From Minisyncoccota bacterium (lineage in GTDB: Bacteria; Patescibacteriota; Minisyncoccia; Phycocordibacterales; WO2-35-19): DNA of 64,000 bases. The stretch is from positions 9,994-73,993 of the forward strand of contig DATDXE010000014.1 of the NCBI GenBank assembly GCA_036517255.1, read 5' to 3'. Shown here piece by piece: positions 1-64,000 of this stretch (its first letter is position 1; every line of letters starts with the position of its first letter). The position numbers and the translations under genes are program-made. Below the pieces are notes generated by a model, which searched no databases, had not been told where the DNA came from, and saw only the letters and a list, made by a program, of their open reading frames with translations.

Positions 1-1611
1 ACCAAAAGACACTTTTCTATATACGATAGAGATGATTCAAAAAGAGCAGTACGAGAAGCTCTGAAGGAGATGGGCCTAGACAGCAAAGAGTACGAGCCGG
101 GTAAAATCCTTTCTATAATTTCAAGAGAGAAGGGTAATATGGTATCAGTAAATGAATACAAAGAGAGGGAAAGAGGAGATTATATGGGAGGAATAGTGGC
201 AGAAGCCTGGCAAAAGTACGAAAAAATTTTAAAAAAAGAAAACGCCTTCGATTTTGACGACCTACTCGCAGTGGCTGCAAAATTATTGAAAGAAAATGAA
301 ATAGTAAGAAAAAATTATGCAAAAAAGTGGCAATACATTCATGTAGATGAGTACCAAGATACAAACGAAGTGCAGTACCAAATTGCTAAGTATTTAGCCC
401 AAGAACATAGAAATATATGCTCTGTTGGCGACGGAGATCAAAATATATATTCATGGCGGGGAGCAAATATAAAAAACATATTGAACTTTGAAAAAGATTA
501 TCCTGAAGCAAAAATAGTGGTGCTAGAGGAAAACTATCGTTCGACCCAAACCATACTGGCCGTAGCCAACAGGGTAATAGAGAAAAATAAACTACGCCGC
601 AAGAAAGTGCTTTTTACTCAAAACCTAATGGGGGAAAAGATAGGTCTTTTCGAAGCTCTAGATGAAAACCACGAAGCACAATATATAGTGAATAAAATAA
701 AAACCTTAGTAAAAATAGGAACACCTTTAAACGAGGTTGCTGTTCTTTATCGAGCAAATTTTCAATCACGAGCCCTTGAAGAAGCCTGCCTAAGAGAAGG
801 ACTTCCTTATCAAGTGGTGGGAACAAGATTTTACGATAGGAAAGAAGTGAAGGATGTCCTTTCTTTTATTCGTTATGCATTGAACCCGGAAAGTACAGCT
901 GATCTGGTGCGTGTTATAAACGTGCCAGCAAGAGGCATAGGAAAAGTAACTCTTTTGAAAATAGTAGAGGGAAAAGAAAATGAACTTCCAATAAAAATAA
1001 AAGAAAGGGTTTGGCAATTTAGAAAAATAATGGAAAAAATAAAAGAAAGCGCTATGACAAAAAAACCCTCCGACACTGTAAAGTATGTGGTCGAGGCAAG
1101 CAAGATGGGAGAATCGTTAAGTAAAAGTGAAGAAGATATTGATAGACTAGAAAATTTGAAAGAATTGATTGTTTTGGCCAAAAGATATGATGAGTTGGAA
1201 GGGGAGGAGGGAATAGAGAGATTTATAGAGGACATTTCTCTGGCTTCTGACCAGGACGGTATAAAAGAGAACGAGGCGGTAAGACTAATGACGGTACACG
1301 CCTCAAAAGGACTGGAGTTCGATTGTGTATTTATATCTGGCCTTGAAGAAGGTTTGTTCCCGAGCGATAAAAATAGAAACGATAATGTGAGTGAAGAAGA
1401 GGCTGAAGAAGAAAGAAGACTATTTTATGTAGCGGTAACAAGGGCGCGCAAAAAACTCTTTTTGACCTATGCCCAAAGTCGCACTATTTTCGGTAGCCGA
1501 GGAGTAAACATACCTTCAGAATTTATATTCGATGTGGATGAGACCTTTATAGAAAGAGACTACTTAGATTTTACTCCGAGGAGAAAGCCTTTATTAGAAA
1601 TAGAATTTTAA
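1..1611 (+). CDS. UvrD/PcrA/Rep-family ATP-dependent DNA helicase, 5' end outside window (ORF open to position 1 in frame with Met at 70)
   Basis: Helicase motifs in translation: VDEYQDTN, GDGDQNIYSWRGA, LEENYRSTQTIL, VHASKGLEFDCVFISG, LFYVAVTRARKKLFL; no stop between 1 and 70 in frame. Confidence 0.8.
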   Translation, partial: TKRHFSIYDRDDSKRAVREALKEMGLDSKEYEPGKILSIISREKGNMVSVNEYKERERGDYMGGIVAEAWQKYEKILKKENAFDFDDLLAVAAKLLKENEIVRKNYAKKWQYIHVDEYQDTNEVQYQIAKYLAQEHRNICSVGDGDQNIYSWRGANIKNILNFEKDYPEAKIVVLEENYRSTQTILAVANRVIEKNKLRRKKVLFTQNLMGEKIGLFEALDENHEAQYIVNKIKTLVKIGTPLNEVAVLYRANFQSRALEEACLREGLPYQVVGTRFYDRKEVKDVLSFIRYALNPESTADLVRVINVPARGIGKVTLLKIVEGKENELPIKIKERVWQFRKIMEKIKESAMTKKPSDTVKYVVEASKMGESLSKSEEDIDRLENLKELIVLAKRYDELEGEEGIERFIEDISLASDQDGIKENEAVRLMTVHASKGLEFDCVFISGLEEGLFPSDKNRNDNVSEEEAEEERRLFYVAVTRARKKLFLTYAQSRTIFGSRGVNIPSEFIFDVDETFIERDYLDFTPRRKPLLEIEF

Positions 1612-1623
1612 TATACTAAAAAC

Positions 1624-2424
1624 ATGAGAGTAAAAAAACATTTGGGGCAAAATTTTTTAAGAGATCCTAAAATTTTAAAGAAAATCGTAGATTTTGCAGA
1701 AATCAAAAAAACAGACACTGTACTCGAAATAGGACCAGGAGAGGGTACTTTGACTAAAATTCTTTTAGAGAGAGCGGGCAGGGTAATCGCTGTGGAAAAA
1801 GATCATGAGCTAGCGGAAAAATTAAAGGAAAGATGGAAAGATTTAAAGAAGGAAAGAAAATTGGAAATATTAGAAGGAGATATATTAAAATTTCCGACTA
1901 GCATTACCAAGGGTCACCCTTGGCCTGAATCCACTTGGCCAAAGGTGACCCTTGGTAATTACAAACTCATAGGTAACATCCCTTACTACATAACTGGGGA
2001 AATATTTAGAAAATTTTTAGAGAGTGAACACCAACCTCAATCAATAACATTTGTGGTACAAAAAGAAGTGGCAGAAAGGATAATGGCTCGGGACAAGAAA
2101 GAAAGTATTTTAAGCATATCTATAAAGGCATTCGGTACTCCTGAATACGGAGGAGTAATAAAAGCGGGTTCTTTCGTACCGGCTCCTAAGGTGGATTCGG
2201 CTATCATCGCGATAAGAAACATAAGCATGGAAAAATTTAAAGAAGTAAAGATAGAAAAGTTCTTTGAAATACTTAAAAAGGGCTTCGCACATAAGAGAAA
2301 GTTACTTAAGAGTAACTTGAGTGTAGAAGATGCCGATCTACACCAATGTGGTATTCCAGTAAAAGCCAGGGCTGAAGATTTAAATATTGATGACTGGATT
2401 TGTTTGTCAAAAAGACTGATATAA
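1624..2424 (+). CDS. rsmA: 16S rRNA (adenine1518/1519-N6)-dimethyltransferase RsmA/KsgA
   Basis: GQNFL motif, EIGPGEGTLT SAM-binding motif, overall KsgA architecture. Confidence 0.8.
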   Translation: MRVKKHLGQNFLRDPKILKKIVDFAEIKKTDTVLEIGPGEGTLTKILLERAGRVIAVEKDHELAEKLKERWKDLKKERKLEILEGDILKFPTSITKGHPWPESTWPKVTLGNYKLIGNIPYYITGEIFRKFLESEHQPQSITFVVQKEVAERIMARDKKESILSISIKAFGTPEYGGVIKAGSFVPAPKVDSAIIAIRNISMEKFKEVKIEKFFEILKKGFAHKRKLLKSNLSVEDADLHQCGIPVKARAEDLNIDDWICLSKRLI

Positions 2425-2431
2425 TTAGTAA

Positions 2432-3280
2432 ATGCCGAGTCGTAAAGTCATATCACTGTTCATTGTTTGTGTTGCCTTAGTGGTATCTATTATTATTGCT
2501 TCAGGAATCAAAAGCCCATCTACTATCGCTTTAAACACAGGCCTCTTATCAAAAGGGCCAGAAATAAATTTGCCTCAAAATACAAACTGGGAAGGAGACG
2601 TTTCCGCTCTTTCCTTAGCAGAAGTTAACGTTTCCGAAATACAAAAATCCTCTACTGGCAATACAACTGACGCTATCGCAGAGTCTCTTATGTCAAATTA
2701 TCTTGCCTTGCGACAAAATGGGGAATTAAATAACGGATCAGTACAAAAATTAATAGACCAAGCATCAGATTTCAGTGACGATACTGGCGCTACAAAAAAA
2801 ACATACTCAAGTAAGGACATTGTGGTTTCGGTCGACAATAGCAAAGAAGCAACAAAAGAGTATGGCACAGCACTTGGTAATATATTAAAAATAAATAACT
2901 CTAGTCAGAAAGGTCGGGCGGAACTACAGGCGTTTAGAGAACTCACTTCAACAAAAGATATCTCAAAAGGAAAGGAATTAAAAATAATAGGTGAGGATTA
3001 CAAAAAAATAGCCCAGAGCTTTGCAAAAATTAAGGTGCCATCTTCTTACGTAGAGTCACATTTAATATTCATTAATAGCATAGAAGGCCTAGGTGGAGCT
3101 GTAAATGATATGGCTAAAGTTTTAGAAGATCCAATAAAAGGTCTTTCTGGAATCGGAATATACCAGAGCAACCTTTCGATCATGCTATTAGAGATGAATA
3201 GAATAAGGGTAAAAATATTGAAAGATGGGGTCGTTTATAAACAAGGAGAACGTGGTTATTACCTATATTACGGAATATAA
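2432..3280 (+). CDS. hypothetical membrane-anchored/secreted protein
   Basis: N-terminal hydrophobic helix then Ser/Thr/Asn-rich extracellular-like region; co-directional with downstream T4SS-like cluster. Confidence 0.4.
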   Translation: MPSRKVISLFIVCVALVVSIIIASGIKSPSTIALNTGLLSKGPEINLPQNTNWEGDVSALSLAEVNVSEIQKSSTGNTTDAIAESLMSNYLALRQNGELNNGSVQKLIDQASDFSDDTGATKKTYSSKDIVVSVDNSKEATKEYGTALGNILKINNSSQKGRAELQAFRELTSTKDISKGKELKIIGEDYKKIAQSFAKIKVPSSYVESHLIFINSIEGLGGAVNDMAKVLEDPIKGLSGIGIYQSNLSIMLLEMNRIRVKILKDGVVYKQGERGYYLYYGI

Positions 3281-3299
3281 TGAATAAGAATCAAGAAGT

Positions 3300-4583
3300 A
3301 TGAACCAAGAATCAAGAAAAATAATCGCCAATTTTTTACTTTTTTCTGTGATTGGTATATCACTTTCACCTCTTTTTACAAGAAAAGCAGAGGCTCAGTG
3401 GGTAGTATACGATCCAGCAAATTTTGCTGTCAATGCCATGACAGCGGCAAACACTACGGCCAACACATGGGGTAAAGAGTTTGGTCTAGACACCATCGCC
3501 TTCATTATCATCAACATGATAATCGAAAGAGTAGCTGCTTCCACAGTCAACTGGATAAACAGCGGCTTCCAAGGAAGCCCCGCTTTCGTTACCAACCCTG
3601 AAGCCTATTTCAAAAAAATAGGGGATCAGGTGGCAGGACAACTGATTTTTAACCACCCCGATACCCGTTTTATGTGTGCTCCGTTCAAAGCTCGGGTACA
3701 AATTGCTCTTTCCCAGGCTTACCTCAACCCATTTGGCAATTTCCAATGTTCTCTTTCGAGAGTAGTGAGAAATTTTGATAATTTTATGAATGATTTTTCC
3801 GATGGAGGATGGGAGGGATTCATCGAATTAACACAGAATAGCCAAAACAATCCTCTTGGAAGTTTTAATCAACGAATGAATCAGATCAATCTTTCAGTAG
3901 GAAACAGCCTAGGCCAAGCCAACAAAGAACTTGACTGGGGGAAAGGATTTTTGTCGTTTAGAAAACCTTGTACTAAACTGAACGAGTTTGAAAGCAGAGA
4001 GTTTTTGACTGATGAGCAGTATGACGCACTACCATGTTTGGACAGCCCACCGATCGAAACACCGGGGAGTGTAGTCGAAAGCCAACTCAATCAAACCCTT
4101 CAGATTGGTAATAGTAGGCTACAGGTGGCAGATGAAATAAATGAAATAATAAGCGCTCTTTTGAACCAACTTGTGGGCAAGGCTTTGGGAGGATTACTTT
4201 CACTCGGCAAACCTGACCCCTCAAATGCAAATAGCCAAAGTTATCTAGAACAACTGCAAACAGCGACAGAAAACAACGATGCCGACCCTTATTACAATAC
4301 GAGTAACAACAATAGGATAAGAGATCTAAGCACAAATATAGAAAACCAGACAACGAACCTTGGAAATTCACTCGACTCAGCAGAAGATATCGGAAATTCT
4401 GTTTTCGGAGGAAATTATGTTCCCCCACCTGACACAAGCGGTTTCGGCGCAGGAACTGGTGAGACCGGGGGAAATGGAGGGTCGGGTAACACTGTCACTC
4501 TGCCTGACGGCACGGTAGTAAATTGTGCTAGCCCACAAACAGAGCCTGGTCTTGCGGCCTGCATAAGCGCAGGAAAGATATAA
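3300..4583 (+). CDS. hypothetical secreted protein, first gene of T4SS-like cluster
   Basis: Signal peptide-like N-terminus (LLFSVIGISLSPLFTRKAEAQ), Gly/Asn-rich C-terminus, translationally coupled to downstream VirB6-like gene. Confidence 0.45.
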   Translation: MNQESRKIIANFLLFSVIGISLSPLFTRKAEAQWVVYDPANFAVNAMTAANTTANTWGKEFGLDTIAFIIINMIIERVAASTVNWINSGFQGSPAFVTNPEAYFKKIGDQVAGQLIFNHPDTRFMCAPFKARVQIALSQAYLNPFGNFQCSLSRVVRNFDNFMNDFSDGGWEGFIELTQNSQNNPLGSFNQRMNQINLSVGNSLGQANKELDWGKGFLSFRKPCTKLNEFESREFLTDEQYDALPCLDSPPIETPGSVVESQLNQTLQIGNSRLQVADEINEIISALLNQLVGKALGGLLSLGKPDPSNANSQSYLEQLQTATENNDADPYYNTSNNNRIRDLSTNIENQTTNLGNSLDSAEDIGNSVFGGNYVPPPDTSGFGAGTGETGGNGGSGNTVTLPDGTVVNCASPQTEPGLAACISAGKI

Positions 4584-4586
4584 AAG

Positions 4587-6848
4587 ATGTCAAAAAAACT
4601 GATTACAATTTTGTTCCTGACACTAACACTAGGAGTATCTTTTTCTCCAATGTTTTCGAATAATGTTACTGCACAACTTACTGAAGAACAGCAGGCAATT
4701 CTGGAAAGGGCTGGAAGATCAGAAAGAGGGCAGCTAACTCAGGAAGAGTCAGCAGATCTAGAAAGTTTGTCGGCCAGAGGTAATTCTAGCTGCGATCTAT
4801 TACTTAATTTTAATGCCTGCGTAAAACAATTTTTAAGTGGATTAGCAGAGCTCCTGCTTACAATCGGAGCTTTGATACTTGCACTAGCTGGAAATATTTT
4901 TAATCTCGTCTTGAGCTTTACCATAGTAGAGTTTGCGGGCCAGATAAATAACGCAGAGGGACTAGGCGGAGCTATAAATAGCGCCTGGAGCACACTAAGA
5001 GACATCGGAAATATTATTTTCATTTTCGTACTCCTCTGGGCAGGCATACAAACTATCCTTGATATTGGTGGGGATTTGAAAAAAACAATAGTAAACATAA
5101 TACTTATCGGCCTTATAGTAAACTTCAGCCTTTTCATTACCAAAGTAGTAATAGATACCTCCAATATTGCGGCAGTCGGATTTTATAATTCGATCATGAA
5201 TAGCGGAGAGGCTGGAAGAACAGTACCGACAATAACATTGGCCGGAATAGATTTTGAAACAAGAGATTTTGCTGGAGTTTTTCTTCGTTTTACCGGAGTT
5301 CAGAGTTTTTTTAAAGCAGATATTCTAACTGGGGCAAATGATGACATATGGGGGAAAAAACCTTTCGTCACCGGCATACTGGGCATGATAACCATGATAG
5401 TCATGGCTATAGTTCTTTTTGTCGCAGCCATTATGTTCCTGGCAAGATTTATCATACTTCTATTCCTGATGATTTTGTCCCCTGTGGCTTTTATTGCTTT
5501 CATATTGCCAGCAATGAGAGGCAAGTTTAAAGAATGGTGGGACACACTAATAAGCCAGGCGTTTTTTGCACCATATTTTATGATCCTGATTTGGGTAGCA
5601 TTCAAAGTAATGGCTGGAGCAAGTGGAGCAATAGGAACACGAGAACAGAGCTTTGCTGGTATAGCCAATTCACCTTTTAGTGCCATCGGCCTTGTGTTCA
5701 ATTTTGCTTTAGTCATGGGCCTCACCATCATGGCCCTGGTCCTCTCCAAACAACTAGCCGGCAAAACCAAAGGCTTTGGAGCTGTTGCGGGATTTGTGGG
5801 TGGAGCCACTATCGGTGTCGCAGGCATGGCCGCAAGACAAACTGTGGGTAGGGGATCAAGAATGTTGTTAGACAGTAAATACAAAGACAGATTAGCAAAA
5901 ACATCATACGGAAGAGGTGCGTTGTGGATTGCGAATAAAGGACAAAAATCAAGTTTCGATGTAAGAGGAATTTCTGACTCTAAACTAGGGAAGGCAACTG
6001 GAGCTAAAAACTTACTCGGTGGGATAGGAGATATGAGTGGTAAAGATGGCTACAAAAAAGCTGTGGAGGATAATGCAAAAGCAAAAGCTCAATATGCTAA
6101 AGATGTTTATGGTTCCACAGCACAAGAAGAAAAAGCTCATAAAGACGCAAAAGAAAAAACTAAAGAAACAAAAGAAACTTCGGCAGAATCATACAAGAAT
6201 GCTAAAGGTAAAGAAAAGAGCGAGGCTCAAAATAGTGTGAACGAAGCAGAAAACAATAAGAAAAAAATAGAAATACTAGTAAAAGAAAAGAGAGAAGCTC
6301 ATGAAAAATTAGGAGTTGTAGCTGGTAGCCCTGCCGAAATAGCGGCAAAGAAAGAACTGGACGAAGCAAATGTAAAACTTGCCGAAGCTGAAACAAAACG
6401 AGCGGAAGAAATGGAAAAGAAAACTAAAATAGACGAAGGTAATTATTCTGACGCGACAAAGGAACTCGGAAAAGTAGCAGAAGAAGCTGAAAAAGCATGG
6501 AAAAATCTCAAGTCAGCAGGGGAAGCAAGAATGCGAGAATTTGCCGATAGAGTAGAAAAGAAAAACAAAATAATGGGTAGAGCCGCTATGGGAGGAATAA
6601 TAGGAGGAGTAGCGGCCGGACCACTTGGAGCTGCAATAGGAGCTGCCCTTGGAGGAGTGGTGGGAGCTGCAATCAAACAAGGGGTACGAGGCAACATAGA
6701 GGCGGCAAGAGCAATTAGAAAGGCGGCGGGAGGTAAAACAGAAGAAGAAGAGGCGGCAGAGATTTTGAAAAAATTGGATAAGAAAAAGAAAGAGGCAGAA
6801 GGAAAAAGTGATGAAGATAAAGGTGAGGCAAAACCTAAAGAAAGTTAA
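4587..6848 (+). CDS. VirB6/TrbL-like polytopic membrane protein with long Lys/Glu-rich coiled-coil and glycine-zipper C-terminus
   Basis: Signal peptide plus at least 6 predicted TM helices in first 400 aa, charged KEKE repeats, GGIIGGVAAGPLGAAIGAALGGVVGAAI glycine zipper; position in cluster with VirB4. Confidence 0.45.
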   Translation: MSKKLITILFLTLTLGVSFSPMFSNNVTAQLTEEQQAILERAGRSERGQLTQEESADLESLSARGNSSCDLLLNFNACVKQFLSGLAELLLTIGALILALAGNIFNLVLSFTIVEFAGQINNAEGLGGAINSAWSTLRDIGNIIFIFVLLWAGIQTILDIGGDLKKTIVNIILIGLIVNFSLFITKVVIDTSNIAAVGFYNSIMNSGEAGRTVPTITLAGIDFETRDFAGVFLRFTGVQSFFKADILTGANDDIWGKKPFVTGILGMITMIVMAIVLFVAAIMFLARFIILLFLMILSPVAFIAFILPAMRGKFKEWWDTLISQAFFAPYFMILIWVAFKVMAGASGAIGTREQSFAGIANSPFSAIGLVFNFALVMGLTIMALVLSKQLAGKTKGFGAVAGFVGGATIGVAGMAARQTVGRGSRMLLDSKYKDRLAKTSYGRGALWIANKGQKSSFDVRGISDSKLGKATGAKNLLGGIGDMSGKDGYKKAVEDNAKAKAQYAKDVYGSTAQEEKAHKDAKEKTKETKETSAESYKNAKGKEKSEAQNSVNEAENNKKKIEILVKEKREAHEKLGVVAGSPAEIAAKKELDEANVKLAEAETKRAEEMEKKTKIDEGNYSDATKELGKVAEEAEKAWKNLKSAGEARMREFADRVEKKNKIMGRAAMGGIIGGVAAGPLGAAIGAALGGVVGAAIKQGVRGNIEAARAIRKAAGGKTEEEEAAEILKKLDKKKKEAEGKSDEDKGEAKPKES

Positions 6849-6851
6849 AGC

Positions 6852-7376
6852 ATGAACAGCGAAACAGAAAAAATAATAGAGGAGCGCTTTACTCAACTAC
6901 CTAATACTTTGAGTGATTTTGTGGCAAATAAGGATTGGCGATCTACGGTAAATAGGATTGGGGAACAGAGTGGAATATCAGAAGAAAAATTACTGAAGTT
7001 ACGAAATGAGGTATTTATGGTATTACTCTGTTTCGAAAATTGGCAAGATTTAAAAAAAAATATAGTCGACAACCTTTTAATTGAAGATAGCACCGCACGC
7101 AAAATTACTGATTCCATAAATGGTTCAATTTTAGGTTCAGTCATGAAAGAAATTAAATCAGTTTGGGCTGAAATTCAAAAAGAACCTACGGAAGTAAAAT
7201 CCTACGACTCGTTTGAACAGACTATATTGAGACAAGCGCAGGCGATGAGGCCGATAGGGGAGAGAATCATGAATCAAGAGGCTAGTATCAAGAATGGGAC
7301 AGAAGAACAACAAAGAAGAGAGTTGCCAAAGCAATATGTTGGGAACAACGACCCGTATAGGGAATCGATCGAGTAA
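6852..7376 (+). CDS. hypothetical protein
   Basis: ORF immediately coupled to upstream gene; no recognisable motif. Confidence 0.35.
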   Translation: MNSETEKIIEERFTQLPNTLSDFVANKDWRSTVNRIGEQSGISEEKLLKLRNEVFMVLLCFENWQDLKKNIVDNLLIEDSTARKITDSINGSILGSVMKEIKSVWAEIQKEPTEVKSYDSFEQTILRQAQAMRPIGERIMNQEASIKNGTEEQQRRELPKQYVGNNDPYRESIE

Positions 7377-7764
7377 TTATGCTATAATTATAGATGTAGA
7401 AGATGATTTTAAACAAGGAACAAATCGATACTACATCAAAGTATTTTTCTGATATTTCTAAAGTTCTTTTTGCTTCTATTGTCATCGGGTACTTCATCCA
7501 TTCAGAATCTGTTAGTGTAACCTTACCAGCTTTTGTTTTCGGATCTATTATTAGTGTGGCGTCATTCCTCTTCAGTATAAAAATGTTAAGCCATAACAAA
7601 TAATCATGAACTTACTTACCATATACATAGTGATAGGAATTATTTTGACAATTATTTTTATAATCGCCATGAAGGCTAAAAAATAGTATGGAACTAAACT
7701 ATATAATTGCCTCTGCTGTAGTCATAATTATGTTGCTTGTAGGTTTCTTTTATAAAGGAGGGCA

Positions 7765-8187
7765 CTAGGCTCCAGAGGTTTTATCGTTTTCTTCGGCTTT
7801 GCGAACATCGAGGCTCCAGGTCAGGTCTTTCAATTTACTATTTGAAAGATGAGGAACTAGAAGCTCTACAGGAGTAGAAGGAGCTATTTTGTTTTCATTT
7901 TCTTTTTTAGGTATTTTCTTCCAAATATAAAGCTTTTCACCAAAAAAATATCGAATCATAGCTTCAAGTTGTAAAACGAAAGGTTGATTGTTGGGCTTAT
8001 AAAAGGCCAGGGCAATAGAGAGAGCAATAAAAGGAGCGGCTAAGACAAAAGCCAGGAATTTCGGAAGTAAGGTAATGAAGACAACTAGGACACCCACCCC
8101 TCCAGCAAGATAAACAAATTGCTTGATGGTAAGAGGGCCAAAAATTTTATCTTCAACATCGATAAATTGGGGCACTTGGAATCGCAT
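7765..8187 (-). CDS. PrgI/VirB3-like small membrane protein of T4SS
   Basis: N-terminus MRFQVPQFIDVEDKIFGPLTIKQFVYLAGG matches PrgI-family signature (QVP..EDKI.G.LT.RQ..YL) followed by two TM helices. Confidence 0.55.
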   Translation of the reverse strand: MRFQVPQFIDVEDKIFGPLTIKQFVYLAGGVGVLVVFITLLPKFLAFVLAAPFIALSIALAFYKPNNQPFVLQLEAMIRYFFGEKLYIWKKIPKKENENKIAPSTPVELLVPHLSNSKLKDLTWSLDVRKAEENDKTSGA

Positions 8188-8223
8188 ATAACAATTATAC
8201 TAACATGTGATAAAATTTAATAC

Positions 8224-8859
8224 ATGCCAGCTGTCAAAAGCAATGCGACTCAAAACTTCGTACCTATAGAGGACATCCGGGAAGGGGTCATCACGCTAAA
8301 CAATGGGGGAATGGTGGCCATTGTCATGGCTTCTTCTCTAAATTTTTCCCTTAAATCAAATGATGAAAGGCAGGCCATATTGCTCCAGTTTCAAGATTTC
8401 TTAAATTCCCTCGATTTTTCAGTCCAAATTTTTATCGAGTCGCGCAGACTCGACATCAGACCTTACATCGCTCTCCTTGAGGAAAGGTATAAGGCCCAAA
8501 CAAACGACCTGATGAAAATACAAACGGAGCAATACATAAATTTTATAAAGAATTTTACCGAATCGACCAGTATTATGACTAAAAACTTTTTTATCGTCGT
8601 ACCTTATGGCGCAGCTATAGTGAACACTTCCCAAAGTATATTCAGTTTCTTTGGAAGCAGTGGTAAAAATGAAAAGGAAAAATCAGAGAGTGCTTTCAAA
8701 GAAAATAAAATCCAGCTAGAACAAAGGATATCGGTAGTGGAACAGGGACTGGTACGCTGTGGCATAAGAGTAGCCAGACTCGGAAACGAAGAAGTGGTCG
8801 AATTATTTTATAAAATATTCAATCCAGGCGAAACGGAAAAGCCTATCAAAACTGGCTAG
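8224..8859 (+). CDS. hypothetical protein upstream of VirB4
   Basis: ORF ending 7 nt before virB4-like start; no motif recognised. Confidence 0.35.
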   Translation: MPAVKSNATQNFVPIEDIREGVITLNNGGMVAIVMASSLNFSLKSNDERQAILLQFQDFLNSLDFSVQIFIESRRLDIRPYIALLEERYKAQTNDLMKIQTEQYINFIKNFTESTSIMTKNFFIVVPYGAAIVNTSQSIFSFFGSSGKNEKEKSESAFKENKIQLEQRISVVEQGLVRCGIRVARLGNEEVVELFYKIFNPGETEKPIKTG

Positions 8860-8865
8860 CCAGTT

Positions 8866-10713
8866 TTGATCAGAATAAAGAATTACGAATCAATGTTTGA
8901 TTTTTTAAAGAAAAAACAAGGGGAGAGAGAAGAAGTATCGACATCGATACTGCCGTCGGGAGTATACGAGGCTTCTTCATTGGAGCTGAGAGACGTAATA
9001 GCCCCGAGTGCTCTCAAAGTTACTCCTAAAGAACTATCTTTGGGAGAAAAAATAGTGAGAAGTTTCTTTGTCATTTCCTACCCACGATTTCTGGGGGAGG
9101 ACTGGTTTTCACCAATCATAAACCTTGATCGAGTATTCGATATTTCTATATTCGTCCACCCGCTCGAAACATCAAAAATACTTCGCTCATTTCAAAAAAA
9201 GGTAGCTGAAGTACAAAGCCAGATACGAAGCAGGGAAGAAAAAGGCCTAGTGCGTGACCCAATGCTCGACACTGCCTATCAGGACCTAGAGAGCCTGCGC
9301 GATCAGCTACAGCAAGCCCAGGAAAAGATGTTTGACGTGGGAGTATACATATCGATATACGCCGATTCGTCGGACGAGTTGGATAAAATAGAGTCAGAAA
9401 TGAAATCGATACTCGAATCAAAGTTGGTATATGTAAAACCAGCTCTTTTCCAACAGGAACAAGGTTTCCGAAGTGTATTACCTATAGGGAGCGATGAACT
9501 TTTAGTACACTCAAAATTAAACTCCACTCCACTTTCATCACTCTTTCCTTTTATTTCCTTCGATCTCACCTCGGATAAGGGCATACTATACGGAATCAAT
9601 CGCCACAACTCATCCCTAGTGCTCTTCGATCGCTTCTCTCTGGAAAATTATAATTCGGTCATATTCGCAAAATCAGGTTCCGGTAAGTCATATATGACTA
9701 AACTGGAAATTTTGAGAACTCTCATGTTCGACGCTGATGTCATAGTGCTCGACCCGGAAAGAGAATACGAATATATGGCCGAAGCTGTAGGAGGCAGGTA
9801 TTTCAACATATCTTTAAACTCCGACCACCACATAAACCCATTTGAATTACCGATACCAGCTGAAGATGAGTCAAGTGCTTCCGTACTTCGATCGAACATC
9901 ATAAACCTGGTAGGTCTTTTCAGAATCATGCTAGGAGGCCTCACGGCCGAGGAAGATGCTTTGATCGATAGAGCCATCACCGAAACATATGCACTGAAAG
10001 ATATCACTCCCGATTCTGATTTCAGATCGGTGGAGCCACCACTCCTTTCTGACTTTGAGCTAGTGCTCGGCGGTATGGAAGGAGGTGAGTCGCTTGCCCA
10101 GAGAATTTCAAAATATACAAAAGGTACCTGGTCAAACTTCATCAATAAACCATCGAATGTCGATATAAACAAAAAATTTATCGTTTTCTCTCTGCGTGAC
10201 ATGGAAGACGAGCTGAAACCGGTAGCTATGTACATCGTCACTCACTACATATGGAACGCCGTGCGCAGAGATATAAAGAAGAGACTCTTGGTAATCGACG
10301 AAGCTTGGTGGATGATGAAAAGTGACGATACGGCTTCTTTCCTACTCAGTATGGCAAAAAGAGGTAGGAAATATTACCTGGGGCTTGCCACTATCACTCA
10401 AGACGTGGACGACTTTCTCAAGTCGCCTTACGGTATGCCCATTGTAACCAACTCATCTATACAGGTGCTCCTGAAGCAGTCAGCCACCTCAATGGATCGC
10501 CTGCAAGAAGTATTTAACCTCACTGATGAAGAAAAATACTTGCTTCTGGAGTCAGGAGTAGGGGAAGGCATATTCTTTGCCGGCTTGAAGCATGTAGCTA
10601 TAAAAATAATCGCCTCGTACACGGAAGATCAAATAATAACCTCTGATCCTTCTCAAATACTTGCCATCAAGAAGGCGAAAAAGGAATTGGAAGAAGCGGG
10701 GACAACAAAGTAA
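8866..10713 (+). CDS. virB4: VirB4/TrbE/CagE-family type IV secretion ATPase
   Basis: Walker A FAKSGSGKSYMTK, Walker B LLVIDEAWWMM, C-terminal KRGRKYYLGLATITQDVDDF typical of VirB4. Confidence 0.85.
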   Translation: MIRIKNYESMFDFLKKKQGEREEVSTSILPSGVYEASSLELRDVIAPSALKVTPKELSLGEKIVRSFFVISYPRFLGEDWFSPIINLDRVFDISIFVHPLETSKILRSFQKKVAEVQSQIRSREEKGLVRDPMLDTAYQDLESLRDQLQQAQEKMFDVGVYISIYADSSDELDKIESEMKSILESKLVYVKPALFQQEQGFRSVLPIGSDELLVHSKLNSTPLSSLFPFISFDLTSDKGILYGINRHNSSLVLFDRFSLENYNSVIFAKSGSGKSYMTKLEILRTLMFDADVIVLDPEREYEYMAEAVGGRYFNISLNSDHHINPFELPIPAEDESSASVLRSNIINLVGLFRIMLGGLTAEEDALIDRAITETYALKDITPDSDFRSVEPPLLSDFELVLGGMEGGESLAQRISKYTKGTWSNFINKPSNVDINKKFIVFSLRDMEDELKPVAMYIVTHYIWNAVRRDIKKRLLVIDEAWWMMKSDDTASFLLSMAKRGRKYYLGLATITQDVDDFLKSPYGMPIVTNSSIQVLLKQSATSMDRLQEVFNLTDEEKYLLLESGVGEGIFFAGLKHVAIKIIASYTEDQIITSDPSQILAIKKAKKELEEAGTTK

Positions 10714-10727
10714 ACTGACTAAAATAA

Positions 10728-11189
10728 ATGGTTGAAGTCACAAATATAGAAGAACATAGAAATAGATACCCGAAATATTCGCAAGTGCGTCAAAATACCG
10801 AGGAGCAAGAAGAACCAGAAAAAAAACAAAGGATTAAACTATGGATGGGAGCGTGCCTTATAGCGGCAGCTGGATCTATCGACCTGATACAAGCGTTACT
10901 TACTCTTGTTGCTATCGGAATAGTAATTTCTCCAATCATATCCGTGGGAGCAACATTCTTATTTTGGCTATGGCTGACTATTTTAGGAGTACCTTTTGGC
11001 ACAAGCCCGAAAAGGCTAGCTATAATGGCTACACAAGCTGTGGCTGAACTTTTTCCTGCTATTGACGCACTTCCAATACTAACAACAGGAACAATATTGT
11101 TAGTCTTAATCACCAGATCAGAAGACAGGGGTGGTATAATTGGAAAAGTCGCCAGTAAAGCGCAGGGCACTTTGAAGAAAGCGGCCTAG
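10728..11189 (+). CDS. hypothetical small membrane protein (T4SS cluster)
   Basis: Two to three hydrophobic helices; follows virB4. Confidence 0.35.
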   Translation: MVEVTNIEEHRNRYPKYSQVRQNTEEQEEPEKKQRIKLWMGACLIAAAGSIDLIQALLTLVAIGIVISPIISVGATFLFWLWLTILGVPFGTSPKRLAIMATQAVAELFPAIDALPILTTGTILLVLITRSEDRGGIIGKVASKAQGTLKKAA

Positions 11190-11201
11190 TTTGTATATTT
11201 T

Positions 11202-12215
<1,014 letters not shown>

Positions 12216-12223
12216 TTATACAA

Positions 12224-13018
12224 ATGATTAAACTTGCTCAACAACGACAACAACTGGAGTACAAAGTGCTTGCTCCGTTACCTGGTACAACCATTGGTAA
12301 TAGAGGGGAGAAAGCTGACTTACAAAGTTATATTCCTGGTATTTTTAATTTGATTATAGGTCTGGCGGCAGTCATCGCCGTAACTAAAATAATTTTTGGC
12401 GGTTTCCAATACATAACCACTGACGCCATTGCTGGTAAGTCGGAAGGAAAGAAACAAATCCAAAGTGCGGTGTATGGGCTTATCATGATAATCGCTTCTT
12501 GGCTTATTCTCTACACCATAAACCCCCGCCTCCTAACATTTGATTTGAATGTGGGAACGGTCAATGTACCAGAAGCCGCAGTTACAAGTGGCACACTTGC
12601 TGCGACAGTCAGTTGTAACGACTGCATACACGTTACCGATGGAAGCATCGAGTTCAGAAATACGGGAACAAACTTAAGTGCCGGTATTATACCTCAAACA
12701 ACTTCATTAGATTTTGGTATGGATAATAACGGTATTAATTGGTGGATAAGCGAAGGTAATCCACCCACGGGAACCCACAGAGATCCATGTCATAATAATG
12801 GCACTTGTTTTGACGCAAAAATAGATAACATGTTGACTCTTAACAAAGATAGAGCCGATGAGATTAATATCTTTATACGTGAAGCAAAACAAAGTCAGTT
12901 TTCTGTTGTTTCTTTCGAAGTGACTAGCCAAGAACATGTGGCAGAATGGGCAAAATTGGGGGTAACTGCAATTTATAACGAAAATGCTACCGGTCCACAC
13001 TTTCATGTAGAAAAATAA
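12224..13018 (+). CDS. putative VirB2/TrbC-like pilin with C-terminal extra domain
   Basis: Charged leader followed by two hydrophobic helices (IPGIFNLIIGLAAVIAVTKIIFGGF ... AVYGLIMIIASWLILYTINP) resembling conjugative pilin topology; then 150 aa extracellular domain. Confidence 0.3.
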   Translation: MIKLAQQRQQLEYKVLAPLPGTTIGNRGEKADLQSYIPGIFNLIIGLAAVIAVTKIIFGGFQYITTDAIAGKSEGKKQIQSAVYGLIMIIASWLILYTINPRLLTFDLNVGTVNVPEAAVTSGTLAATVSCNDCIHVTDGSIEFRNTGTNLSAGIIPQTTSLDFGMDNNGINWWISEGNPPTGTHRDPCHNNGTCFDAKIDNMLTLNKDRADEINIFIREAKQSQFSVVSFEVTSQEHVAEWAKLGVTAIYNENATGPHFHVEK

Positions 13019-14256
13019 TGTCCACTAAAAAGAAAATTTTAATATTGGGAATAGTCGTGATGGTGGGACTAGCGGCGTTTTTGGTTTTGTCATCCGAAAA
13101 AAGTAGCACTCCGATGGAAGAAAGAGGGTTTAGTTTAAGAAATTTCTTCCCCTTTGGTAATCCAGAGACTGATTTCGTAGAAACACAGAATACAAACGAG
13201 GAAGAAGTGGGACCAGAAACAAATTTTACCAATGATGGAGAAACAAAATTGCCTAAACTTAGAAAAATTTCAAACGAGCCTGTAGCTGGAGCAGTATTAT
13301 TGAATTCCGGTTCAACTACAATCGTAAGATTTGTTTACAAAAGTACTGGAAACGTATACGAGGCTCGTTCTGACTCTTCTACAATAAGTCGTATTACAAA
13401 TACTACCATACCTAAAATAAACAGGGCCATTTGGCTACCTGATGGAAGCGGCTTTCTGACCCAAAAAGCAGGAGAGAGCGGATTTGTCGAAACTTCTTAT
13501 ATTAGACTTAGATCGAGCACAGCTACTTCAAGTGAAATCACGACTCGCTATGAAACAGTGACCTCAAATTTACCTTCAGACATAGAAGAAATAGCTCCCA
13601 GTCCTGATAGTAAAAAAATATTTTATTACACCGCCGAGGCCGGAATGAAAGGTTTCTTAGCTAATCCTGATGGCACCAACCCATCTCTGGTTTATAGTGG
13701 CACTGTAGCAGAATGGACAATAGAGTGGTTTGGAACAAATTCGATACTACTTACAACTAAAGCTAGTTTCGGTTCTGAATCATTCGGCTATTTACTTAAT
13801 CCAACAAACAAATCTACAAGCAAGATATTCGGGGGAATCATGGGAGGGAGCGCCCTCACAAGAGGAGATGGTAAATATATTTTGACCTCTTCTGGAGGAA
13901 GCTCTCCCTTCTTACTATCCATCAATACAGCTTCTTCAGAGACAGCAGCAGATCTTTTGGTAAAAACTTTTAGTGAAAAGTGTGCTTGGAAAGGAAATAC
14001 ATTGTTTTTGATTTGTGGTATACCCAAAGTAATACCTTCCGGTAATTACCCTGATGCTTGGTACCAGGGGATACTCAGCACAAACGATTTCGTCGACATG
14101 ATAGATATAGAAAGAAAAACTGTAACTCCTATATCCGACCCAGAAAAAGAAACGGATGAAAAAATAAATGTAGATAAAATGATGATTTCTAAAGACGGGC
14201 GATACGCCTCTTTCCTAAACAAAGAGGATCAATCGTTATGGCTTTTGGAAATTTAA
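13018..14256 (+). CDS. secreted PD40/TolB-like beta-propeller repeat protein
   Basis: N-terminal TM anchor; repeats of type SPDGKKIFYY / ISKDGRYASFL. Confidence 0.4.
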   Translation: MSTKKKILILGIVVMVGLAAFLVLSSEKSSTPMEERGFSLRNFFPFGNPETDFVETQNTNEEEVGPETNFTNDGETKLPKLRKISNEPVAGAVLLNSGSTTIVRFVYKSTGNVYEARSDSSTISRITNTTIPKINRAIWLPDGSGFLTQKAGESGFVETSYIRLRSSTATSSEITTRYETVTSNLPSDIEEIAPSPDSKKIFYYTAEAGMKGFLANPDGTNPSLVYSGTVAEWTIEWFGTNSILLTTKASFGSESFGYLLNPTNKSTSKIFGGIMGGSALTRGDGKYILTSSGGSSPFLLSINTASSETAADLLVKTFSEKCAWKGNTLFLICGIPKVIPSGNYPDAWYQGILSTNDFVDMIDIERKTVTPISDPEKETDEKINVDKMMISKDGRYASFLNKEDQSLWLLEI

Positions 14257-14967
14257 CCTTTTCTTTATCCAAAGATCTTGGGCAATACCAAGAAGATTGG
14301 ACACGGCCCAATAGAGAGCAACTACACCAGAAATACGCCAAGAGACAAAAAATACTATGGCTGGAAGGAAATACCTCATCTGCATAGACATAACACGGGA
14401 AAGATCGTCTTTGAAATCAGGCTTCTTACCTGGAACAACAGGGGAAGGAGACGGGGTAGTAATTTTCATCTGGAAAAAGCTGGTGATCGCGGCAAGAAAA
14501 GCTAAAAAAATATTTTTACTTGCCACATCTATGAGGCCTAGAAAATTGGTAGAGACCACCTCTGGCGCCTGAACAAAAGAGTACAGCATTTCACTATTTA
14601 CCGAAGGAAAACCGGCGTAAGTAAATATGTGATAGAGAGAATAAATAATGGGAATTTGGATAAGAATGGTGACAAAACTAGAAAATGGATTGATTTTATA
14701 CTTTTTATAAAACTCCATCGTCTTCAGAGCCTGCGCCTCTCTATTGTCCTTATACTTTTCTCTTATTTCATCAAGCTCACTCTGGTGTTCCTTCATTTGA
14801 AGCTGAGTAACAGAGGTTTTCTTCGCGAGAGGGTAGAGAATGACCTTGACGAGAAGAGTAAGAACTATGACAGAAAGACCTATGTCAGCCACAGGCAAGA
14901 CATCAAGAATAAAGACTAAGGCATTATAGAGGGGAGTATAAATTATTATTTTAAAGAAGGATATCAT
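14236..14967 (-). CDS. yidC: membrane protein insertase YidC/Oxa1 (short form)
   Basis: Characteristic helices and LYPLAKKTSVTQLQMKEHQSELDEIREKYKDN motif; located next to rnpA-rpmH. Confidence 0.8.
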   Translation of the reverse strand: MISFFKIIIYTPLYNALVFILDVLPVADIGLSVIVLTLLVKVILYPLAKKTSVTQLQMKEHQSELDEIREKYKDNREAQALKTMEFYKKYKINPFSSFVTILIQIPIIYSLYHIFTYAGFPSVNSEMLYSFVQAPEVVSTNFLGLIDVASKNIFLAFLAAITSFFQMKITTPSPSPVVPGKKPDFKDDLSRVMSMQMRYFLPAIVFFVSWRISGVVALYWAVSNLLGIAQDLWIKKRLNFQKP

Positions 14968-15280
14968 GTGATTTTAATAGGAGGGTTTTTACTTCTTGCT
15001 CTACTTCTTTATACTCTATAGGAACGTTATAAAATGATAGTTTAAAAAGAAAACCAGGTTTTATTTTTAACATAAATTCGCTTAAAGCCCTATAACCCCA
15101 ACGCCTTATCCTATTCCTATCGACAGCCCTTTTGGCTGTCTTTTTAGAAATAGAGACTGCGAACCTTGTATGTCCTTTACCTTCGAAAACATAGAGGGAA
15201 GATAGTTGTCCTTTATAGACCTTGCCGGGTCGACTGGAAGGCCAAAGGTTGCGAGGGATTCTCCTTGTCTTCGGTAACAT
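14951..15280 (-). CDS. rnpA: ribonuclease P protein component RnpA
   Basis: RnpA-like basic sequence KTAKRAVDRNRIRRWGYRAL; synteny rpmH-rnpA-yidC. Confidence 0.75.
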   Translation of the reverse strand: MLPKTRRIPRNLWPSSRPGKVYKGQLSSLYVFEGKGHTRFAVSISKKTAKRAVDRNRIRRWGYRALSEFMLKIKPGFLFKLSFYNVPIEYKEVEQEVKTLLLKSHDILL

Positions 15281-15291
15281 TGTGGTTAAAA

Positions 15292-15426
15292 CTAAACCGA
15301 AAGCTTCTTCCTCCCTTTGCGGCGGCGAGCCAGGACCACTTTCTTTCCGCCAACCGTCCTTTTTCGTACTAGAAATCCATGGGCTTTTGCTCTTTTCCTT
15401 TTTTTTGGTTGATAGGTGATTGACAT
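15292..15426 (-). CDS. rpmH: 50S ribosomal protein L34 (44 aa; below ORF-track length cutoff)
   Basis: Manual translation of minus strand: [44 protein letters not shown], canonical L34. Confidence 0.8.
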
Positions 15427-15504
15427 GATCTTTAATTTGATTCTTTCATTACCGTACTAATGCTTATACACACATTATAAACAGCATTTAAGATTTTAAC
15501 AAGT

Positions 15505-16908
15505 TTGAAAAAAGTTAGACTTATATATAATTGGTTTCAAGAAGAAATCTTCAAACACGTTATGATGGACACAAAACAACTTTGGGATAAAACTTTAGAA
15601 GAATTGGAAGCGTCTATCTCAAAGGCTAACTTCACTACCTGGTTCCGGGATACATATATATTGAGGTTCGAGGAAAGTGTAGTTTTTCTGTCAGTCCCAA
15701 ACACCTTCGTTCAAGAATGGCTTCTCAAAAAGTTTCATCAAACCATATTGCGAACCCTACGAGCTCTTTCCCCAGGAGTACATTCAGTGGAATACATGGT
15801 TTCCAAAGACGAAAGGAAGAAAAATACCATACCAGCTAAACCCATCGTCTCTCCCACTAGAGCTATGCCTCTCAACGATTTCTATATCAACAAGGAGGAC
15901 AACCTAAATCCGCGTTACACCTTCGAATCATTTGTTGTGGGGCCATTTAATGAACTGGCAAACGCGGCAGCCCAAGCAGTAATCAAAAATTTAGGTATCG
16001 CCTACAACCCACTCTTCATTTACGGATCAACTGGCCACGGCAAAACTCACTTGATACAAGCGGTAGGAAACTACGTGAAAAACAATTACCCCTCAAAGAA
16101 AGTTTTCTACACCACTTCGGAAAAATTTTCAGTAGATTACATAAATTCTGTCCAAGCAAACAAAGTAAACCTTTTTAAAGAAAAATACAGGAAATACGAT
16201 GTCATCATCATGGACGATATCCAGTTCTTCTCCAACAAAGAGAAGACTCAAGAGGAACTGTTCCACCTTTTTAATACCTTTCACGATAACAACAAACAAA
16301 TAATATTCTCTTCAGACAAGCATCCAAACATGATCCCAGATATAGAAGCTCGCCTCAAATCCAGATTTGGCGGAGGCATGATCGTCGATATACCAGAACC
16401 TGACCACGAATCGCGTATGGCTATAATCAAATCGAAGTTTTCCTCGACTGGCTTCATGCCTTCCCAAGAAACCCTGGATTTCCTGACTAAAGAGGTGTTG
16501 GGCAACATACGAGACATAGAAGGAATAATAAACTCCATAGTGGTCCAGACTGAGCTAAAGAAAAGGGAACTTAATTTTAACGAAATAAGAGATCTGATAA
16601 AGAACAACACTAAACCAAAAAAGACCCTCTCATATAAGGAGGTAATAAAAATAATTTCCGACTTCTATAAAATAAACGAGGAAAGTATATATGAGAAAAC
16701 TAGAAAAAAAGAGATCATCAAGCCACGGCAGATAATAATGTACATACTACGAGAAGATTTCAGCATCTCCTACCCATCTATAGGGGAAAAGCTCGGTGGC
16801 CGTGATCACACCACTGTAATCCACTCCTGCGAAAAAATAAAAAACGATATCAAGTCGAATGATTTATTGGTAAAAGAAATTCAACAGATAAGATCGATGA
16901 TAACCTGA
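15505..16908 (+). CDS. dnaA: chromosomal replication initiator DnaA (probable true start at Met-Met 15562)
   Basis: AAA+ Walker A GSTGHGKTHL, DnaA box-binding C-terminus; upstream rpmH on opposite strand, dnaN downstream. Confidence 0.9.
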   Translation: MKKVRLIYNWFQEEIFKHVMMDTKQLWDKTLEELEASISKANFTTWFRDTYILRFEESVVFLSVPNTFVQEWLLKKFHQTILRTLRALSPGVHSVEYMVSKDERKKNTIPAKPIVSPTRAMPLNDFYINKEDNLNPRYTFESFVVGPFNELANAAAQAVIKNLGIAYNPLFIYGSTGHGKTHLIQAVGNYVKNNYPSKKVFYTTSEKFSVDYINSVQANKVNLFKEKYRKYDVIIMDDIQFFSNKEKTQEELFHLFNTFHDNNKQIIFSSDKHPNMIPDIEARLKSRFGGGMIVDIPEPDHESRMAIIKSKFSSTGFMPSQETLDFLTKEVLGNIRDIEGIINSIVVQTELKKRELNFNEIRDLIKNNTKPKKTLSYKEVIKIISDFYKINEESIYEKTRKKEIIKPRQIIMYILREDFSISYPSIGEKLGGRDHTTVIHSCEKIKNDIKSNDLLVKEIQQIRSMIT

Positions 16909-17125
16909 AGATAAAATGTGTATAAGGTGTTTAAAAAAATTAATATAATTGGATTATAGAAAAATAAAAATGTTAGATTCACAGTTTCCACAAAACAATA
17001 CCCAACTCAAAAATAAGTTATATCCATTAAAAACGTTTGGATTAAACATTTTTAGTGGATATCCACATATACACACCCATAATAAGGCTTAATAAATTTT
17101 TATTTGAATAATTAATTAAAAAGAG
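16909..17125. other. candidate oriC region (AT-rich dnaA-dnaN spacer) with DnaA-box-like 9-mers; a second candidate lies 15427-15504
   Basis: 217 bp AT-rich spacer; atatccaca at ~17062 (1 mismatch to TTATCCACA); ttatacaca at ~15462 upstream of dnaA. Confidence 0.4.
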
Positions 17126-18232
17126 ATGAAAATCGAAACTACAGTAAAACAAATTTTCGGAATAATCGATAAAGCCGTAAGAGCTACAGGGAAAAATCTC
17201 TCCCTACCAGTACTTTCTTGTGTGTATATGACTGTGGATAAAGAAAATGGAATGTTGAAAGTAAAATCAACTAATTTGGATATTGGGTTGGAACTCAGTT
17301 TGAAAGTAAAATGTGAAGAAAGTGGAGTAGTGGCAGTACCGGCCCAGGTTTTCCTTGGTTTCCTTTCTTCTATCAAAAACGATTCTACTCTCACTCTGGC
17401 TTTGAATAATGGAAATCTTTCTGTTTCGACCAAGAACAATTCAAGTGTTATCAAGTGTATTCCGAGTGAAGATTTCCCAGAGATTCCTAAGGTTTCTTCT
17501 GGTAAAGAAACAACGATAAAGCCAAAAGAATTTATAAATGGCATAAAATCGGTTTGGTACAGCGCCTCAAATTCCAGCATAAAACCAGAACTCTCAAGTG
17601 TATACATTGCTCCGGGGGAACAGGAACTACTTTTTGTTTCCACTGACTCGTTCCGTTTGGCGGAGAAAAAGGTGCACTATAAAAAACCTACCGACTTCCA
17701 ATCTATACTCCTACCTTCTAAAAATATTCCAGATATTATAAAAATCATAGAGAGTTATGATGAAGAAATAAAAATATCTTTTGATAAAAATCAGGTCAGC
17801 TTTACTTTTACTGACGGTTTCCTGGTATCGCGAATTGTGGAAGGCTCGTTTCCTGATTACAAACAGATCATCCCTAAATCATCGGATACTTTTGTCACTG
17901 TACTCAAAAATGATTTTGTTTCGACCATACGCTCGGCCCAAGTGTTCTCTGACGCGTTTAACCAGGTCAGGTTCAAAGTAAATCCGAAAGACAGGAAGTT
18001 TACCATTGCCACCAAAAATAATGATGTGGGGGAATACACGGAGGATGTGCCGGCAAAAATAGAGGGGGAAGAGATGGAGATAAGTTTTAATCATAAATAT
18101 ATACTGGATTGTATGCAGTCGATTGATTCGGATAGCCTAGAGCTTAAGCTCTCTGGAGCCGGGAAGCCGATGATTATACAGGGGGCGGGGGATAAAAGTT
18201 TTAGCTATGTGGTGATGCCGATGAATAGATAG
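17126..18232 (+). CDS. dnaN: DNA polymerase III beta sliding clamp
   Basis: Three-domain clamp-like sequence, synteny after dnaA. Confidence 0.85.
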   Translation: MKIETTVKQIFGIIDKAVRATGKNLSLPVLSCVYMTVDKENGMLKVKSTNLDIGLELSLKVKCEESGVVAVPAQVFLGFLSSIKNDSTLTLALNNGNLSVSTKNNSSVIKCIPSEDFPEIPKVSSGKETTIKPKEFINGIKSVWYSASNSSIKPELSSVYIAPGEQELLFVSTDSFRLAEKKVHYKKPTDFQSILLPSKNIPDIIKIIESYDEEIKISFDKNQVSFTFTDGFLVSRIVEGSFPDYKQIIPKSSDTFVTVLKNDFVSTIRSAQVFSDAFNQVRFKVNPKDRKFTIATKNNDVGEYTEDVPAKIEGEEMEISFNHKYILDCMQSIDSDSLELKLSGAGKPMIIQGAGDKSFSYVVMPMNR

Positions 18233-18298
18233 ACCTCACCCGTCACTATCGTGTCGACCTCCCTTTGAGCAGGGGAGGTAAAGCGGGGAAGAAACAAT

Positions 18299-18550
18299 AT
18301 GTTAAACATTAAAAGTTTTTTTCAGAAGTTTGCAAAAATACAAGAAGAGAGTGCGGCCTCGAAGGAGGGGATTACAAATGCTATTAAAAAAGTTACTGGT
18401 ATAAACCTCACTCCAAATAATTTTACTCTCGAAGAAGGCGTCCTTCGCCTTTCCGTAACTCCCATCATCCGAAACGAACTCTATATGCGCAAAGACAAAA
18501 TCATCTCCGAACTCACTTCTGCTGGTTTTAAAGTAAAAGAGATTAGATAA
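18299..18550 (+). CDS. small hypothetical protein downstream of dnaN
   Basis: 83 aa ORF with good coding character; no motif recognised. Confidence 0.4.
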   Translation: MLNIKSFFQKFAKIQEESAASKEGITNAIKKVTGINLTPNNFTLEEGVLRLSVTPIIRNELYMRKDKIISELTSAGFKVKEIR

Positions 18551-18577
18551 TCTTTTTAAAAACTACATAAGGCAAGA

Positions 18578-18603
18578 CCCCGCGACTTTTGACGGTCGCG
18601 GGG
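18578..18603. terminator. GC-rich hairpin (9 bp stem ccccgcgac/gtcgcgggg) between convergent genes
   Basis: Perfect inverted repeat in AT-rich spacer between 18299-18550 (+) and 18677-18988 (-). Confidence 0.4.
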
Positions 18604-18676
18604 CTGTTGGCGGGAACTTTTTTTGGAGGGGATTTGGCAGGGCTTGTGGCGGCAACGAATGTGCCGCCGGCGGGAT

Positions 18677-18988
18677 TTACTCGACGTTCTTTTTGCGGCG
18701 CAGGACGATGAATCCCAAAAACATCACAGCTAGAACTGCAGAGATGATGCGAATCATCACGTAGTCATCGTCGATCGCGATGGCCGCCTTGATCGGTGTC
18801 TCGCCGTACATGGCACTCTCGATCCTTCCCATGATGTTTTTGATGGACGCCGCTACTCCCGGCATTATTGAGGCCGCGGCGACGGTCACGAAACCGGCCA
18901 TCAGGGCGTATTCGATGAGATCCTGGCCATGCTGGCCTTTGCTCCGCAAGTAGCGGGGCGACGTTCCTGAACCATTCGGGTTTAGCAT
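18677..18988 (-). CDS. Flp/Fap-pilin-like protein, GC-rich (atypical composition)
   Basis: Leader ...KGQHGQDLIEYALMAGFVTVAAASI resembles Flp motif G-x4-EY-x-L followed by hydrophobic helix; local GC about 55% versus about 38% flanks. Confidence 0.4.
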   Translation of the reverse strand: MLNPNGSGTSPRYLRSKGQHGQDLIEYALMAGFVTVAAASIMPGVAASIKNIMGRIESAMYGETPIKAAIAIDDDYVMIRIISAVLAVMFLGFIVLRRKKNVE

Positions 18989-19097
18989 TGGGCTAACCCT
19001 CCTTTCCTCTGTCCTAAAGTATAGCAGAATACAAGCTATATGTCAATAGCAAATTGTGCAAAATTATAAAATAAGCCTAGAAATAGGAGTTTTATAG

Positions 19098-21227
19098 CTA
19101 TTGGCCTTGGAAGTTTACAGTTGATTGGATGAAACTATTCTCCTGAAGCCACTTTTGAACGCCGTATTCCCAGTTGGCAAATTGAGAATCGTTTTGAGGG
19201 AATTCTGGCTTTGGACCTCGAGGGTCAGCTCTATTTACCCAGTATAGAATCGAATGTACTCCTTCACTCCCACCTTCGGCTTGCCACACTCCTCTTAATA
19301 TTGGTTTTAGTAAAGTAGTATCTTCCGGAGTTGGTTCTTCAAAAGATTCGTTGGGATAGAAGTGAAGAGCTCGATCCATAAAAGCGCGCCAGAGGGGAGC
19401 GACGATAAAGCCGGCTACTTGTTTATCCATCGGAGAGTTGTCATTGTTGCCAGCCCAAGCACCGACAGCGATGGAGGGAGTGTAGCCGATGATCCAGGCA
19501 TCACGATAGTCGTTGGTGGTACCGGTTTTGACAGCTACATCTTGAGAAGGAAAATGGAGGAAGGAAGAAGCACCAAAGGCGGGAGCCCTAGCTTCATTAT
19601 CGGAAAGAATGTCGGAAATTTTGAGAGTAATCTCTTTTTCCAAAACTTGAGTCGGATGAGGCTCTAGTTTTTCCACAATGTTTCCTTGTTTATCAGTGAT
19701 TTCCAATATCGGATTGACTTCATTCCTCATACCTTCATTGGCAAAGACGGAATAAGCTGAAGTAATTTCAAGTGGAGTAACTTCGCCACCTCCGAGAACG
19801 AGGGTGAGGCCATAGTCGCCTCTGTTTGAGAGGGATTGCATACCCATGTCGCGAGCTAGCCTTATAGAATCCTGCACTCCTGCTAGGTATAGAGCTTTCA
19901 CTGCAGGGATGTTTACTGATTGAGCCAAAGCATTCCTTATAGTCATCGGACCAGTAAATTTGAGGTCGTAATTGTCGGGGGAATAACAAGTGTTTAGACT
20001 AGTAAGATTATCGGGGGCACAAGCGGTAGCAAACTGGGTTTTAACATTAAATAGAATTGTTTCCGGAGTGTAGCCTTTTTGAAAAGCGACAGAGTAGACG
20101 AAAGGCTTGAAGGTGGAGCCTGGTTGCCTTTTGGCCAAAGTAACATTGAAAGCCCCATCGATTTCAGGATCGAAATAATCGCGACTGCCGACCATGACTA
20201 AGATGCCTCCAGTTTTCGGGTCGATAGCGGTGAGAGCAGCATTCTCAGCTTTAAACTTGATAACATTTTCGAGAGCATAATCGTGAGCGATATCCTGAGC
20301 CATCACCTGCAGTTCATAATTTAGAGTAGTTTTGACTTTGAGGCCTCCTTTTTCCAGGACGTCGTTACCGTATTTGTTTTTCAAGTGACTCATGACATAG
20401 AAAACAAAATGAGGAGCTTTAATACTCGAATCCTCTTTTGGTTTAAACTCGATCACCTCAGCTTTTGATTTGTTGTATTCTTCCTCCGAAATTACTTCTG
20501 TTTCTAGCATTTCGGCCAGGACTAAATTCTTTCTTGCTTCTAGTTTGTCGCGATTTTTACCGTAAGGCGAATAAAAAGTAGGAGCTTTAGGAATAGCGGC
20601 AACATAAGCGGCTTCAGTCAGATTTAATTCCGAAGCGTTTTTACCAAAGAAGGTTTCGCTAGCTTCCTCGATGCCGTACATGGTGCCTCCGTACGGAATT
20701 TCATTTAAGTACATGGAAAGGATTTCATCTTTGGAAAGAACTTTCTCCAGTCGGATAGCAAGCACCCACTCCTTTAGTTTTCTTGATATCCATTTCTCAT
20801 TTGTCAGAATAGAATTTTTAACCACCTGTTGAGTAATGGTGGAGCCACCTTGGCTGAAAGAGAGTGAAGTCAAATTGACGAGCATCGCTCTTATAAAAGA
20901 GGTCGGCTTCACTCCTTTGTGATTATAAAAATCCTGATCCTCTATTGCTATGGCGGCCTTTTTAGCATAATCGGAAATTTCCTCTATCGGTACAACCGTC
21001 CTTTTAGTGTTTTGTGATACATCGTAGAGAAGGACATTCCCGGTAGAGTCGTATATTTTGGTCGATTCAGCCACTCTGCGTTCCTGGATAGCTTGGAGAG
21101 AAGGTACTTTGAAGCTTGAAATCCAAAGGATGGCTACTGCTCCTATAAGCAAAGCGCAACCTAATAAAAAAATAGCGGCTGTTTTGAGCCCATGGCGGTG
21201 TTTAAAGTAAAAAATACGGAGATTCAT
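19098..21227 (-). CDS. class A penicillin-binding protein (glycosyltransferase + transpeptidase), PBP1A-type
   Basis: GT51 motifs EDQDFYNHKGV and GGSTITQQ; transpeptidase STFKP (SxxK), SVN, KTGTT. Confidence 0.85.
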   Translation of the reverse strand: MNLRIFYFKHRHGLKTAAIFLLGCALLIGAVAILWISSFKVPSLQAIQERRVAESTKIYDSTGNVLLYDVSQNTKRTVVPIEEISDYAKKAAIAIEDQDFYNHKGVKPTSFIRAMLVNLTSLSFSQGGSTITQQVVKNSILTNEKWISRKLKEWVLAIRLEKVLSKDEILSMYLNEIPYGGTMYGIEEASETFFGKNASELNLTEAAYVAAIPKAPTFYSPYGKNRDKLEARKNLVLAEMLETEVISEEEYNKSKAEVIEFKPKEDSSIKAPHFVFYVMSHLKNKYGNDVLEKGGLKVKTTLNYELQVMAQDIAHDYALENVIKFKAENAALTAIDPKTGGILVMVGSRDYFDPEIDGAFNVTLAKRQPGSTFKPFVYSVAFQKGYTPETILFNVKTQFATACAPDNLTSLNTCYSPDNYDLKFTGPMTIRNALAQSVNIPAVKALYLAGVQDSIRLARDMGMQSLSNRGDYGLTLVLGGGEVTPLEITSAYSVFANEGMRNEVNPILEITDKQGNIVEKLEPHPTQVLEKEITLKISDILSDNEARAPAFGASSFLHFPSQDVAVKTGTTNDYRDAWIIGYTPSIAVGAWAGNNDNSPMDKQVAGFIVAPLWRAFMDRALHFYPNESFEEPTPEDTTLLKPILRGVWQAEGGSEGVHSILYWVNRADPRGPKPEFPQNDSQFANWEYGVQKWLQENSFIQSTVNFQGQ

Positions 21228-21275
21228 GTAAATGCGATTATACCAAGAATTAGCCTTTTATGATAGAGTTTTTGT

Positions 21276-22472
21276 ATGAATGAAAAGGAGAAAATAGAAG
21301 AATTACTTACTCGTGGGGTAGCGAAGATTTACCCTAGTAAAGAGGAATTGGAGAAAGTTTTGCAGAGTGGCAAGAAAATAAAACTTTACCAAGGCTTTGA
21401 TCCAACCGGAGACAAACTTCATCTAGGTCACATGGTCGGTTTGCGTAAGCATAGGCAGTGGCAAGACTTGGGACATGAGGTGGTTTTTCTTATTGGTGAT
21501 GGTACTGGAGAGGCGGGAGATCCTACTGGCAAAAAGAAAACAAGAGAGAAATTTTTTACCAGTTCAGAACTTCGAGAAAATGCCAAAGGTTATCTTGAGC
21601 AAGCTTCCAAAATAGTGCGTTTTGACGGGCCGAATCCAATTAAAATTTTGTATAACGGTGATTGGCTAAATAAATTAACAAAAACAGACATTCTAAATAT
21701 AGCCGAGCATTTCTCAGTCCAACAGCTTATTGAGCGAGATATGTTTCAGGAACGTTTGAAAAACGGAGAGTCTATAAATGTTCGAGAGTTTCTTTACCCT
21801 TTACTCCAAGCTTACGATTCTGTAGAGATGGAGGTTGATTTGGAATTGGGGGGCACCGATCAGACTTTCAATATGCTTGCTGGTAGGAGTTTACTCAAAG
21901 CTATGAAAGGTAAAGATAAATTTGTCATGACAACCCCGCTTCTTTCTGATTCTAAGGGAATAAAAATCGGTAAAAGCGAGGGTAATGTGATCGGTTTAAC
22001 AGATGAACCAGCTGATCTTTTTGGTAAAATTATGGCCTTGGGTGATGATGCCGTTATACCTATGTTTAATCTACTGACAGATATATCGACAGAAGAAATA
22101 AATGGTTTTAATACAGATAAAGACGCTATGAATTTGAAAAAACGCGTCGCTACTATTATCATCGGGCAGTTGCACGATGAAGAGAAAGCAAAAGAAGCAC
22201 TAGCAAAATTTGAAAACACTTTTTCTAAAGGGGAGTTTCCAGAAGATGCGGTGGTAGTAGAGGCAGATAAGGAGGAGAAACTTATTGATGTACTGACAGA
22301 GAAAGGGCTTGTAACATCCAAGACTGAATACCGGAGGCTTGTGGAAGCTGGAGCTGTTTCTGACCAAACAAGTTTACCTGACACAAAAATCACTGATCCA
22401 AATGAAGCCGTAGGAAGAGAGAGAAAAATAAAAATAGGTAAGAAAACTTTTATTCTTCTTCGTCTTCGCTAG
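21276..22472 (+). CDS. tyrS: tyrosyl-tRNA synthetase
   Basis: YQGFDPTGDKLHLGHMVGL (HIGH region), KIGKSEG (KMSKS-like), C-terminal S4-like domain. Confidence 0.85.
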   Translation: MNEKEKIEELLTRGVAKIYPSKEELEKVLQSGKKIKLYQGFDPTGDKLHLGHMVGLRKHRQWQDLGHEVVFLIGDGTGEAGDPTGKKKTREKFFTSSELRENAKGYLEQASKIVRFDGPNPIKILYNGDWLNKLTKTDILNIAEHFSVQQLIERDMFQERLKNGESINVREFLYPLLQAYDSVEMEVDLELGGTDQTFNMLAGRSLLKAMKGKDKFVMTTPLLSDSKGIKIGKSEGNVIGLTDEPADLFGKIMALGDDAVIPMFNLLTDISTEEINGFNTDKDAMNLKKRVATIIIGQLHDEEKAKEALAKFENTFSKGEFPEDAVVVEADKEEKLIDVLTEKGLVTSKTEYRRLVEAGAVSDQTSLPDTKITDPNEAVGRERKIKIGKKTFILLRLR

Positions 22473-22628
22473 GGTCCTCTTCCTCCTCTTCATCATCATC
22501 TAGATCACCTAGATCGTCACCTTCTGCATCGTGTAAATTTAGATCAATTTCTCCTAAATCTTTTTCTTCGTCTGGCATGTTTAAATTTATTCTAACTTCT
22601 AATGTGTTTTTATTTTGCTTCAATCAAA

Positions 22629-23171
22629 TTATTTTTCAAATACTTTTTCCTTAAAGTTGTGGATAAGCGCTTCGGAGGTGAGGGCGATGGCGATGGCATC
22701 GTACTCATCATCGTATTTCAGATGCTTAGTTATTTTTAATATTTTCTCCAGCATAAAAATAATTTGTTTTTTGTCGCTCCTGCCATATCCTGTAACCGCC
22801 ATCTTTATTTCATTTGGATGATGCTCTGAAATTTGTAGACCTCTTGAAGCACTTTCAGCTATTATTAGTCCCCTTACTTCTGCCACTTTTAGAGCAGTCT
22901 TCACATTTTTACTAAAAATAAGAGTTTCGATGGCTAATACGTCAGGATCGTATTTAGTTATAACTTTTATTATTTTTTCTAAAACTAGAGCTAGACGTTC
23001 TGGATGGGGAAGCTTGCTATCTGTTTCAAAGCATTCTGAATGAATAAGTGTCGATTTTCTAGCGATGCTTTCTATGACTGCAATTCCTAGCCGGCCATAA
23101 CCCGGATCGATACCGAGAATTTTACTTTTAACTTCACTCAGCATTGGTGTAAACTTCTTGAACTTCATCAT
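22629..23171 (-). CDS. ruvC: crossover junction endodeoxyribonuclease RuvC (true start possibly Met at 23144)
   Basis: ILGIDPGYGRLGIAVIE N-terminal RuvC signature and acidic catalytic residues. Confidence 0.8.
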   Translation of the reverse strand: MMKFKKFTPMLSEVKSKILGIDPGYGRLGIAVIESIARKSTLIHSECFETDSKLPHPERLALVLEKIIKVITKYDPDVLAIETLIFSKNVKTALKVAEVRGLIIAESASRGLQISEHHPNEIKMAVTGYGRSDKKQIIFMLEKILKITKHLKYDDEYDAIAIALTSEALIHNFKEKVFEK

Positions 23172-23667
23172 TATCTTCCAGTTCTTCTATTAGAGTAGAT
23201 AGTTTTTCTCCGTCTGCTTCATTTACGTTTACTTTTATATTTGGAGTCCATTCTCCACTGGCACTTTTGGTAAAAGCCCACGAGGCGGCGCCGGGTGTAG
23301 CTAGTTCGTAACCATTTTCAGATAAAATGTGTTTTATTTCTTGTGCTGCTTTATTTCTATTATCTGTCAGAGCTTCTATGATGATAGCGCATCCTCCTGG
23401 GCCGTATGCTTCGTATGTAATTTGTTCCATTTCACCACTATCGCTACTCAAACCTTTTTTTATAGCCCTATCGATATTGTCGCTCGGCACATTTTCAGCT
23501 TTTGCTTTTTCTATAGCCGTGCGCAGACCGGGAGAGTTTATATCACCCTTAGCCTTCTTTGATTCTACTGTAATAAACCTCACAAGTTTAGAAAAAACTT
23601 TAGCCTTATAAGCATCAGTAACCGCCTTCTTATTCTTTATCTTTGACCATTTATTATGCCCGGACAT
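23134..23667 (-). CDS. yebC: YebC/PmpR-family probable transcriptional regulatory protein (short, 177 aa)
   Basis: MSGHNKWSKIKNKK... YebC N-terminal signature; conserved synteny with ruvC. Confidence 0.7.
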   Translation of the reverse strand: MSGHNKWSKIKNKKAVTDAYKAKVFSKLVRFITVESKKAKGDINSPGLRTAIEKAKAENVPSDNIDRAIKKGLSSDSGEMEQITYEAYGPGGCAIIIEALTDNRNKAAQEIKHILSENGYELATPGAASWAFTKSASGEWTPNIKVNVNEADGEKLSTLIEELEDNDEVQEVYTNAE

Positions 23668-23671
23668 ATTT

Positions 23672-24688
23672 TTAAAATAACTTATTTTTAGGAAAATCCA
23701 AGTCTAAGTGCTCATAACCTAGTTTGGTGAGGGTGCGGCCGCGGGGAGTGCGTTCGAGGAGGCCGAGACGCAGAAGGTAAGGTTCATTGAATTCTTCTAT
23801 GGTAGCTTCTTCTTCAGCTAGAGCGGCGGCTAAGGTGCCGAGGCCGACAGGGCCTCCTCCGAACTTATCAGCCATTACTTGGAGGAGCTTTCTGTCGGAA
23901 TCGTTTAATCCGAGATGGTCGATGCCTAGGAGTTTCAGGGCGTCATGTATAGCATCCTCATCTAACTCTTTTTTATAGACCTGAGCGAAGTCGCGACTTC
24001 TTTTCAAAAGATAGTTTGCTGTTCTTGGGGTGAAGCGGGCTCTCCCCGCTATTTTCTTGGCTCCTTCTTTACTCAAAGATACACCTAAAATTTTAGCTGA
24101 CCTTTCAATTATTTTTGATAACTCTTCTTCGGTGTAAAACTCTAATCGGAAAACTCCTCCAGAAAAGCGACTGCGAAGTGGGGAAGAGAGCATAGCGATG
24201 CGAGTGGTGGCAGCAATCAAAGTGAAAGGAGGGAGCTCCAGCTGAATAGTGCGTGCCGATGGGCCCTTGCCGATAATAATATCAAGTGAGCCTGATTCCA
24301 TAGCCGGGTAAAGTATTTCCTCTACGGTTTTATTCAGGCGATGTATTTCGTCGATGAAAAGAATATCTCCGGCAGAAAGATTGGTCAGGATAGAAGCTAA
24401 GTCTCCTACTTTTTCTATTGCTGGGCCGGAAGTAATTTTCATTTGCGATGAACTCTCTTTTGCAATGAGGTGAGCTAGAGTGGTTTTACCAAGTCCTGGA
24501 GGGCCATAGAATAAAATATGTTCTGGGGGATGCTTACGTTCTTTGGCAGCTTCCAAAAGAATGTGAACGTTTTTCTTTATTGTTTCTTGACCGATATATT
24601 CATCCCACTTCGAGGGGCGCAGTGTTTGATCGAGAAAATCACCGCTTGCTCCTTCCTCACGCTCTTCCTTTTTGGTGCTTTTAGCCAT
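23672..24688 (-). CDS. ruvB: Holliday junction branch migration ATPase RuvB
   Basis: LFYGPPGLGKTTLAHLIA Walker A, AAA+ and winged-helix C-terminus. Confidence 0.9.
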   Translation of the reverse strand: MAKSTKKEEREEGASGDFLDQTLRPSKWDEYIGQETIKKNVHILLEAAKERKHPPEHILFYGPPGLGKTTLAHLIAKESSSQMKITSGPAIEKVGDLASILTNLSAGDILFIDEIHRLNKTVEEILYPAMESGSLDIIIGKGPSARTIQLELPPFTLIAATTRIAMLSSPLRSRFSGGVFRLEFYTEEELSKIIERSAKILGVSLSKEGAKKIAGRARFTPRTANYLLKRSRDFAQVYKKELDEDAIHDALKLLGIDHLGLNDSDRKLLQVMADKFGGGPVGLGTLAAALAEEEATIEEFNEPYLLRLGLLERTPRGRTLTKLGYEHLDLDFPKNKLF

Positions 24689-24826
24689 ATGGAGACTTGA
24701 TTATAACTCAAAAAAGCCTCATTTTATCTCGGCTTGACATAATTAAGCTAGTATGCTATACTTCTGTTCGAGTTGAAATAAAGCAAGCTGTAAGGTATAA
24801 AACTCTTGCTTTCCAGAATCTTTCAC

Positions 24827-24995
24827 AATCAGCGGCATGAATCTCTAAGCAACGGAAGCCTTACGGCTTTTTGAGCGTTTCTGCGTGGACATTCTGGTAC
24901 TCTATTTCGGTAGAGTGTGCTGGAATTATCCTTGGCGAACCACTTAACTTTTGATGACTATTGAAAGTGTTGCTTAGAGATTCATGCCGCTGATT
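24827..24995. repeat. 27-bp perfect inverted repeat (aatcagcggcatgaatctctaagcaac / reverse complement) enclosing 115 bp with internal terminator-like hairpin; MITE-like element or structured RNA
   Basis: Left arm 24827-24853, right arm 24969-24995 exact reverse complements; internal gaagccttacggcttttt hairpin plus T-run at 24856-24874. Confidence 0.6.
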
Positions 24996-25058
24996 TTCTT
25001 TTAGCACTTTTTCTCTATAAGTTTAATTCTTCACATAAACTGTGCCGAATCAATTATT

Positions 25059-26738
25059 TTATCCCCATAGGTCGATTACTCGCTCCAACTCTTCTAATGA
25101 AGTTACTCCTTTTATTACTTTTATGACGCCATCCTGCTTCATGGTAAGCATGCCTTGATTTTCGGCGGCTTGATTTATCTCTCGTTCGCTTGGATTTTCT
25201 CTAACTATCTTTTCTATATTCTCGTCGGTAATAATAGCTTCGAATATTCCAATTCTGCCTTTGTATCCTGACATATTACACTTTTCGCAACCGCCAGGTT
25301 CAAAAAATTTTTCATAATGTAAATTATCTGCAAAAACTCTATCCTTTACGCCAGAGAGTATTTTGTCGACGATTTCTTTTTCTTGCGGTTTTGGAATGTA
25401 TTCTTTACGACAATCGGGGCAAAGCTTCCTTACTAGTCTCTGGGCCATGGCGATATTTATAGCTGAAGTAATAACTTTTGAGTTTACTCCGAGGTCTACA
25501 AGCCTGGGGAATGTGCCGGCGGCATTGTTAGTGTGTAGGGTAGAAAAAACTAAGTGGCCGGTCAAGGCAGCGTTTACTGCTATCTCTGCTGTTTCGCTGT
25601 CTCTAATTTCGCCGACCATTATGACATCTGGATCCTGACGCAAGGCGCTGCGCAAACCTTCGAGAAAAGTGTAACCTTCTTTTTCGTTTGTTTGAGTCTG
25701 CACTATTCCAGGAAGATGGTATTCAATCGGATTTTCGATGGTGATTATTTTTATATCAGGTGTGTGTATTTTTTTTAGGAATGCATAGAGAGTAGTGGTT
25801 TTACCGCTTCCGGTTGGGCCGGTGTTTAATATCATGCCATTTGGTTTGCGAAGCTCGTGCAATATATTTTCCAGTAATTTATCGGGGATACCAAGTTCTT
25901 CAAGAGGGACAGAGATAGCGTTTGGATTGAGGACCCTTAGTACCACTGATTCACTATAAGCGCCTGGGATGATAGAGGAACGTATTTCTATCTCCTCATC
26001 CCTTATCTTGATACTGAACCGGCCATCCTGAGCTTTTTCTTTGGTGTTCAACTTCATTTCCGAAGTTAGTTTGATACGAGAAATAAGTAATTTATAAGTG
26101 TCGCTGTCGAAGTTCAAAATATCTTTCAGCACTCCATCGAGCCTGTAACGCAAACGCACATAAGTGTCCTCTGGTTCTAGGTGAACATCGGAAGCGTTGA
26201 GAGCGATCGCTCCAGCTAAAATTATTTCTAGTATTTTCGATATACGGTAGCTTTTCTTCTGGGATAGAACTTCCTCGATCATTTTCTTCACATCTTCTAT
26301 ATGGCGAACATTTTCAGTGATGGAGAGTATTTCTTCGTTGGAAATATCAATCGCTCCTGATTTGGTTTCGAAAGAATAGGAAAGATCTTTGTAGCGCAAC
26401 CAGACTTTTTCTAAACTATCTTTAGAGGACATAAAAAGATTTGGGATAAAACCGCGTCTCTTCATATCCTCGATCACTTCGATTGTCATCGGATTGTTGG
26501 GAGAGAATATGGCTAAAGCTACTCTTTTGTCCACGATGTTAAATGGAGCCACTTCCGCTTTGCGAGCTACATCTTCCCTCACTACACGCAGAGCGTCGAT
26601 ATTGATAGGGGAGACAGAGAGGTCGATATAGGGCAAGCTATATTTTTTAGAAAGTTCTCGCGACAAATCTTCTTTTTCTGCATCGCGTATTTCATCCAAC
26701 TTCTGATTCTGCTTTTCTTCATTAAAAATAACAGTCAT
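25059..26738 (-). CDS. pilB: GspE/PilB-family type IV pilus assembly / secretion ATPase
   Basis: Walker A LNTGPTGSGKTTTLYA, Asp box, His box TGHLVFSTLHTNNAAG, N-terminal GSPII_E_N-like region, C-terminal CxxC...CxxC. Confidence 0.85.
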   Translation of the reverse strand: MTVIFNEEKQNQKLDEIRDAEKEDLSRELSKKYSLPYIDLSVSPINIDALRVVREDVARKAEVAPFNIVDKRVALAIFSPNNPMTIEVIEDMKRRGFIPNLFMSSKDSLEKVWLRYKDLSYSFETKSGAIDISNEEILSITENVRHIEDVKKMIEEVLSQKKSYRISKILEIILAGAIALNASDVHLEPEDTYVRLRYRLDGVLKDILNFDSDTYKLLISRIKLTSEMKLNTKEKAQDGRFSIKIRDEEIEIRSSIIPGAYSESVVLRVLNPNAISVPLEELGIPDKLLENILHELRKPNGMILNTGPTGSGKTTTLYAFLKKIHTPDIKIITIENPIEYHLPGIVQTQTNEKEGYTFLEGLRSALRQDPDVIMVGEIRDSETAEIAVNAALTGHLVFSTLHTNNAAGTFPRLVDLGVNSKVITSAINIAMAQRLVRKLCPDCRKEYIPKPQEKEIVDKILSGVKDRVFADNLHYEKFFEPGGCEKCNMSGYKGRIGIFEAIITDENIEKIVRENPSEREINQAAENQGMLTMKQDGVIKVIKGVTSLEELERVIDLWG

Positions 26739-26872
26739 AAATTAATTGTAACACATGACCTCACCCTGCCCTCCCCTTGTTTAAGGGGAGGGAATGCGGG
26801 ATCGGGTGTATTTTTTGTTTACCTTGCAAAAAAGCAGTGGGTGTGATATAATATATAGCAGAGGAGATTAGT

Positions 26873-27307
26873 ATGAAAACGAAATCTTTGGTTTTTACCG
26901 TGGTCATTTTGGCCATGGTCCTATCCACCGGCTGTCTAACCAAGGTGAGTGTGTCGGGAGGGCCCAATATCTATACCCCCTCGATCCCAATTCGCGGGGG
27001 GCTGTTTCCACCCCAACTCTTGCTCACCGTGAACAACATCACCACGTTTGTTCTGCGGGTGGACGCCATCTCTTCGGTCGACAGCGTCGCCGTAGAGATC
27101 GTTCAGGGGCAGAAGGCAAACTTGCCTTTCAGGCAGTTTTCGGGAGACTGCCGCGGGCTCAACGTGACGGTTGCCGCTCACAACCCGGAGACTGGGGCAT
27201 TTGTCACGTCCGTCACGCGGACGTACAATGTCTGCGGGGGTCAAAACTTGACCCAGTTCTGGGATGTTCGCCAGGCTGGGAATCAGCAACAAAACGCGAT
27301 CTTTTAA
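26873..27307 (+). CDS. hypothetical lipoprotein, GC-rich (atypical composition)
   Basis: Signal peptide with lipobox LSTGC; local GC clearly above flanks; followed by strong terminator. Confidence 0.5.
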   Translation: MKTKSLVFTVVILAMVLSTGCLTKVSVSGGPNIYTPSIPIRGGLFPPQLLLTVNNITTFVLRVDAISSVDSVAVEIVQGQKANLPFRQFSGDCRGLNVTVAAHNPETGAFVTSVTRTYNVCGGQNLTQFWDVRQAGNQQQNAIF

Positions 27308-27333
27308 GTTCCTCCCCCGACAGCTGGACAAAC

Positions 27334-27376
27334 CGCCTCGCGACATGGCCAAAGAGCTGTGCGCGAGGCGTTTTTC
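27334..27376 (+). terminator. Rho-independent terminator (stem cgcctcgcg/cgcgaggcg followed by TTTTTCTTT)
   Basis: 9-bp GC stem and T-run directly after lipoprotein gene. Confidence 0.65.
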
Positions 27377-27395
27377 TTTGTGCTAAAATGCCTTT

Positions 27396-27836
27396 ATGAA
27401 AGAGTATCTCTCCACAAGCACTGAAGAAACCGCCAAGATTGCTCATGATTTTGCTCGCTCCCTTTCCTTTGGAGAGCATCAAGGAGCGAGAGTAGTGGGG
27501 CTCTATGGTGAATTAGGATCGGGCAAAACTACTTTTATGAAATATGTGGCAGAGGCTTTGGGTGTTATCGAAACTGTTCAGAGCCCGACTTTTGTTATTA
27601 TGAAAATATACAAGACCTCACCCTCTAGCATCTTTTCCCATTTGATACACATAGACGCATATAGAATAGAAAAAGAAGAAGAGATGGTACATCTCGGTTG
27701 GTATGAAATAACAGCTCTCCCCAAAAATTTGATTTGTGTCGAGTGGCCAGAAAGGATAGAAGGAATAATGCCTCCGCATAACAAAGTGTTTTTCGAACAC
27801 GTGAATGAAAATGAAAGAAAAATTAAAATCCAATAG
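27396..27836 (+). CDS. tsaE: tRNA threonylcarbamoyladenosine biosynthesis protein TsaE
   Basis: P-loop GLYGELGSGKTTFMK typical of YjeE/TsaE. Confidence 0.75.
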   Translation: MKEYLSTSTEETAKIAHDFARSLSFGEHQGARVVGLYGELGSGKTTFMKYVAEALGVIETVQSPTFVIMKIYKTSPSSIFSHLIHIDAYRIEKEEEMVHLGWYEITALPKNLICVEWPERIEGIMPPHNKVFFEHVNENERKIKIQ

Positions 27837-30249
27837 TAATCAGAATAAAAAATTGGTCCTGCTTGATGCGCACGCTATTATCCATCGGGCATATCACGCC
27901 TTGCCTGACTTTGCGACGAGTAAGGGGGAGCCGACGGGAGCTCTCTATGGACTTGTCCTGATGGTACTTAAAATAGTGGCCGACCTAAAACCCGATTACA
28001 TCGTAGCTGCTTATGACTTGCCTAAACCGACATACAGGCATGAAGTATATAAAGACTATAAAGCCGGCAGAGTAAAAACTGATGATGCGCTCGTGGTGCA
28101 ACTTGAAAAATCGAAAGAACTGTGCGAAGGCCTTGGCATACCAGTGTATTCCAAAGAAGGCTTTGAAGCCGACGATGTACTCGGTACTATTGTAGAAGAA
28201 TTGAAAGGTGATTTAGCAAAATCGGGCATATCAGTGCCAGTAGACATAATTATTGCATCGGGTGATATGGACACGATGCAACTTGTGGGCAAGGGGGTAA
28301 AAGTATATACCTTAAAAAAGGGCCTAACAGATACTATTTTGTATGATGAAAAAGCAGTAAAAGAAAGATTTGGATTTGAACCTAAGCTCTTACCCGATTT
28401 TAAAGGACTTCGTGGTGACCCATCGGATAATATTATCGGTATAAAAGGTATAGGCGAAAAATCAGCCACAGAACTTATTGTAAATTTTGGTAGCATTGAA
28501 AATATATATAAAGAATTAGCGAAGAAAGGGGCGGAAGCTAAATTTGAAAAAGTCGGAATCAAAAAGAGGATAGTAGAACTTTTGAAAGAGGGTAAAGAAG
28601 AAGCGGAGTTTAGTAAAATGCTCGCAACCATCAGGCGAGACGCACCGATAGATTTCAAACTACCAGAGAAAACATGGAAAGAAGGGGTGGATTTGGCGAA
28701 AGCTAAGAAACTTTTTCAGGAACTGGAGTTCAGGAGTATGGGAGGGAAGTTGGAAGCGGTAATAGGGCAAGGAAATAAGCCCGCCCGCCTCGATAGCGAG
28801 AGCGTTTCGGGCGGGGAAATAAGAAAAGAAGAAAAGATTGAAGAAAATATAAACAGAGAAGAGTTGGAGGAGGCGAAGGTGGCGCTGTGGGTAGTGGATT
28901 CAAATAAGACTGATCCGAACTTGGAAGACATTTTGTTTTTTGGTAAGACGGAAGATTTCGCCAAAGCCAAAGAGGAGATATGGAAAGAGATGAAAAAAAG
29001 AGAAAGCGAAAAAGTTTTTGAAGAGATAGAGAGACCTCTCCTGCCTGTCATAAAAAAGATGCAGGAAAGGGGTGTGCTTATCGACGCTAAATTTTTGAGG
29101 GATTTGGACAAAAAATATTCCGATGAGCTTTTCGAGATACAGAAGAAGATTTGGCAGGAAGTGGGAGCGGAATTCAACATCAGTTCTCCGAAGCAACTGG
29201 GGGATGTTTTATTTAATAAATTGAAATTAGAAGTCAAAAATCAAAAGAAAACAGCTGGAGGGGCGAAATCGACCAAAGAATCAGAGCTTGAGAAGATGAG
29301 GGATTTGCACCCTATCATCCCTTTAGTTTTGGAATATAGGGAACTTTCCAAACTACTTTCTACTTATATCCAGCCGATACCAGAGCTTTTAGACAAGGAA
29401 GATAGACTTCATGCCACATTTATCCAAACCGGAGCGGCTACAGGCAGAATGGCTTCCAAAAATCCAAACATGCAGAATATCCCTATCGGCTCGGAGAGAG
29501 GTAGAGTGATAAGGAACGCTTTCCTAGCTCCCAAAGATTTCAAACTAGTAGCTTTCGATTATTCTCAGATAGAACTTCGGATCGCTGCATTTTTATCGGG
29601 TGATAAGAAACTCATAGATATTTTCAAAAGAGGAGAAGACGTACATACGGGCGTGGCCAGTTCTGTTTTTGGAGTCGCTCCTCTAGAAGTGACTAAAGAA
29701 ATGAGAAGAAAAGCCAAAGTGATAAACTTCGGCATACTTTATGGTATGGGGGTGAATGCTCTTAGGGTAAATTTGGGGACAGAAAGGAAGGAGGCCCAAG
29801 AATTTTACAATAAATATTTTGAAGAATTTTCTGGCCTAGCTAAGTACTTGGAAAGTACTAAAGAAGAGGCATATAAAAATGGATTTACCAAAACATTTTT
29901 TGGTAGGCGCAGATATTTCGAGGGCATCAAATCCAAACTACCTTTCATCCGAGCTTCAGCAGAGAGGATGGCTATAAACGCGCCTATACAAGGCACGAGT
30001 GCTGACATCATAAAAATTGCTATGAATAGAGTGGACGAGTGGGTAGAGAAAGAGGGGTTAGCAGGAAAAGTGTATCTGACAATGCAGATCCACGATGAAC
30101 TGATGTATGAGATAGAGGAAGGCGTGGTGGAGAAGGTGGTGCCGGAAATAAAAAAAATAATGCAGGACGTTATTTTACCTGACGATATTAGAGGAGTACC
30201 AATTATCGTCAATTCAAGCGTGGGTAATAATTGGGGAGAGATGAAATAA
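27805..30249 (+). CDS. polA: DNA polymerase I (5'-3' exonuclease + polymerase domains)
   Basis: 5' nuclease N-terminus LVLLDAHAIIHRAYHA; Pol A motifs DYSQIELRIAAFLSGD (A), RRKAKVINFGILYGMG (B), QIHDELMYE (C). Confidence 0.9.
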   Translation: MKMKEKLKSNSNQNKKLVLLDAHAIIHRAYHALPDFATSKGEPTGALYGLVLMVLKIVADLKPDYIVAAYDLPKPTYRHEVYKDYKAGRVKTDDALVVQLEKSKELCEGLGIPVYSKEGFEADDVLGTIVEELKGDLAKSGISVPVDIIIASGDMDTMQLVGKGVKVYTLKKGLTDTILYDEKAVKERFGFEPKLLPDFKGLRGDPSDNIIGIKGIGEKSATELIVNFGSIENIYKELAKKGAEAKFEKVGIKKRIVELLKEGKEEAEFSKMLATIRRDAPIDFKLPEKTWKEGVDLAKAKKLFQELEFRSMGGKLEAVIGQGNKPARLDSESVSGGEIRKEEKIEENINREELEEAKVALWVVDSNKTDPNLEDILFFGKTEDFAKAKEEIWKEMKKRESEKVFEEIERPLLPVIKKMQERGVLIDAKFLRDLDKKYSDELFEIQKKIWQEVGAEFNISSPKQLGDVLFNKLKLEVKNQKKTAGGAKSTKESELEKMRDLHPIIPLVLEYRELSKLLSTYIQPIPELLDKEDRLHATFIQTGAATGRMASKNPNMQNIPIGSERGRVIRNAFLAPKDFKLVAFDYSQIELRIAAFLSGDKKLIDIFKRGEDVHTGVASSVFGVAPLEVTKEMRRKAKVINFGILYGMGVNALRVNLGTERKEAQEFYNKYFEEFSGLAKYLESTKEEAYKNGFTKTFFGRRRYFEGIKSKLPFIRASAERMAINAPIQGTSADIIKIAMNRVDEWVEKEGLAGKVYLTMQIHDELMYEIEEGVVEKVVPEIKKIMQDVILPDDIRGVPIIVNSSVGNNWGEMK

Positions 30250-30250
30250 A

Positions 30251-30967
30251 ATGCTGTATTTAATAATCGGAGCGAATAAAGAAGGGGTAGATAGAGAAAT
30301 CGCTAAAGTGGCGAAAGGGGAGAGTATTTTGAAGATAGATAGCCTGTCGTGGGAGGTTGATATGGTGAGGGGGCTTATTGAGTCGAGCTCTTTGTTCGGA
30401 AGTGATGCAGAAGCTATCGTATTTGAAAGTGTTTTGGAGAATGAGGAAGCTAGGAATTTGATGGCAGGATTTGCGCTAAGGATGAATGGTTCCTCAAAAA
30501 AGTTTTTTATAGTGGAAGGTGAGACAGAAAAAGAAATGATAGAAGTCTTTGAAAAAGTTGAAGCAAAGATTTTTGATTTGAGAGAAGAGAAGAAAAATAG
30601 TTGGCAGAAGAAAGGGAAAGAAGTGGCGGGCTACAGTCCCTTCGCTTTGGGGGATGCTGTAGGCAAGGGGAGTGCTAAAGAGGCCTGGATAGAATATGTA
30701 AAAGCGAGAGGTTTTGGAGTGGGACCGGAGGAACTGCACTCACGGGTGTGGGGAAAGGTGAGAGATATGATCGCATCAGAGACTGCTCTTCCAGAAGAAA
30801 TAGGCATTCATCCCTTTGTTCATAAAAAAGCTAAAGCAGATTTGAGGAATTGGCCAAAATTAAAATTACAAAATTTCGCCGACTCGCTTGTAGCTATTTA
30901 TCACCTTGCGCGTATGGGAGGTGAGGACCTCGATGTGGCTTTGGAAAAAACTCTCCTTACCATCTAA
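30251..30967 (+). CDS. hypothetical protein (possibly DNA polymerase III delta-subunit-like)
   Basis: ORF coupled to polA stop; weak resemblance only. Confidence 0.3.
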   Translation: MLYLIIGANKEGVDREIAKVAKGESILKIDSLSWEVDMVRGLIESSSLFGSDAEAIVFESVLENEEARNLMAGFALRMNGSSKKFFIVEGETEKEMIEVFEKVEAKIFDLREEKKNSWQKKGKEVAGYSPFALGDAVGKGSAKEAWIEYVKARGFGVGPEELHSRVWGKVRDMIASETALPEEIGIHPFVHKKAKADLRNWPKLKLQNFADSLVAIYHLARMGGEDLDVALEKTLLTI

Positions 30968-30968
30968 A

Positions 30969-31301
30969 CTAGTATCTAAGTCGGAGAAAATTTATATTTT
31001 TTATAAAGCTGGTATTACGATAAGTAAAACGAGATAGACTGACAATACTCCAAGCAAAAACGGCTGCCAGGATGATTTGGGAAACAGCCTCAGTATTTTT
31101 GACTGCAGCGAGAATAAAATTTAAGGCTCCTTCAAGATTATCCTTGGGCAAGTTCTGAACAACATTTTGAATAGAGACAAAAGAAAAAAGCCAAAAAGCA
31201 AAAGCTAAAGGCAATGCATACTCTGCATTTTTCATAACAAAATTTTTACCGTAGATTATGTAAATGCGTCGCATGACGCGAGTTTGGAGTTCGATGTTCA
31301 T
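30969..31301 (-). CDS. hypothetical membrane protein
   Basis: 110 aa, two to three hydrophobic helices; downstream of ECF sigma gene, possible anti-sigma partner. Confidence 0.35.
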   Translation of the reverse strand: MNIELQTRVMRRIYIIYGKNFVMKNAEYALPLAFAFWLFSFVSIQNVVQNLPKDNLEGALNFILAAVKNTEAVSQIILAAVFAWSIVSLSRFTYRNTSFIKNINFLRLRY

Positions 31302-31302
31302 A

Positions 31303-31860
31303 TTAATTCAATGTTTTATATAGAGGTTTGTCGAAGCTTTTGTGCATTTCGACGAATTCTTTTTTGGCCCTATGGGCGCGTACTCTGGCGGCGGCGCTCG
31401 ATATGCCTAGGAGTTTACCTATTTCTTTGAAAGATTTGCCAAGCATGTAGTGTAAATTTAGTATTTCAGAGGCGCCCCTGTCTATCCTGCCTAGAATAGA
31501 ACGAACATAATTGGTACTCTCTCGCACTTCAGCATCGCTTTCGACAGCGACTACGCTTACGATTTCCTCCGATAGAGGGATTTCCTTTGTGCGCCTCTTC
31601 CTTATTTGGTCGAGGATGCAGTTCTTCAGAATGGCGTTTGACCATTGTTTGAAATTTTTCTTGCCACTTTCGTTTTCGAGAAATTTCTTGCCATGTTTGT
31701 AAACTCGAACGAATGTTTCCTGGACTATGTCATCAGACTCGTCTTTTGAATGAGTCATTTTCCTTGCTATAGCAAGAAAGCGACCACTGTGCCGGTTGAA
31801 TAGCTCGGCGAACTGGGTCGGCTGTTTGTATGAAAGCTCTAATATTTCAAGATCACTCAT
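31303..31860 (-). CDS. ECF-type RNA polymerase sigma-70 family factor
   Basis: Region 2 (DDIVQETFVRVYKH) and region 4 HTH (SFKEIGKLLGISSAAARVRAHRAKKE). Confidence 0.75.
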   Translation of the reverse strand: MSDLEILELSYKQPTQFAELFNRHSGRFLAIARKMTHSKDESDDIVQETFVRVYKHGKKFLENESGKKNFKQWSNAILKNCILDQIRKRRTKEIPLSEEIVSVVAVESDAEVRESTNYVRSILGRIDRGASEILNLHYMLGKSFKEIGKLLGISSAAARVRAHRAKKEFVEMHKSFDKPLYKTLN

Positions 31861-32062
31861 TTAATATAAGCTTTAACTTCTTGCTTGTACTTGTATAACT
31901 CGAGCACAAGCTTAAATGTTACATACATAATACTCTTTGTAACTTTTGGTTTCAACTTTGAGTTATATAGGCACCGAGGTCGAATTATATATCCATGTGG
32001 CAAAAGGCACTTTACGAGGTGCCTTTTGTTTTGGCTTATTTTATAGTATATTTTTTCTCTAT

Positions 32063-32135
32063 CCGCCCGTAGCTCAGTCGGTAGAGCAGCTCCCTTTTAA
32101 GGAGAGGGTCGCAGGTTCGATTCCTGCCGGGCGGA
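32063..32135 (+). tRNA. tRNA-Lys (anticodon TTT), no encoded CCA
   Basis: Manual cloverleaf: acceptor ccgcccg/cgggcgg, anticodon loop cttttaa, T-loop ttcgatt. Confidence 0.85.
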
Positions 32136-32138
32136 CAA

Positions 32139-32543
32139 TTATAGTGGTAGGTCGAAAGCGAAGGCGCCGGCGCTGGAGAATAGAAGGGAGAGTGTGATAG
32201 CAAGAAGCATTGTGTAAAAGGCAAAATTGCGTTTAAGTAAATTTGGGTCTTTATACTCGATGTAACCTTCGGTCAGAGTGAGGAGTGCTAGAACTAAAGC
32301 GACTAACTGGGTGTAAAGACCGATAAATAGTAGAAGCCCGCCTACTATTTCAACTGTTCCCAAAATTTTTACCCATATGTGTGGGCGTGATATACCAAGA
32401 GACAGAAAAGAATTTACCCATCTTTCCTTCTCATTTTTGAAAGCTAGGCTGCCGAGGTTAACAAAAATAAGGCCTGCTACCAGCCTCAAAATAAAAGGAG
32501 CGAGCATGGAGTAGGTCAGTAGGTCTGGAAATACGTTTAACAT
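32139..32543 (-). CDS. DoxX-family membrane protein
   Basis: Four TM helices with DoxX-like pattern (LRLVAGLIFVNLG ... ILGTVEIVGGLLLFIGL). Confidence 0.6.
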   Translation of the reverse strand: MLNVFPDLLTYSMLAPFILRLVAGLIFVNLGSLAFKNEKERWVNSFLSLGISRPHIWVKILGTVEIVGGLLLFIGLYTQLVALVLALLTLTEGYIEYKDPNLLKRNFAFYTMLLAITLSLLFSSAGAFAFDLPL

Positions 32544-32560
32544 AAGGCTAGTATAACATT

Positions 32561-33040
32561 ATGAATACTGTTTTGATACTAAATAACATAAGAAGTAATG
32601 AAAATGTGGGCTCTATTTTTAGAACAGCCGATGCGGCAGGAGTGAGTAAAATTTACCTTTGTGGTTACACTCCCGCTCCCATAGATAGGTTTGGCAGAAA
32701 AAACAAAGCTCTTTCAAAATCAGCTTTGGGAGCGGAGGAGTTTGTGGGGTGGGAGAAATTAACTTCCTTAAAGAAGTTAATTCAAAGATTGAAAGAAGAA
32801 AAGATGGAAAGATTAGGGAAACAGAAATTTAAGATAGTTGCTGTGGAGCAAAGTGAATACTCAAAAAATTATAAAAAAATAAAATACCCAAAAAATGTTG
32901 CTTTTGTTTTTGGGAATGAAGTAACAGGCCTTTCTAAAAAAGATTTAGAAATGTGTGATGAAATTGTAGAAATCCCCATGAAAGGGAAGAAGGAGTCTCT
33001 CAATGTAGCCGTAGCAGTGGGGATAGTTTTGTTTAGATAA
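32561..33040 (+). CDS. SpoU/TrmH-family RNA 2'-O-methyltransferase
   Basis: NVGSIFRTADAAG, VFGNEVTGL, IPMKGKKESLNVAVAVGIVLF SPOUT motifs. Confidence 0.75.
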   Translation: MNTVLILNNIRSNENVGSIFRTADAAGVSKIYLCGYTPAPIDRFGRKNKALSKSALGAEEFVGWEKLTSLKKLIQRLKEEKMERLGKQKFKIVAVEQSEYSKNYKKIKYPKNVAFVFGNEVTGLSKKDLEMCDEIVEIPMKGKKESLNVAVAVGIVLFR

Positions 33041-33183
33041 TTCACCCCACCCTTTAAAATAAGGAGTTTATGGCATAAGTTTGCTTTTTGGGTTAAAATA
33101 TGATATGATTAGATGTAGATTGCAGAAAATGCCAAGAGGCAAATTTGCAATGATCTCACACAAAAAGGAGCTGTAAAAACGGT

Positions 33184-33861
33184 ATGACCGAACAACAGAC
33201 ACCGAAACTAATGGGGGTTCTCGTCGAGCACCAAGACGCATTCTCCCCGCTACCGATCGAAGACGCCCAATGGGTGATTCGGAATCCCAAAGAAGCAATC
33301 TCACTCTTCTTGATTGCGGTGAAAAACCGAGTACGAGAAGCGGCGACTACGATCAAAAACATTCTCTCTCCAGTCAAAAAGATCACCATCGCGGCGACGG
33401 CGGAGAAGAGGACGGAGGAGTGTTTCGCGGACAGCAAGAAGTACTACCGCGACCCCAGCGTTCTCTCGTTGCTTCCGGAATTTCAGCCAGCACGGGGGGT
33501 CGAGCAAGGGCAAGTGAGTCAGCTCAACGAGAGATCCAAGTTTTTGGGGATGGTGCAGAGTCTCCTCGGTGTAATGGAAGACGGTATCGCCGTTCTCTCA
33601 CGGCTCATCATTGAGTCTTTCCACATCTATACCTTGACCCAAATCGAGCAGCTCGTCGAGCGGCAAGAGGCAGGTGAGGATGTAGGCCTTCTCACGAACG
33701 GCTGGGGCAACTTCTTTCTGGTGCTGAATCGGGAAGGTAGCGTCTCGGTCGTCGATGTCATTCGGGCTGGCAGTCAGTGGCTCTTCTTCGCTTACGTCCT
33801 CGGCTTCGTCCGCGTCTGGTCTGTCGGGCGCCGCTTCTTCTCTCGCAACAAGACCCTGTGA
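33184..33861 (+). CDS. DGR target protein 1 (variable protein; VR at C-terminus), GC-rich
   Basis: 3' 111 nt match downstream TR 34116-34226 except at TR adenines; last 37 codons hypervariable-type Asn-derived positions. Confidence 0.8.
   Translation: MTEQQTPKLMGVLVEHQDAFSPLPIEDAQWVIRNPKEAISLFLIAVKNRVREAATTIKNILSPVKKITIAATAEKRTEECFADSKKYYRDPSVLSLLPEFQPARGVEQGQVSQLNERSKFLGMVQSLLGVMEDGIAVLSRLIIESFHIYTLTQIEQLVERQEAGEDVGLLTNGWGNFFLVLNREGSVSVVDVIRAGSQWLFFAYVLGFVRVWSVGRRFFSRNKTL
33739..33849 (+). repeat. DGR variable repeat VR1
   Basis: 111 nt aligned to TR1 with about 20 mismatches, every mismatch at a TR adenine (TR AAT/AAC codons). Confidence 0.9.
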
Positions 33862-33895
33862 TCCTTTGAATCTTTTTGGACACTTGGTCTTACTT

Positions 33896-33921
33896 CCCCA
33901 GTCTGTTTCGGCAGGCTGGGG
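33896..33921 (+). promoter_or_regulatory. GC hairpin 47 nt downstream of VR1 (ccccagtctg-tttcgg-caggctgggg), candidate DGR homing hairpin/cruciform
   Basis: 10-bp stem with one G-T position, located just 3' of VR/IMH as in characterised DGRs. Confidence 0.45.
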
Positions 33922-34115
33922 ATTTCATTTATAATAAATAAGAATACGCTGGCATCTTTGGGTTATTCTAAAGGTGGCGATTCAAAGCCAACAATTTTTG
34001 TCGGCTTCAAAAAATAAATAGTTGGTGCACTCCTTCAAGAAGTTAAAAACTTCAAAGGCGAAATCAACTCAGAGAGAATTCAATGAGTGGTGACTATAGA
34101 AGGTGGGGTGTACAA

Positions 34116-34226
34116 AGCGTCTCGGTCGTCAATGTCAATCGGAATGACAGTCAGTGGAACTTCTACGCTTACGACCTCGGCAACGACAACGTCTGGAATG
34201 TCGAGAACCGCTTCTTCTCTCGAAAC
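34116..34226 (+). repeat. DGR template repeat TR1 (adenine-rich, noncoding)
   Basis: Invariant partner of VR1; contains AAC/AAT at all variable positions. Confidence 0.9.
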
Positions 34227-34597
34227 TATCTGTTTTCCCCAAAGGAATTAACTCCTGAGGGGTTTTTCTTTTCTAAATATTCTTTCCAACCAGAGAGCAT
34301 TTTGCCTGCATCTACCAGTACTGGAGAAATTCTTACATATTTTTTGTCTACAAGTATTTTACATTCCCACATGAGGAGAAGGAAAAACTTGGCCAAATCA
34401 TTTTTTATCATAGCCTCTGATACCAGTTCAATTTTTCGAATTCCTTTGCTGTAGGCGGCTCTAAAAGTAAGATCGAGAGTTTCTAAAAGAAGTCTGTCTA
34501 TTTTTACCCCTATCGTTTGCCTGTGGCTTTTAGAAATGTGAGGAAGTATCTCCTGCCAGACCTTATACCCAAGTTTTAAACACTCTAGCACTGGCAA
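34226..34597 (-). CDS. avd: Avd-like accessory variability determinant (four-helix-bundle protein), TTG start, stop overlaps TR1 end
   Basis: 123 aa, basic helical protein with Avd/23S-IVS four-helix-bundle pattern (YKVWQ..., LLLMWECKIL); between TR and RT. Confidence 0.6.
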   Translation of the reverse strand: MPVLECLKLGYKVWQEILPHISKSHRQTIGVKIDRLLLETLDLTFRAAYSKGIRKIELVSEAMIKNDLAKFFLLLMWECKILVDKKYVRISPVLVDAGKMLSGWKEYLEKKNPSGVNSFGENR

Positions 34598-34605
34598 AGA
34601 GCTGC

Positions 34606-34613
34606 GGGGGGGG
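34606..34613. repeat. G8 homopolymer tract between avd1 start and RT1 start
   Basis: gctgcggggggggtagc in otherwise AT-rich spacer; paralogous G10 tract at same position in second cassette. Confidence 0.8.
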
Positions 34614-34626
34614 TAGCATTTGAGGA

Positions 34627-35640
34627 ATGAAAATTCAGCTTGCTCACAGTTATGATGATATCATTTCAATCAAAAATTTACTCGAAGCTTGGGAAGAATT
34701 TATACCGGGGAAAAGAAATAAAGAAGATGTGGCTAAGTTTGCTCTCGACTTGATGGATAATATTGTTTCCCTGCATAAGGATTTGGAGAGCAAAAAATAT
34801 AGACATGGTGCCTATACTGCTTTCAATATATCTGATCCAAAACCTAGGAATATTCACAAAGCTAATGTGAGAGATAGGCTATTGCATCGCGCTTTGTACA
34901 GAATCCTTTACCCTCATTTTGACAAAACTTTTTATTCAGAATCATATTCGTGCCGAGTAAATAAAGGTACTCACAAAGCGATGAATAAGTTTAGGAAATT
35001 TGCCAAGAAAGAATCTTTGAATCACTCAAAAACTCTATGGATATTAAAATGTGATATAAGAAAATTTTTTGCTTCCATTGACCACAATATTTTGTGTAAA
35101 ATTGTCGAAAAATACATACCCGATCAAAATATAAACTGGCTACTTACTGAAATTATTGAGAGTTTCCATTCTACTCAAAGAGGTTTCGGCTTACCTTTGG
35201 GTAATGTAACTTCACAGGTATTGGTGAATATTTATATGAATGAATTTGATACTTGGGTAAAACATGTAATGAAAATAAAATATTATATTAGGTATGCGGA
35301 TGATTTTCTGATTTTAAATAAAGATAAAGATTATTTACTCGAGCTTATTCCAAAAATTGCAGATTTTCTGGAAGAAAATTTAAAACTTTCTCTACATCCC
35401 CAAAAGGTTTCTATTCAAACTTTTGCCTCAGGGACTGACTTTCTAGGTTGGGTAAATTTTGTTGATCACAAAGTGTTGCGCACAAGTACAAAAAGAAGAT
35501 TACTCAAAGCTTTATCACAGAGTGAAAATATAAATGTCTTACAATCTTACAGTAGCCTTTTGAAACATGGGAATCAATTTAGGCTTAAAAGTAAGATAAA
35601 TGAAAAAATTGAGATTTTAAGAGGGGGAGTTAATAATTAA
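34627..35640 (+). CDS. DGR reverse transcriptase 1
   Basis: RT motifs: NISDPKPRNIHKANVRDRLLH, IRKFFASIDH, GLPLGNVTSQVLVNIYMNEFD, IRYADDFLIL (YADD catalytic motif); adjacent TR/VR. Confidence 0.85.
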   Translation: MKIQLAHSYDDIISIKNLLEAWEEFIPGKRNKEDVAKFALDLMDNIVSLHKDLESKKYRHGAYTAFNISDPKPRNIHKANVRDRLLHRALYRILYPHFDKTFYSESYSCRVNKGTHKAMNKFRKFAKKESLNHSKTLWILKCDIRKFFASIDHNILCKIVEKYIPDQNINWLLTEIIESFHSTQRGFGLPLGNVTSQVLVNIYMNEFDTWVKHVMKIKYYIRYADDFLILNKDKDYLLELIPKIADFLEENLKLSLHPQKVSIQTFASGTDFLGWVNFVDHKVLRTSTKRRLLKALSQSENINVLQSYSSLLKHGNQFRLKSKINEKIEILRGGVNN

Positions 35641-36559
35641 TTTTGACTTCGGAGATGAGGAGACCTTCGCGATCGCGGAGCTGGATAGTTTCTCTTTTGT
35701 TCCGCCAGAGCGGGCCGAAGCGTTCGAGGTATATGTACCACTCTCTGCCGGCAAAATCGGAATCGTACTTATAATTTGCAACGCAGGAATTGTAATTTAT
35801 TTTAGTTTCTAAATATATTCTGCAACCTGAAGGTAGGGGAGGCTCTATTTTGTTTAAGTTTCTAGGCTCGGTGCAAACTTGAAGGCGGTCAATGTAGTCG
35901 AGGCAACGGTCGTTCTCGTCCATGTCGCTGGAGAATGTCGGTAAATCGACATCGTCAGCGCTTGGACACTGTCTTCCTATGTATGGATAGAAAGTCCTAT
36001 CTTGAGCAAAGTAACCAGTGCATTTGTTTGTTCTGAAAGAAGTATTGATAGGAGAAAAACCTTTGATGATGTAAATACTCTCACCTTGCTTCACTACTAT
36101 GTTTTCAGTGCCTTTAATGTAAGGAAATGGCAGAGTCGAAGCTTTGCCGATAACGGCGGTATTGTTAGTCACAGTGCTTTTGAAATACCAACCAGTGATG
36201 TCGACATACTCATTCTTTTGTAGGTTGTTATTCAGAGTAAAATATTCTTTGCTTGGATCGGGATCGCCAAGGCCGGCAGGGGAGTAAAGATAAAATTTGC
36301 CATAGTATGGTGACCTATTTAATTCACCCACCTTCTTTTCTATCTCCTCTACTGTTTTTTCAGCATTTTGGATTTGCTCGATTGCAGTAGAAGCTTCTTT
36401 TTCTTCCTCATAATTTTGAGGGCTGTTATTTATAGAAGAAGTGCCAAAAAAACTGCCGCCTCCTGATCCAGAATAACTACCTTTAAAATTATCCCAGCCC
36501 AAACCCATGATAATTACTATGGCAACTATGATCACTATTCCATCCTTGTTTCCTTTCAT
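35630..36559 (-). CDS. hypothetical secreted protein (N-terminal TM anchor, Cys-containing C-terminal domain)
   Basis: Hydrophobic N-terminus IVIIVAIVIIMGL; convergent with RT1 (11-nt overlap). Confidence 0.4.
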   Translation of the reverse strand: MKGNKDGIVIIVAIVIIMGLGWDNFKGSYSGSGGGSFFGTSSINNSPQNYEEEKEASTAIEQIQNAEKTVEEIEKKVGELNRSPYYGKFYLYSPAGLGDPDPSKEYFTLNNNLQKNEYVDITGWYFKSTVTNNTAVIGKASTLPFPYIKGTENIVVKQGESIYIIKGFSPINTSFRTNKCTGYFAQDRTFYPYIGRQCPSADDVDLPTFSSDMDENDRCLDYIDRLQVCTEPRNLNKIEPPLPSGCRIYLETKINYNSCVANYKYDSDFAGREWYIYLERFGPLWRNKRETIQLRDREGLLISEVKINY

Positions 36560-36576
36560 TTAATTTATCTTTTTTA

Positions 36577-37443
36577 TCAAAATTTTATTTGATGCTTGGG
36601 GCAAAAGTGGGCGCTTCGGCCCTTGACCACTAACCTCTCTATTATAGCTCCTTTTTTATTTCGACATCCTGGTTTTGGGCATTGTTCTTTTCTTTTACCA
36701 TAAACTTTGTGAAAATTTTGAAAGTTGCCCTTCTTGCCGAAAGCGTTGAGATAATCGGATTTGGAGTCGCCGCCGTGTTTGATGGAGAAACGCAGAATTT
36801 TCTGCATCACTTTAAACATTTCTCCGAATTTATTTTTAGGGATTTTGCCGGTATGAGAGAGGGGGTGTATACCTATTTCCCAAAGTATTTCGTCGGAATA
36901 AATATTGCCTATACCGGCTAATACGGTTTGGTCGAGCAAAGCTGATTTGATCGGCCAACTTTTCCTTTTTTGAAGTTGAGTAAGAAGTTTTTCTGCACTG
37001 AAACTTTTTGAGAGTGGTTCGGGTCCCAATTTACCTACCGTCTCATGTTTCTCTAACCCTTCTGTTTTACAGAAAGTGACAGAGGCGAACTTTCGCATGT
37101 CGGAGAGGACTAGATTTTGGGAATTTTTAAGTTTGAAAATAAGATGCACAAATTTATCTTTTACTCCGTACATCAGATGCCCCGTCATTTTCATATGCAC
37201 TATGAAGGTATAGTCGTTGCTTAAGTGAACTAAAATATTTTTACCTCGCCTCTCCACTGATTTTATTTTTGCCCCTTTTACTAATTTCCTAAATTTCTCA
37301 AAATATTTTTTGTTTTTTATGGTCTGCCTCTTGCCATGACTCGTGCCCACATGAAAATCGGACCATACGTCCGTAATGGTTTTGCCTACTATCACTCCTT
37401 TCAAACCTTCTACCGTCGTATGTACTTCAGGCAGTTCTGGCAT
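36577..37443 (-). CDS. mutM: formamidopyrimidine-DNA glycosylase (Fpg/MutM/Nei family)
   Basis: N-terminal MPELPEVHT catalytic Pro-Glu, H2TH region, C-terminal zinc finger CPKPGC...CPKHQ. Confidence 0.8.
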   Translation of the reverse strand: MPELPEVHTTVEGLKGVIVGKTITDVWSDFHVGTSHGKRQTIKNKKYFEKFRKLVKGAKIKSVERRGKNILVHLSNDYTFIVHMKMTGHLMYGVKDKFVHLIFKLKNSQNLVLSDMRKFASVTFCKTEGLEKHETVGKLGPEPLSKSFSAEKLLTQLQKRKSWPIKSALLDQTVLAGIGNIYSDEILWEIGIHPLSHTGKIPKNKFGEMFKVMQKILRFSIKHGGDSKSDYLNAFGKKGNFQNFHKVYGKRKEQCPKPGCRNKKGAIIERLVVKGRSAHFCPKHQIKF

Positions 37444-37452
37444 ACTTTTTCT

Positions 37453-38832
37453 TTATAATTTCAATACTTTTTGGAGTTCTTCTCTTGCGACTGTCGCATC
37501 GTCCCAAGGTTCTTTGGTGCCATTAGGGCCGCAGATGTACGGGTCGGTGCCTTTGCCAGTAATGAGGACGGCTACTTTAATTTCTTTATTTAATTTAGTT
37601 TTGGCAAGAGCAGATTTGATGGCGGTACGGATGGCTTTCCTTCTGTCCATAATTATTTCTGGTTTATTCTTAAGCACGCCTTTCTTCATATCTTCCAGGA
37701 TTTGTTTCGGATCCTCATCGTAAGGATCCTCATTTGTGAGAATTATTTCACTGCAATAATCGTCGGCGATTTTAGCCATCATAGGCCTCTTCCATTTATC
37801 CCTACCTCCCCCAGTGTTGCCTAGAACCGCGATAATATAAGTTTCTTTGTATGTTTCGTATACCGCCTTTAGTGAATCGGGAGTGTGAGCGTAGTCGACT
37901 ACTACATCGAATCCGCCATCCGCCAGCTGGCGGAGCGGATTGACCGCTAATTCTATTTTTTCCATCCTGCCTCTTACCGTGTGTACGTTTTCAAGGCCTT
38001 TTTTTATGGCTTCCTCGCTTATGCCTAGGAATTTGGCACATGCTATGGCGCCGAGCATGTTGTAGACGTTGAACTCGCCCGGAAGACTTGAATGAATAAC
38101 CGTTTTGTCGATTTGGAAAGAAGAACCGCTATCGCTTGTGTGCATATTGAAAGCATCGGAGAGGGAATAGGTGATTTTGTTCTTCACCTTTAAATTTAAA
38201 AACCTTTCTGCTTCTTTATCGTCTTTGTTGATTATAAGGGCTGGATAAGCAGAAAAAGTTTCTTTAAAAAGTCCTCGGTTCTCCGAGCTAGAGCTCGGCC
38301 AGACTTTTTCTATAAACTTTTTCTGCTTACCTGCCTCCAGTTCGCGGGCGATAGAAAGCTTGGCTTCGACATATTTTTCGTAAGAGCCGTGGGATTCTAT
38401 ATGCTCGGGAGCCAGGTTGGTAAAAATGAGAGCATCGACGTCAATAAATTTGTGGCGGAACTGCTTGGCTCCTTCGCTTGTCAGCTCGAGGACGGCATGG
38501 CTGCAACCGGCTTTCACGGCATCGGAGAGGAAATTTTGCATAAAAAATCTGCCTGGCATGGACATTTTGTACATGTTGCGACTTTCTTTTTCTCCAATTT
38601 TAAAGCGCACTGTGTTTTGGAGAGCAGTTTTGTAACCAGCACTTTCTAAAATAGAATTGATGAGCTCGGTCGTGGTGGACTTACCTTTGGTGCCTGTCAC
38701 CCCTACTACTATAAGTTTGCGAGAAGGGAAGGAGTAAAGTAGAGCGCCCACGAGAGCAAGGAGGTAGTGGTAGGTAGGCTGAAAGAATTCGAATATTTGC
38801 CTTGGTATTATTTTTTTAAGTATTCCTAACAT
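37453..38832 (-). CDS. murE: Mur ligase, most similar to UDP-N-acetylmuramoyl-tripeptide synthetase MurE
   Basis: GVTGTKGKSTTT P-loop, LELTSEGAKQFR, FTNLAPEHIESHG, DYAHTPDSL motifs. Confidence 0.6.
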   Translation of the reverse strand: MLGILKKIIPRQIFEFFQPTYHYLLALVGALLYSFPSRKLIVVGVTGTKGKSTTTELINSILESAGYKTALQNTVRFKIGEKESRNMYKMSMPGRFFMQNFLSDAVKAGCSHAVLELTSEGAKQFRHKFIDVDALIFTNLAPEHIESHGSYEKYVEAKLSIARELEAGKQKKFIEKVWPSSSSENRGLFKETFSAYPALIINKDDKEAERFLNLKVKNKITYSLSDAFNMHTSDSGSSFQIDKTVIHSSLPGEFNVYNMLGAIACAKFLGISEEAIKKGLENVHTVRGRMEKIELAVNPLRQLADGGFDVVVDYAHTPDSLKAVYETYKETYIIAVLGNTGGGRDKWKRPMMAKIADDYCSEIILTNEDPYDEDPKQILEDMKKGVLKNKPEIIMDRRKAIRTAIKSALAKTKLNKEIKVAVLITGKGTDPYICGPNGTKEPWDDATVAREELQKVLKL

Positions 38833-38852
38833 AAATTCAATTAGAAATTAGT

Positions 38853-39419
38853 TTAATTTTTCCCTAACATCTTCAAAGCTCCTTTTATTTTCTCATTAGC
38901 ACCGGAAAGATTTTGAGGCAAATTTTTAATCACATCTTTCACTTCATGCTCTCGATAACCTAGCGCGCGTAGAGCTTCGAAGACATCGAGATCGTCCTTC
39001 AAGCCCTCGCTCATTTCGTGAGTGGCTACTTTACCAGAAAGTTCGAGGACTAGCTTGTCAGCAGTTTTCTTGCCCACACCTGAAATTTTGGTCAGGATGG
39101 AAGTGTTGCCTGAAATTATGGCGTCTTCAATATTTTTCAGGCCGGCTACTGAAAGGAGAGCTAGAGCTGATTTGGGGCCGATGCCGGAAACGGAAATCAA
39201 TTTTTCAAACATAATGAGTTCTTCTTCGGTTTCAAACCCGTAAAGTGAAATATCATTTTCCCTCACCGCTGTATGGGTCCAAAAGTTTGTCTCTTTTCCT
39301 ACCTTTTGTTTGCCGAGTGTATTTATGGTCGAGTGAATAATGAAACCCACACCTCCTACCGAAACCAACACTCTTTGAGGAGAAGCATCTATAACTTTGC
39401 CAGTAATGAAGCCAATCAT
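38853..39419 (-). CDS. ruvA: Holliday junction DNA helicase RuvA
   Basis: MIGFITGKV start, OB-fold, HhH motifs GIGPKSALALL / GVGKKTADKL, C-terminal domain III. Confidence 0.8.
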   Translation of the reverse strand: MIGFITGKVIDASPQRVLVSVGGVGFIIHSTINTLGKQKVGKETNFWTHTAVRENDISLYGFETEEELIMFEKLISVSGIGPKSALALLSVAGLKNIEDAIISGNTSILTKISGVGKKTADKLVLELSGKVATHEMSEGLKDDLDVFEALRALGYREHEVKDVIKNLPQNLSGANEKIKGALKMLGKN

Positions 39420-39575
39420 GGCATTAATATACCAGAAACTATGGCTGTTTGCTTTGTTTTAGTTGTTCTGTTATTATTGATGAATTAATGGAGTTCAGAC
39501 TGATTTTTCTTTAAGTTATGAGAAAAATCAGTCTGGCGATTTTTATAGTCGTTCCACTCCTTAAAAATCAGCCAT

Positions 39576-39833
39576 ATGCCTATAACAAAAGGAGCCAAAA
39601 AAGCACTCAGAGCTTCGAAAAAGAAGCGGGTTTTTAATTTGAAAAGAAAGAATGAAATGCAGTCGGTCATCAAAGAGTATAAAAAATTAGTCTCTGAAAA
39701 AAAGAATGACGAGGCTAAGAAACTTTTACCCGCACTCCAAAAAGCAATCGATAAAGCCAAAAAGAAGGGAATCATCAAAGGTAACAACGCTAGCCGCAAG
39801 AAGAGCCGGCTGATGAAGAAACTGAAAGTCTAA
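39576..39833 (+). CDS. rpsT: 30S ribosomal protein S20
   Basis: MPITKGAKKALRASKKKRVFNLKRKNEM... canonical S20. Confidence 0.8.
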   Translation: MPITKGAKKALRASKKKRVFNLKRKNEMQSVIKEYKKLVSEKKNDEAKKLLPALQKAIDKAKKKGIIKGNNASRKKSRLMKKLKV

Positions 39834-40378
39834 TTTGTGAATTTGAAAGTTAAAAGAACTTTATTCAAATCACTATCGTTTGGATAAGAATCAAACATAA
39901 ACACAGTCTGATTTTGGATGATAATGGTCTTCTCAAAATCTAAACCAATATCCGTAGAATATATGATTTGTTTAGCCTGAATTGATCCAATATTGATGTC
40001 TTTTGTACTTTTAACTTCTGTAGGAAGATCATAATTATTAATTCGATCGATCTCCTTATTTACTGACCAATTTTCTCGAATTGAAATGAATGGATATCTT
40101 TCTACTTTTGTTCTACTTGTTGTGAAAACTAATACATACGGTCCCTCATCATTGTAGCCTTCAGTATATTTATCTACCCCCCAATTTTGAGGATATTTAA
40201 TTTCAAAATTATATTTTGAATCATTATACGTTTTTAAATTAGAAGTTTCACTGGTCTGTGTTGGTTGTTGAACGATGGGTTCCGACTTTTTAATAAAAAC
40301 AAAATATCCACTAACAGCGACAATGGCAACAATTGCTATTATTAAAACAATGTTCGTAAAACCTTCCTGATTATTCAT
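39830..40378 (-). CDS. hypothetical membrane-anchored protein
   Basis: N-terminal TM helix IVLIIAIVAIVAVSGYFVFI then soluble domain. Confidence 0.4.
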   Translation of the reverse strand: MNNQEGFTNIVLIIAIVAIVAVSGYFVFIKKSEPIVQQPTQTSETSNLKTYNDSKYNFEIKYPQNWGVDKYTEGYNDEGPYVLVFTTSRTKVERYPFISIRENWSVNKEIDRINNYDLPTEVKSTKDINIGSIQAKQIIYSTDIGLDFEKTIIIQNQTVFMFDSYPNDSDLNKVLLTFKFTN

Positions 40379-40420
40379 GGCAATATATTTATTAGTTAAT
40401 AATTTTTGATTTTTTCTATG

Positions 40421-40495
40421 TGGTGCTCCCGAGAGGAATCGAACCTCTATCGAACCCTTCGCAAGGGTTTATCCTATCCATTGAACGACGGGAGC
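40421..40495 (-). tRNA. tRNA-Arg (anticodon GCG) with encoded CCA
   Basis: Manual cloverleaf: acceptor gctcccg/cgggagc, anticodon stem aaccc/gggtt, loop ttgcgaa, T-loop ttcgatt, 3' acca. Confidence 0.6.
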
Positions 40496-40499
40496 GATT

Positions 40500-40778
40500 T
40501 TGAACACAATAGCAGAAAATGCTTTATTATGCTATAATGTGAATATGAAAAATATTATCCACTTTCATATCTCCAAAGGAAAGAAATACTATACAGCTGA
40601 AGGGGCGGATGTTGCCATTGTAACTCAAGGTAAAACTCTTGATGAACTTGCTAAAAATATACGAGAAGCGGTAGAGTTATATTTTGAGGGAGAAGATATG
40701 GCTTCTCTCGGTTTTGGAAGGACCCCATCAATTCTCACTAATTTCGAATTATCTTTGAGTCATGGGGTCAAAGCTTAA
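40500..40778 (+). CDS. hicB: HicB-like (UPF0150) antitoxin-family protein; likely true start Met at 40545
   Basis: IHFHISKGKKYYTAEGADVAIVTQGKTLDELAKNIREAVELYFE matches HicB N-terminal domain consensus. Confidence 0.55.
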   Translation: MNTIAENALLCYNVNMKNIIHFHISKGKKYYTAEGADVAIVTQGKTLDELAKNIREAVELYFEGEDMASLGFGRTPSILTNFELSLSHGVKA

Positions 40779-40875
40779 AATTCTTTCTGGACAGGATGTA
40801 GTAAAAATCCTGTCTTCTTTTGGGTTTTCCGTATTTAGTCAAAAAGGCAGTCATATAAAATTTGAAATAAACTGA
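40762..40875 (+). pseudogene. hicA: truncated HicA-like toxin fragment (37 aa, ends right after GSH motif), overlaps hicB 3' end
   Basis: Manual translation MGSKLKILSGQDVVKILSSFGFSVFSQKGSHIKFEIN; HicA N-terminal half only. Confidence 0.4.
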
Positions 40876-40879
40876 CTCT

Positions 40880-41425
40880 ATGAAAATAGATATTAGAGAA
40901 AACCTTGAACTACGAACCCTAGAAATCCCTGATGCACAAGTTCTTTTTGATGTCATAAGAAAAAATGATGCATATCTTCGTGAGTGGCTTCCGTGGCTTG
41001 ATGATGATAAGGCTGTCACAGATATCGTAAAATATATCGAAGGAAGTAACAAAAGATTTTCCAAAAAACAAGGCGTTGACCTCTCGATTTGGTATGACAA
41101 TCATTTAGTCGGGGGCATCGGATTATATCCTTGGGATAAAACTCATAAAAAAACTTCCATCGGATATTGGCTTGCGGAAGAATTTCAAGGTAGAGGTATT
41201 ATGAATGACTCTTTAAAAAAAGTTTTAAAATACGGATTTACAGAAATGGGTCTGAATCGTATTGAAGTTTGCTGTGCCGTCGGAAATACCAAAAGCTCTG
41301 CGCTTCCCAAAAAACTTGGGTTTACGTATGAAGGCATTGAACGACAAGGAGAATTTCTGTACGATCATTTTGTAGATATGGAAGTTTATAGTTTATTGGC
41401 TAAAGAATGGCAGAAGCAGAACTAA
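40880..41425 (+). CDS. GNAT N-acetyltransferase, RimJ/RimL-like
   Basis: GGIGLYPWDKTHKKTSIGYWLAEEFQGRGIMNDSLKKVLKYGF acetyl-CoA binding core. Confidence 0.65.
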   Translation: MKIDIRENLELRTLEIPDAQVLFDVIRKNDAYLREWLPWLDDDKAVTDIVKYIEGSNKRFSKKQGVDLSIWYDNHLVGGIGLYPWDKTHKKTSIGYWLAEEFQGRGIMNDSLKKVLKYGFTEMGLNRIEVCCAVGNTKSSALPKKLGFTYEGIERQGEFLYDHFVDMEVYSLLAKEWQKQN

Positions 41426-41431
41426 TTAAAG

Positions 41432-41920
41432 ATGGAAATAAAATCAACTTTCATAAATCGGCTCGGGCAAAAACTTGAAGTAATTTATAAAGAAGAAGAT
41501 CCACTTTTGGATTTAGAAGGTAAAACTCTACAAGCTGTTCATGCATATTGTTTCTATAAAGATAAACTGGTCGTCGTATATGCAGAGAATAAAAAGTATT
41601 GGACGCCACCTGGAGGAGGAATTGAACCAGGAGAAAGTACTGAAGAAGCAGTAATTAGAGAAGTGAAAGAAGAAACAAATATGAAAGTATTGAGCCAAAA
41701 ACTCATCGGCTACCAAGATATTTATGAAGGAGATAAAGTAATCAGGCAAACAAGGTCATTTTGCATGGTAGAACCAATGGGAGATTTTGTTACAGATCCA
41801 GATGGAGATATTACTGAAATTAAATTAATTAATCCAGAAGATTATAAAAAGTATTTTGGTTGGGGTGAAATCGGAGACAGGATAATGGCGAGAGCTATTG
41901 AGATGTTTAATAATAGGTAA
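41432..41920 (+). CDS. NUDIX hydrolase
   Basis: Nudix box GGGIEPGESTEEAVIREVKEETN. Confidence 0.75.
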   Translation: MEIKSTFINRLGQKLEVIYKEEDPLLDLEGKTLQAVHAYCFYKDKLVVVYAENKKYWTPPGGGIEPGESTEEAVIREVKEETNMKVLSQKLIGYQDIYEGDKVIRQTRSFCMVEPMGDFVTDPDGDITEIKLINPEDYKKYFGWGEIGDRIMARAIEMFNNR

Positions 41921-41924
41921 ATAA

Positions 41925-42392
41925 TCAAATCCCCAATTTATCAAAGAGGTGGTGGAGGGAGGATTCGCGGAGAGGCTGTTCGTCGAGGTAGTCATTTATG
42001 ACATCGCGCAGGTGATCGATGTTTACTTCGTCGGCGATCGGGATAGAAAGTAGGGGAATGAAATTGCTCAAAGGGTGGAGCAGGATGCGGGGGCCGTGCA
42101 TATGATCGTCCTCAATCCAAAAGGAGCGGTAATTTGGAAAAGGGTATTCATATTTACCGACCACGATACTGCGAGGGGTAATTCGTACATTTACTTCATT
42201 CGGTTTTCTTTTAGAAATGATACCGAGAGAGAGGGCTCCGAGGATAATAAAAATGCCGAAAAGGAAATTATCGAAATAAAAAGCTAGTACGGCGCCGGCG
42301 ACAGCTAAGATACCCAAATACCAAAACCAATCGGTACTTTTTTCAAAATGAGGACGCTCTAGACTGTGCCATTCAAGTAAGGACTCTGTCAT
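41925..42392 (-). CDS. hypothetical membrane protein (two TM helices plus PH-like C-terminal domain)
   Basis: Hydrophobic helices WFWYLGILAVAGAVLAFYF / LFGIFIILGALSLGII. Confidence 0.4.
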   Translation of the reverse strand: MTESLLEWHSLERPHFEKSTDWFWYLGILAVAGAVLAFYFDNFLFGIFIILGALSLGIISKRKPNEVNVRITPRSIVVGKYEYPFPNYRSFWIEDDHMHGPRILLHPLSNFIPLLSIPIADEVNIDHLRDVINDYLDEQPLRESSLHHLFDKLGI

Positions 42393-42419
42393 TACCTAAA
42401 TTATATCACGAAGCCCATT

Positions 42420-42788
42420 TTACTTTACAATACTGCCTGGAGGAACATCCATTTTTAGCAAAGAAAAGAAACTTTCCTCGTTTTCCAACTTCCCGGAAGA
42501 AGCCATGAGCATAGCCTGGCTTTCAAGGCCCATGATCATACGCGGCTCTAAATTGGTAACAAAAGCAGAGGTGACGCCTACTAAGCTTTGTGGGTCTAGG
42601 AAATACTTTTTTATACCGGAAACAACTTGTCTTACATCTCGTTCTTCCTTGTCCGCCGAAATTTCAATGGAGGCAGACCCAAAATCAACACTAAGTTTCA
42701 ACAGCTTATCCGAACCCTCTACCTCCTCCACAGAAAGTATCTTCCCCGCCCTTATTTCCACCTTTGCAAAATCATCAATGGAGATCAT
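42420..42788 (-). CDS. tRNA-binding domain protein (CsaA/Trbp111-like, Myf domain)
   Basis: FAKVEIRAGKIL... OB-fold tRNA-binding motif as in MetG C-terminus. Confidence 0.65.
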   Translation of the reverse strand: MISIDDFAKVEIRAGKILSVEEVEGSDKLLKLSVDFGSASIEISADKEERDVRQVVSGIKKYFLDPQSLVGVTSAFVTNLEPRMIMGLESQAMLMASSGKLENEESFFSLLKMDVPPGSIVK

Positions 42789-42790
42789 GA

Positions 42791-43306
42791 TTACTGTAGA
42801 TTATACAATAATTTTAGTTTTTCAAGGCCTCGATAGGCTTGGACTGCGATGGTGTTTTTTGATTTACCGGTGATGAGAGAAATTTCTTTTATCGACAAGT
42901 CGCGGATATAGCCCATATTCATCACTTGGCGATATTTTTCAGGCAGACGAGTGATGAGGCCGAGAGCGGCTTTGCCATCGATCATATTGAAAAGACTTTC
43001 GGAAGTGTCGACACTCGGTTCAAAACCATCTTCAATCAAAAGATCGAGTGAGGAATGTTTTCTTTTTCGGTACTCATCGATAATCAGGCCGTTTAGCACA
43101 TGATAGAGGAAAGATTTCATGACATCGATTTTGCCGCCTTTGATCAAGTATTTCCATGTTTTCATAAAAGTGCTTTGCACCAAATCCTCGCCAGTCGTAT
43201 GGCTACTTGTTTTGAAAAAGGCCCTTGCATTCAAACCTTTCTCATAATCGTGGTGAGCTAAGGTCAGGACCTTTTTCTGTTCGGTTTCTTGTTTGCGATT
43301 CAACAT
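42791..43306 (-). CDS. ECF-type sigma-70 family factor
   Basis: Region 2 (EDLVQSTFMKTWKYL) and region 4 HTH (LSIKEISLITGKSKNTIAVQAYRGLEKLK). Confidence 0.65.
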   Translation of the reverse strand: MLNRKQETEQKKVLTLAHHDYEKGLNARAFFKTSSHTTGEDLVQSTFMKTWKYLIKGGKIDVMKSFLYHVLNGLIIDEYRKRKHSSLDLLIEDGFEPSVDTSESLFNMIDGKAALGLITRLPEKYRQVMNMGYIRDLSIKEISLITGKSKNTIAVQAYRGLEKLKLLYNLQ

Positions 43307-43521
43307 ATATTACTTGAAGCCGTATGGGGAACAGCTTTATTACATCGGAATTACGCCTAGGCGACAGTGGCCTATCGGGGCATAGGTTTATTTTCGTTTA
43401 CTAATTACAGCTAGGTTACAAATAGTAGTGAGAGACTCGCTTACAAGTATAGCACACTTTGTAAATTATTACTCGGACATTTTTATTGAAATAGTTTGGA
43501 CTTTAGAACGGCGTAGTTTGT

Positions 43522-44076
43522 ATGGAAAAAACTAAAGATGATTTTATAGATAGTTTGTGGGAAAAAGGTTGGACTTATATCAAAACGGTGGTGGATGTGG
43601 TGCGAGAACCGATTTTAATCTTGGACAAAGATCTTCGTGTGATGGCGGCCAATGAAGCATTTTACTCGATGTTCCAAGTAGAAAGGAAAAATACTGAAAA
43701 TAAAGTGGTGTATGAGCTCGGTAATGGCCAGTGGAATATCCCAGCTCTGCGGAAACTGCTTGAAGATATTTTACCTAAAAATACTTTCTTCAAAGGTTTC
43801 GAAGTGTCGCACGAATTTCCTTTGATCGGACAGAAGGTGATGATACTAAATGCTCGCCAGATTCATACTGAAGATGATACGGCCAAACTTTTTCCACCCA
43901 TTATCCTTCTCGCTATGGAAGATATCACTGAAATCATCGCTGTGGCAGAGAAGTTGGCACAGCATACAAGCCAGTTTGAAACTAAAATGGCGGAAAGAAC
44001 GGAAAAAATAGAACAGCACATTTCTGCTTTGTCGATAGAAATTAATAGGCTAAAAAAGAAACCTTTAAAAGCATAA
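43522..44076 (+). CDS. PAS-domain protein with C-terminal coiled coil
   Basis: PAS-like fold: ILILDKDLRVMAANEAFYSMF ... GQKVMILNARQI. Confidence 0.5.
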   Translation: MEKTKDDFIDSLWEKGWTYIKTVVDVVREPILILDKDLRVMAANEAFYSMFQVERKNTENKVVYELGNGQWNIPALRKLLEDILPKNTFFKGFEVSHEFPLIGQKVMILNARQIHTEDDTAKLFPPIILLAMEDITEIIAVAEKLAQHTSQFETKMAERTEKIEQHISALSIEINRLKKKPLKA

Positions 44077-44086
44077 TATAAAAAAT

Positions 44087-44446
44087 ATGGATTCATCATT
44101 TAATTCTTCCTCTACCAAACCTTTATTCAAAGGGACTCAAATTGTGTGGTACCTGCTTTCTCTTCTCGAAATATTGTTAGCCTTTCGTTTTGTGTTGAAG
44201 CTCGCTGGAGCAAATCCAGCAGCGGGATTTAGTAGCTCTATCTACACCCTCACTTGGCCGTTTACTGCTCCATTCTTAGCAGTATTTCCAAAAACTGTTG
44301 TCCAGGGAAGTATTTTCGAGTGGACCACGATTTTGGCTATGTTTGTCTATTGGCTTGTTGGGATTGGACTGGTCAGGCTTCTTGTTATGAGTAAAACCAT
44401 CTCTACTCCCGAAGCGGCAGTGAAATTAAACAACGAGGAGAAGTAG
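44087..44446 (+). CDS. hypothetical membrane protein (YggT-like)
   Basis: Two TM helices; weak YggT pattern. Confidence 0.35.
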   Translation: MDSSFNSSSTKPLFKGTQIVWYLLSLLEILLAFRFVLKLAGANPAAGFSSSIYTLTWPFTAPFLAVFPKTVVQGSIFEWTTILAMFVYWLVGIGLVRLLVMSKTISTPEAAVKLNNEEK

Positions 44447-44470
44447 ATTTATTAAAATAATTATAAATAT

Positions 44471-44722
44471 ATGGGATTAATTCTATGGATTGTGTTTGGA
44501 GCTTTAGTTGGTTGGATCGCATCGATCATAATGAAGACTAATGCTGAACAGGGATGGGTACTTAATATCGTAGTCGGTGTTGTCGGTGCGGTTGTCGGTG
44601 GCTGGATCATGAATATCTTGGGCAATACTGGAGTAAGAGACTTTAGCCTTCAGGGGTTCCTGGTAGCCCTTCTTGGAGCGGTTGTTTTTATCTTTATTGT
44701 TAAACTTTTGCGACGAGTGTAA
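44471..44722 (+). CDS. GlsB/YeaQ/YmgE-family stress-response membrane protein
   Basis: [21 protein letters not shown] ... [18 protein letters not shown] typical of transglycosylase-associated family. Confidence 0.65.
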
Positions 44723-44784
44723 TGGGCTTGTTTCCGGAACGGCTTCTATGGAAGAGGTAATTAATTATAAGTAAATAAAATAAT

Positions 44785-45459
44785 ATGATAAATGTCACAA
44801 AGTCTCTAAAAGAATCGTTTCGTTTCCCAGTCCTAGCGGGAGCGGTTTTCGTCGCCTTCTCTGTACTAGGGGCGCCGCTTTTTGCAGAAGCTGCTGTGCT
44901 TACTCGTCAATTGGAAATAGAAATGTCAGGACCTGATGTTTCGACACCCCAGACATTCCTTGCTAAAGATAGCACTATCTATCCACAAGGTTTGGTGACG
45001 GGGTACTTCGGTTTCCTTACTAAGTCGGCTGTTTCGAATTTCCAATCTAGAAATGGTATCGATGCTGTCGGCCGAGTCGGCCCTATCACACTGGTTGCGA
45101 TCAATAACCAAATGAATAACGGTATGACTTCAGGCCTTGATCGACGCGCACCTGTGATCAGCGGAGTAAATGTCAGCGTGGTAAATACCAATGCTACATT
45201 TAGCTGGAATACAAATGAAAATGCTGCGGCCCTAGTTTACTACAGCACTTCACCACTCCTCATGGCTGAAGCTAGTATCAACATGGGAGTGAATATTTCT
45301 GGCTCAACTCTCTTGGTCCACAACGATCTGCGGATGACTCACTCTGGCACTTTGACTGCGCTTCAATCAAATACCAGGTACTACTACGTGATCTACTCTA
45401 GAGATGGTGATGGTAACGTTTCCGTCACAACACAACAGTCTTTCCAGACTGGAAACTAA
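44785..45459 (+). CDS. secreted peptidoglycan-binding-domain protein with FN3/PAP-N-like C-terminal domain
   Basis: Signal peptide; PG_binding_1-like motif LVTGYFGFLTKSAVSNFQSRNGIDAVGRVGPIT. Confidence 0.55.
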   Translation: MINVTKSLKESFRFPVLAGAVFVAFSVLGAPLFAEAAVLTRQLEIEMSGPDVSTPQTFLAKDSTIYPQGLVTGYFGFLTKSAVSNFQSRNGIDAVGRVGPITLVAINNQMNNGMTSGLDRRAPVISGVNVSVVNTNATFSWNTNENAAALVYYSTSPLLMAEASINMGVNISGSTLLVHNDLRMTHSGTLTALQSNTRYYYVIYSRDGDGNVSVTTQQSFQTGN

Positions 45460-45492
45460 TTGAAGTAAAGTCTCTTCAAACAAAGTCTCAAG

Positions 45493-45524
45493 AAAAACCG
45501 CCGATTCCTCCTCGGCGGTTTTTC
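45493..45524. terminator. bidirectional Rho-independent terminator (A-run, stem aaccgccga/tcggcggtt, T-run)
   Basis: 9-bp perfect stem with 7-nt loop flanked by A5 and T5 between convergent genes. Confidence 0.75.
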
Positions 45525-45578
45525 TGTTTCCACTTTCTACCTATCTTTATCAAAATATGTCTAAGAATAAGGAGTTAT

Positions 45579-46028
45579 TTAATATAATTCAACTGTTTCC
45601 TTTTTGTAACCAAAAGATTTGCTGTGGATGACCTCTATTTTAGTTGGTTTGAGAACATACCAAGACTGACCTTTTTCTAAAATCTCACCTGCTCTCTCGG
45701 GAATTTTAAGACCCCTTTTTTCTTCCAATTTCTTTTCATATTCAAAAAGTGACCCTTCAATTTTTTCGACAACTCCTTCAATTTGCAAAGCTCTTTCATC
45801 ATGAGTTTTACGACTTGCGGTAATCGTGCAAGCAACTTTATTATTTTTCTCTATTGCTTTTGAATGTCTTGTGTTTGGAAGCGAAATCCAATAAAGATTA
45901 AATTTGTCATCCTTAATATAAATAACATCTGCTACCCAAACGCCACCTTCATCCACAGTTCCCAAACTCATAACATACCCATCTTCCAAAACTTTCTCCG
46001 CTAGATTTCTAATTCCTTCTTTATTCAT
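45579..46028 (-). CDS. pyridoxamine 5'-phosphate oxidase-like FMN-binding protein (start set at Met downstream of tRNA-Ser)
   Basis: PNPOx/general-stress-26-like split-barrel pattern; longer ORF version would read through tRNA-Ser. Confidence 0.5.
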   Translation of the reverse strand: MNKEGIRNLAEKVLEDGYVMSLGTVDEGGVWVADVIYIKDDKFNLYWISLPNTRHSKAIEKNNKVACTITASRKTHDERALQIEGVVEKIEGSLFEYEKKLEEKRGLKIPERAGEILEKGQSWYVLKPTKIEVIHSKSFGYKKETVELY

Positions 46029-46043
46029 AACGTAATTATAACT

Positions 46044-46128
46044 TGGCGGAAGGGGCGAGAGTCGAACTCGCAAGCCCTTGCGGGCGACAGTTTTCAAGAC
46101 TGTTGGAATACCATTATCCGACCCTTCC
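46044..46128 (-). tRNA. tRNA-Ser (anticodon TGA), long variable arm, encoded CCA
   Basis: Manual cloverleaf: acceptor ggaaggg/cccttcc, 3-bp D stem, anticodon loop cttgaaa, variable hairpin gcccgcaagggc, discriminator G. Confidence 0.8.
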
Positions 46129-46605
46129 AATATTATTCTGCGACCAACTCTTTTCAGAGTGGTGTTCTGCGTAATGACAATTAGGACAAACTATCTCTAA
46201 ATTGCACTTGTCATTATTACTGCGATTCCTGTCTTTGTGATGCACTTGCAGTATCTTCTGATCATTATAACCACACCTCTCGCACACCGCACCTCTTTCC
46301 CTAAACAAGGCCAACTTGATTGATCTTTGGTTGAAGGCATTGTCCCTTGGCCTACCAATTTTATACTTTATTCCTTCCCTGTGTTTATTCGAACATGCTC
46401 TACTACAGGTTTTCTTATTAAGACCGCCCAAGATAAGGTTTCCACAAACCAGGCAAGGTATTTCCTTCCTACAAGAAATACCATAACATTTCTGACCACA
46501 GTATGCTTTACCAGAGCTTTCGACTAGAGCAGAAGGCCTTCTATATACAGGCTTTTTACATATAACGCAAGAAATATTAGGGTTTCTTTTGTATTGCTCT
46601 GGCAC
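46114..46605 (-). CDS. HNH endonuclease with N-terminal Cys-rich zinc-finger region; 3' end overlaps tRNA-Ser by 15 nt
   Basis: HNH motif VHHKDRNRSNNDKCNLEIVCPNCH; multiple CxxC pairs. Confidence 0.7.
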   Translation of the reverse strand: MPEQYKRNPNISCVICKKPVYRRPSALVESSGKAYCGQKCYGISCRKEIPCLVCGNLILGGLNKKTCSRACSNKHREGIKYKIGRPRDNAFNQRSIKLALFRERGAVCERCGYNDQKILQVHHKDRNRSNNDKCNLEIVCPNCHYAEHHSEKSWSQNNIGRVG

Positions 46606-46643
46606 TCATCCAGTATACCACAAATTAGTGATGTTTTGAGAAT

Positions 46644-46862
46644 TTATTTCTCCACTGTTTCCACTTCGTATTTGCGGGCGATTAAGAAGATGTAGATAAA
46701 ATCGAGGATGGCGAAAGTGTTGGAAATAAAGAGGATAGCAAACCACCACTTTTGGCCAAGGCGGGAAGCGTACCAAAGGGCGAAAGCCTTCACTGGTAAG
46801 GTGATGAGCGAAAGAATCAAAAGCTCATTACTTGATGTCAGTGCGGTGACTAGAGTATCCAT
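46644..46862 (-). CDS. small hypothetical membrane protein
   Basis: 72 aa, two hydrophobic helices. Confidence 0.3.
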   Translation of the reverse strand: MDTLVTALTSSNELLILSLITLPVKAFALWYASRLGQKWWFAILFISNTFAILDFIYIFLIARKYEVETVEK

Positions 46863-46890
46863 GCTATGATTTTATCACAATAAAAAACTG

Positions 46891-47280
46891 ATGCGATATC
46901 TCGGAATTGACTATGGCAGTAAAAGAATAGGGCTCTCTATTTCAGATGAAGAGGGCAGGATGGCTTTCCCTCACTCGGTGGTGGAAAACGACTCGCATGC
47001 TCTAGAAAATATATCAAATATTATTATTGGTAACGCAGTGGACACGGTGGTAGTAGGGGAATCAAAAAATTTCAAAGGAGAAGCAAATGAAATACAAAAG
47101 AGTATCGATAAGTTTGCTAAAGCTTTGGAAGCGAAAGAAATGGAACTTGATATCGTTTTCGAACCAGAATTTATGACTAGTAGCCAAGCGGAAAAAATAC
47201 AGGGCAAAAATAATATGCTCGATGCCTCGGCGGCCACTATAATTTTACAAAGCTTCCTGGACAGAAAACTCTCTAACTAG
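46891..47280 (+). CDS. ruvX: RuvX/YqgF Holliday-junction-resolvase-like putative pre-16S rRNA nuclease
   Basis: MRYLGIDYGSKRIGLSISDEEG RNase H-like N-terminus. Confidence 0.75.
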   Translation: MRYLGIDYGSKRIGLSISDEEGRMAFPHSVVENDSHALENISNIIIGNAVDTVVVGESKNFKGEANEIQKSIDKFAKALEAKEMELDIVFEPEFMTSSQAEKIQGKNNMLDASAATIILQSFLDRKLSN

Positions 47281-47285
47281 AATTT

Positions 47286-48272
47286 TTGTCAGAATTGTTT
47301 GGTATAATTGAGAGCATGTCGCTCCGTGACAAATTCCTCAAAAGTTTTCCGCCACCTCAATATATAGATGTGCCTTATAGCAGTATCGCTTTTTCTGATT
47401 CGCACTTGCGCTTACTTTCCCTCGATCGGCTAAAACATCCAGCCTATCATGCTGAGGTGAAATTGGAATCGGGCATCATAGACAAAGGGGAAGTGAAGGA
47501 TATGGAAAAATTGATTAGCCTTTTGGTAGCTCAAAAATCGAAACTGCCAAGCCCTTTCATAAAATTTTCCATTCCTGATGACGCTTCGTATATTTTTAAT
47601 TCAGAAGTGCCGGCTTCCCCCGGGAGGGACCTTCGGGAAAGTGTGCGTTTTGTGTTGGAAGAGAATGTGCCGTTGCCTCTCGGCGATGTGGCTTTCGATT
47701 TTATTCCGCGTGAAGTACAGAAAACAGCAGATGGTTATAAAGCTCGGATCGTCGGGATCGCCGCCTCGAGCTCGCTTATCGCTTCATATGTGGAGAGTTT
47801 GCGAAAAGCTGAGCTAGAACCGATTGCTTGTATGCATGAGTCGCAGGCGACGGCGAACGCTGTCATAGCCAAAGATTTTCACCAAGTGGCGGTGATAGTG
47901 CACATCCACCTTCAGTCGGTCGGTATCTACATAGTGAAGGATAGGGTGGTGGAATTTTCTTCCGCGGTACTCGTCAGTATGGAGGATGCGACGCTGGCTT
48001 TGAAAGTTATAAAATCAGAAGTACTAAAAGCTTTGGAGTATTGGTCTTCCCGTTTGCATTTGATAGCCGAGACAGATGAAGCCTTGCATTGTTTTGTTTG
48101 CGGCAGGCACGACATAGGTAAACAACTTGTTTTCGAAATCGGAGAAGCAAGCGGGATGACAGCTGAACTGGCCCAAGTATGGAATAATTTATTCTCCTTG
48201 CGAGAATACATACCGGAAATTTCTTTCGAAGATTCTTTAAAATACCCATCGGCCATTGGCCTCTGCGTTTAA
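47286..48272 (+). CDS. pilM: PilM-like actin-fold type IV pilus assembly protein
   Basis: FtsA/PilM-like pattern and followed by PilN/PilO-like bitopic proteins. Confidence 0.45.
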   Translation: MSELFGIIESMSLRDKFLKSFPPPQYIDVPYSSIAFSDSHLRLLSLDRLKHPAYHAEVKLESGIIDKGEVKDMEKLISLLVAQKSKLPSPFIKFSIPDDASYIFNSEVPASPGRDLRESVRFVLEENVPLPLGDVAFDFIPREVQKTADGYKARIVGIAASSSLIASYVESLRKAELEPIACMHESQATANAVIAKDFHQVAVIVHIHLQSVGIYIVKDRVVEFSSAVLVSMEDATLALKVIKSEVLKALEYWSSRLHLIAETDEALHCFVCGRHDIGKQLVFEIGEASGMTAELAQVWNNLFSLREYIPEISFEDSLKYPSAIGLCV

Positions 48273-48278
48273 AATAAA

Positions 48279-48818
48279 ATGGATACCAATATTTTACCTG
48301 AACAGGAAATAGAGATTTTAGAAAAAGGTTACCGTCGTAGGGTGCTCATCGTGTTCTTACGCGCCACCTTCCTTTTATTTATCGCGCTCTCTGTTTTGAT
48401 GTTGTGTTCCTATATAATCGCTAGATATAAATTAGAGGAAGCTCTCGAAAGTTCTAAAGCAGGCTCTCTTTCAAGCGGATACGCTGAGACGGCTATAGCC
48501 CCTGTGGCTATAAATGAAAAAGTGGCAATAGTGCTCGGTTTCGAGAGTCGGCCTTCGCTTGCCATGAGAGTAACTAGTTTTTACAAAGCGGCTTCGGCTC
48601 AAATATCTCTCGTCGGTGTTTCTTACAAACAAAAAGGAAAAAATAATGATGCGGAGGAAGTGGTACTCACGGGAACTGCTTTGAATAGGGAAGCATTGCG
48701 TTCTTTTGAAAAAGAGGTCAGCAAGCTGGAATTTGTAGCAGGCACTTCCGTGCCGGTGTCGGCCTTTACCCGCGATAAGGATTTGTCTTTCAGTATGAAT
48801 GTGGAGATAAAAAAGTAA
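48279..48818 (+). CDS. PilN-like bitopic membrane protein
   Basis: Short cytoplasmic N-terminus, single TM, periplasmic domain; position after pilM. Confidence 0.35.
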   Translation: MDTNILPEQEIEILEKGYRRRVLIVFLRATFLLFIALSVLMLCSYIIARYKLEEALESSKAGSLSSGYAETAIAPVAINEKVAIVLGFESRPSLAMRVTSFYKAASAQISLVGVSYKQKGKNNDAEEVVLTGTALNREALRSFEKEVSKLEFVAGTSVPVSAFTRDKDLSFSMNVEIKK

Positions 48819-48819
48819 A

Positions 48820-49353
48820 ATGCGAAATAAATATTTACCTGCAAAAAAAGATTTCTTTTTCGCTCTCAGCTTGGCCTGTCTTTCCTTGCTTGGATTTTTA
48901 GCTACTATTTTCCTACTCAATTCTAAAAGTGCCTCTCTGGTCGAGGCTTTGCCCGGCTCTCTCGATGCTCCGCTCGATATCGAAACCGTGCTGGCAATAA
49001 AGAAAACTCTGGCAGAAAAGAAGGTGGATATAGAGACTCTAAATTCTTCCTTCGTTACTTCTAGTGGCGAAGTTGCTTTTATCGAGACGGTAGAAAAGAT
49101 AGCTGCTCTTTCAGGTGTGGATGTGGAAATAGTTTCTGTGGATGTGGGGGAATATGGTGGATCAAAAAACTTTGAAAGTTTGAATTTGCAAGTCCGTTTC
49201 GAAGGAAATTGGAGTGAGGCTGAGGGATTCCTCTCTTCTGTCGAAGATGCTCCTTACGCCGTCACTCTCGGTGACATCGAGATGACGGCTTCGCAGAACG
49301 CAGTTTGGCTTGGCGAAGTAGGGCTTTCTGTACTGAAAGTGAAAAACAAATAA
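48820..49353 (+). CDS. PilO-like bitopic membrane protein
   Basis: Single N-terminal TM, coiled-coil then alpha/beta region; operon position. Confidence 0.3.
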   Translation: MRNKYLPAKKDFFFALSLACLSLLGFLATIFLLNSKSASLVEALPGSLDAPLDIETVLAIKKTLAEKKVDIETLNSSFVTSSGEVAFIETVEKIAALSGVDVEIVSVDVGEYGGSKNFESLNLQVRFEGNWSEAEGFLSSVEDAPYAVTLGDIEMTASQNAVWLGEVGLSVLKVKNK

Positions 49354-49354
49354 A

Positions 49355-49636
49355 ATGTTGAAAATTCCTTTTTTAAAAAATAATAAGGCTCCGACCTTGG
49401 TAGGTTTGCACAAAAAAGCTACTTCTCCTGGTGCGGTATGGATAATTATCATTCTGACCTCTGTTGCCCTAGTTTTTATTTGTGCCTTGTATTCTCTATA
49501 TATATCGGTGCGCCTCTTAAATAATGATCCGTTTGTGCGCGCCCGCGATACCTCTCTTGAGCTATCAAAAAATATCAATGTAGAACGCTTGGAAAAAGCA
49601 GTGCAAATAATAAAAGAGAAACAAAATCAATTTTGA
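49355..49636 (+). CDS. small membrane protein of pilMNO-like operon
   Basis: 93 aa with one TM helix. Confidence 0.3.
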   Translation: MLKIPFLKNNKAPTLVGLHKKATSPGAVWIIIILTSVALVFICALYSLYISVRLLNNDPFVRARDTSLELSKNINVERLEKAVQIIKEKQNQF

Positions 49637-49681
49637 CACCTGACTTGGTTCAGGTAGATTGATAGGAGGAAAGGAGGGCGC

Positions 49682-50029
49682 ATGCCCATCGATCAGAATA
49701 AACTAGCTTTCTTCATCGAGAAGGGACTCGTGTTTGTCGAGAGTGGGCTGGTCGGAGAGGCGAGGGACTGTTACATACGCATTGCGGTGGGTAGTAGACC
49801 TCTCTTTCAGGCTTGTGTCCTCGGCATCGCTCTCGCTGGGAAGCTTAGAAGTCCGGCTGACGCCGTGAGCCTTTTTCCGAAAGATGGAAGTTGGCCTCAT
49901 TTGGCCCACCTTCTTGATTGTGATTTGGAACTAGCTCGGCGGGTCGTGGCTTACCACATGTCGGGTGAGAGTGCCAAAGAAATCATGCTACTTCTTCGGG
50001 CTGGTCCCCTCGAGCATCTCACTTTCTAG
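49682..50029 (+). CDS. GC-rich hypothetical protein (possible Roadblock/LC7-like fold)
   Basis: 115 aa; GC much higher than flanks; weak alpha-beta-beta pattern. Confidence 0.3.
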   Translation: MPIDQNKLAFFIEKGLVFVESGLVGEARDCYIRIAVGSRPLFQACVLGIALAGKLRSPADAVSLFPKDGSWPHLAHLLDCDLELARRVVAYHMSGESAKEIMLLLRAGPLEHLTF

Positions 50030-50120
50030 CCCCCAACTAAACGATCCCGGGTCGCCCTCACAGGTGGCCCGGTTTCTGTTTGTGTAAGGAGGTAATTAAT
50101 TTAAGGAGTGCGTGTAGTTA

Positions 50121-50159
50121 TAAAAACAGAAACCGCCGAAGCAGGTTTCTGCTCGGCGG
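50121..50159 (-). terminator. Rho-independent terminator for minus-strand gene ending 50177
   Basis: Stem ccgccgaagcag/ctgctcggcgg followed on minus strand by TTTCTGTTTTTAT. Confidence 0.55.
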
Positions 50160-50176
50160 AATTAAATAATGAAGAG

Positions 50177-50455
50177 TCAGACTGAGACTGGCTTGATCCC
50201 GCCAATCCCAGCCATTTCAGATGCGAATCGGAGAGCTTTGCGAGCGACCTCATCGGCAACTGTGGCGATTGCCAGCGGTGTCTCTTGTAGATCACCATTC
50301 TGGTAAACATTCACCACTCCCATACCAGTCGGAAGTTGGGTTACCATTACAACTGAAGTAGTTATCCCTTCCTCCTCTTTGGCACGCTTGCTCCAGTAGG
50401 CAAGCAGAAGTATGGTTTCCTGGAGTTTCTCACTTGCTGAGATTGTTGCGGGCAT
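50177..50455 (-). CDS. GC-rich hypothetical protein, Roadblock/LC7 (MglB)-like
   Basis: 92 aa; pattern LLLAYW...GITTSVVMVTQLPTGMGVV...ETPLAIATVADEVARKALRFASEMAGIGG reminiscent of Roadblock/LC7. Confidence 0.3.
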   Translation of the reverse strand: MPATISASEKLQETILLLAYWSKRAKEEEGITTSVVMVTQLPTGMGVVNVYQNGDLQETPLAIATVADEVARKALRFASEMAGIGGIKPVSV

Positions 50456-50470
50456 AATCTTCTGTCCTTT

Positions 50471-50812
50471 CTAGTTATTACCCGGAATGATCCAAGCGAC
50501 GAGTCGCAGACCCTCCGTAGTTCCTTTCTCGTTCAGATGAGCTACAACTCTCTCTTTCTCCACATCCGCTTCTTCAGCAGTTTGGAAGATCTGAAAGAAA
50601 GTCTTTGGTTCTCCGCAGTGTTCTTGAGGCGGAGCTCCGAGGAGATACTTTTTGCTTTCCTCGCCCTCTTTGACGATGAGTCCGATGGCAAAGTTTCCTT
50701 CCAAGAGGACGGTTTGGCACTTCTTACAACCTTGAGTGATGCCGTGAGGGTGTGTTACCACTTGCACGACTAATGAATTTTCCATTGAGAACGGTTCCCC
50801 TTTCCGCAACAA
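50471..50812 (-). CDS. GC-rich hypothetical protein (true start probably internal Met)
   Basis: ORF with coding-like composition in GC island. Confidence 0.3.
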   Translation of the reverse strand: MLRKGEPFSMENSLVVQVVTHPHGITQGCKKCQTVLLEGNFAIGLIVKEGEESKKYLLGAPPQEHCGEPKTFFQIFQTAEEADVEKERVVAHLNEKGTTEGLRLVAWIIPGNN

Positions 50813-50836
50813 AATTACCTTTTTGGGAAGGGTTTG

Positions 50837-51106
50837 TCAAATCAATCTTTTGTTTCTAAAAGCAAATCCTGAACTGGATTTTAGATACCTCTCAAATTCT
50901 TGTGATTTGGTTTTGTTTTCAAAAGCTCCATACCAAACTAATTTAAATGGAGCCTTTGTGGAGGAGTATGTGGCCTTACTATTATTATGTTCAGTAATTC
51001 TTCTTTTTATATCCGATGTTGAACCAATATAAAAAGTTTTATCTTTTAAACTTTGAATTATATAACAGTAGTACATAGGTATTTGCCCCACGTCGCCCCA
51101 CTCCAC
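50837..51106 (-). CDS. GIY-YIG nuclease-domain protein (UPF0213-like, 89 aa)
   Basis: YYCYIIQSLKDKTFYIGSTSDIKRRITEHNN GIY-YIG motif. Confidence 0.7.
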   Translation of the reverse strand: MEWGDVGQIPMYYCYIIQSLKDKTFYIGSTSDIKRRITEHNNSKATYSSTKAPFKLVWYGAFENKTKSQEFERYLKSSSGFAFRNKRLI

Positions 51107-51129
51107 TACGTTACGCGGGGCTATGCGGG

Positions 51130-51234
51130 ACCACTTCGCTTTTTATAATAACGAAATTAGTACTATTTTGAAAATTGTTTTTCTGGTGCTTGCACCGCGA
51201 AGCTTTTGGAGCATAGCGGAAAAAGCGAAGTGGT
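51130..51234. repeat. 15-bp inverted repeat (accacttcgcttttt / aaaaagcgaagtggt) flanking 75 nt, right arm overlapping tRNA-Arg 3' end
   Basis: Arms at 51130-51144 and 51220-51234 are exact reverse complements. Confidence 0.6.
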
Positions 51235-51305
51235 GCTCCCGGCAGGAATCGAACCTACATCAACTCCTTAGAAGAGAGCTGCTCTATCCATTGAGCTACG
51301 GGAGC
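51231..51305 (-). tRNA. tRNA-Arg (anticodon TCT) with encoded CCA
   Basis: Manual cloverleaf: acceptor gctcccg/cgggagc, D-loop aatggata, anticodon loop cttctaa, T-loop ttcgatt. Confidence 0.8.
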
Positions 51306-51369
51306 AATCTTACTCACGCGCCGATTGCTGTGGCGTTGGAACCAGTTTAATACAAAAAGGAAGTACGAG

Positions 51370-51624
51370 CTAGCCGTACTCCTTTATGAGTTTTGCCACT
51401 TCTTCTTCGGAGATCGGCCCGTAAGTGTAACACCGATCTTCTTCCTCTGGTTCGCAGCAGTCGCATTCAAAGTCGTCTTCCCACTGAATGTAACGACCGT
51501 CTGGCAACTTGAAAACATGAGCGCACCAATGAGCTGTCGGCAATATGCAACTAGTGTCGCACTTGCCGTAGTCTTGGAAAATATCCTCTTTTCGGGGAGG
51601 ATTTGCGTAGCAAAGTTCAGCCAT
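51370..51624 (-). CDS. small cysteine-rich protein (8 Cys in 84 aa) between two tRNA genes
   Basis: Minus-strand ORF with ordered Cys spacing (CxxxC, CDCC); opposite-strand ORF 51325-51660 looks like noise. Confidence 0.4.
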   Translation of the reverse strand: MAELCYANPPRKEDIFQDYGKCDTSCILPTAHWCAHVFKLPDGRYIQWEDDFECDCCEPEEEDRCYTYGPISEEEVAKLIKEYG

Positions 51625-51678
51625 ATCGATCCTTCCCTTCTGAAGACTAATCTACCCTAGATAGTATCAAATTCAAAG

Positions 51679-51751
51679 TGCGGGATGCAGGACTCGAACC
51701 TGCGACCTTCCCAGTGTAAATGGGTTGCTCTACCAACTGAGCTAATCCCGC
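51679..51751 (-). tRNA. tRNA-Val (anticodon TAC), no encoded CCA
   Basis: Manual cloverleaf: acceptor gcgggat/atcccgc, anticodon loop tttacac, T-loop ttcgagt. Confidence 0.85.
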
Positions 51752-51830
51752 AATCGGATGAAAGCTAAATGTGCGATATTTAAAACAGGAACAAATATAC
51801 CATAACATTAATTTATGGCATAGTATATAA

Positions 51831-52574
51831 ATGCAACCGGAAATAATCTATGAAGATGAAAGTATCGTGGCTGTAAATAAGCCTTCTGGACTCTTGGTCC
51901 ATCCTGCTTCATCTACAGAAAGGCCGGACGCTATTTCTAAAGAAGAAACTCTTTCTGATTGGGTATTGGCAAAATATCCTGGAACGGCTGAAGTGGGTGA
52001 GCCGATTATTTTAAAAACAGGAGAAATCATAAAAAGGCCGGGTATCGTGCATCGGTTGGACAAAGAGACGAGCGGTGTTATCCTCATCGCTAAAACAGAG
52101 GAAGCTTTCCAGCATTTGAAATCGCAATTTAAAAACAGGCAAATAGAAAAAACATATCGGGCTTTTGTGTGGGGGAATTTTAAAGAGCTCGAGGGAGAAA
52201 TAAATAAACCTATTGGTCGAAGCGTTTCTGATTTTAGAAAGAAGTCGGCTGGCCGCGGAGCTACTGGCTTACAAAGAGAAGCTCTTACTTTATACAAAGT
52301 CATAGCTCAAAATAATGAGAATGCCTATTTGGAAGTGTATCCTAAAACGGGACGCACTCATCAGATAAGGGTACATTTGCAGTCGATAAGCCGGCCTGTT
52401 GTCGGTGATACTCTCTATGCTCCGAAACTGCCTCTAGCTTTGGGCTTCGAGCGCCTTGCTTTGCATGCTCTTTCAGTCAAGTTCCTCGACCTTTCTGGGA
52501 AAGAAATCTCTGTCTTAGCTCCTCTGCCCCAGGATTTTAAAGAGGCGGAAGCTTGCTTTTTAGACAACAAATGA
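51831..52574 (+). CDS. RluA-family pseudouridine synthase
   Basis: Catalytic motif HRLDKETSGVILIAKT. Confidence 0.75.
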   Translation: MQPEIIYEDESIVAVNKPSGLLVHPASSTERPDAISKEETLSDWVLAKYPGTAEVGEPIILKTGEIIKRPGIVHRLDKETSGVILIAKTEEAFQHLKSQFKNRQIEKTYRAFVWGNFKELEGEINKPIGRSVSDFRKKSAGRGATGLQREALTLYKVIAQNNENAYLEVYPKTGRTHQIRVHLQSISRPVVGDTLYAPKLPLALGFERLALHALSVKFLDLSGKEISVLAPLPQDFKEAEACFLDNK

Positions 52575-52620
52575 TATAATATAGGTAGATGCAGAAAGGA
52601 CCCCAAGCCCCTGCACAAGT

Positions 52621-53361
52621 GTGTTTTTAACGAAAGATGAGGGCGACTATATGTCGATTGCATCTACTGTAAAAGAAGGTCAGATCGATGAGATCTGCCG
52701 GACTGCCGACGCATTTACGAAATCCGTGGTGCGTACTGCTCTCGAAGAATTGATTGCCGAAGGCGAACTCGAAACTGAGGGAGCTCAGCGGGTAATCTCA
52801 AATGGTGATCGTCTGAGAGCCAAAATGATCCCCGCCTACAAGGTGGCGATTGCGGAACTCTCAACGAAAAGAACGAGCTGTCTTGCACTCATTTCGAGTG
52901 GCAAGAAGGTCGTCATCAAGGCTACGACTGGCAAGAAATTGATCAGTGGGGCTAAGGACACGTTCCCTGGTTGGATCGATGCCGACTTTACAAATTACGG
53001 CTGCGATGTTCTCGGAGAGGCGAAGCCGGAAACGCCAGTCGAAGTCTTCGAGATGACAGCTGCCGCTGATTTCTCGGGCATATTTGGGAGTTTCGATGTT
53101 GAGCTCGATGATCTCGCCTTCGACCAAGAGCAGGTGATCGAGTTTGCCCGCGAAAATACAGACTGGCTTCATCCGGAAGGCTACGCCACCTTGCTTCTTT
53201 TCAAAGTTGGAAAAGGTGGGAAAAAGAAGTTCTTCGTGGCGCGTGTCTGCCGGAGTGCCGGCCGTCTCGAGGCCTATGCCCACCACTTTTCGATCGACTA
53301 TGTCTGGGATGCCGAGCACCGGTATCGTGTGGTTGTCCCGCAACTGAAACTCAAATCTTAG
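52621..53361 (+). CDS. DGR target protein 2 (VR at C-terminus), moderately GC-rich
   Basis: 3' 117 nt match TR 53665-53781 except at TR adenines. Confidence 0.8.
   Translation: MFLTKDEGDYMSIASTVKEGQIDEICRTADAFTKSVVRTALEELIAEGELETEGAQRVISNGDRLRAKMIPAYKVAIAELSTKRTSCLALISSGKKVVIKATTGKKLISGAKDTFPGWIDADFTNYGCDVLGEAKPETPVEVFEMTAAADFSGIFGSFDVELDDLAFDQEQVIEFARENTDWLHPEGYATLLLFKVGKGGKKKFFVARVCRSAGRLEAYAHHFSIDYVWDAEHRYRVVVPQLKLKS
53230..53346 (+). repeat. DGR variable repeat VR2
   Basis: 117 nt aligned to TR2 with about 17 mismatches, all at TR adenines. Confidence 0.9.
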
Positions 53362-53664
53362 GGCTCGACCCTTTGATTCTCAATCCCTTGGACCCTCTAT
53401 CAACTTTGGTTGGTATGGCCCAAGGGATTTTTGTTATACTAATATTCCAATATATGGATGCATCGCGGTCATGACTTCGATGCCATGATTGGGTGAAAAT
53501 ATTATTTGAGAATTTTGTTGGCTACGGCTTATAGAAGAGTAGATATATTTTTACAAACAAAAAATATTTAGTTGGTGTAGTAAACTGGAGGACTTTTATG
53601 TCCCAAATAATATAGCTTTTTGTCGTGATTCGGCAGATTGCTTTTTGGATGGTTTACTGCACAT

Positions 53665-53781
53665 TTCTTCGTGGCGAATGTCTACCGGAATGCCGGCAAT
53701 CTCAAGGCCAATGCCAACCACTTTTCGAACGACAATGTCTGGAATGCCGAGAACCGGAATCGTGTGGTTGTCCCGAAACTA
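53665..53781 (+). repeat. DGR template repeat TR2
   Basis: Adenine-rich invariant partner of VR2; shares gacaa(c/t)gtctggaatg(t/c)cgagaacc core with TR1. Confidence 0.9.
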
Positions 53782-53804
53782 GTTATTTCTTCCCGAGAAA
53801 TTTA

Positions 53805-54149
53805 TTACTTCGCGGGGAGTTTTGTTTCCAAGCCTTTCTTCCATCCTCCGAGCATTCGACCTATCTCTTCAAGTTTCACTGACAGTTCAGAATGTTTTTC
53901 TGTCGGTATGAGTTTATTCTCCCAAGCTAGTTGCACGAAGAATTTTACTGCATCGAGTTTTGAGATCGTCTTCCTAAGTGCTATAATTTTCTCTACTGTT
54001 GGCAGATAAGCTGAATTTAGAGTGTATTCCAGGAGAGATAAGAGACTCTGGTCTAATCTATAACCGATTCCGAACCTTTCGACCCTAGGGAAGTTCCTTA
54101 AAATATTGAGCCAGAGAGAATAAACCTCTTTTTCTTTTATAATTACCAC
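53805..54149 (-). CDS. avd: Avd-like accessory variability determinant 2 (GTG start)
   Basis: 114 aa helical protein with same pattern and position as avd1. Confidence 0.6.
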   Translation of the reverse strand: MVIIKEKEVYSLWLNILRNFPRVERFGIGYRLDQSLLSLLEYTLNSAYLPTVEKIIALRKTISKLDAVKFFVQLAWENKLIPTEKHSELSVKLEEIGRMLGGWKKGLETKLPAK

Positions 54150-54161
54150 GGGCGGTCGTGC

Positions 54162-54171
54162 GGGGGGGGGG
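54162..54171. repeat. G10 homopolymer tract between avd2 start and RT2 start
   Basis: cggggggggggc directly read from sequence. Confidence 0.85.
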
Positions 54172-54204
54172 CATTATTGTCATATTTTTTGTGTTCTAAT
54201 TTTT

Positions 54205-55203
54205 ATGAAAAATAAAATAATCATCTCTTATCTAGATATTATATCAGTTCAAAATCTTTACGAAGCATGGGAAGAATTTCTGCCCGGAAAAAAGAAGAAA
54301 GAAGATGTGGCAGAATTTGCATTAAATTTGTCTAGTAATATTTTAAAATTGCATTCCGATCTAGTTAATAGAAATTATACCCATGGAGCTTACAAAGCTT
54401 TTAACATTTCTGACCCAAAACCTCGTAATATTCATAAAGCCTCTGTTCGCGATCGGCTCTTGCACCATGCTATTTATAAAATCCTGTACCCATACTTCGA
54501 TAGGCTTTTTATTTTTGACTCATATTCCTGTCGTGTGGCTAAAGGAACACACAAAGCCATAGAAAGATTTAAAAAATTTGGAAACCAAGTCTCCAAGAGC
54601 AATACCAAAACTTGTTGGGTTTTGAAGTGTGACATACGAAAATTTTTTGCAAGTATAAATCATAAGATTTTGCTAGACATTTTAAAAAAATATATAAAAG
54701 ACCGAGAAATCATTTGGCTTCTAGAAAGAATTATATTAAGTTTCTTTTCAACAAAGGTTGGGGTCGGTTTACCTCTGGGCAATCTTACGTCTCAACTTTT
54801 GGTGAATATTTATATGAATGAATTTGATCAATATATAAAACATATATTAAAAATTCGACATTATATACGTTATGCCGATGATTTTGTTTTTCTTGATACT
54901 GATAAGGATCGGCTTTTGGAACTTATTCCTAGGACAGCTGATTTTCTAGACGAGCACCTCAAACTACAAATTCATCCTGACAAACTGTTTATCCGAACTC
55001 TTGCTTCTGGCTTGGATTTTCTCGGCTGGGTACATTTTCCGAAATATCGAGTATTGCGGACCGTAACAAAAAGGAGAATGTTCAAAAGAATAAAAGAAGT
55101 AGAGTGGAATAAAGAGACGGTAGGTTCTTATCTTGGGATGCTAAGATGGGGGGATAATTACAATCTGGAGCAGATTATAGAAGATGAAAAATCGTTGCAC
55201 TGA
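54205..55203 (+). CDS. DGR reverse transcriptase 2 (paralog of RT1)
   Basis: Same RT motifs incl. IRYADDFVFL; roughly 65% identical to RT1 by eye. Confidence 0.85.
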   Translation: MKNKIIISYLDIISVQNLYEAWEEFLPGKKKKEDVAEFALNLSSNILKLHSDLVNRNYTHGAYKAFNISDPKPRNIHKASVRDRLLHHAIYKILYPYFDRLFIFDSYSCRVAKGTHKAIERFKKFGNQVSKSNTKTCWVLKCDIRKFFASINHKILLDILKKYIKDREIIWLLERIILSFFSTKVGVGLPLGNLTSQLLVNIYMNEFDQYIKHILKIRHYIRYADDFVFLDTDKDRLLELIPRTADFLDEHLKLQIHPDKLFIRTLASGLDFLGWVHFPKYRVLRTVTKRRMFKRIKEVEWNKETVGSYLGMLRWGDNYNLEQIIEDEKSLH

Positions 55204-55232
55204 AGCACTTTATGTGTTAGATTTGTCCAGTC

Positions 55233-55682
55233 ATGATTATTTCGCCTGTAAATATCGAAGAGAGAGAAAAGCTCGACCTCCGCAGTGGGGACACTATTCG
55301 CGTTACTCAGAAAATCACTGAAAAAGATAAGAAAACAGGCAAACCTAAAGTTCGTCTCCAATTGTTCGAAGGCTTGTGCCTCGCAGTAAAGCACGGCAAG
55401 GAAGCGGGAGGCACTTTCACCTTGAGAAAAGTGGCGAGTGGGGTGGGGGTAGAAAGAATTTTCCCTTTGTATTCTCCATCTATCGATAAAATAGAAGTTA
55501 CAAAAAGATCAAAAGTGCGCAGAGCCAAGCTCTATCACATTCGCGAAAAAGCTGCCAAAGAAATCAAGAGGCAGATGAGGAATATAAGAACTCTACCTGA
55601 AGTTTCCGTGCCCGAAGAAATACTTGAACCTATAGAAAATATCGCTCCGGAAACTCAAAAACAAGAAGCCAAAGTTGAATAA
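55233..55682 (+). CDS. rplS: 50S ribosomal protein L19 with C-terminal extension
   Basis: GDTIRVTQKITEKDKKTGKPKVRLQLFEGLCLAVKHG...FTLRKVASGVGVERIFPLYSPSIDKIEV matches L19. Confidence 0.8.
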   Translation: MIISPVNIEEREKLDLRSGDTIRVTQKITEKDKKTGKPKVRLQLFEGLCLAVKHGKEAGGTFTLRKVASGVGVERIFPLYSPSIDKIEVTKRSKVRRAKLYHIREKAAKEIKRQMRNIRTLPEVSVPEEILEPIENIAPETQKQEAKVE

Positions 55683-55711
55683 AGCTCAAATTTAAATATA
55701 CTTTAGCTATT

Positions 55712-55793
55712 GCCCAGGTGGAGAAATTGGTAGACTTACTACCTTGAGGTGGTAGCGCCGAAAGGCATGCAGGTTCGAGTCCTGTCCTGGGCA
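55712..55793 (+). tRNA. tRNA-Leu (anticodon GAG), long variable arm
   Basis: Manual cloverleaf: acceptor gcccagg/cctgggc, anticodon stem ctacc/ggtag, loop ttgaggt. Confidence 0.8.
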
Positions 55794-55806
55794 CTCGGTT
55801 ATTAAT

Positions 55807-55881
55807 GGTGGCTATAGTTTAGTGGTAAAACTCCGGTTTGTGGAACCGGTATCGAGAGTCCGATTCTCTCTAGCCACCCCA
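55807..55881 (+). tRNA. tRNA-His (anticodon GTG) with G-1 and encoded CCA
   Basis: Extra 5' G pairing with discriminator C; anticodon stem ccggt/accgg, loop ttgtgga. Confidence 0.8.
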
Positions 55882-55920
55882 AAATTACAAATATACGGAT
55901 TTTGAAAATTTAATACGTGA

Positions 55921-55943
55921 GGGGCCTGGAGTGACCAGGCCCC
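55921..55943. terminator. GC hairpin ggggcctgg-agtga-ccaggcccc, probable terminator for minus-strand ORF 55950-56327
   Basis: 9-bp perfect stem followed on minus strand by AT-rich tract. Confidence 0.45.
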
Positions 55944-55949
55944 GGGGCG

Positions 55950-56327
55950 TTATGCTCGTTCCACATTCTTCATCCACCATACGGAGTAGAGCATTTCATC
56001 TTCGGTCACTCCGCTCTGTCGCCTTGAGACGACTTGAACGTAATCAGGGTGTGAACGCATCAGTTTGCGTCCCTTTCCTCTTACCACGGCGATGGACCCG
56101 GACACCCTGTTCTTCACTAAGTCCCCAGGTTTGAGCGAACTTTTTTCAGTTGCGCTGATAGGGCGACACAGCGATTCTATTGATGCCAATACGAAAAATA
56201 TGGTCGGCTTCGAAATTGCGTTTCGAAACCGACCGCGCCGCTCACAAGGAGCGGGGCTGGCGGAAAGGATGAGACCCTTGCCGACAACATGCACGCCTCG
56301 TGTATCCTCGCGGTCGAATGGTATCAA
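55950..56327 (-). CDS. GC-rich hypothetical protein (real start possibly internal); alternatively part of a structured RNA
   Basis: Only sizeable ORF in about 550-bp GC-rich island; C-terminal half has protein-like composition and terminator-like hairpin downstream. Confidence 0.25.
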   Translation of the reverse strand: MIPFDREDTRGVHVVGKGLILSASPAPCERRGRFRNAISKPTIFFVLASIESLCRPISATEKSSLKPGDLVKNRVSGSIAVVRGKGRKLMRSHPDYVQVVSRRQSGVTEDEMLYSVWWMKNVERA

Positions 56328-56426
56328 GAGAGCCGCCCGCGGTCAACAAGTTATCCACAGTTGCCGTCTGGAGTGGAACCTAGTCTGCCAACCAAGTCCG
56401 CGCTGCCACTGCCCAACCCCTGCGCA

Positions 56427-57080
56427 TCATGAGTTGACTGGCTTTTTCCACATAACCCAAAACATAACAACAAGAAACATAGCTATCGAAAGGTAGAGTG
56501 AGAATTCTCTAAAGGCTTCCGTCAGCACCAACGATCCGAAATAAACTGTCACAAGGTGACTTGGTATCAAGCCTATCAAAGTACCGAGCATATAATCGCT
56601 GAAACTTATTTTGGTAATACCCATTAGGAGGGAGAGGATATTGAAGGGCATGATCGGAGTGATGCGTAAAATCACGACCGCAGTCAAACCTCTTTTCGAT
56701 ACTCTGTCGTAATAGCCGTTGAATTTTTCTAAAGATTCTTTTTCCAAAATATTTTCGATGAAAAGCCGACCCAAGAGGCGAGAGACGATGAATATAATGG
56801 AAGCACTCACCATCCCAGCTACCAAACTGTAGAGTGTGCCTTCGGTAAATCCGAAAAGTACTCCAGCGATCGCCATGAGTGGGGTGGTCGGCGTGACCAT
56901 ACTGAGGAAAGCGTAGAGACTCATGAAAATAATCGGCGCTTTTTGGGAAGCTTCGACATAACTTCGGATTTCTTCTATCGGGATACGATCACCCCATACT
57001 GAATAACTGAAAAGACCGACAATGATGACGCCGGAAAATATGAGAAAGAGGATTGTTCTAAATTTGCCCCACTTTGACAT
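56427..57080 (-). CDS. DedA/TVP38-family membrane protein
   Basis: Characteristic DedA helices (GVLFGFTEGTLYSLVAGMVSASIIFIVSRLLGR). Confidence 0.7.
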   Translation of the reverse strand: MSKWGKFRTILFLIFSGVIIVGLFSYSVWGDRIPIEEIRSYVEASQKAPIIFMSLYAFLSMVTPTTPLMAIAGVLFGFTEGTLYSLVAGMVSASIIFIVSRLLGRLFIENILEKESLEKFNGYYDRVSKRGLTAVVILRITPIMPFNILSLLMGITKISFSDYMLGTLIGLIPSHLVTVYFGSLVLTEAFREFSLYLSIAMFLVVMFWVMWKKPVNS

Positions 57081-57098
57081 ACGTGTATCATATCATTT

Positions 57099-57962
57099 AT
57101 GGATTACTCACTTCTAGATTCGGGGGATCAGCGCAAGCTCGAGAGGTTCGGAGAGTTTGTTCTCTCCCGTCCTGAAAGCCAGGCTCTTTGGAAAAAAGCT
57201 CTATCTGACGAAGAGTGGCAGAAAGCAGATGCTACTTTTGAAAAAGGTGTGGGTTGGCAGACGCAGAAAGGATTACCAGATGGCGGATGGACAGTAGAGA
57301 TAGGAGGAATAAAATTTAAAATAAATCTCAAATCATTCAAACACACTGGTGTTTTCCCTGAGCAAATTGAAAATTGGCATTTTATTGAAAATTTATTAAA
57401 AATTAAAAATTCTAAATTAAAAATTTTAAACTTATTCGGTTATACGGGTGGGGCTACTATTGCCGCGGCTCGAAGTGGCCGAGAGCAGAATGCCGAGGTG
57501 GAAGTAGTGCATGTCGATGCTTCCAAACCTTCAGTTTCGGCCGCTAAAGAAAACGCCATTTTAAATGGCTTAGAAAAAGCAAATATCAGGTATATTGTCG
57601 ACGATGCACATGCTTTTGTAAAAAGAGAAATAAAAAGACAAGAAAAAGGAGTAGCTAAGTATGATGCCCTCATTCTTGATCCTCCTTCGTTCGGCCGTGG
57701 AGCCAAGGGAGAAGTGTGGAAAATAGAAGAGGATTTGGTGCCACTTCTTGAAGCATGTAAAAGTATCCTCTCCGACAATCCTGCTTTCGTTTTATTAAAT
57801 GGCTATGCCTCGGGCTATTCTCACACTACTTATGCAGAGCTTCTACAGTCAGTATTTCAATTTACTTCTGGTTCTATAGAATCGGGCGAACTTTCTCTAA
57901 AAGAAAGTTCGCCCCGCGCTTTCTCCCTCCCTGCAGGGATTTTTGCTAGGTGGAAAGCTTAA
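57099..57962 (+). CDS. class I SAM-dependent rRNA methyltransferase (RlmI/RlmK-like, no PUA)
   Basis: LNLFGYTGGATIAAA (motif I), ILDPPSFGRG (motif IV). Confidence 0.65.
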   Translation: MDYSLLDSGDQRKLERFGEFVLSRPESQALWKKALSDEEWQKADATFEKGVGWQTQKGLPDGGWTVEIGGIKFKINLKSFKHTGVFPEQIENWHFIENLLKIKNSKLKILNLFGYTGGATIAAARSGREQNAEVEVVHVDASKPSVSAAKENAILNGLEKANIRYIVDDAHAFVKREIKRQEKGVAKYDALILDPPSFGRGAKGEVWKIEEDLVPLLEACKSILSDNPAFVLLNGYASGYSHTTYAELLQSVFQFTSGSIESGELSLKESSPRAFSLPAGIFARWKA

Positions 57963-58008
57963 AACTTCCAACCACTCAAATACCGGTATTTGAGTGGTTC
58001 ACGAGCGG

Positions 58009-58620
58009 TTAGATTTTTATATAGTGAGTATATTTTCCCGCTTTTCCAACCTGTTGCAACTTTCCTTCTTTTTCTAAAATATCTAAATATCTTCTAGCTG
58101 TCGCGTCCGACACTCTCAAAGTTTTTTCAACATCGTCGTTAGTTATTTTTATTTTCTTATCGACCATATTCATAATCTTCTCCAATTTCCTCTTTTTCCC
58201 AATCTGTATTTTTTCCAATAAATTTCTCCACAAAGTTTTCTGCTTTGCCTCGACGTAGCCTTGAGCGTAGGCGGGCTTCGCCTCGCCGTAGCTCGACTCT
58301 AAAGGAGATGTGGAGGCTGGCATCACTTCAGTTATCGTCACTGTCTCCGGAGTTTTTATAATAGTAATGTTCTCATTCACACTTTTTTCTACAACCGGCT
58401 CAATATTTGGTTTCTCGTCTTCAGCTTCTGTTGCGTCTTTAGCTTTAACTTCAGATACGGAAGTTGTTTCTTCCTCTGGTTTTACAGGCGCGACTATTTC
58501 AGGTACTGATTCTACAGGAGTATCGACTGTAGGTGTAGGCGTATTTTCTTCTGACATATATAAATAATACTTCGTCGCGTCCTGGCCTACAAGATGAAGG
58601 AGGTGAGGTATTTCCCCCAT
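58009..58620 (-). CDS. hypothetical protein with C-terminal winged-helix DNA-binding domain
   Basis: Acidic Pro/Thr-rich N-half; C-terminal LRVSDATARRYLDILEKEGKLQQVG wHTH. Confidence 0.4.
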   Translation of the reverse strand: MGEIPHLLHLVGQDATKYYLYMSEENTPTPTVDTPVESVPEIVAPVKPEEETTSVSEVKAKDATEAEDEKPNIEPVVEKSVNENITIIKTPETVTITEVMPASTSPLESSYGEAKPAYAQGYVEAKQKTLWRNLLEKIQIGKKRKLEKIMNMVDKKIKITNDDVEKTLRVSDATARRYLDILEKEGKLQQVGKAGKYTHYIKI

Positions 58621-58658
58621 ATGCTATAATCTCGGCATTAAAAATAAACACTAATAAT

Positions 58659-59465
58659 ATGTTCAATCAAATGTTCCAAGGTACGAGCGGGGAGAGGATT
58701 TCCAAATATACAGCCTGGGCTATATTTTTACTGGCCTGTTTTCTCTTGGTCCAGGTAATTACTGGTCTGAAAAGAATGAGTTACATCGGTAAAGAAATTT
58801 ATCCGCAACGAACCATTATGGTCATGGGTGAAGGTGAAGCTTTCGCCGTGCCTGATATCGGCAGTTTCTCTTTCTCTGTCACTGAATCAGGAGCGACTGT
58901 GAAAGAGGCTCAAGAAAAAGCTGATACCAAAATAAACAAAGCGCTCTCTTCGGTGCGAGAAGCTGGAGTGGAAGACAAAGATATTAAAACTACTGGTTAC
59001 AACGTTTACCCAAGATATGAATGGGAGCAGATCTATTGCATCACTACTCCTTGTCCTGGAGGTAAAAATGTCCTGAACGGTTATGAAGTGAGTCAAACTA
59101 TCACCGTGAAAGTAAGGGATACTGAAAAAGCAGGTGACTTGGTGACCAAGGTGGGGGCAGTAGGAGTGTCGAACATAAGCGGACTTGATTTTACTGTGGA
59201 TGATAGAGAAAAATATGTGGCCATGGCCCGCGAGCAAGCGATAGAGAAAGCTAAAGAAAATGCCAAGAAATTGGCTAAAGATTTGGATGTCCGCCTCGGC
59301 AAAATGCTTTACTTCAATGACAATAGTGGCTACCCGACGCCTTACTATGGAGAAGGTATGGGAGGTGATATGGTGAGGAGCTCAGCTGCACCTATGAAAG
59401 CTGAAATCCCTGTCGGCGAGTCGAAAATAACTTCGCAAGTCAGCCTGACTTACGAGATCAAGTAA
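58659..59465 (+). CDS. SIMPL-domain (DUF541, BP26-like) secreted protein
   Basis: N-terminal TM anchor; SIMPL pattern GEGEAFAVPDIGSFSFSVTESGATVKEAQEKADTK. Confidence 0.65.
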   Translation: MFNQMFQGTSGERISKYTAWAIFLLACFLLVQVITGLKRMSYIGKEIYPQRTIMVMGEGEAFAVPDIGSFSFSVTESGATVKEAQEKADTKINKALSSVREAGVEDKDIKTTGYNVYPRYEWEQIYCITTPCPGGKNVLNGYEVSQTITVKVRDTEKAGDLVTKVGAVGVSNISGLDFTVDDREKYVAMAREQAIEKAKENAKKLAKDLDVRLGKMLYFNDNSGYPTPYYGEGMGGDMVRSSAAPMKAEIPVGESKITSQVSLTYEIK

Positions 59466-59482
59466 TATTTAAAGACAAAATT

Positions 59483-59528
59483 AAAAAGGGTCCCCTTTGG
59501 TACAGTAGCCCAAGGAGGACCTTTTTTA
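59483..59528. terminator. bidirectional Rho-independent terminator (A-run, 12-bp imperfect stem, T-run) between SIMPL gene and rplK
   Basis: aaaaagggtcccctttgg-tacagtag-cccaaggaggacctttttt. Confidence 0.7.
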
Positions 59529-59535
59529 ATTTAAA

Positions 59536-59958
59536 CTATTTGATTTCTACTCCCATTGACCTTGCCGTGCCGGCGATAATTTTCATTGCCGCTTCTACGT
59601 CGTGAGCATTTAGTTCTGGCATTTTTGTCTTAGCAATTTCTTCCAGTTGTTTCTTAGTCAAAGTGCCTACTTTTTGTGAAGGGGCTTTGCCCGCTCCTTT
59701 TTCGATGCCTAGAGTTTTGAGGATAAGGCTGGAAGCAGGAGATATTTTCAGTATGAAATCGAAAGTCCTGTCCTCATACACTGAGAGTTCCACTGGTATA
59801 GTGTCGCCCATCCTGTCGCGAGTCTGTTCATTAAACTTGGTGACGAATTCACCGATGTTGATACCAGCTGGGCCGAGAGCTGTTCCCACAGGAGGGGCAG
59901 GAGTAGCCTTGCCAGCAGGTAAAACGAGCTTTATTTTTTTGGTTACTTTTTTTGCCAT
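59536..59958 (-). CDS. rplK: 50S ribosomal protein L11
   Basis: [29 protein letters not shown] canonical L11. Confidence 0.9.
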
Positions 59959-59975
59959 AGATAGACCAATTTACA

Positions 59976-60521
59976 TTAAATTTTCTTAATTTGCAAGAAG
60001 TCGAGTTCCACTGGAGTCTCCCGACCAAACATCGGTACCAGTACTTTTACTTTTCCTCTTTCTTGATCTACTTCACCCACTTTGCCTTCCAAATCTTTGA
60101 ATGGGCCATCAGCTATCTTCACTGTGTCGCCCTCAGATACGTCGATATTGTGCTTCGGAGTGTCTGAGTTCATCCTTCTAAAAAGTTCGTCTACCTCCTT
60201 TTCTTCGAGGGGCACAGGGAACACTCCTGATCCGACGAAGCCAGTGACGCGGGGTGTGTTGCGTACCACATACCAAGAATCATCGGTGACGATCATGTTC
60301 ACCAGTACATATCCAGGATATATTTTTTCTTCCTCTTCCACTCTTTTACCACCTTTCACTTTTATTTTTTTCTCTGTTGGCACCACCACATCGAAAATTT
60401 TATCTTCCATGCCGAGCGATTCGATTCTTTGTTTCAAATTCCTAGAGACGGCGTTCTCATAACCGGAGTAGGTATGGATGGCGTACCAATTTTTACCTTC
60501 TTGTATTTGTTGTTTAGACAT
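59976..60521 (-). CDS. nusG: transcription termination/antitermination protein NusG (start at Met corresponding to 60521)
   Basis: NGN domain KNWYAIHTYSGYE, KOW motif GDTVKIADGPFKDLEGKV. Confidence 0.85.
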   Translation of the reverse strand: MSKQQIQEGKNWYAIHTYSGYENAVSRNLKQRIESLGMEDKIFDVVVPTEKKIKVKGGKRVEEEEKIYPGYVLVNMIVTDDSWYVVRNTPRVTGFVGSGVFPVPLEEKEVDELFRRMNSDTPKHNIDVSEGDTVKIADGPFKDLEGKVGEVDQERGKVKVLVPMFGRETPVELDFLQIKKI

Positions 60522-60568
60522 AGTTTTAAAATTAAAAGATGGAAAAAAGAAAAGAAGCAAAGATTAAA

Positions 60569-60745
60569 CTACACGATGAGGGCGAGAAGTTTTGAAAATA
60601 TAAAGTCGAAGAGTCCGAGGAATAGTGATGTCAAAATCGACACGATGATCACGACTACGGTGAAAGCCAGCGCTTGGTTGCGAGTCGGCCAGCTGACGTG
60701 GGTAAGCTCTGCTCTGGTTTCTTTCAAATATGTTCCTATGCCCAT
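60569..60745 (-). CDS. secE: preprotein translocase subunit SecE (58 aa; below ORF-track cutoff)
   Basis: Manual translation MGIGTYLKETRAELTHVSWPTRNQALAFTVVVIIVSILTSLFLGLFDFIFSKLLALIV; canonical secE-nusG-rplK order. Confidence 0.8.
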   Translation of the reverse strand: MGIGTYLKETRAELTHVSWPTRNQALAFTVVVIIVSILTSLFLGLFDFIFSKLLALIV

Positions 60746-60771
60746 TTTGTTTTTATTATTTCAGATCTATT

Positions 60772-60789
60772 AAAAAACCCCTCTCGGGG
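60772..60789 (-). terminator. weak Rho-independent terminator (cccc-gaga-gggg plus T6 on minus strand) after gene 60843-61727
   Basis: 4-bp GC stem with tetraloop followed by TTTTTT on minus strand. Confidence 0.4.
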
Positions 60790-60842
60790 CGCCTCGGAAA
60801 CTGTGACTCCATTATATCAAAATGAGCTTTCCTGTCAACTAG

Positions 60843-61727
60843 CTACTTCCACTTTTTGCTTGTCCATGACGATGGCAAGTATTCCTCTATTTTATATGTT
60901 CGATACTCGTCTGTATCTTTGGAGAAACAATGTAACTTAGGAGAAATATCGAACTTGGCGCATATTTCAGAAATGAATTGGCGACAGATACCACACATAT
61001 CGCAGGGACTGTCAGGATATTTTGATGACACGATGCCTATGTCTGTTATCTCATGATTTTTATCCATGAGTGCACTTAATATAGAAGTGACTTCGGAGTG
61101 TAAGCCTAGCCTTTTGTCTGGGCTTGAATATTGTCCGCCGAAATACACTTTGCCGTTTTTTGTAGCTACTGCTGTGCCATAACCTGAAGCTCCATCGTAT
61201 AGAGGGAAATTTCTGTCTAGACCTTGTATGGCATACGGCTTTAGTTCCAAAGGCTCGCTTATATTTAACTGCAGATGATTTTCCTGAAATTTAGAATTTT
61301 GGAATCTACCTATAATTATTTTTTCTGGTTTATAATTACTAAATTCTTTTGAGATATCTTTACTCTCAAATATATTTTCTCCCGATAAATTCACGATCTT
61401 GTATTCTATGGATTTTTCGATTCTCATACTGTGGTCAATGATTATTTTGCCGACGATAGGTGAAAGAGAAGTGTCACCGGAAGCCTCTCTTATCGTCACT
61501 ATTCTTTCTATCCCGTAATCAGTATTTAAAGCTGACAACACAAGGACAGCTTGTTCGGAACTTATGTTTAAAGAATTTGTATCCGAGGCCACGGACCCAG
61601 CGCAATACATTTTCCCACTGCTCGAGTAAGCGATGGAGGCAGTTCGCTCCCCCTCTTTTTTTGTTACAGAAAGGGAGAGGGTTTCCTTCAATTTTTCTAG
61701 CTCCTTATCTTTAGTTGATATCTGCAT
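60843..61727 (-). CDS. tandem cytidine/deoxycytidylate-deaminase-like protein (first domain lacks PCxxC, second has HSE...PCDMCGIC)
   Basis: Motifs SEQAVLVLSAL (degenerate) and HSEVTSILSAL ... SPCDMCGICRQF. Confidence 0.5.
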   Translation of the reverse strand: MQISTKDKELEKLKETLSLSVTKKEGERTASIAYSSSGKMYCAGSVASDTNSLNISSEQAVLVLSALNTDYGIERIVTIREASGDTSLSPIVGKIIIDHSMRIEKSIEYKIVNLSGENIFESKDISKEFSNYKPEKIIIGRFQNSKFQENHLQLNISEPLELKPYAIQGLDRNFPLYDGASGYGTAVATKNGKVYFGGQYSSPDKRLGLHSEVTSILSALMDKNHEITDIGIVSSKYPDSPCDMCGICRQFISEICAKFDISPKLHCFSKDTDEYRTYKIEEYLPSSWTSKKWK

Positions 61728-62607
61728 TACTTCTAAGTTTACTTACACTAAGGCCTGCTGGTGACCAGTCATAGTGAAGAGTTTTTTTAATAAAATCATT
61801 TAGTAAGTGTATTTTATCGCGTTCTAGTCGAGGATACATTTTTTCCGACTGCTTACTTGAAAGCCTGATAGTAGGGAAGAAGGGCATCGGGAAAGCATAG
61901 TAAGGCACTAGGCTTCTTTCTTTAGGTTCTACTAGGATGACGGTTATCGGTTTGTTTAAATGCTCGATGGCATAATCGATTCTGTGTACCCCATCGCAAA
62001 CGATATGAAAGTCGTGCTTGCCGTTAAATTTCAAACCATAATTGATAAGGCCTGCATTAGAATTAAAAATATCAAGATGTTTGATAGCGCTTACTTCGTC
62101 TATAAAATAATTCTTAAAATATCGATCTGTAATTGCATGTAAATTGAATTTAGCGTCTTTGACATAGAAATCTTTAAAAAGTTTTAACATCTTGTCTAAG
62201 TCGATATAGCCATCCTTCAAATCATAAGTATGTTTTTCTATAATAGGTGGCAACATATGAAATACGCCTCGATTTTGCCAATCGTATTCTATGGCACAAT
62301 CCATCTTGTCGATACTCATTTTCTTGTTCGATAGAAAAGCGTCAACTGTCTTTATGATATCTACTTGATTTAGATATACAGTCGGTTGAGGGGAAAATAG
62401 TATTTCCTGTTTATTTTTCGTTTTTATGGTGGGGTAACTTCCCATCGATTTTGGAGGGTACACAGTGGCTAAGGAAAATTTAGCTTTTTTATAGGGTTTT
62501 ATTATACGGCCGTCCTTTTTGTACAAGCCTCTAAATTCTATATCCTTCAATTTTTCATAGAGCTCCTCAAGTGGCATTTTCCTTATGAGGGTTATTTTCT
62601 CTTTCAT
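61711..62607 (-). CDS. hypothetical protein with possible ParB/Srx-like nuclease-fold motif
   Basis: HIVCDGVHRIDYAIEHLNKPITVILVE resembles ParB-type DGxHR signature; operon (17-nt overlap) with deaminase-like gene. Confidence 0.3.
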   Translation of the reverse strand: MKEKITLIRKMPLEELYEKLKDIEFRGLYKKDGRIIKPYKKAKFSLATVYPPKSMGSYPTIKTKNKQEILFSPQPTVYLNQVDIIKTVDAFLSNKKMSIDKMDCAIEYDWQNRGVFHMLPPIIEKHTYDLKDGYIDLDKMLKLFKDFYVKDAKFNLHAITDRYFKNYFIDEVSAIKHLDIFNSNAGLINYGLKFNGKHDFHIVCDGVHRIDYAIEHLNKPITVILVEPKERSLVPYYAFPMPFFPTIRLSSKQSEKMYPRLERDKIHLLNDFIKKTLHYDWSPAGLSVSKLRSNADIN

Positions 62608-62728
62608 GAACTCAGTATATGACGAGCGCTCCCTGGATACAAGTTTTACATTTAGGTTTCAATTTGGTCTTGTAAATGGTATAAAAACCTAAGACCCTGA
62701 ACCCACACAGCAGAATAGAAAGGCTACA

Positions 62729-64000
62729 ATGCTCAAGTTTGAATCGCTTTATTACGGCGATCGGCTGCTGCCGATCGTTAATGAAACTGGAGACGTGGCT
62801 ATATGCACTCTCTGGTCCAAAACTGAATCGGCGCGAAAGATTTTAGGAGAAGCTGGGGTTGATCTCGACCCCGCTACTTCTCGCATCTCTGTCATCGCCA
62901 ATCTCTACGGCAACGGCTTGCCCCAGATGCTGCGCAACCTGCTTCACAACCCGCAGATTCGTTACATCGTGATAGTCGGCAAAAATTTGTCCGGCTCACT
63001 CGAGTGGCTCGTCAACTTTTTCGAGCAAGGTCTCGAGGAAGTGGAATTCCTGGGAGCCAAGGCTTCCAGAATTCGCGGTACCAATCGCGTGATCGATGGA
63101 GAAGTAACTCCCGACATGTTTGTCCAGGAACCGCAGTTTTCTGTTTTTGGAGATGTCGGTGATCCGGCGACGAAAGAGTCTCTCCAGACTTTTTTCGGGG
63201 AACTGCCGGAACAAAAAGAATGTGTCCTGCCCCGTATCGAACCTCCGGAAATCCCGGAGCCTCAAGTCACACGCTATCCCTCCAATCCTCGAGGGCACAC
63301 GATCGTTCGCGCCACTCCGATGGAAGCTTACGCCGAGCTCATCTTCCGCCTCTACCGCTTTGGTCATCGCAACATGGTCGCGAAGAAGACGGGCCTCGAA
63401 GGGCGCGTCGAACTTCAGAATGTGAAGGTGGTGATCGAAGAGGCACGTGAAGAATCCGACGAGGTTCTGCGTGGTTACGGTTTCCTGCTGGAAAAGTTTA
63501 AAGCTTACCAGTGTCGCATTCTCGATCCGGGGAAGCCATATGACCTGGGCTACACCTACGGCAACCGCCTCCGCCAGCACTTTGGTAGCGATTCGCTCGA
63601 AATCGTGGCCAAGCGCCTGCGCGAAAAACCCGACTCGCGCCACGCTTACTTCACGCTTTGGGATAACACCCGCGACCTTATAGAAGGTACGGACACGCCC
63701 TGCTTCGTCACGGCTTTCTTTCGCCGTTTCGAAGGTCGCCTCACTCTCACCGCCACCTTTCGCTCACACAATGCCATGGAAGCCTGGCCGGAGAATGTCT
63801 ACGGTCTGATTGCTATCCAGAGATTTGTCGCGAACCTTGCAAATATGGAGCCTGGCGCGATCACCGTCGTCAGCCACTCCATCTCGATCGATCTGCCTTC
63901 TCTTGAGAAGGCCAAGCGCATCGCGACGTCGAAGGAATCGGACGAAGTGTACGACCCAGCGACCGGCAAGCACGGTCCTCGCATGGATCCTCATGGTGAG
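62729..64000 (+). CDS. thymidylate-synthase-family (ThyA fold) protein with about 210 aa unknown N-terminal extension, GC-rich, 3' end outside window
   Basis: Manual translation open to window end: KPDSRHAYFTLWDNTRDL, DTPCFVTAFF (PCH-type nucleophile Cys), TFRSHNAMEAWPENVYGL (RSxD-type) align with ThyA core; not in ORF track because no stop in window. Confidence 0.6.
   Translation, partial: MLKFESLYYGDRLLPIVNETGDVAICTLWSKTESARKILGEAGVDLDPATSRISVIANLYGNGLPQMLRNLLHNPQIRYIVIVGKNLSGSLEWLVNFFEQGLEEVEFLGAKASRIRGTNRVIDGEVTPDMFVQEPQFSVFGDVGDPATKESLQTFFGELPEQKECVLPRIEPPEIPEPQVTRYPSNPRGHTIVRATPMEAYAELIFRLYRFGHRNMVAKKTGLEGRVELQNVKVVIEEAREESDEVLRGYGFLLEKFKAYQCRILDPGKPYDLGYTYGNRLRQHFGSDSLEIVAKRLREKPDSRHAYFTLWDNTRDLIEGTDTPCFVTAFFRRFEGRLTLTATFRSHNAMEAWPENVYGLIAIQRFVANLANMEPGAITVVSHSISIDLPSLEKAKRIATSKESDEVYDPATGKHGPRMDPHGE

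Follow-up and report, generated by a model that had tools for sequence, protein, structure and literature searches.

Contingency loci, where a simple-sequence repeat in the 5′ coding region makes a gene phase-variable, are familiar from poly-G/C tracts in genes of Campylobacter, Neisseria and Helicobacter and from tetranucleotide repeats in Haemophilus. Poly-G/C or (TA)n repeats are also known within promoters, as at porA, opc, fim and hif. In the Bordetella phage system, it is established that the DGR RT needs Avd for cDNA synthesis. A question in DGR regulation is how a useful variant can be kept instead of being mutated away. Here we describe DGRs in which a slippage-prone repeat sits at the start of avd, and we judge it probable, from sequence comparison, that this repeat, by its length, determines the frame in which avd is read and thereby turns targeted hypermutation ON and OFF.

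The window, that is the whole 64-kb stretch of DNA analysed, contains two cassettes 20 kb apart. Both share one layout, consisting of a target gene with a 3′ VR, a TR some 380-430 nt downstream of the VR, a bAvd-like gene on the minus strand, the tract, and an RVT_1 RT on the plus strand. The cassettes flanking the two tracts are genuine DGRs: every mismatch between TR and VR falls on an adenine of the TR, and both bAvd and RVT_1 domains were found. Their features are the following.

VR1: 33739..33849, plus strand, at the 3′ end of the target gene 33184-33861
TR1: 34116..34226, plus strand; 20 of 20 differences from VR1 fall on TR adenines
avd1 body: 34226..34597, minus strand, bAvd-like, 123 aa from TTG 34597
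Cassette 1 repeat: 34606..34613, minus strand; G8 on the plus strand, C8 on the avd strand
avd1 leader ATG: 34617..34619, minus strand, reading ATG CTA CCC CCC CC...
RT1: 34627..35640, plus strand, 337 aa, RVT_1 (Pfam, E=3.5e-25 and 8e-22 for the two RTs)
VR2: 53230..53345, plus strand, at the 3′ end of the target gene 52621-53361
TR2: 53665..53780, plus strand; 15 of 15 differences from VR2 fall on TR adenines
avd2 body: 53805..54149, minus strand, bAvd-like, PF22296 E=1.9e-16, over the curated cut-off
Cassette 2 repeat: 54162..54171, minus strand; G10 on the plus strand, C10 on the avd strand
avd2 leader: 54172..54183, minus strand, ATG ACA ATA ATG followed by C10 GCA CGA...
RT2: 54205..55203, plus strand, 332 aa, 61 % identical to RT1

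The match of avd1 to bAvd (PF22296, E=4.2e-6) lies under the curated Pfam cut-off. The RT alignment shows in RT1 the stretch LGNVTSQ, which we take to be typical of DGR RTs, and the closest RT homologues (60-72 % identity) belong to Patescibacteria/CPR, for example Zambryskibacteria and Parcubacteria. The two cassettes are old paralogues; the tract has been retained in both despite identities of 61 % between the RTs and only 37 % between avd1 and avd2. Next to cassette 2 (window 51831-52574) and next to the DGR of a related lineage, P0026 (L123-L128), a PseudoU_synth_2 gene lies 5′ of the target gene. Because these two DGRs share neighbours, the DGR appears to be chromosomal and syntenic across species and not phage-borne.

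A first-pass annotation of this DNA had placed a G8 tract at 34606-34613 and a G10 tract at 54162-54171, precisely between divergent avd and RT genes, in spacers of 30-55 bp and in a genome of roughly 38 % GC. Re-reading the letters confirmed both positions. Measured from the first in-frame avd start to the RT ATG, the spacers are 29 bp in cassette 1 (TTG 34597 to ATG 34627) and 55 bp in cassette 2 (GTG 54149 to ATG 54205), much as described. The tracts are indeed rare, as the only G/C runs of at least 7 in the 64-kb window, where the next-longest are five runs of 6; the GC content is 41 % rather than ~38 %. The genes do diverge, but the position of the tract between them is only apparent, because an ATG on the minus strand reads into the C-run.

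In cassette 1 the repeat lies 13 nt 5′ of the RT1 ATG and directly follows the leader codons ATG-CTA, the minus strand reading ATG CTA C8 GCA GCT CTT TGC... This leader is off by one base relative to the avd1 body, so that a +1 shift is needed to join them, and in the present phase the leader ORF meets a stop after 18 codons, at ~34563. Translated in silico, C7 or C10 gives a fusion of leader and body (MLPPRSSLPVLE... or MLPPPRSSLPVLE...), with the product MLPP(P)RSSLPVLE... The TTG at 34597-34595 is the conserved Leu of the avd1 L-P-V-L motif and a possible fallback start, GTG 34591 being an alternative one. In cassette 2 the repeat comes directly after a leader ATG and 33 nt 5′ of the RT2 ATG. 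Two leader ATGs (54174-54172 and 54183-54181) share one frame, again off by one base against the avd2 body, and C9 or C12 yields the fusion in silico (…MPPPARPPVVIIKEKEVY…). In the present phase GTG 54149 is the only in-frame start of avd2, and a TAA closes the avd frame right 5′ of the C-run. Gene callers applied to other assemblies of this organism give a 29-aa leader ORF at cassette 2 and miss avd2. Both window cassettes would now be in the OFF phase, one base too long, with C7/C10 and C9/C12 as the respective ON lengths. In OFF phases, a shorter Avd may still be made from the fallback starts (TTG 34597, GTG 34591, GTG 54149).

The comparison with homologous DGRs that the first-pass annotation had proposed was made by an RT alignment scan of one genome per GTDB species. 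It gave 80 loci of more than 500 relatives, from many CPR lineages and with RTs 54-70 % identical, of which 78 were scorable. A run of G7 to G14 occupies the same spot in 68 of these 78 loci (67 scored, plus L030 with G12 at a contig end), the lengths being G7 in 2 loci, G8 in 11, G9 in 20, G10 in 17, G11 in 12, G12 in 3, G13 in 3 and G14 in 1. The run ends most often 13 nt before the RT ATG (19 loci), and avd is divergent and immediately 5′ of the RT in 77/78 loci with an Avd match. The tract is a conserved feature of this DGR clade and not a product of chance, because 68 of 78 loci share it while only five other G/C runs of at least 7 occur in the same 366 kb of loci. The position shared by both paralogues, to which the first-pass annotation had pointed, thus recurs just 5′ of the RT in homologous loci, well beyond chance.

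Farther away, no repeat was found 5′ of the RT in ~60 distant phage DGRs (RT 24-35 % identical). A metagenome scan with RT1 returned 6 loci only, none of them from the same species as the window. In a lineage from Hainich groundwater (P0010, L115-L122; 8 contigs shown of 16 read, from several samples and assemblers, one of them 108 kb), all contigs end 4-29 nt 5′ of the RT start and no tract is readable. The assembly breaks where the repeat should be, which would fit a long or heterogeneous repeat.

The type of the repeat varies. In place of the G-run, (GA)n is found in L032, L075, L083 and L088, (CT)n in L086 and L167, (GGCT)8 in L085, and (GT)n in the lineage P0065, while L081 has a degenerate (GCG)3GGGG at this position. 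Among the survey loci that lack a G-run, six carry (GA)n, (CT)n or (GGCT)n at the same spot. All repeat units are 1, 2 or 4 nt long and none is divisible by 3. The C-runs are pure, though CCC accounts for only 20 % of Pro codons in these genomes; prolines could also be encoded, at equal length and in the same frame, by a sequence with interruptions such as CCACCGCCT. Because other simple repeats replace the G-run at the same place, what is conserved is a slippage-prone repeat and not a particular sequence.

These replacements also bear on a structural role of the tract, as an element of the DGR template RNA, as an H-DNA or rigid-DNA insulator, or as a protein-binding site. Most of the replacing repeats, (GA)n and (CT)n, are homopurine/homopyrimidine like the G-run itself, and the tract lies on the strand of TR and RT, close to the RT start. 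On the other hand, (GT)n and (GGCT)n are not homopurine, and length varies freely from 7 to 14, also within lineages. Folding around both tracts, on either strand, is no better than that of shuffled sequences (z +1.5, +1.1, -0.4, +0.6). No Rfam family matches at the tracts, the one sub-threshold hit (NsiR1, E=0.022) lying ~680 nt from the tract. With nothing relevant in Rfam and folding no better than shuffles, an RNA element was rejected as a candidate, and we regard a structural role of any of these kinds as very unlikely.

Strong hairpins do occur elsewhere in the cassettes. GC-rich hairpins at 33895-33922 (12-bp stem with a 4-nt loop) and 53382-53429 (stems of ~10+7 bp) lie 35-45 nt 3′ of each VR, with fold z of -6.0 and -5.0, a position at which target-recognition hairpins of DGRs, or terminators, would be expected. 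The sub-threshold NsiR1 match (33877-33930) is the hairpin 3′ of VR1, and a promoter-like TCGGCA-16-TATAAT (33908-33935) overlaps the same hairpin, 5′ of TR1.

The sequence on either side of the repeat carries the marks of a coding region. ORF lists place the avd start at a TTG or GTG just 3′ of the C-run. Across the 53 alignable loci, the site of this TTG is always a Leu codon (TTG 32, TTA 13, CTT 3, CTG 3, CTA 2) and in 40 % of them it does not double as a start codon. It is preceded by [C/A]T[T/C], which encodes Leu or Ile and varies at the third position. Because the Leu site varies synonymously and the preceding codon varies as a Leu/Ile codon does, the region 3′ of the repeat behaves as translated sequence. 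The idea that avd must start at the TTG in TTTTGCCAGT, with the tract as part of a 5′ UTR, was discarded because of this variation at the Leu site and at the codon before it.

On the other side, 66 of 67 repeat-bearing loci have an ATG from which an open frame leads into the run. In most loci the leader ATG is the antisense of a conserved RT codon, His~7, located ~37 nt before the run. In 45 of 46 loci no stop interrupts the frame of this His-antisense ATG before the run, against 10 of 92 for the other two frames, whereas equal-length antisense windows inside the RT are open in 60 % of cases (p=1.6e-9 against 45/46; the loci are phylogenetically related, so that this and the other p-values given here overstate independence). 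Of the 67 repeat-bearing loci, 20 have leader and avd body in one frame. Repeat-free relatives with the same divergent layout (L078, L087, L151, L152, L154, L156-158, L160-162, L164, L165, L171) have an in-frame ATG in 14 of 14 cases, 4-20 codons 5′ of the P-[VI]-[LF] motif (Fisher p=7.6e-7 between repeat-bearing and repeat-free loci, which are related). Five loci (L085, L086, L029, L011, L048) have no usable avd start in their present phase, and in the P0026 lineage gene callers missed avd in 9 of 10 contigs. The repeat lies in the 5′ part of the ORF, with C8 and C10 right after the leader ATG-CTA or ATG, and its length moves the body in and out of frame, in silico in the window and through natural alleles in relatives. 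The order of ATG, short leader, repeat and gene body is that of a translational phase-variable gene.

One signal may go beyond the coding pattern. TTG is enriched at the Leu site (60 % against a 21 % background, p=6e-10, for related loci), and this enrichment may keep the downstream TTG alive as a fallback start. In L028, L059 and L071, a near-perfect palindrome, CTTTTGCCA-N4-TGGCAAAAG, follows just after the C-run on the avd strand, over the conserved Leu-Pro codons; it is weaker in many other loci. The palindrome and the TTG enrichment together hint at a nucleotide-level signal beyond coding, whether an operator, an RNA hairpin or a fallback start.

A repeat within a coding leader could also be bridged without any change in the DNA. 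If RNA polymerase slipped on the run, or ribosomes slipped by +1 on the CCC-C proline codons, part of the products would regain the avd frame; this would provide a low constitutive level of Avd at any DNA length and make length variation incidental. Long C-runs read as CCC near the start codon are known slippery sites, and both window cassettes need the same +1 shift; recoding would moreover explain how OFF phases are tolerated in ~70 % of genomes. The relatives do not follow this pattern. Among loci with a nearby ATG, the needed shifts are evenly spread (7 none, 10 +1 and 6 -1), with no single conserved direction among homologues, and tracts of 7-8 are short for transcriptional slippage. Di- and tetranucleotide repeats, which are not known as recoding signals, occupy the same position in relatives. 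A conserved programmed +1 frameshift in particular was dismissed as the general mechanism, since in most relatives any ATG lies more than 15 nt from the run and the shifts are evenly distributed. We therefore think recoding quite unlikely as the main role of the repeat.

A transcriptional role was weighed in the same way. Here the repeat would lie in a promoter spacer or 5′ UTR shared by avd and RT, and its length would tune promoter geometry. A -10-like TAnnnT (e.g. TAGAAT) directly follows the G-run on its 3′ side in roughly half of the relatives, with the RT ATG 7 nt further on, and a weak -35-like TGGCAA, or the better-matching cTGGCA, precedes the hexamer by 16-19 nt in 38 of 53 loci. The distance from the tract to the RT ATG is tightly kept, at 13 nt in 19 loci. 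Promoter prediction on the two spacers, which the first-pass annotation had also proposed, nevertheless found no sigma-70-like site and no -35/-10 pair across either window tract. Linker and tract length compensate each other only weakly (r=-0.21, p=0.14), and repeats of 16-38 bp such as (GA)15, (GGCT)8, (CT)19 and (GT)8-12 cannot form a 17-bp spacer. The open leader frame, the Leu-codon pattern and the lack of any repeat unit divisible by 3 would be left unexplained. The G-run as a promoter spacer with length compensation was rejected, given the weak correlation and the lack of a promoter-like site over the tracts, and a transcriptional role in general seems unlikely to us. The earlier suggestion that the tract is a promoter or structural element of a bidirectional control region thus finds no support, there being no sigma-70-like site, unusual RNA fold or Rfam match at the tracts.

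The best promoter-like sites of cassette 2 lie instead inside the partner genes. On the plus strand, TTGAGA-16-TG-TATAAT (53960-53987, 11 of 12 matches) is located inside avd2 and points at RT2; on the minus strand, TTAACT-17-TAAAAT (54368-54340) is located inside RT2 and points at avd2. The avd2 and RT2 mRNAs would therefore overlap, and both would contain the repeat.

Length variation was examined in lineages, each defined as a set of contigs whose encoded RT proteins are identical although the samples are independent, all of them consensus assemblies. As the tract lies outside the RT ORF, this look-up is unbiased for tract length; P0066 is uninformative, since its called RT ORF includes the tract and an exact-protein look-up returns one length only. 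In P0038 (Parcubacteria GW2011_GWB1_35_5) the tract is G10 in five contigs, G9 in three and G8 in two. It is the sole 1-2 nt indel in 6.7 kb that otherwise contain 8 SNP columns, and control runs in the same region (T8, T8, G7) do not vary. With G8 the leader ATG (ATG AAG A-C8) comes into frame, and the called avd grows from 115 to 123 aa. P0046 has G9 once (in frame by hand count) and G10 twice. In P0065, (GT)8 occurs twice and is in frame, whereas (GT)10, found once, and (GT)12, found twice, fall in the two other frames; these contigs differ by a single SNP in 2.6 kb. In all three lineages, the length alleles toggle the avd frame between contigs whose RT proteins are identical and whose flanks are nearly so.

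Other lineages showed no length variation, namely P0026 (G9 in 10), P0045 (G7 in 9) and P0106 (G9 in 5). The organism of the window likewise has G8 in 7 sequences (the window and 6 assemblies) and G10 in 4 (the window and 3 assemblies) and no variation. Its assemblies are close to clonal (2 and 4 SNPs over 5-6 kb) and have the same VRs throughout, and one of the 3 G10 assemblies carries flanking SNPs. A link between phase and diversification was looked for in P0038 at the consensus level and none was visible, the VR being identical in the G8 (ON) and the G9/G10 (OFF) contigs. At the P0038 locus, L100, the copy from an NCBI genome (GCA_000990895.1), has private deletions of 59 nt and 18 nt relative to nine near-identical metagenome contigs (L096-L105).

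The repeat might also have no function at all, being a mutational or hitch-hiking repeat or an artefact of homopolymer assembly or sequencing. The fraction of loci in the ON phase, 30 %, equals the one third expected if leader and body were unrelated, which is the random expectation and counts against a switch, and most lineages are without polymorphism. This explanation has to face the reproduction of the tracts in independent assemblies from different samples and assemblers, and the persistence of pure runs at RT identities of 54-70 % in genomes nearly without such runs. Homopolymer errors cannot account for the differences of 4 and 8 nt in (GT)n, and the control T8 and G7 runs are invariant. 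We consider absence of function highly improbable, and this reading, artefact included, is largely refuted.

Slipped-strand ON/OFF control of avd or RT, which had been one suggestion of the first-pass annotation, is the interpretation best supported by comparative evidence, because the repeat is near-universal in orthologues, repeat types are interchangeable and three lineages have frame-toggling alleles; tract lengths in the organism's own assemblies, by contrast, are invariant. The site of such slippage would be the 5′ coding leader of avd, consistent with an effect on the avd frame, and not the non-coding spacer that the suggestion implied.

We propose that the switch works as follows. Full-length Avd would start at the ATG 5′ of the repeat (0-9 nt before the run in the window), which is presumably the codon used for Avd translation, and the repeat would be read as prolines, followed by the N-terminus of the Avd body with its conserved x-[L/I]-L-P-V-L. 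Slippage during replication would alter the length of the repeat and bring the body into the frame of the leader ATG or take it out, so that full-length Avd would be made in only one of three phases and OFF phases would lack it. With little or no Avd, the RT would not carry out mutagenic cDNA synthesis, a dependence that we assume to hold here. Mutagenesis would be switched along with Avd because DGR RTs need Avd for cDNA synthesis, and DGR activity is accordingly expected to track the phase of the repeat. Mutagenic retrohoming would thus be either ON or OFF or, given a TTG or GTG as fallback start, high or low. In the OFF state the VR would be frozen until further slippage restores the frame; a useful variant would be kept and diversification resumed later. 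Since TTG is enriched at the Leu site, a start 3′ of the repeat may produce Avd in any phase, which would reduce the switch to a modulator or make it dispensable.

Extended to the clade, the proposal becomes that of a heritable and reversible DGR switch across CPR/Patescibacteria, in which most sampled genomes are OFF with a frozen VR, rare slippage re-arms the element, and the RT, whose 5′ leader also contains the repeat, is perhaps co-regulated; we would give this broader version an even chance of being right. In L032 (2438-2500) the RT frame extends back across (GA)15 as far as an ATG 5′ of it, and in L083 (~500-545) and L088 (~2480-2500) one GA unit fewer would, by hand count, open the RT frame likewise. 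These three loci have no RT ATG between the repeat and the conserved RT N-terminus. In (GA)n lineages the repeat may lie inside the RT ORF too, switching both proteins.

Repeat-mediated phase variation is classical; what appears to be new is its target, the accessory gene of a DGR in a clade that extends across the CPR. A full-text search that included DGR surveys returned no report of a repeat switch or of phase variation of a DGR or Avd, the main paper on CPR DGRs (Paul et al. 2017) lying outside that search. If our proposal is true, a stochastic repeat switch of Avd would solve the keeping of variants at the level of the population. It would amount to second-order control, with a mutator governed by a second hypermutable site, and would mean that the logic of contingency loci is widespread in CPR bacteria, which cannot be cultured. 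It would also explain why avd is often missed or truncated by gene callers in these genomes, and repeat length modulo 3 would become a sequence-only predictor of armed DGRs in metagenomes.

Among the systems described so far, promoter-spacer repeats (Neisseria porA/opc, Bordetella fim poly-C, Haemophilus hif (TA)n) resemble the present locus in having a homopolymer by divergent or adjacent genes, and in these systems length variation modulates expression. They differ in that no -35/-10 pair flanks the window tracts, where the coding signals point to a frame switch. The DGR of Bordetella phage BPP-1 (mtd-VR, avd, TR, brt) shares the adenine-specific differences between TR and VR, a bAvd-like protein, a DGR-type RT, and a VR at the 3′ end of the target gene followed by a strong hairpin. 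Unlike BPP-1, the cassettes described here have avd inverted between TR and RT, head-to-head with the RT, and carry a slippage-prone repeat in the 5′ end of avd. Because of this inversion, a transcript from TR to RT is antisense to the whole of avd, and the template RNA organisation of the clade must differ from the avd-TR-spacer-brt RNA of the Bordetella phage.

Contingency loci share with the locus the succession of ATG leader, mono-, di- or tetranucleotide repeat and gene body, with length setting the frame. In contingency loci, as in three of the related lineages compared here, close relatives differ in length and ON and OFF alleles coexist. The type of repeat differs between lineages while its position is kept. 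The differences are that the gene here is a DGR accessory gene rather than a surface antigen, restriction-modification gene or glycosyltransferase, that the hosts are uncultured CPR/Patescibacteria, that the repeat is situated where avd overlaps, head to head, the 5′ end of the RT, and that reversible switching is here a prediction from sequence alleles. Finally, phasevarions, in which the repeat of a phase-variable mod methyltransferase gene controls an entire regulon, offer the parallel of a frame switch in one gene that randomly changes, across the population, a genome-wide or locus-wide state of diversity; at the locus described here, the effect would be targeted hypermutation of one protein instead of methylation-dependent expression.

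Follow-up and report, generated by a model that had tools for sequence, protein, structure and literature searches.

The 64-kb stretch of DNA analyzed here (hereafter, the window) holds two DGR cassettes, and the second of them, DGR-2, raises the questions of what type of element it is, whether it arose as a copy of DGR-1, and how it would bound and control the copying of its template. The explanation that best accounts for the whole locus, to which we assign a probability of about 0.85, is that DGR-2 is a CPR-type B3 DGR with a BPP-1-like mechanism and an ancient, independent paralogue of DGR-1.

Layout and components of the DGR-2 cassette

DGR-2 is an intact, chromosomal DGR of the kind typical of Patescibacteria (CPR), and its architecture is 'B3', TR-(avd)-RT. 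Every canonical DGR part is present and intact, in the order target (with VR), TR, avd on the minus strand, and RT:

52651..53361, + strand: T2 target gene, an ORF of 236 aa; three helices form its N-terminal region, and its C-terminal domain ends in VR2
53230..53345, + strand: VR2, variable repeat, which differs from TR2 at 15 sites, each an adenine in the TR
53382..53429, + strand: long hairpin and U run, 20 nt past the T2 stop codon
53665..53780, + strand: TR2, non-coding template repeat with 30 adenines
53805..54149, − strand: avd2, accessory variability determinant, 114 aa, GTG start (Pfam bAvd 1.9e-16; NCBIfam DivGenRetAVD 2.4e-18)
54205..55203, + strand: RT2, DGR reverse transcriptase, 332 aa (RVT_1 8e-22), with LGNLTSQ and YADD

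DGR-1, used here for comparison, has the same order:

33184..35640, + strand: DGR-1 as a whole
33184-33861: target T1
33739-33849: VR1
33895-33922: hairpin
34012-34122: 5' RNA domain
34116-34226: TR1
34226-34597, − strand: avd1
34237-34262: terminator hairpin
34606-34613: G8 tract
34627-35640: RT1

A preliminary description of this DNA had proposed a second DGR with the architecture of DGR-1, and this is borne out; RT, Avd, target, and TR are all homologous between the cassettes. The layout target-TR-avd-RT is common to ~70 of 80 related Patescibacteria loci, and an avd inverted between TR and RT, which defines B3, is found in both cassettes and in almost every related locus; L008 is an exception. 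The B3 architecture and a CPR DGR clade have already been published (PMC5758913, PMC8144416), and 90% of CPR DGRs have the TR-(avd)-RT layout (PMC5758913). DGR-2 resembles the B3 elements of Wu et al. 2018 (PMC5758913) in its C-terminal VR target, TR, opposite-strand avd, and RT; it also shares with published CPR DGRs (PMC5758913, PMC8144416) a Paceibacterota host, a chromosomal, non-viral location, and a target that lacks a recognisable domain or membrane segment. No essential difference separates DGR-2 from these elements; it is one more member of the group, in a genome that has two cassettes with different target sub-families. Even so, the original judgment that two DGRs are remarkable went too far: enrichment of DGRs in CPR genomes has been described (PMC8144416), several DGRs occur in ~10% of DGR-bearing complete genomes (PMC5758913), and at least 5 of the 76 related genomes sampled carry two cassettes. 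With CPR DGRs common, the layout standard, and multi-DGR genomes documented, DGR-2 adds little as a cassette; what makes it valuable is the clean access it offers to the DGR clade that is least understood.

The two proteins of the copying machinery are readily recognized. The signature of a DGR-type RT is an [I/L/V]GxxxSQ motif together with YxDD. RT2 carries the DGR-type LGNLTSQ and, as reported previously, a YADD-type motif, HYIRYADDFVFL; RT1 has LGNVTSQ and YADD and also matches RVT_1. RT relatives numbered 172 among GTDB species genomes, and the best 80 of these 172 were retained; nearly all of the 80 carry Patescibacteria or Saccharibacteria lineage labels, and the remainder resemble mis-binned contigs. 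DGR-2 may belong to the Patescibacteria-restricted DGR clade 2 (PMC8144416), to which these best 80 relatives, nearly all from Patescibacteria MAGs, point indirectly. The avd2 gene had been read as a minus-strand gene with a GTG start, in agreement with the ORF and with the bAvd match of its product (60.9 bits, cut-off 40). Avd1 scores 27.6 bits against the same model, under the cut-off of 40 (E 4e-6), and matches NCBIfam DivGenRetAVD at 1e-7. NCBI labels an identical 114-aa Avd2 product as a four helix bundle protein.

The start of T2, first placed at GTG 52621, is most likely ATG 52651, where the public-collection product and the homologues begin; the GTG is an alternative. No Pfam domain was found in T1 or T2, and all 77 members of the T2 family are without one. 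The AF2 model of T2 has a pLDDT of 92, and in the models the targets have a putative, very divergent C-type-lectin fold. The predicted order of elements (a strand, two helices, and four strands) matches that of C-type-lectin-fold DGR variable proteins (Mtd, TvpA 2y3c, archaeal AvpA, and Thermus TaqVP), the VR spans the last strands as in those proteins, and TvpA aligns with the target model over 112 residues. T2 is probably cytoplasmic, since no signal peptide or hydrophobic segment is visible in it by inspection. The region downstream of VR2 (53346-53440) folds with −33.4 kcal/mol (z −4.6), and its hairpin could terminate the target gene, represent the inverted repeat found after VRs, or both.

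The alignment of VR2 with TR2 is gapless at an offset of 435, and each of its 15 mismatches (16 when 53346/53781 is counted) is an A in TR2, with no non-A mismatch over the 116 nt aligned. The adenine-only pattern described at the outset is thus correct, and the count of about 17 given with it is too high. The hypergeometric probability of all 15 mismatches hitting the 30 A's among the 116 positions is 5.6e-11, and in VR1/TR1 all mismatches (20/20) are likewise at TR adenines. VR2 makes up 39 codons (194-232) of the 236-codon T2 gene; 16 codons are variable, mostly AAY in TR2, for a theoretical diversity of ~10^16.6. TR2 itself sits in a spacer, and the ORFs that overlap it are without support. 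At the 3' boundary, VR and TR have in common what appears to be an IMH-like element, consisting of a 16-nt A-free segment and CG(A/C)AAC, and homology stops 1-2 nt beyond it. The A-free segments differ between the cassettes (CCGCTTCTTCTCTCG versus TCGTGTGGTTGTCCCG in DGR-2), and each VR matches its own TR alone at all non-A positions, which makes action of either RT in trans on the other VR, a check suggested earlier, unlikely. When the two strands of the window were searched with TR1 and TR2, allowing any base at A, only the cognate VRs were recovered and no extra targets. Two intact, divergent, and presumably orthogonal cassettes in one small genome provide a natural test of RT, Avd, or RNA template specificity.

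Ancestry, setting, and activity

We infer that DGR-1 and DGR-2 are ancient paralogous lineages, each working independently on its own target. They are taken to be old lineages, not a recent duplication, because their RTs are not mutual nearest relatives and their Avds group by target family. RT1 and RT2 share 61% identity over 328 aa, and RT2 ranks only 18th of 81 among the neighbours of RT1, while RT1 ranks 47th for RT2. Avd1 and Avd2 are 36% identical, and each clusters with other genomes' cassettes of the same target family. T1 and T2 are homologous (hhalign 98.9%) at 25% identity. The RTs had been called close paralogs and the pair a duplication of a whole DGR with its target; both descriptions are valid only if the time scale is a deep one.

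Among the alternatives, the one that survives best, though we consider it improbable, is that one or both cassettes were acquired horizontally, from a phage or another mobile element, and not inherited. The target genes have a GC content of 0.51-0.54, compared with ~0.40 in the surroundings and 0.30-0.35 in the RTs; there is almost no conserved synteny around related cassettes, and the branching of the RT tree does not match lineage names. Against acquisition, DGR-1 lies among housekeeping genes (SpoU methylase, Fpg, Mur ligase) and DGR-2 among a pseudouridine synthase, ribosomal protein L19, and tRNAs, with no integrase or phage genes next to either cassette, and published CPR DGRs are almost entirely cellular (PMC8144416). 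The RT-L19 adjacency is retained in one related locus, L031. Conserved synteny was set aside as a test of vertical descent, as it yielded only this locus (RT then L19) and weak matches.

Less probable again is that DGR-2 is frozen, no longer active, with a target that now works with a fixed sequence. An identical T2 protein, with the same VR, is encoded on 9 contigs, a tenth variant has changes outside the VR only, and a further full copy of the DGR-2 locus has 100% DNA identity. The amino-acid sequence of VR2 is accordingly invariant, and there is no evidence of current diversification, across 10 consensus assemblies, which may share a single study and population and in which the consensus hides minority variants. 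An ATG just before the poly-C tract is out of frame with avd, and the gene caller left avd uncalled in one public assembly. In contrast, all ORFs are intact, TR2 retains its adenines in AAY-type codons, and the flanking RNA elements are intact with good scores. The lack of any non-A difference between VR2 and TR2 argues for homing in the recent past, and hence against a frozen cassette.

A recent in-genome duplication of the whole of DGR-1 (target, TR, avd, and RT), followed by quick divergence into DGR-2, is very unlikely: the same part order, the shared TR core noted at the start (27/29 nt identical), three homologous proteins, an unbootstrapped NJ tree that puts RT2 beside the RT1+L003 pair, and true sister RTs in three other genomes (L026/L029, L037/L058, and L054/L076) speak for it, but the identity between RT1 and RT2 is no higher than to the RTs of dozens of other genomes (best 65-70%), the Avd and target identities are low, Avd2 is 58-66% identical to the Avds of 12 other genomes with T2-family targets, and the Avd of L003, a cassette with a T1-family target, shares 69% identity with Avd1.

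RNA elements around the template repeat

Read as an ancient, independent paralogue of DGR-1, DGR-2 is also of interest for the RNA elements that flank its TR:

53562..53671, + strand: structured RNA domain directly 5' of TR2 (covariance model match, 81.1 bits)
53572-53576, + strand: invariant UUGGU motif in this domain
53577-53586 with 53651-53660, + strand: P1 helix, 10 bp
53590-53593 with 53600-53603, + strand: P2 helix; a P3 hairpin is also present
53789..53827, + strand: terminator-like hairpin (53789-53819) and U run, 8 nt past TR2, −11.5 kcal/mol

The 5' RNA domain is a covarying element of ~95 nt that adjoins each TR and is found clade-wide. Of the 18 pairs in its consensus, 17 show compensatory changes. 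Its covariation score is 0.893; shuffling lowers this to 0.317, and sliding to 0.195 or less. A match to the domain was obtained in 17/17 held-out loci that include the TR region. No Rfam family reaches its gathering score in the TR-flanking RNA; the window yields tRNAs only and 14 related loci yield nothing, and Rfam RT-9 matches weakly elsewhere in the spacer (22.9 bits versus 46.1). On the other side of TR2, the terminator-like hairpin overlaps the 3' end of the opposite-strand avd2, and a hairpin at this position is kept in 65 of 70 related cassettes (median dG −12.6, median z −4.1). These hairpins were scored by per-sequence folding and shuffles, as MAFFT misaligned the variable-length loops (RNAalifold). 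A consensus scan detected no promoters.

The segment upstream of TR can also pair with the TR 3' flank. In DGR-2, UUAGUU (53568-53573) faces AACUAG (53777-53782). Across loci, the pairing is stronger within than between loci (p = 1e-6), and compensatory pairs are found (UGAAG/CUUCA, UAAAC/GUUUA, and GUGAG/CUCAC). In the two cassettes of the window, the pairing is 6 bp long and A/U-rich, and sister sub-clades give better support. In both cassettes, the last mutated A immediately precedes the paired AAC.

By analogy with the Bordetella phage DGR, the following pathway is proposed. TR2 would be transcribed as an RNA of its own, ~270 nt long (about 53555-53828). RT2 and Avd2 would bind the flanking RNA structure, copy TR into cDNA, and misincorporate opposite adenines. 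The cDNA would then replace VR2 by homology via the A-free segment TCGTGTGGTTGTCCCG at its 3' end, and homing would rewrite up to 16 surface codons of the putative lectin-like domain of T2. The P1 helix, which ends 3-4 nt before TR, would stop cDNA synthesis, and the UUGGU motif, adjoining the short TR 3' end pairing, is the best candidate for a cis-priming site. If UUGGU is the priming site, the order of elements in the RNA is a permutation of the phage paradigm.

The phage paradigm is the DGR of Bordetella phage BPP-1 (mtd-avd-TR-brt), in which TR-flanking RNA is needed for priming and stopping (Handa et al., bioRxiv 10.1101/2023.10.23.563531). Both systems transfer information from TR to VR with adenine specificity, use an RT with Avd and AAY codons, and have structured RNA on the flanks of TR; in both, the VR is C-terminal, within a lectin-like fold that is putative in DGR-2, and a hairpin follows it. 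They differ in layout, as avd is inverted between TR and RT in DGR-2, and in the RNA. In BPP-1, the segment upstream of TR is short and a 140-nt spacer follows TR, whereas DGR-2 has ~45 nt after TR; a BPP-1-type 3' spacer with primer, stop, and protein-binding elements is absent from this interval, where one hairpin and a U run are all that precede the avd stop codon. A large structured domain instead lies upstream of TR in DGR-2, and the segment that pairs with the TR 3' end is ~200 nt upstream, in contrast to its downstream position in BPP-1. The 5' RNA domain, the 3' terminator, and the avd/RT repeat described below give testable predictions on how cDNA is primed and bounded without a phage-type downstream spacer. 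The cassette type is ordinary for this group, and its conserved RNA and repeat features seem undescribed: the literature searched contained nothing relevant on non-coding RNA, homopolymers, or phase variation in DGRs; Paul et al. 2017, the main paper on CPR DGRs, may describe the RNA or the poly-G.

A simple repeat between avd and RT

The 55-nt divergent spacer between avd and RT contains one further feature:

54162..54171, no strand assigned: G10 homopolymer (poly-C on the avd strand)

This tract and its DGR-1 counterpart are the only G/C runs of at least 7 nt in the window, and across 693 kb of related loci, the avd-RT spacer holds 62 of the 65 G/C runs of at least 8 nt. The spacer tract is present in 71/74 cassettes, with a length of 6-14 (10, 10, and 9 in L001, L004, and L005). 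In five related loci, (TC)n or (CA)n replaces poly-G, and the near-identical loci L014 and L015 are one TC unit apart, with the reading frame changed.

The arrangement recalls the contingency loci of phase-variable genes in Neisseria, Haemophilus, and Campylobacter, where a gene likewise has a long G/C homopolymer or a dinucleotide repeat at its 5' end or in its promoter. In both cases related loci vary in tract length, here by comparison between loci only, and where the DGR tract lies with respect to the start codon of avd is ambiguous. We know of no simple-repeat switch of this kind in a DGR. A tentative extension of our reading, and one we think doubtful as a whole, combines a permuted CPR DGR RNA (UUGGU primer and protein-binding domain upstream, terminator downstream) with a hypermutable repeat that gates activity. 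If it were true, the near-universal spacer repeat could switch Avd and hence DGR activity, placing a stochastic switch over a targeted hypermutator. Features found across the clade in this way bear on the control of a hypermutator in a ~1 Mb genome.

The position of the avd start was also compared across cassettes. A start at an ATG before the poly-C tract, with read-through as poly-proline, was rejected as a general rule, as the in-frame start is solely upstream in only 15 of 71 cassettes. The upstream ATGs are spread about evenly over the three frames (roughly 11, 17, and 10), and the canonical avd start lies after the tract in 36 cassettes.

Components of the DGR-2 cassette

The second cassette of the window, DGR-2, is a genuine DGR, a further member of a well-documented kind. 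The window comes from a Candidatus Paceibacterota MAG fragment, and identical proteins are recorded under locus tags VJH67_02255 and VJH67_02435. The components of DGR-2 and of DGR-1, the other cassette in the window, are as follows.

Features of the two cassettes
52651-53361 (most likely start ATG 52651): target T2, 236 aa
53230-53345: VR2, variable repeat of T2
53562-53671: 5' RNA domain, covariance-model match
53665-53780: TR2, template repeat
53789-53819: TR 3' hairpin of DGR-2
53805-54149, minus: avd2, GTG start; bAvd above the Pfam cut-off, NCBIfam DivGenRetAVD 2.4e-18
54162-54171: G10 tract in the avd-RT spacer
54205-55203: RT2; RVT_1 match, LGNLTSQ and YADD motifs
33184-33861: target T1
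33739-33849: VR1
34012-34122: 5' RNA domain, covariance-model match
34116-34226: TR1
34237-34262: TR 3' hairpin of DGR-1
34606-34613: G8 tract in the avd-RT spacer
34627-35640: RT1

The RT, the minus-strand Avd with its GTG start and the target named in the preliminary description are all real. That description began the cassette at 52621, a GTG; the most likely start of the target is ATG 52651, which 77 homologues share and whose exact product is present in public collections. Gene callers seem to have difficulty with the start of avd: in L081, an assembly identical to the window, the caller gave a 29-aa product at 2381-2470 (window ~54085-54174, minus) and not the 114-aa Avd, and the 123-aa Avd1 product is missing from the protein collection searched. 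GC content is 0.48-0.54 in both target genes, 0.30-0.35 in both RT genes and ~0.40 in the surroundings, a mosaic common to the two cassettes.

VR2 and TR2 form a direct repeat without gaps, offset by 435 nt. The two sequences show 15 mismatches, or 16 when 53346/53781 is counted, close to the roughly 17 reported earlier; at every one the TR carries A and the VR carries C, G or T, as had been claimed. With 30 adenines among the 116 nucleotides of TR2, the chance of all 15 differences falling on A is ~5.6e-11; for VR1 and TR1 it is ~6e-16 (20/20 differences at TR adenines). That TR and VR differ nowhere except at TR adenines speaks for homing in the recent past. Scanning the 64-kb window with each TR gave one matching VR apiece; elsewhere, in the related locus L080, two VRs (557-678 and 2972-3093) match one TR. 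Adenine-bearing TR codons are mostly AAT or AAC, only two TR2 codons are able to mutate to stop, and the variable codons (16 in DGR-2, 18 in DGR-1) allow ~10^16 possible sequences each. At the consensus level there is no sign of current VR2 diversification: nine contigs encode the identical T2 protein, the single change in a tenth variant is at residue 45 and not in the VR, and another assembly matches over 6 kb with 100% identity.

The full-length T2 model is confident (pLDDT 92.2) and has an alpha/beta domain preceded by three helices at the N-terminus. Searches with the full-length protein returned nothing informative; the fold groups named for the target are the C-type lectins proper, the FGE/EgtB/SenA/PvdO group and PorK. 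Both targets are probably cytoplasmic, since inspection revealed no N-terminal hydrophobic segment in T1 or T2.

Two cassette lineages

Pairwise comparison of the cassettes gave identities of 61% for the RTs, 36.5% for the Avds and 25%, with a weak score, for the targets. Despite this low identity, the T1 and T2 target families are homologous as judged by profile-profile comparison (probability 98.9%, E 3.5e-17, 198 columns including the VR region), and DGR-1 and DGR-2 are thus homologous as whole units. The duplication of an entire cassette proposed in the preliminary description holds to this extent; a recent duplication within this genome is not supported. Searching one genome from each GTDB species with RT2 yielded 172 relatives, the best 80 of which are 54-66% identical to RT2 and as near to it as RT1, or nearer. 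Ordered by distance, RT2 comes 18th of 81 in the list of RT1 neighbours, and RT1 comes 47th in that of RT2, so that the two, similar as they are, are not each other's nearest relatives; the neighbour-joining tree carries no support values, and its deep branching order is provisional. Avd2 clusters with the Avds of 12 other genomes (identity 58-66%) whose cassettes hold T2-family targets, and Avd1 falls with T1-family cassettes, among them L003 (Avd 69%, RT 70%). The RT ranks and the grouping of Avds with target families therefore point to two old lineages with orthologue-like relatives elsewhere. Cross-homing between the cassettes is unlikely, because their A-free 3' segments, the candidate IMH-like ends, differ and each VR matches its own TR only.

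Target (VR), TR, opposite-strand avd and RT follow one another in this order in ~70 of the best 80 loci, with A-biased TR/VR pairs and equal distances. Roux et al. (PMC8144416) described a DGR clade that is cellular and restricted to Patescibacteria, with VR domains predicted to be new C-type-lectin variants. Six contigs with Patescibacteria-type cassettes (L014, L015, L020, L043, L061, L063) are recorded as Gammaproteobacteria, Bacteroidota or Nitrospira MAGs, labels that probably reflect binning contamination. In L008, avd (3131-3454, plus) and the TR-RNA domain (3672-3782, minus) are inverted relative to the RT, which suggests that the spacer permits rearrangement of the target-TR-avd module with respect to the RT.

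Two complete DGRs in 64 kb of a small genome had been called remarkable, a judgement that the frequencies do not bear out. Several DGRs occur in ~10% of DGR-bearing complete genomes (PMC5758913), and at least four genomes among the best 80 of the 172 relatives gave two RT loci (L026/L029, L037/L058, L054/L076, L062/L080). L036 has another TR-RNA domain on the same contig (8029-8149, plus), 4 kb downstream of the RT, where the end of the contig probably holds a second cassette. Two cassettes per CPR genome are therefore not exceptional, and the added interest of DGR-2 lies in RNA and repeat features that extend across the clade. No description of these was found in the literature searched, whose coverage of CPR DGRs is incomplete.

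RNA elements around the template repeat

A conserved structured domain of ~95 nt lies directly upstream of every TR. Its consensus, from an alignment of 55 cassettes, has 18 base pairs, with a 10-bp helix, P1, enclosing hairpins P2 and P3, and 17 of the 18 pairs show compensatory double changes. Standard pairs fill 97.2% of cells, against 69.7% after shuffling and 34-50% when the alignment is slid by 1-3 columns; the covariation score is 0.893, against 0.317 and at most 0.195, respectively, and none of 500 shuffles reached the observed value. The covariance model matches the window exactly twice, once per cassette. Among the held-out loci, it finds the domain in all 17 that extend over the TR region; the ten that gave no match start too near the RT and so exclude that region. 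Rfam holds no family matching the domain. A sub-threshold RT-9 match in the VR2-TR2 spacer upstream of it (53458-53510, plus; 22.9 bits, gathering 46.1, E 0.4) is probably due to chance. One sub-clade (L001, L004, L012, L043) carries an extra conserved block, ggtagtaggtgaatat ... ccaccgaatccagtatccat, upstream of the domain, ~120-220 nt before the TR.

Downstream, 30-45 nt past the TR, 65 of the 70 cassettes have a stable hairpin that abuts a U run (median -12.6 kcal/mol, z -4.1); its stems vary in sequence and keep their complementarity, and in the window both hairpins overlap the 3' ends of the opposite-strand avd genes. In addition, pairing is possible between the TR 3' end, or the spacer beyond, and the stretch directly 5' of an invariant UUGGU motif. 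This pairing is stronger within than between loci (Mann-Whitney p = 1e-6), with clear compensatory cases in sister sub-clades; in the window it amounts to only 6 bp (UUAGUU/AACUAG in DGR-2, AUAGUU/AACUAU in DGR-1).

In the Bordetella phage DGR, the TR lies between an upstream segment of 20 nt and a downstream spacer of 140 nt, which jointly form the primer duplex, the stop duplex and protein-binding elements (bioRxiv 10.1101/2023.10.23.563531). The cassettes described here have no room for a long spacer downstream of the TR, and for this reason we infer, by analogy, a permuted arrangement. The TR would be made as a separate RNA of ~270 nt, and the upstream domain would recruit RT and Avd. P1, which ends 3-4 nt before the TR, would bound cDNA synthesis, and the UUGGU region would pair beside the TR 3' end and supply the primer. 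In both cassettes the last mutated adenine immediately precedes the paired AAC, which fits this permuted arrangement.

The avd-RT spacer and the genomic surroundings

The G10 and G8 tracts are the only G/C runs of at least 7 in the 64-kb window, and across 693 kb of related loci 62 of 65 G/C runs of at least 8 fall in the avd-RT spacer. Tract lengths range from 6 to 14 (mode 9-10), and five loci (L014, L015, L040, L049, L066) have (TC)n or (CA)n in place of poly-C. Between L014 and L015, which are otherwise near-identical, a difference of one TC unit decides whether an upstream ATG is in frame with avd. Only 3-12 nt separate the tract from the conserved Avd N-terminus, too few to fit a ribosome-binding site; roughly half of the cassettes have no canonical start codon beyond the tract, and a weak TAAT..TA motif lies upstream of it on the avd strand. 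An ATG start with read-through of the tract was discarded as a general account of avd. The tract may serve as a phase switch, as a site of transcription initiation or in another form of control of avd or RT.

Housekeeping genes surround both cassettes, and neither phage nor integrase genes occur in their vicinity. Upstream of DGR-2, at a distance of 1.5 kb and close to two tRNA genes, lies a short stand-alone ORF for a GIY-YIG nuclease (50837-51106, minus; 89 aa, Pfam 6e-18). At 32063-32136 (plus), ARAGORN reported a 'tRNA-Stop, anticodon tta', most likely a miscall and not a suppressor: in standard numbering the anticodon loop reads C-U-UUU-A-A, with a G-A mismatch at 27-43, and the gene is therefore tRNA-Lys(UUU). 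In L020, a match to the c-di-GMP-II riboswitch (6181-6300, plus; 60.2 bits, exceeding the gathering score) lies ~230 nt downstream of the RT gene.
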